Shown here one piece after another: positions 1 through 21,993 of a DNA stretch of 21,993 nucleotides. The number at the start of each line of letters is the position of its first letter. The first letter of the stretch is position 1. The stretch is taken from NCBI RefSeq assembly GCF_006345805.1, contig NW_021823580.1, forward strand, positions 1-21,993. Direction: 5' to 3'. The position numbers were made by a program, and so were the translations under genes. The notes under the pieces are model-generated. The model was not told the DNA's origin. It searched no databases and saw only the letters and a list, made by a program, of their open reading frames with translations. The DNA comes from Octopus sinensis. Lineage: Eukaryota.

Positions 1-118
1 TAAAAATGCAATGCATGAAGTCGCCATGTTTAGAGAATAGGGGAACGAAGGGAGAACAGATCAAGCTATCCACAAAAACGCTTAAAAATATGAAAAGAGC
101 AGGATGAAATTGACTTAG

Positions 119-202
119 CTGGCCATTTTTGGAAGTCTGTGTTTTCTCTGAAGGTGTAGCGAGTGAATAGGGATCAGATACGATCGCACGCTGGCTTTTA
201 TA
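119..202 (-). promoter_or_regulatory. Putative RNA Pol II core promoter and short first exon
   Basis: Minus strand reads CCCTTATAAAAGCC (TATAAAAG at 202-195), then an initiator-like CTATTCACTC (170-161). After a short leader come CAAAAATGG (ATG at 126-124) and AG|CTAAGT (exon end 119), one base from the donor consensus AG|GTAAGT. TATA-to-Inr spacing (28-38 nt depending on the A chosen) is only approximately canonical. Confidence 0.4.
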
Positions 203-230
203 AGGGAATTAGGGAAGGGGACGGAAACAC

Positions 231-256
231 GAGAGAGAGAGAGAGAGAGAGAGAGA
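231..256. repeat. (GA)13 microsatellite
   Basis: Perfect GA dinucleotide run read directly from the sequence. Confidence 0.98.
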
Positions 257-303
257 ATCGAAGCAACTAGTTTGAATACTATATTTGAGGGGGAAAAATA
301 ATT

Positions 304-3300
304 AATTAGTAACTTATATTTAGCTAAGAGATCACTAAATTTTTTGTTGTTTTTCAAGTACACATATGCAATATTTTGACATTTTATAACCTGAAAACTT
401 TTGCGAATTTAGTGATTTCTTTGATAAATATAAGCTTTTTATCAATCAGTTAACTTATTTAGCTAAGAGATCACTAAATTTTTTGTTGTTTTTCAAGTAC
501 ACATATGCAAAATTTTGACATTTTATAACCTGAAAACTTTTGCGAATTTAGTGATTTCTTTGATAAATATAAGCTTTTTATCAATCAATTAGCTAAGAGA
601 TCACTAAATTTTTTGTTGTTTTTCAAGTACACATATGCAATATTTTGACATTTTATAACCTGAAAACTTTTGCGAATTTAGTGATTTCTTTGATAAATAT
701 AAGCTTTTTATCAATCAGTTAACTTATATTTAGCTAAGAGATCACTAAATTTTTTGTGTTTTTCAAGTACACATATGCAAAATTTTGACATTTTATAACC
801 TGAAAACTTTTGCGAATTTAGTGATTTCTTTGATAAATATAAGCTTTTTATCAATCAGTTAACTTATATTTAGCTAAGAGATCACTAAATTTTTTGTTGT
901 TTTTCAAGTACACATATGCAAAATTTTGACATTTTATAACCTGAAAACTTTTGCGAATTTAGTGATTTCTTTGATAAATATAAGCTTTTTATCAATCAGT
1001 TAACTTATATTTAGCTAAGAGATCACTAAATTTTTTGTTGTTTTTCAAGTACACATATGCAAAATTTTGACATTTTATAACCTAAAAACTTTTGCGAATT
1101 TAGTGATTTCTTTGATAAATATAAGCTTTTTATCAATCAGTTAACTTATATTTAGCTAAGAGATCACTAAATTTTTTGTTGTTTTTCAAGTACACATATG
1201 CAAAATTTTGACATTTTATAACCTGAAAAGTTTTGCGAATTTAGCGATTTCTTTGATAAATATAAGCTTTTTATCAATCAGTTAACTTATATTTAGCTAA
1301 GAGATCACTAAATTTTTTGTTGTTTTTCAAGTACACATATGCAAAATTTTGACATTTTATAACCTGAAAACTTTTGCGAATTTAGTGATTTCTTTGATAA
1401 ATATAAGCTTTTTATCAATCAGTTAACTTATACTTAGCTAAGAGATCACTAAATATTTTGTTGTTTTTCAAGTACACATGCAAAATTTTGACATTTTATA
1501 ACCTGAAAACTTTTACGAATTTAGTGATTTCTTTGATAAATATAAGCTTTTTATCAATCAGTTAACTTATATTTAGCTAAGAGATCACTAAATTTTTTGT
1601 TGTTTTTCAAGTACACATATGCAAAATTTTGAAATTTTATAACCTGAAAACTTTTGCGAATTTAGTGAATTCTTTGATAAATATAAGCTTTTTATCAATC
1701 AGTTAACATATTAGCTAAGAGATCACTAATTTTTTGTTGTTTTTCAAGTACACATGCAAAATTTTGACATTTTATAACTTGAAAACTTTTGCGAATTTAG
1801 TGATTTCTTTGATAAATATAAGCTTTTTATCAATCAGTTAACTTATATTTAGCTAAGAGATCACTAAATTTTTTGTTGTTTTTCAAGTACACATATGCAA
1901 TATTTTGACATTTTATAACCTGAAAACTTTTGCGAATTTAGTGATTTCTTTGATAAATATAAGCTTTTTATCAATCAGTTAACTTATATTTAGCTAAGAG
2001 ATCACTAAATTTTTTGTTGTTTTTCAAGTACACATATGCAATATTTTGACATTTTATAACCTGAAAACTTTTGCGAATTTAGTGATTTCTTTGATAAATA
2101 TAAGCTTTTTATCAATCAGTTAACTTATATTTAGCTAAGAGATCACTAAATTTTTTGTTGTTTTTCAAGTACACATATGCAATATTTTGACATTTTATAA
2201 CCTGAAAACTTTTGCGAATTTAGTGATTTCTTTGATAAATATAAGCTTTTTATCAATTAGTTAACTTATATTTAGCTAAGAGATCACTAAATTTTTTGTT
2301 GTTTTTCAAGTACACATATGCAATATTTTGACATTTTATAACCTGAAAACTTTTGCGAATTTAGTGATTTCTTTGATAAATATAAGCTTTTTATCAATCA
2401 GTTAACTTATATTTAGCTAAGAGATCACTAAAGTTATTGTTGTTTTCCAAGTACACATATGCAAAATTTTGACATTTTATAACCTGAAAACTTTTGCGAA
2501 TTTAGTGATTTCTTTGATAAATATAAGCTTTTTATCAATCAGTTAACTTATATTTAGCTAAGAGATCACTAAATTTTTTGTTGTTTTTCAAGTACACATA
2601 TGCAATATTTTGACATTTTATAACCTGAAAACTTTTGCGATTTTAGTGATCTCTTGGATAAATATAAGCTTTTTATCAATCAGTTAACTTATATTTAGCT
2701 AAGAGATCACTAAATTTTTTGTTGTTTTTCAAGTACACATATGCAATATTTTGACATTTTATAACCTGAAAACTTTTGCGAATTTAGTGATTTCTTTGAT
2801 AAATATAAGCTTTTTATCAATCAGTTAACTTATATTTAGCTAAGAGATCACTAAATTTTTTGTTGTTTTTCAAGTACACATATGCAAAATTTTGACATTT
2901 TATAACCTGAAAACTTTTGCGAATTTAGTGATTTCTTTGATAAATATAAGCTTTTTATCAATCAGTTAACTTATATTTAGCTAAGAGATCACTAAATTTT
3001 TTGTTGTTTTTCAAGTACACATGCAAAATTTTGACATTTTATAACCTGAAAACTTTTGCGAATTTAGTGATTTCTTTGATAAATATAAGCTTTTTATCAA
3101 TCAGTTAACTTATATTTAGCTAAGAGATCACTAAATTTTTTGTTGTTTTTCAAGTACACATATGCAATATTTTGACATTTTATAACCTGAAAACTTTTGC
3201 GAATTTAGTGATTTCTTTGATAAGAATATGAATTTTATCAATCAGTTAACTTATATTTAGCTAAGAGTTCACTAAATTTTTTGTTGTTTTTCAAGAACAC

Positions 3301-6300
3301 ATATGCAATATTTTGACATTTTCTAACCTGAAAACTTTTGCGAATTTAGTGATTTCTTTGATAAATATAAGCTTTTTATCAATCAGTTAACTTATATTTA
3401 GCTAAGAGTTCACTAAATTTTTTGTTGTTTTTCAAGTACACATATGCAAAATTTTGACATTTTACAACCTGAAAACTTTTGCGAATTTAGTGATTTCTTT
3501 GATAAATATAAGCTTTTTATCAATCAGTTAACTTATTTAGCTAAGAGATCACTAAAGTTTTTGTTTTTTCAAGTACACATATGCAATATTTTGACATTTT
3601 ATAACCTGAAAACTTTTGCGAATTTAGTGATTCTTTGATAAATTAAGCTTTTATCAATCAGTTAACTTATATTTAGCTAAGATCACTAAATTTTTTTGTT
3701 TTTCAAGTACACATATGCAATATTTTGACATTTTCTAACCTGAAAACTTTTGCGAATTTAGTGATCTCTTGGATAAATAAAAGCTTTTTATCAATCATTT
3801 AACTTATATTTAGCTAAGAGATCACTAAATTTTTTGTTGTTTTTCAAGTACACATATGCAATATTTTGACATTTTCTAACCTGAAAACTTTTGCGATTTT
3901 AGTGATCTCTTGGATAGATATAAGCTTTTTATCAATCAGTTAACTTATATTTAGCTAAGAGATCACTAAATTTTTTGTTGTTTTTCAAGTACACATATGC
4001 AATATTTTGACATTTTATAACCTGAAAACTTTTGCGAATTTAGTGATTTCTTTGATAAATATAAGCTTTTTATCAATCATTTAACTTATATTTAGCTAAG
4101 AGATCACTAAATTTTTTGTTGTTTTTCAAGTACACATATGCAATATTTTGACATTTTTATAACTGAAAACTTTTGCGAATTTAGTGATTTCTTTGATAAA
4201 TATAAGCTTTTTATCAATCAGTTAACTTATATTTAGCTAAGAGATCACTAAAGTTTTTGTTGTTTTTCAAGTACACATGCAAAATTTTGACATTTTATAA
4301 CCTGAAAACTTTTGCGAATTTAGTGATTTCTTTGATAAATATAAGCTTTTTATCAATCATTTAACTTATATTTAGCTAAAAGAACACTAAATTTTTTGTT
4401 GTTTTTCAAGTACACATATGCAATATTTTGACATTTTATAACCTGAAAACTTTTGCGAATTTAGTGATTTCTTTGATAAATATAAGCTTTTTATCAATCA
4501 GTTAACTTATATTTAGCTAAGAGATCACTAAATTTTTTGTTGTTTTTCATGTACACATATGCAATATTTTGACATTTTATAACCTGAAAACTTTTGCGAA
4601 TTTAGTGATTTCTTTGATAAATATAAGCTTTTTATCAATCAGTTAACTTATATTTAACTAAGAGATCACTAATTTTTTGTTGTTTTTCAAGTACACATAT
4701 GCAATATTTTGACATTTTATAACCTGAAAACTTTTGCGAATTTAGTGATTTCTTTGATAAATAAGCTTTTTATCAATCAGTTACTTATATTTAGCTAAGA
4801 GATCACTAAATTTTTTGTTGTTTTTCAAGTACACATATGCAATATTTTGACATTTTATAACCTGAAAACTTTTGCGAATTTAGTGATTTCTTTGATAAAT
4901 ATAAGCTTTTTATCAATCAGTTAACTTATATTTAACTAAGAGATCACTAAATTTTTTGTTGTTTTTCAAGTACACATATGCAATATTTTGACATTTTATA
5001 ACCTGAAAACTTTTGCGAATTTAGTGATTTCTTTGATAAATATAAGCTTTTTATCAATCAGTTAACTTATATTTAGCTAAGAGATCACTAAATTTTTTGT
5101 TGTTTTTCAAGTACACATATGCAATATTTTGACATTTTATAACCTGAAAACTTTTGCGAATTTAGTGATTTCTTTGATAAATATAAGCTTTTTATCAATC
5201 AGTTAACTTATATTTAACTAAGAGATCACTAAATTTTTTGTTGTTTTTCAAGTACACATATGCAATATTTTGACATTTTATAACCTGAAAACTTTTGCGA
5301 ATTTAGTGATTTCTTTGATAAATATAAGCTTTTTATCAATCAGTTAACTTATATTTAGCTAAGAGATCACTAAATTTTTTGTTGTTTTTCAAGTACACAT
5401 ATGCAATATTTTGACATTTAATAACCTGAAAACTTTTGCGAATTTAGTGATTTCTTTGAAATATATAAGCTTTTTATCAATCAGTTAACTTATATTTAGC
5501 TAAGAGATCACTAAATTTTTTGTTGATTTTCAAGTACACCTATGCAATATTTTGACATTTTATAACCTGAAAACTTTTGCGAATTTAGTGATTTCTTTGA
5601 TAAATATAAGCTTTTTATCAATCAGTTAACTTATATTAAGCTAAGAGATCACTAAATTTTTTGTTGTTTTTCAAGTACACATATGCAATATTTTGATATC
5701 TTCTAACCTGAAAACTTTTGCGATTTTAGTGATCCCTTGTATAAATATAAGCTTTTTATCAATCAGTTAACTTATATTTAACTAAGAGATCACTAAATTT
5801 TTTGTTGTTTTTCAAGTACACATATGCAATATTTTGACATTTTATAACCTGAAAACTTTTGCGAATTTAGTGATTTCTTTGATAAATATAAGCTTTTTAT
5901 CAATCAGTTAACTTATATTTAGCTAAGAGATCACTAAATTTTTTGTTGTTTTTCAAGTACACATAGGCAATATTTTGACATTTTATAACCTGAAAACTTT
6001 TGCGATTTTACTGATCTCTTGGATAATATACGCTTTTTTGTACAAGTTACTTATATTTAGCTAAGAGATCACTAATTTTTTTTGTTGTTTTTCCAGTACA
6101 CATATGCAATATTTTGACATTTTATAACCTGAAAACTTTTGCGAATTTAGTGATTTCTTTGATAAATATAAGCTTTTTATCAATCAGTTAACTTATATTT
6201 AGCTAAGAGATCACTAAATTTTCTGTTGTTTTTCAAGTACACATATGCCAAATTTTGACATTTTATAACCTGAAAACTTTTGCGAATTTAGTGATTTCTT

Positions 6301-9300
6301 TGATAAATATAAGCTTTTTATCAATCAGTTAACTTATATTTAGCTAAGAGATCACTAAATTTTTTGTTGTTTTTCAAGTACACATATGCAAAATTTTGAC
6401 ATTTTATAACCTGAAAACTTATGCGATTTTAGTGATTTCTTTGATAAATATAAGCTATTTATCAATCAGTTAACTTATATTTAGCTAAGAGATCACTAAA
6501 TTTTTTGTTGTTTTTCAAGTACACATATGCAAAATTTTGACATTTTATAATCTGAAAACTTTTGCGAATTTAGTGATTTCTTTGATAAATATAAGCTTTT
6601 TATCAATCAGTTAACTTATATTTAGCTAAGAGATCACTAAATTTTTTGTTGTTTTTCAAGTACACATATGCAAAATTTTGACATTTCATAACCTGAAAAC
6701 TTCTGCGAATTTAGTGATTTCTTTGATAAATATAAGCTTTTTATCAATCAGTTAACTTATATTTAGCTAAGAGATCACTAAATTTTTTGTTGTTTTTCAA
6801 GTACACATATGCAAAATTTTGACATTTTATAACCTGAAAACTTATGCGATTTTAGTGATTTCTTTGATAAATATAAGCTTTTTATCAATCAGTTAACTTA
6901 TATTTAGCTAAGAGATCACTAAATTTTTTGTTGTTTTTCAAGTACACATATGCAAAGTTTGGACATTTTATAACCTAAAAACTTTTGCGAATTTAGTGAT
7001 TTCTTTGATAAATATAAGCTTTTTATCAATCAGTTAACTTATATTTAGCTAAGAGATCACTAAATTTTTTGTTGTTTTTCAAGTACACATATGCAATATT
7101 TTGACATTTTATAACCTGAAAACTTTTGCGAATTTAGTGATTTCTTTGATAAATATAAGCTTTTTATCAATCAGTTAACTTATATTTAGCTAAGAGATCA
7201 CTAAATTTTTTGTTGTTTTTCAAGTACACATATGCAAAATTTTGACATTTTATAACCTGAAAACTTTTGCGAATTTAGTGATTTCTTTGATAAATATAAG
7301 CTTTTTATCAATCAGTTAACTTATATTTAGCTAAGAGATCACTAAATTTTTTGTTGTTTTTCAAGTACACATATGCAAAATTTTGACATTTTATAACCTG
7401 AAAACTTATGCGATTTTAGTGATTTCTTTCATAAATATAAGCTTTTTATCAATCAGTTAACTTATATTTAGCTAAGAGATCACTAAATTTTTTGTTGTTT
7501 TTCAAGTACACATATGCCAATTTTTGATATATTATAACCTGAAAACTTTTGCGAATTTAGTGATTCTTTGATAAATATAAGCTTTTTATCAATCCTTAAC
7601 TTATATTTAGCTAAGAGATCACTAAATTTTTTGTTGTTTTTCAAGTACACATATGCAAAATTTTGACATTTTATAACCTGAAAAGTTTTGCGAATTTAGC
7701 GATTTCTTTGATAAATATAAGCTTTTTATCAATCAGTTACCTTATATTTAGCTAAGAGATCACTAATTTTTTGTTGTTTTTCAAGTACACATATGCAAAA
7801 TTTTTACATTTTATAACCTGAAAACTTTTGCGAATTTAGTGATTTCTTTGATAAATATAAGCTTTTTATCAATCAGTTAACTTATATTTAGCTAAGAGAT
7901 CACTAAATTTTTTGTTGTTTTTCAAGTACACATATGCAACATTTTGACATTTTATAACCTGAAAACTTTTGCGAATTTAGTGATTTCTTTGATAAATATA
8001 AGCTTTTTATCAATCAGTTAACTTATATTTAGCTAAGATATCACTAAATTTTTTGTTGATTTTCAAGTACACATATGCAAAATTTTGACATTTTATAACC
8101 TGAAAACTTTTGCGAATTTAGTGATTTCTTTCATAAATATAGCTTTTTATCAATCAGTTAACTTATATTAGCTAAGAGATAACTAAATTTTTTGTTGTTT
8201 TTCAAGTACACATATGCAAAATTTTGACATTTTATAACCTAAAAACTTTTGCGAATTTAGTGATTTCTTTGATAAATATAAGCTTTTTATCAATCAGTTA
8301 ACTTATATTTAGCTAAGAGATCACTAAATTTTTTGTTGTTTTTCAAGTACACATGCAAAATTTTGACATTTTATAACCTGAAAACTTTTGCGAATTTAGT
8401 GATTTCTTTGATAAATATAAGCTTTTTATCAATCAGTTAACTTATATTTAGCTAAGAGATCACTAAATTTTTTGTTGTTTTTCAAGTACACATATGCAAA
8501 ATTTTGACATTTTATAACCTGAAAACTTTTGCGAATTTAGTGATTTCTTTGATAAATATAAGCTTTTTATCAATCAGTTAACTTATATTTAGCTAAGAGA
8601 TCACTAAATTTTTTGTTGTTTTTCAAGTACACATGCAAAATTTTGACATTTTATAACCTGAAAACTTTTGCGAATTTAGTGATTTCTTTGATAAATATAA
8701 GCTTTTTATCAATCAGTTAACTTATATTTAGCTAAGAGATCAATAAATTTTTTGTTGTTTTTGAAGTACACATATGCAATATTTTGACATTTTATTACCT
8801 GAAAACTTTTGCGAATTTAGTGATTTCTTTGATATAATAAGCTTTTTATCAATCAGTTGACTTATATTTAGCTAAGAGATCACTAAATTTTTTGTTGTTT
8901 TTCAAGTACACATATGCAATATTTTGACATTTTAACCTGAAAACTTTTGCGAATTTAGTGATTTCTTTGATAAATTAAGCTTTTTATCACATCAGTTAAC
9001 TTATATTTAGCTAAGATAACACTAAATGTTTTGTGTTTTTTCAAGTACACATATGCAATATTTTGACATTTTATAACCTGAAAACTTTTGCGAATTAGTG
9101 ATTTCTTTGATAAATATAAGCTTTTTATCAATTAGTTAACTTATTTAGCTAAGAGATCACTAAATTTTTTGTTGTTTTTCAAGTACACATATGCAATATT
9201 TTGACAATTTTAACCTGAAAACTTTTGCGAATTTAGTGATTTCTTTGATAAATATAAGCTTTTTATCAATCAGTTAACTAAGAGATCACTAAATTTTTTG

Positions 9301-12300
9301 TTGTTTTTCAAGTACACATATGCAAAATTTTGACATTTTATAACCTGAAAACTTTTGCGAATTTAGTGATTTCTTTGATAAATATAAGCTTTTTATCAAT
9401 CAGTTAACTTATATTTAGCTAAGAGATCACTAAATTTTTTGTTGTTTTTCAAGTACACATGAAAAATTTTGACATTTTATAACCTGAAAACTTTTGCGAA
9501 TTTAGTGATTTCTTTGATAAATATAAGCTTTTTATCAATCAGTTAACTTATATTTAGCTAAGAGATCACTAAAGTTTTTGTTGTTTTTCAAGTACACATA
9601 TGCAATATTTTGACATTTTATAACCTGAAAACTTTTGCGAATTTAGTGATTTCTTTGATAAATATAAGCTTTTTATCAATCAGTTCACTTATATTTAGCT
9701 AAGAGATCACTAAATTTTTTGTTGTTTTTCAAGTACACATATGCAATATTTTGACATTTTCTAACCTAAAAACCTTTGCGATTTTAGTGATCTCTTGGAT
9801 AAATATAAGCTTTTTATCAATCAGTTAACTTATATTTGGCTAAGAGATCACTAAATTTTTTGTTGTTTTTCAAGTACACATATGCAATATTTTGACATTT
9901 TATAACCTGAAAACTTTTGCGATTTTAGTGATCTCTTGGATAAATATAAGCTTTTTATCAATCAGTTAACTTATATTTAGCTAAGAGATCACTAAATTTT
10001 TTGTTGTTTTTCAAGTACACATATGCAATATTTTGACATTTTAACTAACCTAAAAACCTTTGCGATTTTAGTGATCTCTTGTAAATATAAGCTTTTTATC
10101 AATCAGTTAAGTTATATTTGGCTAAGAGATCACTAAATTTTTTGTTGTTTTTCAAGTACACATATGCAATATTTTGACATTTTATAACCTGAAAACTTTT
10201 GCGAATTTAGTGATTCTTTGATAAATATACTTTTTATCATTCAGTAACTTATATTTAGCTAAGAGAACACTAAATTTTTTGTTGTTTTTCAAGTACACAT
10301 GCAATATTTTGACATTTTATAACCTGAAAACTTTTGCGAATTTAGTGATTTCTTTGATAAATATAAGCTTTTATCAATTAGTTAACTTATATTTAGCTAA
10401 GAGATCACTAAATTTTTTTTGTTTTTCAGTACACATATGCATATTTTGACAATTTATAACCTGAAAACTTTTGCGAATTTAGTGATTTCTTTGATAAATA
10501 TAAGCTTTTTATCAATCAGTTAACTTATATTTAGCTAAGAGATCACTAAAGTTTTTGTTGTTTTCCAAGTACACATATGCAAAATTTTGACATTTTATAA
10601 CCTGAAAACTTTTGCGAATTTAGTGATTTCTTTGATAAATATAAGCTTTTTATCAATCAGTTAACTTATATTTAGCTAAGAGATCACTAAATTTTTTGTT
10701 GTTTTTCAAGTACACATGAATTTTGACATTTTATAACCTGAAAACTTTTGAGAATTTAGTGATTTCTTTGATAAATATAAGCTTTTTATCATCAGTTAAC
10801 TATATTTAGCTAAGAGATCACTAAATTTTTTGTTGTTTTTCAAGTACACATATGCAATATTTTGACATTTTATAACCTGAAAACTTTTGCGAATTAGTGA
10901 TTTCTTTGATAAATATAGCTTTTATCAATCAGTTAACTTATATTTAGCTAAGAGATCACTAAATTTTTTGTTGTTTTTCAAGTACACATATGCAATTTTG
11001 ACATTTTATAACCTGAAAACTTTTGCGATTTTAGTGATTTCTTTGATAATATAAGCTTTTTATCAATCAGTTACTTATATTTAGCTAAGAATCACTAAAT
11101 TTTTTGTTGTTTTTCAAGTACACATATGCAATATTTTGACATTTTATAACCTGAAAACTTTTGCGAATTTAGTGATTTCTTTGATAAATATAAGCTTTTT
11201 ATCAATCAGTTACTTATATTAGCTAAGAGATCACTAATTTTTTGTTGTTTTTCAAGTACACATATGCAAAATTTTGACATTTTATAACCTGAAAACTTTT
11301 GCGAATTTAGTGATTTCTTTGATAAATATAAGCTTTTATCAATCAGTTAACTTATATAGCTAAGAGATCACTAAATTTTTGTTGTTTTTCAAGTACACAT
11401 GAAAAATTTTGACATTTATAACCTGAAAACTTTTGCGAATTTAGTGATTCTTTGATAAATATAAGCTTTTATCAATCAGTTAACTTATATTTAGCTAAGA
11501 GATCACTAAAGTTTTGTTTTTTTCAAGTACACATATGCAATATTTTGACATTTTTAACCTGAAAACTTTTGCGAATTAGTGATTTCTTTGATAAATATAA
11601 GCTTTTTATCAATCAGTTAACTTATATTTAGCTAAGAGATCACTAAATTTTTTGTTGTTTTTCAAGTACAACATATGCAATATTTTGACATTTTCTAACC
11701 TAAAAACCTTTGGATTTTAGTGATCTCTGGATAATATAAGCTTTTTATCAATCAGTTAACTATATTTGGCTAAGAGATCACTAAATTTTTTGTGTTTTTC
11801 AAGTACACATATGCAATATTTTGACATTTTATAACCTGAAAACTTTTGCGATTTTAGTGATCTCTTGATAAATATAAGCTTTTTATCAATCAGTTAACTA
11901 TATTTAGCTAAGAGATCACTAAATTTTTTGTTGTTTTTCAAGTACACATATGCAATTTTGACATTTTATAACCTGAAAACTTTTGCGAATTTAGTGATTC
12001 TTTGATAAATATAAGTTTTTATCAATCAGTTAACTTATATTTAGCTAAGAGATCACTAAATTTTTGTTGTTTTTCAAGTACACATATGCAAAATTTGACA
12101 TTTTATAACCTGAAAACTTTTGCGAATTTAGTGATTTCTTTGATAAATATAAGCTTTTTATCAATCAGTTAACTTATATTTAGCTAAGAGATCACTAAAT
12201 TTTGTTTGTTTTTTCAAGTACACATGCAAAATTTTGACATTTTATAACCTGAAAACTTTTGCGAATTTAGTGATTTCTTTGATAAATAAAGCTTTATCAA

Positions 12301-15300
12301 TCATTTAACTTATATTAGCTAAAAGAAACACTAAATTTTTTGTTGTTTTTCAAGTACACATATGCAATATTTTGACATTTTATAACCTGAAAACTTTGCG
12401 AATTTAGTGATTTCTTTGATAATATAAGCTTTTATCAATCAGTTAACTTATATTTAGCTAAGAGATCACTAAATTTTTGTTGTTTTCATGTACACATATG
12501 CAATATTTTGACATTTTTAACCTGAAAACTTTTGCGAATTTAGTGATCTTTGATAAATATAAGCTTTTTATCAATCAGTTAACTTATATTTAACTAAGAG
12601 ATCACTAAATTTTTTGTGTTTTTCAAGTACACATATGCAATATTTTGACATTTTATAACCTGAAAACTTTTGCGAATTTAGTGATTTCTTTGATACAATA
12701 AGCTTTTTATCAATCAGTTAACTTATATTTAGCTAAGAGATCACTAAATTTTTTGTGTTTTTCAAGTACACATATGCAATTTTGAATGACATTTTATAAC
12801 CTGAAAACTTTTGCGAATTTAGTGATTTCTTTGATTAAATATAAGCTTTTTATCAATCAGTTAACTTATATTTAGCTAAGAGATCACTAAATTTTTGGTG
12901 TTTTTCAAGTCCACATATGCAATATTTTGACATAATAAACCGAAAAACTTTGCGAATTTAGTGATTTCTTTGATATATAAGCTTTTTCAATCAGTTAACT
13001 TATATTTAGCTAAGAGATCACTAATTTTTTGTTGATTTTCAAGTACACCTATGCAATATTTTGACATTTTCTAACCTGAAAACTTTTGCGAATTAGTGAT
13101 TTCTTTGATAAATATAAGCTTTTTATCTATCAGTTCCCTATATTTAGCTAAGAGATCACTAAATTTTTTCTTGTTTTCAAGTACACATATGCAATATTTT
13201 GACATTTTATAACCTGAAAACTTTTGCGAATTTAGTGATTTCTTTGATAAATATAAGCTTTTATCAATCAGTTAACTTATATTAAGCTAAGAGATCACTA
13301 AATTTTTTGTTGTTTTTCAAGTACACATATGCAATATTTTGATATTTTCTAACCTGAAAACTTTGCGATTTAGTGATCCCTTGTATAAATATAAGCTTTT
13401 TATCAATCGTTAACTTATATTTAACTAAGAGATCACTAAATTTTTGTTGTTTTTCAAGTACACATATGCCATATTTTGACATTTTATAACCTGAAAACTT
13501 TCCGAATTTTGATTTCTTTGATAAATATAAGCTTTTTATCAATCAGTTAACTTATATTAGCTAAGAGATCACTAAATTTTTTGTGTTTTTTCAAGTAACC
13601 ATATGCAAAATTTTGACATTTTATAACCTGAAAACTTTTGCGAATTTAGTGATTTCTTTGATAAATATAAGCTTTTTATCAATCATTTACTTATATTTAG
13701 CTAAGAGATCACTAAATTTTTTGTTGTTTTTCAAGTACACATATGCAATATTTTGACATTTTATAACCTGAAAACTTTTGCGAATTTAGTGATTTCTTTG
13801 ATAAATATAAGCTTTTCATCAATCAGTTAACTTATATTTAACTAAGAGATCACTAAATTTTTGTTGTTTTTCAAGTACACATATGCAATATTTTGACATT
13901 TTATAACCTGAAAACTTTTGCGAATTTAGTGATTTCTTTGATAAATATAAGCTTTTTATCAATCATTAACTTATATTTAGCTAAGAGATCACTAATTTTG
14001 TGTTTTTTCAGTACACATATGCAATTTTTGACATTTAATAACCTGAAAACTTTTGCGAATTTAGTGATTTCTTTGATAAATATAAGCTTTTTATCAATCA
14101 GTTAACTTATATTAAGCTAAGAGATCACTAAATTTTTTGTTGTTTTTCAAGTACACATATGCATATTTTGATATCTTCTAACCTGAAAACTTTTGCGATT
14201 TTAGTGATCCCTTGTATATATAAGCTTTTTATCAATCAGTTAACTTATATTTAAGAGATCACTAATTTTTTGTTGTTTTCAAGTACACATATGCAATATT
14301 TTGACATTTTATAACCTGAAAACTTTCCGAATTTAGTGATTTCTTTGATAAATAGAAGCTTTTATCAATCAGTTAACTATATTTAGCTAAGAGATCACTA
14401 AATTTTTTGTGTTTTTCAAGTACACATAGGCAATATTTTGACATTTTATAACCTGAAAACTTTTGCGATTTTACTGATCTCTTGGATAAATATACGCTTT
14501 TTATGTACCAGTTAACTTATATTTAGCTAAGGGATCACTAAATATTTTGTTGATTTTCAAGTACACATATGCAATATTTTGACATTTTACAACCTGAAAA
14601 CTTTTGCGAATTTAGTGATTTCTTTGATAAATATAAGCTTTTTATCAATCAGTTAACTAATATTTAGCTAAGAGATCACTAAATTTTTTGTTGATTTTCA
14701 AGTACACCTATGCATATTTTGACATTTTCTACCTGAAAACTTTTGCGAATTTGCGTTTCTTTGATAAATATAAGCTTTTTATCAATCAGTTCTTATATTT
14801 AGCTAAGAAATCGTAAATTTTTTGCTGTTTTTCAAGTACACATATGCAATATTTTGACATTTTAATACCTGAAAACTTTTGCGAATTTAGTGATCTCTTT
14901 GATAAACATAAGCTTTTTATCAATCAGTTAACTTCTATTTAGCTAAGAGATCACTAAATTTTTGTTGTTTTTTCAAGTACACATATGCAAAATTTTGACA
15001 TTTTATAACCTGAAAACTTTTGCGAATTTAGTGATTTCTTTGATAAATATAAGCTTTTTATCAATCAGTTAACTTATATTTAGCTAAGAGATCACTAAAT
15101 TTTTTGTTGTTTTTCAAGTACACATATGCAATATTTTGACATTTTATAACCTGAAAACTTTTGCGAATTTAGTGATTTCTTTGATAAATATAAGCTTTTT
15201 ATCAATCAGTTAACTTATATTTAGCTAAGAGATCACTAAATTTTCTGTTGTTTTTCAAGTACACATATGCCAAATTTTGACATTTTATAACCTGAAAACT

Positions 15301-18300
15301 TTTGCGAATTTAGTGATTTCTTTGATAAATATAAGCTTTTTATCAATCAGTTAACTTATATTTAGCTAAGAGATCACTAAATTTTTTGTTGTTTTTCAAG
15401 TACATATGCAAAATTTTGACATTTTATAACCTGAAAACTTATTCGATTTTAGTGATTTCTTTGATAAATATAAGCTATTATCAATCATTAACTTATATTT
15501 AGCTAAGAGATCACTAAATTTTTTGTTGTTTTTCAAGTACACATAGCAAAATTTTGACATTTTATAACTGAAACTTTTGCGAATTTAGTGATTTCTTTGA
15601 TAAATATAAGCTTTTTATCAATCAGTTAACTTATTTTAGCTAAGAGATCACTAAATTTTTTGTTGTTTTTCAAGTACACATATGCAAAATTTTGACATTT
15701 TATAACCTGAAAACTTCTGCGAATTTAGTCATTTCTTTGATAAATATAAGCTTTTATCAATCAGTTAACTTATATTTAGCTAAGAGATCACTAAATTTTT
15801 TGTTGTTTTTCAAGTACACATATGCAAAATTTTGACATTTTATAACCTGAAAACTTATGCGATTTTAGTGATTTCTTTCATAAATATAAGCTTTTTATCA
15901 ATCAGTTAACTTATATTTAGCTAAGAGATCACTAAATTTTCTGTTGTTTTTCAAGTACACATATGCAAAATTTTGACATTTTATAACCTGAAAACTTTTG
16001 CGAATTTAGTGATTTCTTTGATAAATATAAGCTTTTTATCAATCAGTTAACTTATATTTAGCTAAGAGATCACTAAATTTTTTGTTGTTTTTCAAGTACA
16101 CATATGCAATATTTTGACATTTTAAACCTGAAAACTTTTGCGAATTTAGTGATTTCTTGATAATATAAGCTTTTTATCAATCAGTTAACTTATATTTAGC
16201 TAAGAGATCACTAAATTTTTTGTTGTTTTTTCAGTACACATATGCAAAATTTCACATTTTATAACCTGAAAACTTTTGCGAATTTAGTGATTTCTTTGAT
16301 AAATATAAGACTTTTTATCAATCAGTTAACTTATATTTAGCTAAGAGATCACTAAATTTTTTGTTGTTTTTCAAGTACACATATGCATATTTTGACATTT
16401 TATAACCTGAAAACTTTGCGATTTTAGTGATCTCTTGTATAAATATAAGCTTTTTATCAATCAGTTAACTTTATTTAGCTAAGATCACTATTTTTTGTTG
16501 TTTTTCATGTACACTATGCAATATTTTGACATTTTATAACCTGAAAACTTTTGCGAATTTAGCGATTTCTTTGATAAATATAAGCTTTTATCAATCAGTT
16601 AACTTATATTAGCTAAGAGATCACTAGATATTTTGTTGTTTTTCAAGTACACATGCAATATTTTGACATTTTATAACCTGAAAACTTTTGCAAATTTAGT
16701 GATTTCTTTGATAAATATAAGCTTTTTATCAATCAGTTAACTTATATTTGAGCTAGAGATCACTAAATTTTTTGTTGTGTTTCAGTACACATTGCAATAT
16801 TTTGACATTTTATAACCTGAAAACTTTTGCAATTTTAGTGATCTCTTGGATAATATAAGCTTTTATCAATCAGTTAACTTATATTTAGCTAAGAGATCAC
16901 AAAATTTTTTGTTGTTTTTCAATACACATATGCAATATTTGACATTTTCTAAACTGAAAACGTGCGATTTTGTGATCTCTTGATAAATATAAGCTTTTAT
17001 CAATCAGTTAACTTATATTTAGCTAAGCTCATCACTAAACTTTTGTTTTTTTTCAAGTACACATATGCAATATTTTTACATTTTCTAACCTGAAAACTTT
17101 TGCGATTGTAGTGATCTCTTGGATAAATATAGCTTTTTATCAATCAGTTAACTTATATTTAGCTAAGAGATCACTAAATTTTTTGTTGTTTTTCAAGTAC
17201 ACATATGCAATTTTGAACATTTTATAACCTGAAAACTTCTGCGAATTTAGTGATTTCTTTGATAAATATAAGCTTTTATCAATCAGTTAACTTATATTTA
17301 GCTAAGAGATCACTAAATTTTTTGTTGTTTTTCAAGTACACATATGCAAATTTTGACATTTTAACCTGAAAACTTATGCGATTTTAGTGATTTCTTTGAT
17401 AATATAAGCTTTTTATCAATCAGTTAACTTATATTTAGCTAAGAGATCACTAAATTTTTTGTTGTTTTTCAAGTACACATATGCAAAGTTTGGACATTTT
17501 TATAACCTAAAAACTTTTGCGAATTTAGTGATTTCTTTGAGAAATATAAGCTTTTTATCAATCAGTTAACTTATATTTAGCTAAGAGATCACTAAATTTT
17601 TTGTTGTTTTTCAAGTACACTATGCAATATTTTGACATTTTATAACCTGAAAACTTTTGCGAATTTAGTGATTTCTTTGATAATATAGCTTTTTATCAAT
17701 CAGTTAACTTATATTTAGCTAAGAGATCACTAAATTTGTTGTTTTTCAAGTACACATATGCAAAATTTTCACATTTTATACCTGAAAACTTTTGCGAATT
17801 TAGTGATTTCTTTGATAAATATAAGCTTTTTATCAATCAGTTAACTTATATTTAGCTAAGAGATCACTAAATTTTTTGTTGTTTTTCAAGTACCATATGC
17901 AATATTTTGACATTTTATAACCTGAAAACTTTTGCGATTAGTGATCTCTTGTATAATATAAGCTTTTTATCAATCAGTTAACTTATATTTAGCTAAGAGA
18001 TCACTAATTTTTTGTTGTTTTTTCATGTACACATATGCAATATTTTGACATTTTATAACCTGAAAACTTTTGCGAATTTAGCGATTTCTTTGATAAATAT
18101 AAGCTTTTTATCAATCAGTTAACTTATATTTAGCTAAGAGATCACTAGATATTTTGTTGTTTTTCAAGTACACATGCAATATTTTGACATTTTATAACCT
18201 GAAAACTTTTGCAAATTTAGTGATTTCTTTGATAAATATAAGCTTTTTATCAATCAGTTAACTTATATTTAGCTAAGAGATCACTAAATTTTTTGTTGTG

Positions 18301-18693
18301 TTTCAAGTACACATATGCAATATTTTGACATTTTATAACCTGAAAACTTTTGCGATTTTAGTGATCTCTTGGATAAATATAAGCTTTTTATCAATCAGTT
18401 AACTTATATTTAGCTAAGAGATCACTAAAATTTTTGTTGTTTTTCAAGTACACATATGCAATATTTTGACATTTTCTAAACTGAAAACGTGCGATTTTTG
18501 TGATCTCTTGGATAAATATAAGCTTTTTATCAATCAGTTAACTTATATTTAGCTAAGAGATCACTAAACTTTTTGTTGTTTTTCAAGTACACATATGCAA
18601 TATTTTGACATTTTCTAACCTGAAAACTTTTGCGATTTTAGTGATCTCTTGGATAAATATAAGCTTTTTATCAATCAGTTAACTTATATTTAG
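304..18693. repeat. 141-bp AT-rich satellite DNA array, about 130 head-to-tail monomers
   Basis: Consensus AGTTAACTTATATTTAGCTAAGAGATCACTAAATTTTTTGTTGTTTTTCAAGTACACATATGCAA(A/T)ATTTTGACATTTTATAACCTGAAAACTTTTGCGAATTTAGTGATTTCTTTGATAAATATAAGCTTTTTATCAATC is 141 nt with 33 G+C (~23%). HindIII sites AAGCTT at 841 and 982 confirm the period. Copy number is estimated from length, not counted. Confidence 0.99.
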
Positions 18694-19328
18694 GGGCAGG
18701 CAATTTATTGGCATCTAATTCAGGGGCAGATAATCCAGGGGTAGGTAATTCAGGGGCAGGTAATCCAAGGGTAGGTAATTCAGTGGCATCTAATTCAGAG
18801 GCAGGTATTTCAGGGCATGTAATTCAGGGGCAGGCAATTCAGTGGCAGGTAATTCAGGGGCAGATAATCCAGGGGTAGGTAATTCAGGGTATTGATCTGC
18901 ATGCTATTCTTTTTGACCCACTTGTATGTATATATATGTAATTCAGGGGCAGGTAATTCAGAGGCAGGTAATTCAGGGCATGTAATTCAGGGGCAGATTA
19001 TCCAGGGGTAGGTAATTCAGGGGCAGGTAATTGAGGGCATGTAATTTAGGGGCAGGTAATTCAGTGGCATCTAATTCAGGGGCAGGTAATTCAGGGGCAG
19101 ATAACCCAGGGGTAGGTAATTCAGGGGCAGGTAATTCAGAGGCAGGTAATTCAGGGCATGTAATTTAGGGGCAGGTAATTCAGTGGCATCGAATTCAGGG
19201 GCAGGTAATTCAGGGGCAGTTAATCCAGGGGTAGGTAATTCAGGGGCAGGTAATTCAGAGGCAGGTAATTCAGGGCATCTAATTCAGGGGCAGGTAATTC
19301 AGTGGCATCTAATTCAGGGGCAGGTAAT
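18693..19328 (+). repeat. 15-bp G-rich minisatellite, block 1 (interrupted at 18891-18936)
   Basis: Tandem GGGGCAGGTAATTCA with recurrent variants GGGGCAGATAATCCA, GGGGTAGGTAATTCA, GAGGCAGGTAATTCA, GGGCATGTAATTCA (14 nt) and GTGGCATCTAATTCA. Confidence 0.97.
18891..18936 (-). repeat. 46-bp inverted copy of the (TA)n/LINE junction at 20467-20512
   Basis: Its reverse complement TATATATACATACAAGTGGGTCAAAAAGAATAGCATGCAGATCAAT matches 20467-20512 (…GGGTCGAAAAGAATAGCATGCAGTTCAAT) with 2 mismatches. Confidence 0.93.
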
Positions 19329-19433
19329 CGCCTCGCCTTTTTTGGCCGCTTCGATTTTGTTCCCTTCGGTTTGGACGTCTCCAGGGAAGAAATCAAGGGT
19401 GACTGTGTCAACAGGAGACCGTTTATAGTGGTC

Positions 19434-19465
19434 AGGGAAATTCAAATTTGAGGGAAATTCAAATT
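19434..19465. repeat. Short tandem duplication, AGGGAAATTCAAATT x2 (17-bp period)
   Basis: Identical 15-mers at 19434-19448 and 19451-19465. The junction forms the palindrome TCAAATTTGA (19442-19451). Confidence 0.9.
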
Positions 19466-19617
19466 ACTCACAGAAAGTAGTAGATCTTCCAGTAATTACA
19501 GTTGTTTATCAGTAATCCTGCTGGGTTGTATTTGTTATTCTGTGTCTTCTGTGTCTTTGGCCGCTGACAGGTCAGGAGCAGCGAAAACACGTCAGTCACT
19601 GTGGATTCCTTTACTAC

Positions 19618-19641
19618 TATATATATGTATATATATATATA

Positions 19642-19672
<31 letters not shown>

Positions 19673-19673
19673 T
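19618..19673. repeat. Imperfect (TA)n microsatellite
   Basis: TA run with two TG interruptions and one AA phase shift. Confidence 0.97.
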
Positions 19674-20062
19674 TTCAGGGGTAGGTAATTCAGGGGCAGA
19701 TAATCCAGGGGTAGGTAATTCAGGTGCAGGTAATCCAGAGGCAGGTAATTCAGGGCATGTAATTCAGAGGCAGGTAATTCAGGGGCAGGTAATTCAGTGG
19801 CATCCAATTCAGGGGCAGGTAAACAGGGGCAGATAATCCAGGGGTAGGTAATTCAGGGGAAGGTAATTCAGAGGGAGGTAATTCAGGGCATGTAATTCAG
19901 GGGCAGATAATCCAGGGGTAGGTAATTCAGGGGCAGGTAATTCAGAGGCAGGTAATTCACGGCATGTAATTCAGGGGCAGGTAATTCAGTGGCATATAAT
20001 TCAGGGGCAGATAATCCAGGGGTAGGTAATTCAGGGGCAGGTAATTCAGAGGCAGGTAATTC
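19674..20062 (+). repeat. 15-bp G-rich minisatellite, block 2
   Basis: Same unit, variants and orientation as block 1. Confidence 0.97.
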
Positions 20063-20167
20063 CATGGCCCATGGAGTTTGGCCATGGGCTCTTAGGAGCC
20101 TCGTTCGATTTGTTTTGCTCCGCCTCTGTTCTGTTTTTGTCTTTTCCAACGGATTTCCTATTTATTC
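20063..20167 (-). other. Possible truncated coding exon fragment of an unidentified gene
   Basis: Minus strand has a strong acceptor TGTGTCTTTCTCTTCAG|G (AG at 20169-20168). The following 105 nt are open in only one frame (INRKSVGKDKNRTEAEQNKSNEAPKSPWPNSMGH) before running into the minisatellite. I recognise no homology. Confidence 0.3.
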
Positions 20168-20331
20168 CTGAAGAGAAAGACACAATATGGTCTCATTATT
20201 CAATCGGAATTTGGTAAATTGTGCCTTTCGAAACACGTGTAGAATGCAATAAAACGATTTCTGTTCAATCTTCGTTTAACTCCATTTCTTCAATTCACTA
20301 ATAATATTAAAATTCAATTATCCGCACCAAT

Positions 20332-20371
20332 GCACGGTTGCAACACCATATGGTTGTACCTCCAACCGTGC
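20332..20371. repeat. 40-bp nested inverted repeat
   Basis: GCACGGTTG (20332-20340) pairs with CAACCGTGC (20363-20371). The span also contains palindromes GTTGCAAC (20337-20344) and ACCATATGGT (20345-20354). Confidence 0.85.
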
Positions 20372-20443
20372 TGTCTTCTGCTGTGATTTTTGCTACCAAG
20401 GTATCGGTTAAACTTTTGATTATTCATCTTTCTATTTCACAAA

Positions 20444-20474
20444 ATATATGTATATATATATATATATATATATA
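20444..20474. repeat. (TA)n microsatellite
   Basis: TA run with one TG interruption, merging into TACATAC at the LINE edge. Confidence 0.96.
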
Positions 20475-20476
20475 CA

Positions 20477-20900
20477 TACAAGTGGGTCGAAAAGAATAGC
20501 ATGCAGTTCAATGCTGAAAAGTTTCAAGCTTTATGCTATCAGCATGCAAAACTAAATGCAATACCCAATGAATACACTGGACCCGGAGGAATAGCAATCC
20601 CAGAGGCACAATCAGTGCGTGACCTAGGTATTTACATGAGTGATGACGCGACCTTTCGTGTACATGTTGCTAAATTGGCAATGAAATGTAGACGACTGGC
20701 CGGATGGATCCTCAGAACCTTTAGAACAAGAGAAGAAACCATGATGGTCCTATGGAGGACACTTGTCCTAAGCCACTTTGATTACTGCTCTCAGTTATAG
20801 TCACCATCCAGTGTCAAGTTGATCACAGAGCTCGAGGCGATCCAACGTAGCTACACGAAGAAGATTGTAAGCTACTGGGAAAGACTCAAGAGATTAAAAC
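20477..20900 (+). mobile_element. Decayed non-LTR retrotransposon (CR1/L2/Jockey-group LINE) ORF2 fragment, C-terminal RT region
   Basis: One frame gives YKWVEKNSMQFNAEKFQ…VRDLGIYMSDDATFRVHV…AGWILRTFRTR…LWRTLVLSHFDYCSQL*SPSSVKLITELEAIQRSYTKKIVSYWERLKRLK. The W..N.MQFN..K, DLG, YCSQLWSP, LE.IQR and Y.ERL..L motifs are typical of this LINE group. TAG at 20798-20800 sits where Trp is expected. There is an apparent short in-frame deletion between TKKI and SYWERL, and both ends are truncated. Confidence 0.9.
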
Positions 20901-21993
20901 AGGGGCAGGTAATTCAGTGGCAGATAATCCAGTGGCAGGTAATTCAGGGGCAGATAATCCAGGGGTAGGTAATTCAGGGGCAGATAATCCAGGGGTAGGA
21001 AATTCAGGGTCAGGTAATTCAGAGGCAGGTAATTCAGGGCATGTAATTCAGGGGCAGGTAATTCAGTGGCATCGAATTCAGGGGCAGATAATCCAGGGGT
21101 AGGTAATTCAGGGGCAGGTAATTCAGACGCCGGTAATTCAGGGTATGTAATTCAGGGGCAGGTAATTCAGTGGCATCTAATTCAGGGGCAGCTAATTCAA
21201 GGGCAGATAAACCAGGTGTAGGTAATTCAGGGGCAGGCAATTCAGGGGCAGGTAATTCAGGGGCAGATAATCCAGGGGTAGGTAATTCAGGGGCAGGTAA
21301 TTCAGAGGCAGGTAATTCAGGGCATGTAATTCAGAGGCAGATAATCCAGGGGTAGGTAATTCAGGGCATGTAATTCAGAGGCAGGTAATTCAGGGGTAGG
21401 TAAATCAGGAGCAGGTAACTAAGAGGCATGTAATTCAGGGCATGTAATTCAGGGGCAGGTAATTCAGTGGCATCTAATTAAGGGGCAGGTAATTCAGGGC
21501 ATGTAATTAAGGGGCAGGTAATTCAGTGGCATCCAATTCAGGGGCAGGTAATTCAGGGGCAGATAATCCAGGGTTAGGCAATTCAGAGGCAGGTAATTCA
21601 GAGGCAGGTATATCAGGGGCAGGTAATTCAGGGGCAGATAATCCAGGGGTAGGTAATTTAGGCGCAGGTAATTCAGAGGCAGGTAATTCAGGGCATGTAA
21701 TTGAGGGGCAGGTAATTCAGTGGCATCTAATTCAGGGGCAGGTAATTCAGAGGCGGTAATTCAGGGCATGTAATTCAGAGTTGGTAATTCAGGGGTAGGT
21801 AATTCAGGCGCAGGTAATTCAGAGGCAGGTAATTCAGGGCATGTAATTCAGGGGCAGGTAACTCAGTGGCATCTAATTCAGGGGCAGGTAATTCAGGGGC
21901 AGATAATCCAGGAGTAGGTAATTCAGGGGCAGGTAATTCAGAGGCCCGTAATTCAGGCAGATAATCCAGGGTAGGTAATTCAGGGGCAGGTAA
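20900..21993 (+). repeat. 15-bp G-rich minisatellite, block 3 (runs off the window)
   Basis: Same unit, variants and orientation as blocks 1 and 2. Confidence 0.97.

What the first reader, a model, noticed from the sequence alone, without database searches (positions are those of the whole stretch)
313..453. Satellite monomer is a hidden foldback: 29-bp inverted repeats make each copy look like a 122-bp MITE plus a 19-bp spacer
Seen: CTTATATTTAGCTAAGAGATCACTAAATT (313-341) is the reverse complement of AATTTAGTGATTTCTTTGATAAATATAAG (406-434) at 26 of 29 positions. One monomer is therefore TIR(29)-64 bp-TIR(29) followed by a 19-bp spacer. Equivalently, a 29-bp stem with a 19-nt loop can form at every monomer junction, about 130 times. 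Known: some satellites derive from tandemly amplified MITE/foldback elements, and dyad-rich satellites have been proposed to form cruciforms relevant to centromere identity. Inference: this is either a MITE-born satellite or a structure-retaining, possibly centromeric one.
Basis: partly seen in the sequence, partly recalled or inferred. Interest (0 to 1): 0.7.

Follow-up and report, generated by a model that had tools for sequence, protein, structure and literature searches.

The report
Satellite repeat with built-in inverted repeat
An 18-kb block of a 141-base AT-rich repeat really does carry a 29-base inverted repeat in every copy, but nothing here shows that it is kept by selection or came from a jumping gene, so it is an ordinary new member of a well-known kind of satellite DNA.

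Summary
Window 313-341 is the reverse complement of 406-434 at 26 of 29 positions. This lies inside a 141-bp, 76% A+T satellite array (301-18693; 132 full units). None of 6000 shuffled monomers reached the inverted-repeat score (20, against a shuffle mean of 7.6-7.8 and a maximum of 15). Single-strand folding gives z = -6 to -7.

"122-bp MITE + 19-bp spacer" and "77-bp hairpin + 64-bp spacer" are the same array read in two registers. Neither register has a target-site duplication. Neither array end falls on an arm terminus. No solitary copy is in the window flanks or in three public collections, though these hold little eukaryotic DNA and the host genome was not available.

Selection for structure has no support:
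- The arms vary as much as the rest of the monomer.
- Re-pairing arms at random gives the same complementarity.
- 127 junction hairpins show no covariation.
- A rough energy estimate makes duplex cruciforms marginal at best.

Most likely the repeat is a relic of how the founder unit arose, by inverted duplication, template switch or a transposon. It has since been copied passively. It could still form hairpins on single strands or in RNA. The organism was not identified.

The parts
301..18693 (+). Array of the 141-bp AT-rich satellite: 132 full units plus partial units at both ends, all in one orientation
   Evidence: TRF gives period 141, 132.1 copies and 93% matches. Mean pairwise identity is 93.9%, with no higher-order period. 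All six frames contain stop codons.
313..453 (+). The exemplar monomer of the finding, identical to the array consensus
   Evidence: 0 differences from the consensus.
313..341 (+). Arm 1 of the inverted repeat (CTTATATTTAGCTAAGAGATCACTAAATT)
   Evidence: 26/29 complementary to 406-434. It recurs in every unit.
342..405 (+). 64-bp interior between the arms, with no significant dyad symmetry of its own
   Evidence: Folding z = 0.11. 13-14 of 32 ungapped pairs, p = 0.05-0.10; gapped alignment p = 0.07-0.15. In 45 monomers the T60A variant makes CAAAATTTTG, a 10-bp palindrome exactly on the dyad axis.
406..434 (+). Arm 2 of the inverted repeat (AATTTAGTGATTTCTTTGATAAATATAAG)
   Evidence: A subfamily variant (T95, C105, G110) occurs in 16-24 units, including the last three.
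435..453 (+). 19-bp spacer (CTTTTTATCAATCAGTTAA), which is the loop of the junction hairpin
   Evidence: It has no matching first and last k-mers, so no target-site duplication.
406..480 (+). First junction hairpin: arm 2, spacer and arm 1 of the next unit (this next arm has a 2-nt deletion); the consensus form is 77 nt
   Evidence: DNA hairpin -16.6 kcal/mol, z = -7.0. As RNA, -24.8 (+ strand) and -23.2 (- strand) kcal/mol. 127 junctions aligned: 95.4% of cells paired in register, against 31-51% when slid.
301..312 (+). Left end of the array: a degenerate copy of the last 13 consensus positions of the spacer (ATTAATTAG-TAA), so the array starts inside the spacer
   Evidence: starts at consensus position 129.
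18683..18693 (+). Right end of the array: the first 11 nt of arm 1 (CTTATATTTAG), running straight into the 15-bp minisatellite through a shared ATTTAG
   Evidence: ends at consensus position 11.

Best explanation
This is a conventional AT-rich satellite DNA: a 141-bp unit repeated 132 times head to tail.

Shown:
- The founder unit already contained one imperfect 29-bp inverted duplication. Its three mismatches are fixed in the array consensus.
- The arms accumulate changes at the same rate as the rest of the unit, and nothing maintains their pairing.
- The strand-level fold is predicted to be stable. A 29-bp stem with a 19-nt loop can form at each junction on single-stranded DNA (about -17 kcal/mol) or in RNA if the array is transcribed (about -25 kcal/mol).
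- A cruciform in duplex DNA would need strong unconstrained negative supercoiling.

Inferred:
- The repeat has been copied passively with the unit by the usual array processes (unequal exchange, conversion, replication slippage).
- The inverted duplication arose in one event in the founder, either a short template switch or inverted duplication, or capture of a small TIR-bearing element. The present data cannot separate these.
- Any present-day effect would be to ease slippage, exchange or circle formation, and so array turnover.
For: - The inverted repeat is real and non-random, and it is present in every unit in one register.
- The mismatches at arm positions 11, 13 and 18 are shared by the consensus, and no monomer exceeds 26 within-unit pairs.
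- Non-consensus fractions are 0.031 (arm 1), 0.039 (arm 2), 0.032 (interior) and 0.029 (spacer).
- Distinct substitution types per position are 0.91 in the arms and 0.93 elsewhere. High-frequency variants occupy 8 of 58 arm positions and 9 of 83 other positions.
- Randomly re-pairing the arms gives the same mean complementarity: 24.58 observed against 24.58 +/- 0.02.
- On 127 junction hairpins the covariation score is 0.026, against 0.027 in shuffles (393 of 500 shuffles reach it), with a single double-sided change.
- The symmetry is confined to the 29-bp arms. The interior is not significantly palindromic, and the unit has no direct sub-repeats and no higher-order repeat.
- There is no TSD in either register, and the array ends are not at arm termini.
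- Rough cruciform cost is +51.5 kcal/mol for the 77-bp form and +98.7 for the 122-bp form. Supercoil release at sigma = -0.06 is at most about -55 and -85 kcal/mol.
Against: - Intra-array variation is a weak test of selection. The copies are only about 6% apart and evolve in concert, so a constraint acting on the family as a whole would not show.
- 58 of 141 bp in one inverted repeat is much longer than the <10-bp dyads usual in satellite monomers (PMC5889037, PMC12581902). That may itself call for an explanation.
- The subfamily changes cluster in arm 2 (3 of 4 diagnostic sites). One of them (T105C) turns the G.T into G-C while another (A95T) breaks a pair, so stem strength stays level. This could be read as weak compensation.
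- The origin (TE versus template switch) is not resolved at all.
Confidence: 0.5

Rival explanations
1. MITE-born satellite. A 122-bp non-autonomous DNA transposon with 29-bp terminal inverted repeats, together with 19 bp of flank, was duplicated in tandem and amplified into the array.
For: - The unit looks like a MITE: short, AT-rich, non-coding, with 29-bp arms at 26/29 whose complementarity stops sharply at both outer ends.
- TE-to-satellite transitions are well documented, including from MITEs and foldback elements (PMC12628747, PMC5932611, PMC12581902).
- The region is TE-rich: a non-LTR reverse-transcriptase fragment lies 2 kb from the array.
Against: - There is no target-site duplication around the 122-bp unit, or around the 77-bp alternative.
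- The array begins inside the spacer and ends inside arm 1.
- No solitary or diverged copy is in the window flanks. None is in the viral, GTDB or JGI metagenome contigs beyond four chance 23-26-nt matches lacking a second arm, and none is among called ORFs.
- In the documented MITE cases the satellite usually grows from repeats inside the element and ends up without the terminal inverted repeats (PMC12628747). Whole-element tandems from double insertion would leave only a TSD-sized gap, not 19 bp (PMC5932611).
- None of this is decisive, because the host genome could not be searched.
Confidence: 0.25
2. Structure-selected satellite. The dyad is kept because hairpins or cruciforms at each junction mark the chromatin, for example for loading of centromeric nucleosomes.
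For: - The dyad symmetry greatly exceeds composition-matched permutations.
- The 19-nt spacer lies just within the <20 spacer used to define centromeric dyads (PMC5889037).
- Arrays of 9-16 kb built around dyad symmetries make up Tribolium centromeric regions (PMC12581902).
Against: - The arms are not more conserved than the rest of the unit, and show no covariation.
- Pairing only decays from the consensus value.
- Duplex extrusion is marginal or unfavourable on a rough estimate.
- The array is a single 18.4-kb block bounded by a unique flank on one side and by a minisatellite and TE debris on the other.
- There is no inversion of orientation (macro-dyad) within the array.
Confidence: 0.12
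3. Hairpin-RNA source. If the array is transcribed, each junction would give a roughly 77-nt hairpin with a 27-29-bp stem, a Dicer-type substrate. The array would then act as a small-RNA or heterochromatin-silencing locus.
For: - The RNA hairpin is -24.8 kcal/mol (+ strand) and -23.2 kcal/mol (- strand), z = -6.8 and -5.9.
- Rfam's only matches are miRNA-precursor models placed on the junction hairpins.
Against: - Those matches score 21-28 bits against gathering scores of 70-99, so they reflect generic hairpin shape only.
- There is no covariation.
- No expression data are available.
Confidence: 0.08

Closest known systems
Satellite DNAs whose monomers contain inverted repeats or inversely oriented subunits (tenebrionid beetles: Tribolium brevicornis, T. 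madens MAD2, T. audax TAUD2; short dyads in T. castaneum and T. freemani major satellites; PMC12581902, PMC13081366)
   Same: A tandem, AT-rich, non-coding repeat with a dyad inside each unit that predicts hairpins. Array lengths of about 10-20 kb occur in those genomes too.
   Different: Those monomers either carry <10-bp dyads or are built almost wholly of two long (about 470-700 bp) inverted subunits. Here a single 29-bp pair occupies 41% of a 141-bp unit, and the rest is not symmetric. There are no orientation switches in the array. No sequence similarity was tested, because no library was at hand.
TE-derived satellites (Xstir and miDNA4 MITEs of Xenopus, Tetris and Rehavkus foldback elements, Helentron/pearl repeats of oysters, double-insertion tandems in Drosophila; PMC12628747, PMC5932611, PMC12581902, PMC11136912)
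   Same: A short AT-rich unit bounded by inverted repeats and amplified in tandem, lying next to TE debris.
   Different: In those cases a dispersed parent element is known, and the satellite usually derives from repeats inside the element or its long termini. Here no parent, no dispersed copy and no TSD was found, and the whole putative element plus 19 bp would be the repeating unit.
[quoted passage not shown]
   Same: Dyad symmetry above composition-matched permutations, with a spacer <20 nt.
   Different: Their signal is many short (<10 bp) dyads. This is one long stem with a large loop, extrusion from duplex DNA is marginal on my estimate, and there are no centromere data.

Membership tests
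Satellite DNA | Long head-to-tail array of a unit of about 100 bp or more, in one orientation | tested here: met
   132 full units of 141 bp over 301-18693, all on one strand.
Satellite DNA | High similarity among copies (concerted evolution) and no coding capacity | tested here: met
   93.9% mean pairwise identity. Stop codons in all six frames of the consensus.
MITE (miniature inverted-repeat transposable element) | Short non-coding unit ending in terminal inverted repeats | tested here: met
   122 bp with 29-bp arms at 26/29, and the complementarity ends sharply at both termini. The same arms equally bound a 77-bp unit.
MITE (miniature inverted-repeat transposable element) | Target-site duplication flanking the element | tested here: not met
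   The flanks inside the array are the two ends of the 19-bp spacer (CTTTT... and ...GTTAA), with no shared k-mer for any k. The 77-bp register (flanks ...TTTTGCG and TTTTGTTG...) has no abutting duplication either. This applies to the array only. Solitary copies, if any exist, could not be examined.
MITE (miniature inverted-repeat transposable element) | Many dispersed solitary copies at unrelated loci, with empty sites | not testable with these tools
   The host genome was not available. There are none in the window flanks, and none in viral, GTDB or JGI metagenome contigs beyond chance.
MITE (miniature inverted-repeat transposable element) | Autonomous partner with the same termini and a transposase | not testable with these tools
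   The same scans as above found none. No TE library (Repbase/Dfam) was on hand.
Dyad-rich centromeric satellite (non-B DNA model) | Dyad symmetry above composition-matched permutations, spacer <20 nt | tested here: met
   0 of 6000 shuffles reach the score. The junction loop is 19 nt.
Dyad-rich centromeric satellite (non-B DNA model) | Predicted favourable cruciform extrusion from duplex DNA | tested here: inconclusive
   Nearest-neighbour estimate: +51.5 kcal/mol, against at most about -55 kcal/mol released at sigma = -0.06 for the 77-bp form. The 122-bp form is clearly unfavourable. The estimate is rough, with no junction term and no SIST model.
Dyad-rich centromeric satellite (non-B DNA model) | Association with CENH3/CENP-A chromatin at the primary constriction | not testable with these tools
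   This needs ChIP/CUT&Tag and FISH in the unidentified host.
Satellites made of inversely oriented subunits | The monomer consists essentially of two inverted halves | tested here: not met
   Only the 29-bp arms are complementary. The 64-bp interior gives p = 0.05-0.15 and a folding z of 0.11.
miRNA precursor / structured RNA family (Rfam) | Match to a curated covariance model at its gathering score | tested here: not met
   Best 27.8 bits against a gathering score of 70.

The most novel reading that the evidence does not exclude
The arms are functional protein- or RNA-level sites rather than relics. One version: the array is a tandem battery of about 130 Dicer-substrate hairpins that nucleates its own silencing. 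The other: the paired arms are retained transposase-binding termini recognised by a transposase or a domesticated derivative (as the CENP-B box is by a pogo-derived protein), which nicks or bends each unit and drives array homogenisation or centromere function.
Probability: 0.08. Interest if true: 0.65.

Novelty: new member of a known kind. Interest (0 to 1): 0.27.

Why it matters
If the arms proved to be true transposon termini, this would be a clean case of a whole MITE, rather than its internal repeats, turned into a satellite. If pairing proved to be conserved across species, it would add a long-stem example to the debate on whether DNA structure rather than sequence specifies centromeres.

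As it stands, the value is mainly a caution. A highly significant inverted repeat in a satellite unit is not by itself evidence either for a transposon origin or for selection on structure. In a tandem array, the '122-bp element + 19-bp spacer' reading cannot be told apart from its 77-bp + 64-bp alternative.

Tried and rejected
1. Extension of the palindrome through the whole 122 bp. A gapped self-alignment looked suggestive, but the interior is not significant by pair count, gapped score or folding.

2. A direct repeat flanking the whole array (TATATTTGAGGGG at 280-292 against TATATTTAGGGG at 18685-18696). This gave p = 0.06 against shuffles and was dropped.

3. Similarity of the left flank to the 15-bp minisatellite: p = 0.17.

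4. Higher-order repeat or internal direct sub-repeats: none.

5. External relatives.
- The exact 20-mer of arm 1 is absent from viral, GTDB-genome and JGI metagenome contigs.
- A degenerate pattern matching both arms gave 0 genome hits and 4 metagenome hits. These match over 23-26 nt only, with no second arm and no other part of the monomer. My rough expectation for that pattern in about 10^12 bases is 1 to 25 chance hits.

6. Reaching eukaryotic assemblies through called ORFs.
- A six-frame concatenated translation of the monomer found nothing.
- Two window ORFs are not on record.

7. Organism identification.
- The reverse-transcriptase fragment has 11 unnamed relatives at 65% identity or less, in ENA and Logan contigs.
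- Pfam gave nothing for the fragment.
- Run accessions and sequence strings are not in the paper library.
- Searches for a '141 bp' satellite returned only irrelevant papers.

8. A ribozyme or other structured RNA in the monomer: there are only sub-threshold miRNA-precursor-like matches.
Full report
**What is in the window.** The window is eukaryote-like repetitive DNA.
- Bases 1-300 are unique sequence that includes a (GA)13 run.
- Bases 301-18693 are one uninterrupted array of a 141-bp satellite with 76% A+T.
- The rest (18688-21993) holds three blocks of a 15-bp minisatellite (TTCAGGGGCAGGTAA), (TA)n runs, short unique stretches and a fragment of a non-LTR reverse transcriptase.
- Tandem Repeats Finder reports period 141, 132.1 copies and 93% matches.
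- A wrap-around alignment to the consensus places 132 full units plus a 12-nt partial unit at the left and an 11-nt partial unit at the right.

**Checking the observation.**
- CTTATATTTAGCTAAGAGATCACTAAATT (313-341) is the reverse complement of 406-434 at 26 of 29 positions, and the match ends sharply at both ends. The unit is therefore 29 + 64 + 29 + 19 = 141 bp, as stated.
- Monomer 313-453 equals the array consensus.
- All matches to the arm (up to 3 mismatches, either strand) lie inside the array and alternate regularly.
- Within-unit complementarity averages 24.6/29 (range 20-26). Across-junction complementarity also averages 24.6, and 103 of 131 junctions have at least 24 pairs.

**Is it more than chance?** Yes.
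- On the circularised consensus, the best ungapped inverted repeat scores 20. The mean is 7.6-7.8 and the maximum 14-15 in 3000 mononucleotide and 3000 dinucleotide shuffles, with none of the 6000 reaching it.
- Single-stranded DNA folding gives -19.5 kcal/mol (z = -6.1) for the 122-nt unit and -16.6 kcal/mol (z = -7.0) for the 77-nt junction hairpin.
Such repeats exist in genomes but are uncommon.

**How far the symmetry goes.**
- It is confined to the arms. The 64-bp interior folds no better than shuffles (z = 0.11).
- The interior pairs at 13-14 of 32 positions (p = 0.05-0.10) and gives p = 0.07-0.15 in a gapped comparison of its two halves.
- In 45 units the T60A variant creates CAAAATTTTG, a perfect palindrome exactly on the dyad axis. 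This is a curiosity, not a significant result.
- The unit has no direct sub-repeats, and the array has no higher-order period.

**Two registers, one array.** Because the units are tandem, 'arm-64-arm plus a 19-bp spacer' and 'arm-19-arm plus a 64-bp spacer' describe the same DNA. Nothing in the array favours the 122-bp register that makes the unit look like a MITE.
- I looked for a target-site duplication in both registers. The spacer CTTTTTATCAATCAGTTAA has no shared first and last k-mer. The interior begins TTTTGTTG and ends CTTTTGCG, with no abutting duplication.
- The array starts at consensus position 129, inside the spacer. It ends at position 11, inside arm 1, where it merges with the minisatellite through a shared ATTTAG. 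So neither boundary sits at an arm terminus.

**Is the pairing maintained?** Four tests say no.
1. The fraction of non-consensus bases is 0.031 in arm 1, 0.039 in arm 2, 0.032 in the interior and 0.029 in the spacer.
2. Distinct substitution types per position are 0.91 in the arms and 0.93 elsewhere. Variants present in at least 4 units occupy 8 of 58 arm positions and 9 of 83 other positions.
3. Randomly re-pairing arm 1 and arm 2 among units gives the same mean complementarity (24.58 +/- 0.02) as the real pairing (24.58). No unit exceeds the consensus 26 pairs.
4. On an alignment of 127 junction hairpins, 95.4% of cells pair in register, against 31-51% when slid. The covariation score is 0.026 against 0.027 in shuffles (393 of 500 reach it), and there is one double-sided change in 2195 cells.

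The caveat is that the copies are only about 6% apart and evolve in concert, so this is a weak test. A subfamily of 16-24 units, including the last three, carries A95T, T105C and T110G in arm 2. T105C turns the G.T into G-C while A95T breaks a pair, so the total stays at 26.

**Can it form a cruciform?** With nearest-neighbour DNA parameters:
- Converting the 77-bp junction duplex into two hairpins costs about +51.5 kcal/mol before any junction penalty.
- The 122-bp form costs about +98.7 kcal/mol.
- Relaxing the corresponding turns at sigma = -0.06 releases at most about 55 and 85 kcal/mol respectively, and much less at -0.03.

This is a rough calculation of my own. It indicates that extrusion from duplex DNA is marginal for the 19-nt-loop form and unfavourable for the 64-nt-loop form. 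Hairpins on single strands (replication, repair) or in RNA (-24.8 and -23.2 kcal/mol) are plausible. Rfam gives only sub-threshold miRNA-precursor-like matches on the junction hairpins (21-28 bits against gathering scores of 70-99).

**Looking for dispersed copies and relatives.**
- No solitary or diverged copy lies in the window flanks.
- An exact 20-mer of arm 1 is absent from IMG/VR, from the GTDB species genomes and from JGI metagenome contigs.
- A degenerate pattern fitting both arms found nothing in the genomes and four metagenome contigs. Those four match over 23-26 nt only and lack a second arm or any other part of the unit, so they are chance matches.
- A six-frame translation of the unit found no called ORF in the 5.8-billion-protein collection.
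- These collections contain little eukaryotic DNA, so this does not refute a MITE origin.
- The host could not be identified. The reverse-transcriptase fragment has 11 unnamed relatives at 65% identity or less, and literature searches by sequence, accession or '141 bp' gave nothing relevant.

**Most likely explanation.** This is an ordinary satellite whose founder unit already contained an imperfect 29-bp inverted duplication. The duplication has been carried along passively by array amplification and homogenisation, and it decays at the same rate as the rest of the unit.
- How the duplication arose is open. A single short template-switch or inverted-duplication event, or capture of a small TIR-bearing element, would each give this anatomy.
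- I put the passive-relic reading at about 0.5. This includes a non-TE origin, and also a TE origin that no longer matters.
- A MITE origin specifically is at about 0.25, selection for structure or a centromere role at about 0.12, and a hairpin-RNA role at about 0.08.

**Comparison with what is known.**
- Inverted repeats and palindromes in satellite monomers are a long-known, frequent feature (PMC12628747).
- Tribolium satellites range from <10-bp dyads to monomers built of 470-700-bp inverted subunits, in arrays of about 9-16 kb (PMC12581902).
- Dyad enrichment at centromeres has been proposed as a specifying feature, defined with palindromes >4 bp and spacers <20 (PMC5889037).
- TE-to-satellite routes are documented for MITEs, foldback elements, Helentrons and double insertions (PMC12628747, PMC5932611).

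The present repeat fits this landscape as a new member. Its one unusual trait is the length of the stem relative to the unit, with 58 of 141 bp in one inverted repeat. It meets the definition of satellite DNA. It meets only the TIR criterion of a MITE and fails the TSD criterion in the array. It meets the dyad criterion of the centromere model but none of the functional ones, which could not be tested.

**Verdict.** The finding is a new member of a known kind, of modest interest.

Noticed in passing
window 18688-19328, 19674-20062, 20900-21993: Three blocks of a 15-bp minisatellite (TTCAGGGGCAGGTAA) with superimposed periods of about 74 and 119 bp. The satellite array abuts the first block directly, sharing ATTTAG at the junction.
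   Followed up: partly
window 20477-20900 (+): C-terminal fragment of a non-LTR retrotransposon reverse transcriptase (…LWRTLVLSHFDYCSQL*…) with an in-frame stop at 20798-20800. It is cut off by the minisatellite at about 20900. It has only 11 unnamed relatives (65% identity or less) in the protein collection and no Pfam hit for the fragment.
   Followed up: partly
window 18891-18940 and 20463-20512: A 50-nt inverted repeat (94% complementary). The 5' edge of the RT fragment plus its adjoining (TA)n recurs in reverse orientation inside the first minisatellite block, which suggests a second, inverted remnant of the same element or an inversion.
   Followed up: no
window 301-18693: There is a divergence gradient along the array. 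Units in the left third differ from the consensus by about 2-4 positions, including the very first full unit, which is identical to the consensus. Units in the right third differ by about 5-7. This is unlike the usual picture of both array edges being the most diverged.
   Followed up: partly
window 372 and the equivalent consensus position 60 in every unit: A T/A polymorphism (80 T, 45 A units, occurring in runs) lies exactly on the dyad axis. The A form makes the perfect 10-bp palindrome CAAAATTTTG.
   Followed up: partly
window 420-445 and the equivalent in each unit: The start of the spacer (CTTTTTATCAA) is complementary to the end of arm 2 (TTGATAAA..AAG) around the HindIII site AAGCTT, as if it were a truncated third arm copy. 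As a perfect 8-bp stem it is no better than the best chance repeat in shuffles, and the gapped extension was not tested. HpaI (GTTAAC) straddles the spacer/arm 1 boundary.
   Followed up: partly
window 231-256, 19618-19673, 20444-20478: Simple repeats (GA)13 and (TA)n flank the unique stretches.
   Followed up: no
window 280-292 and 18685-18696: TATATTTGAGGGG to the left of the array resembles TATATTTAGGGG at its right end. This is not significant (p = 0.06).
   Followed up: yes
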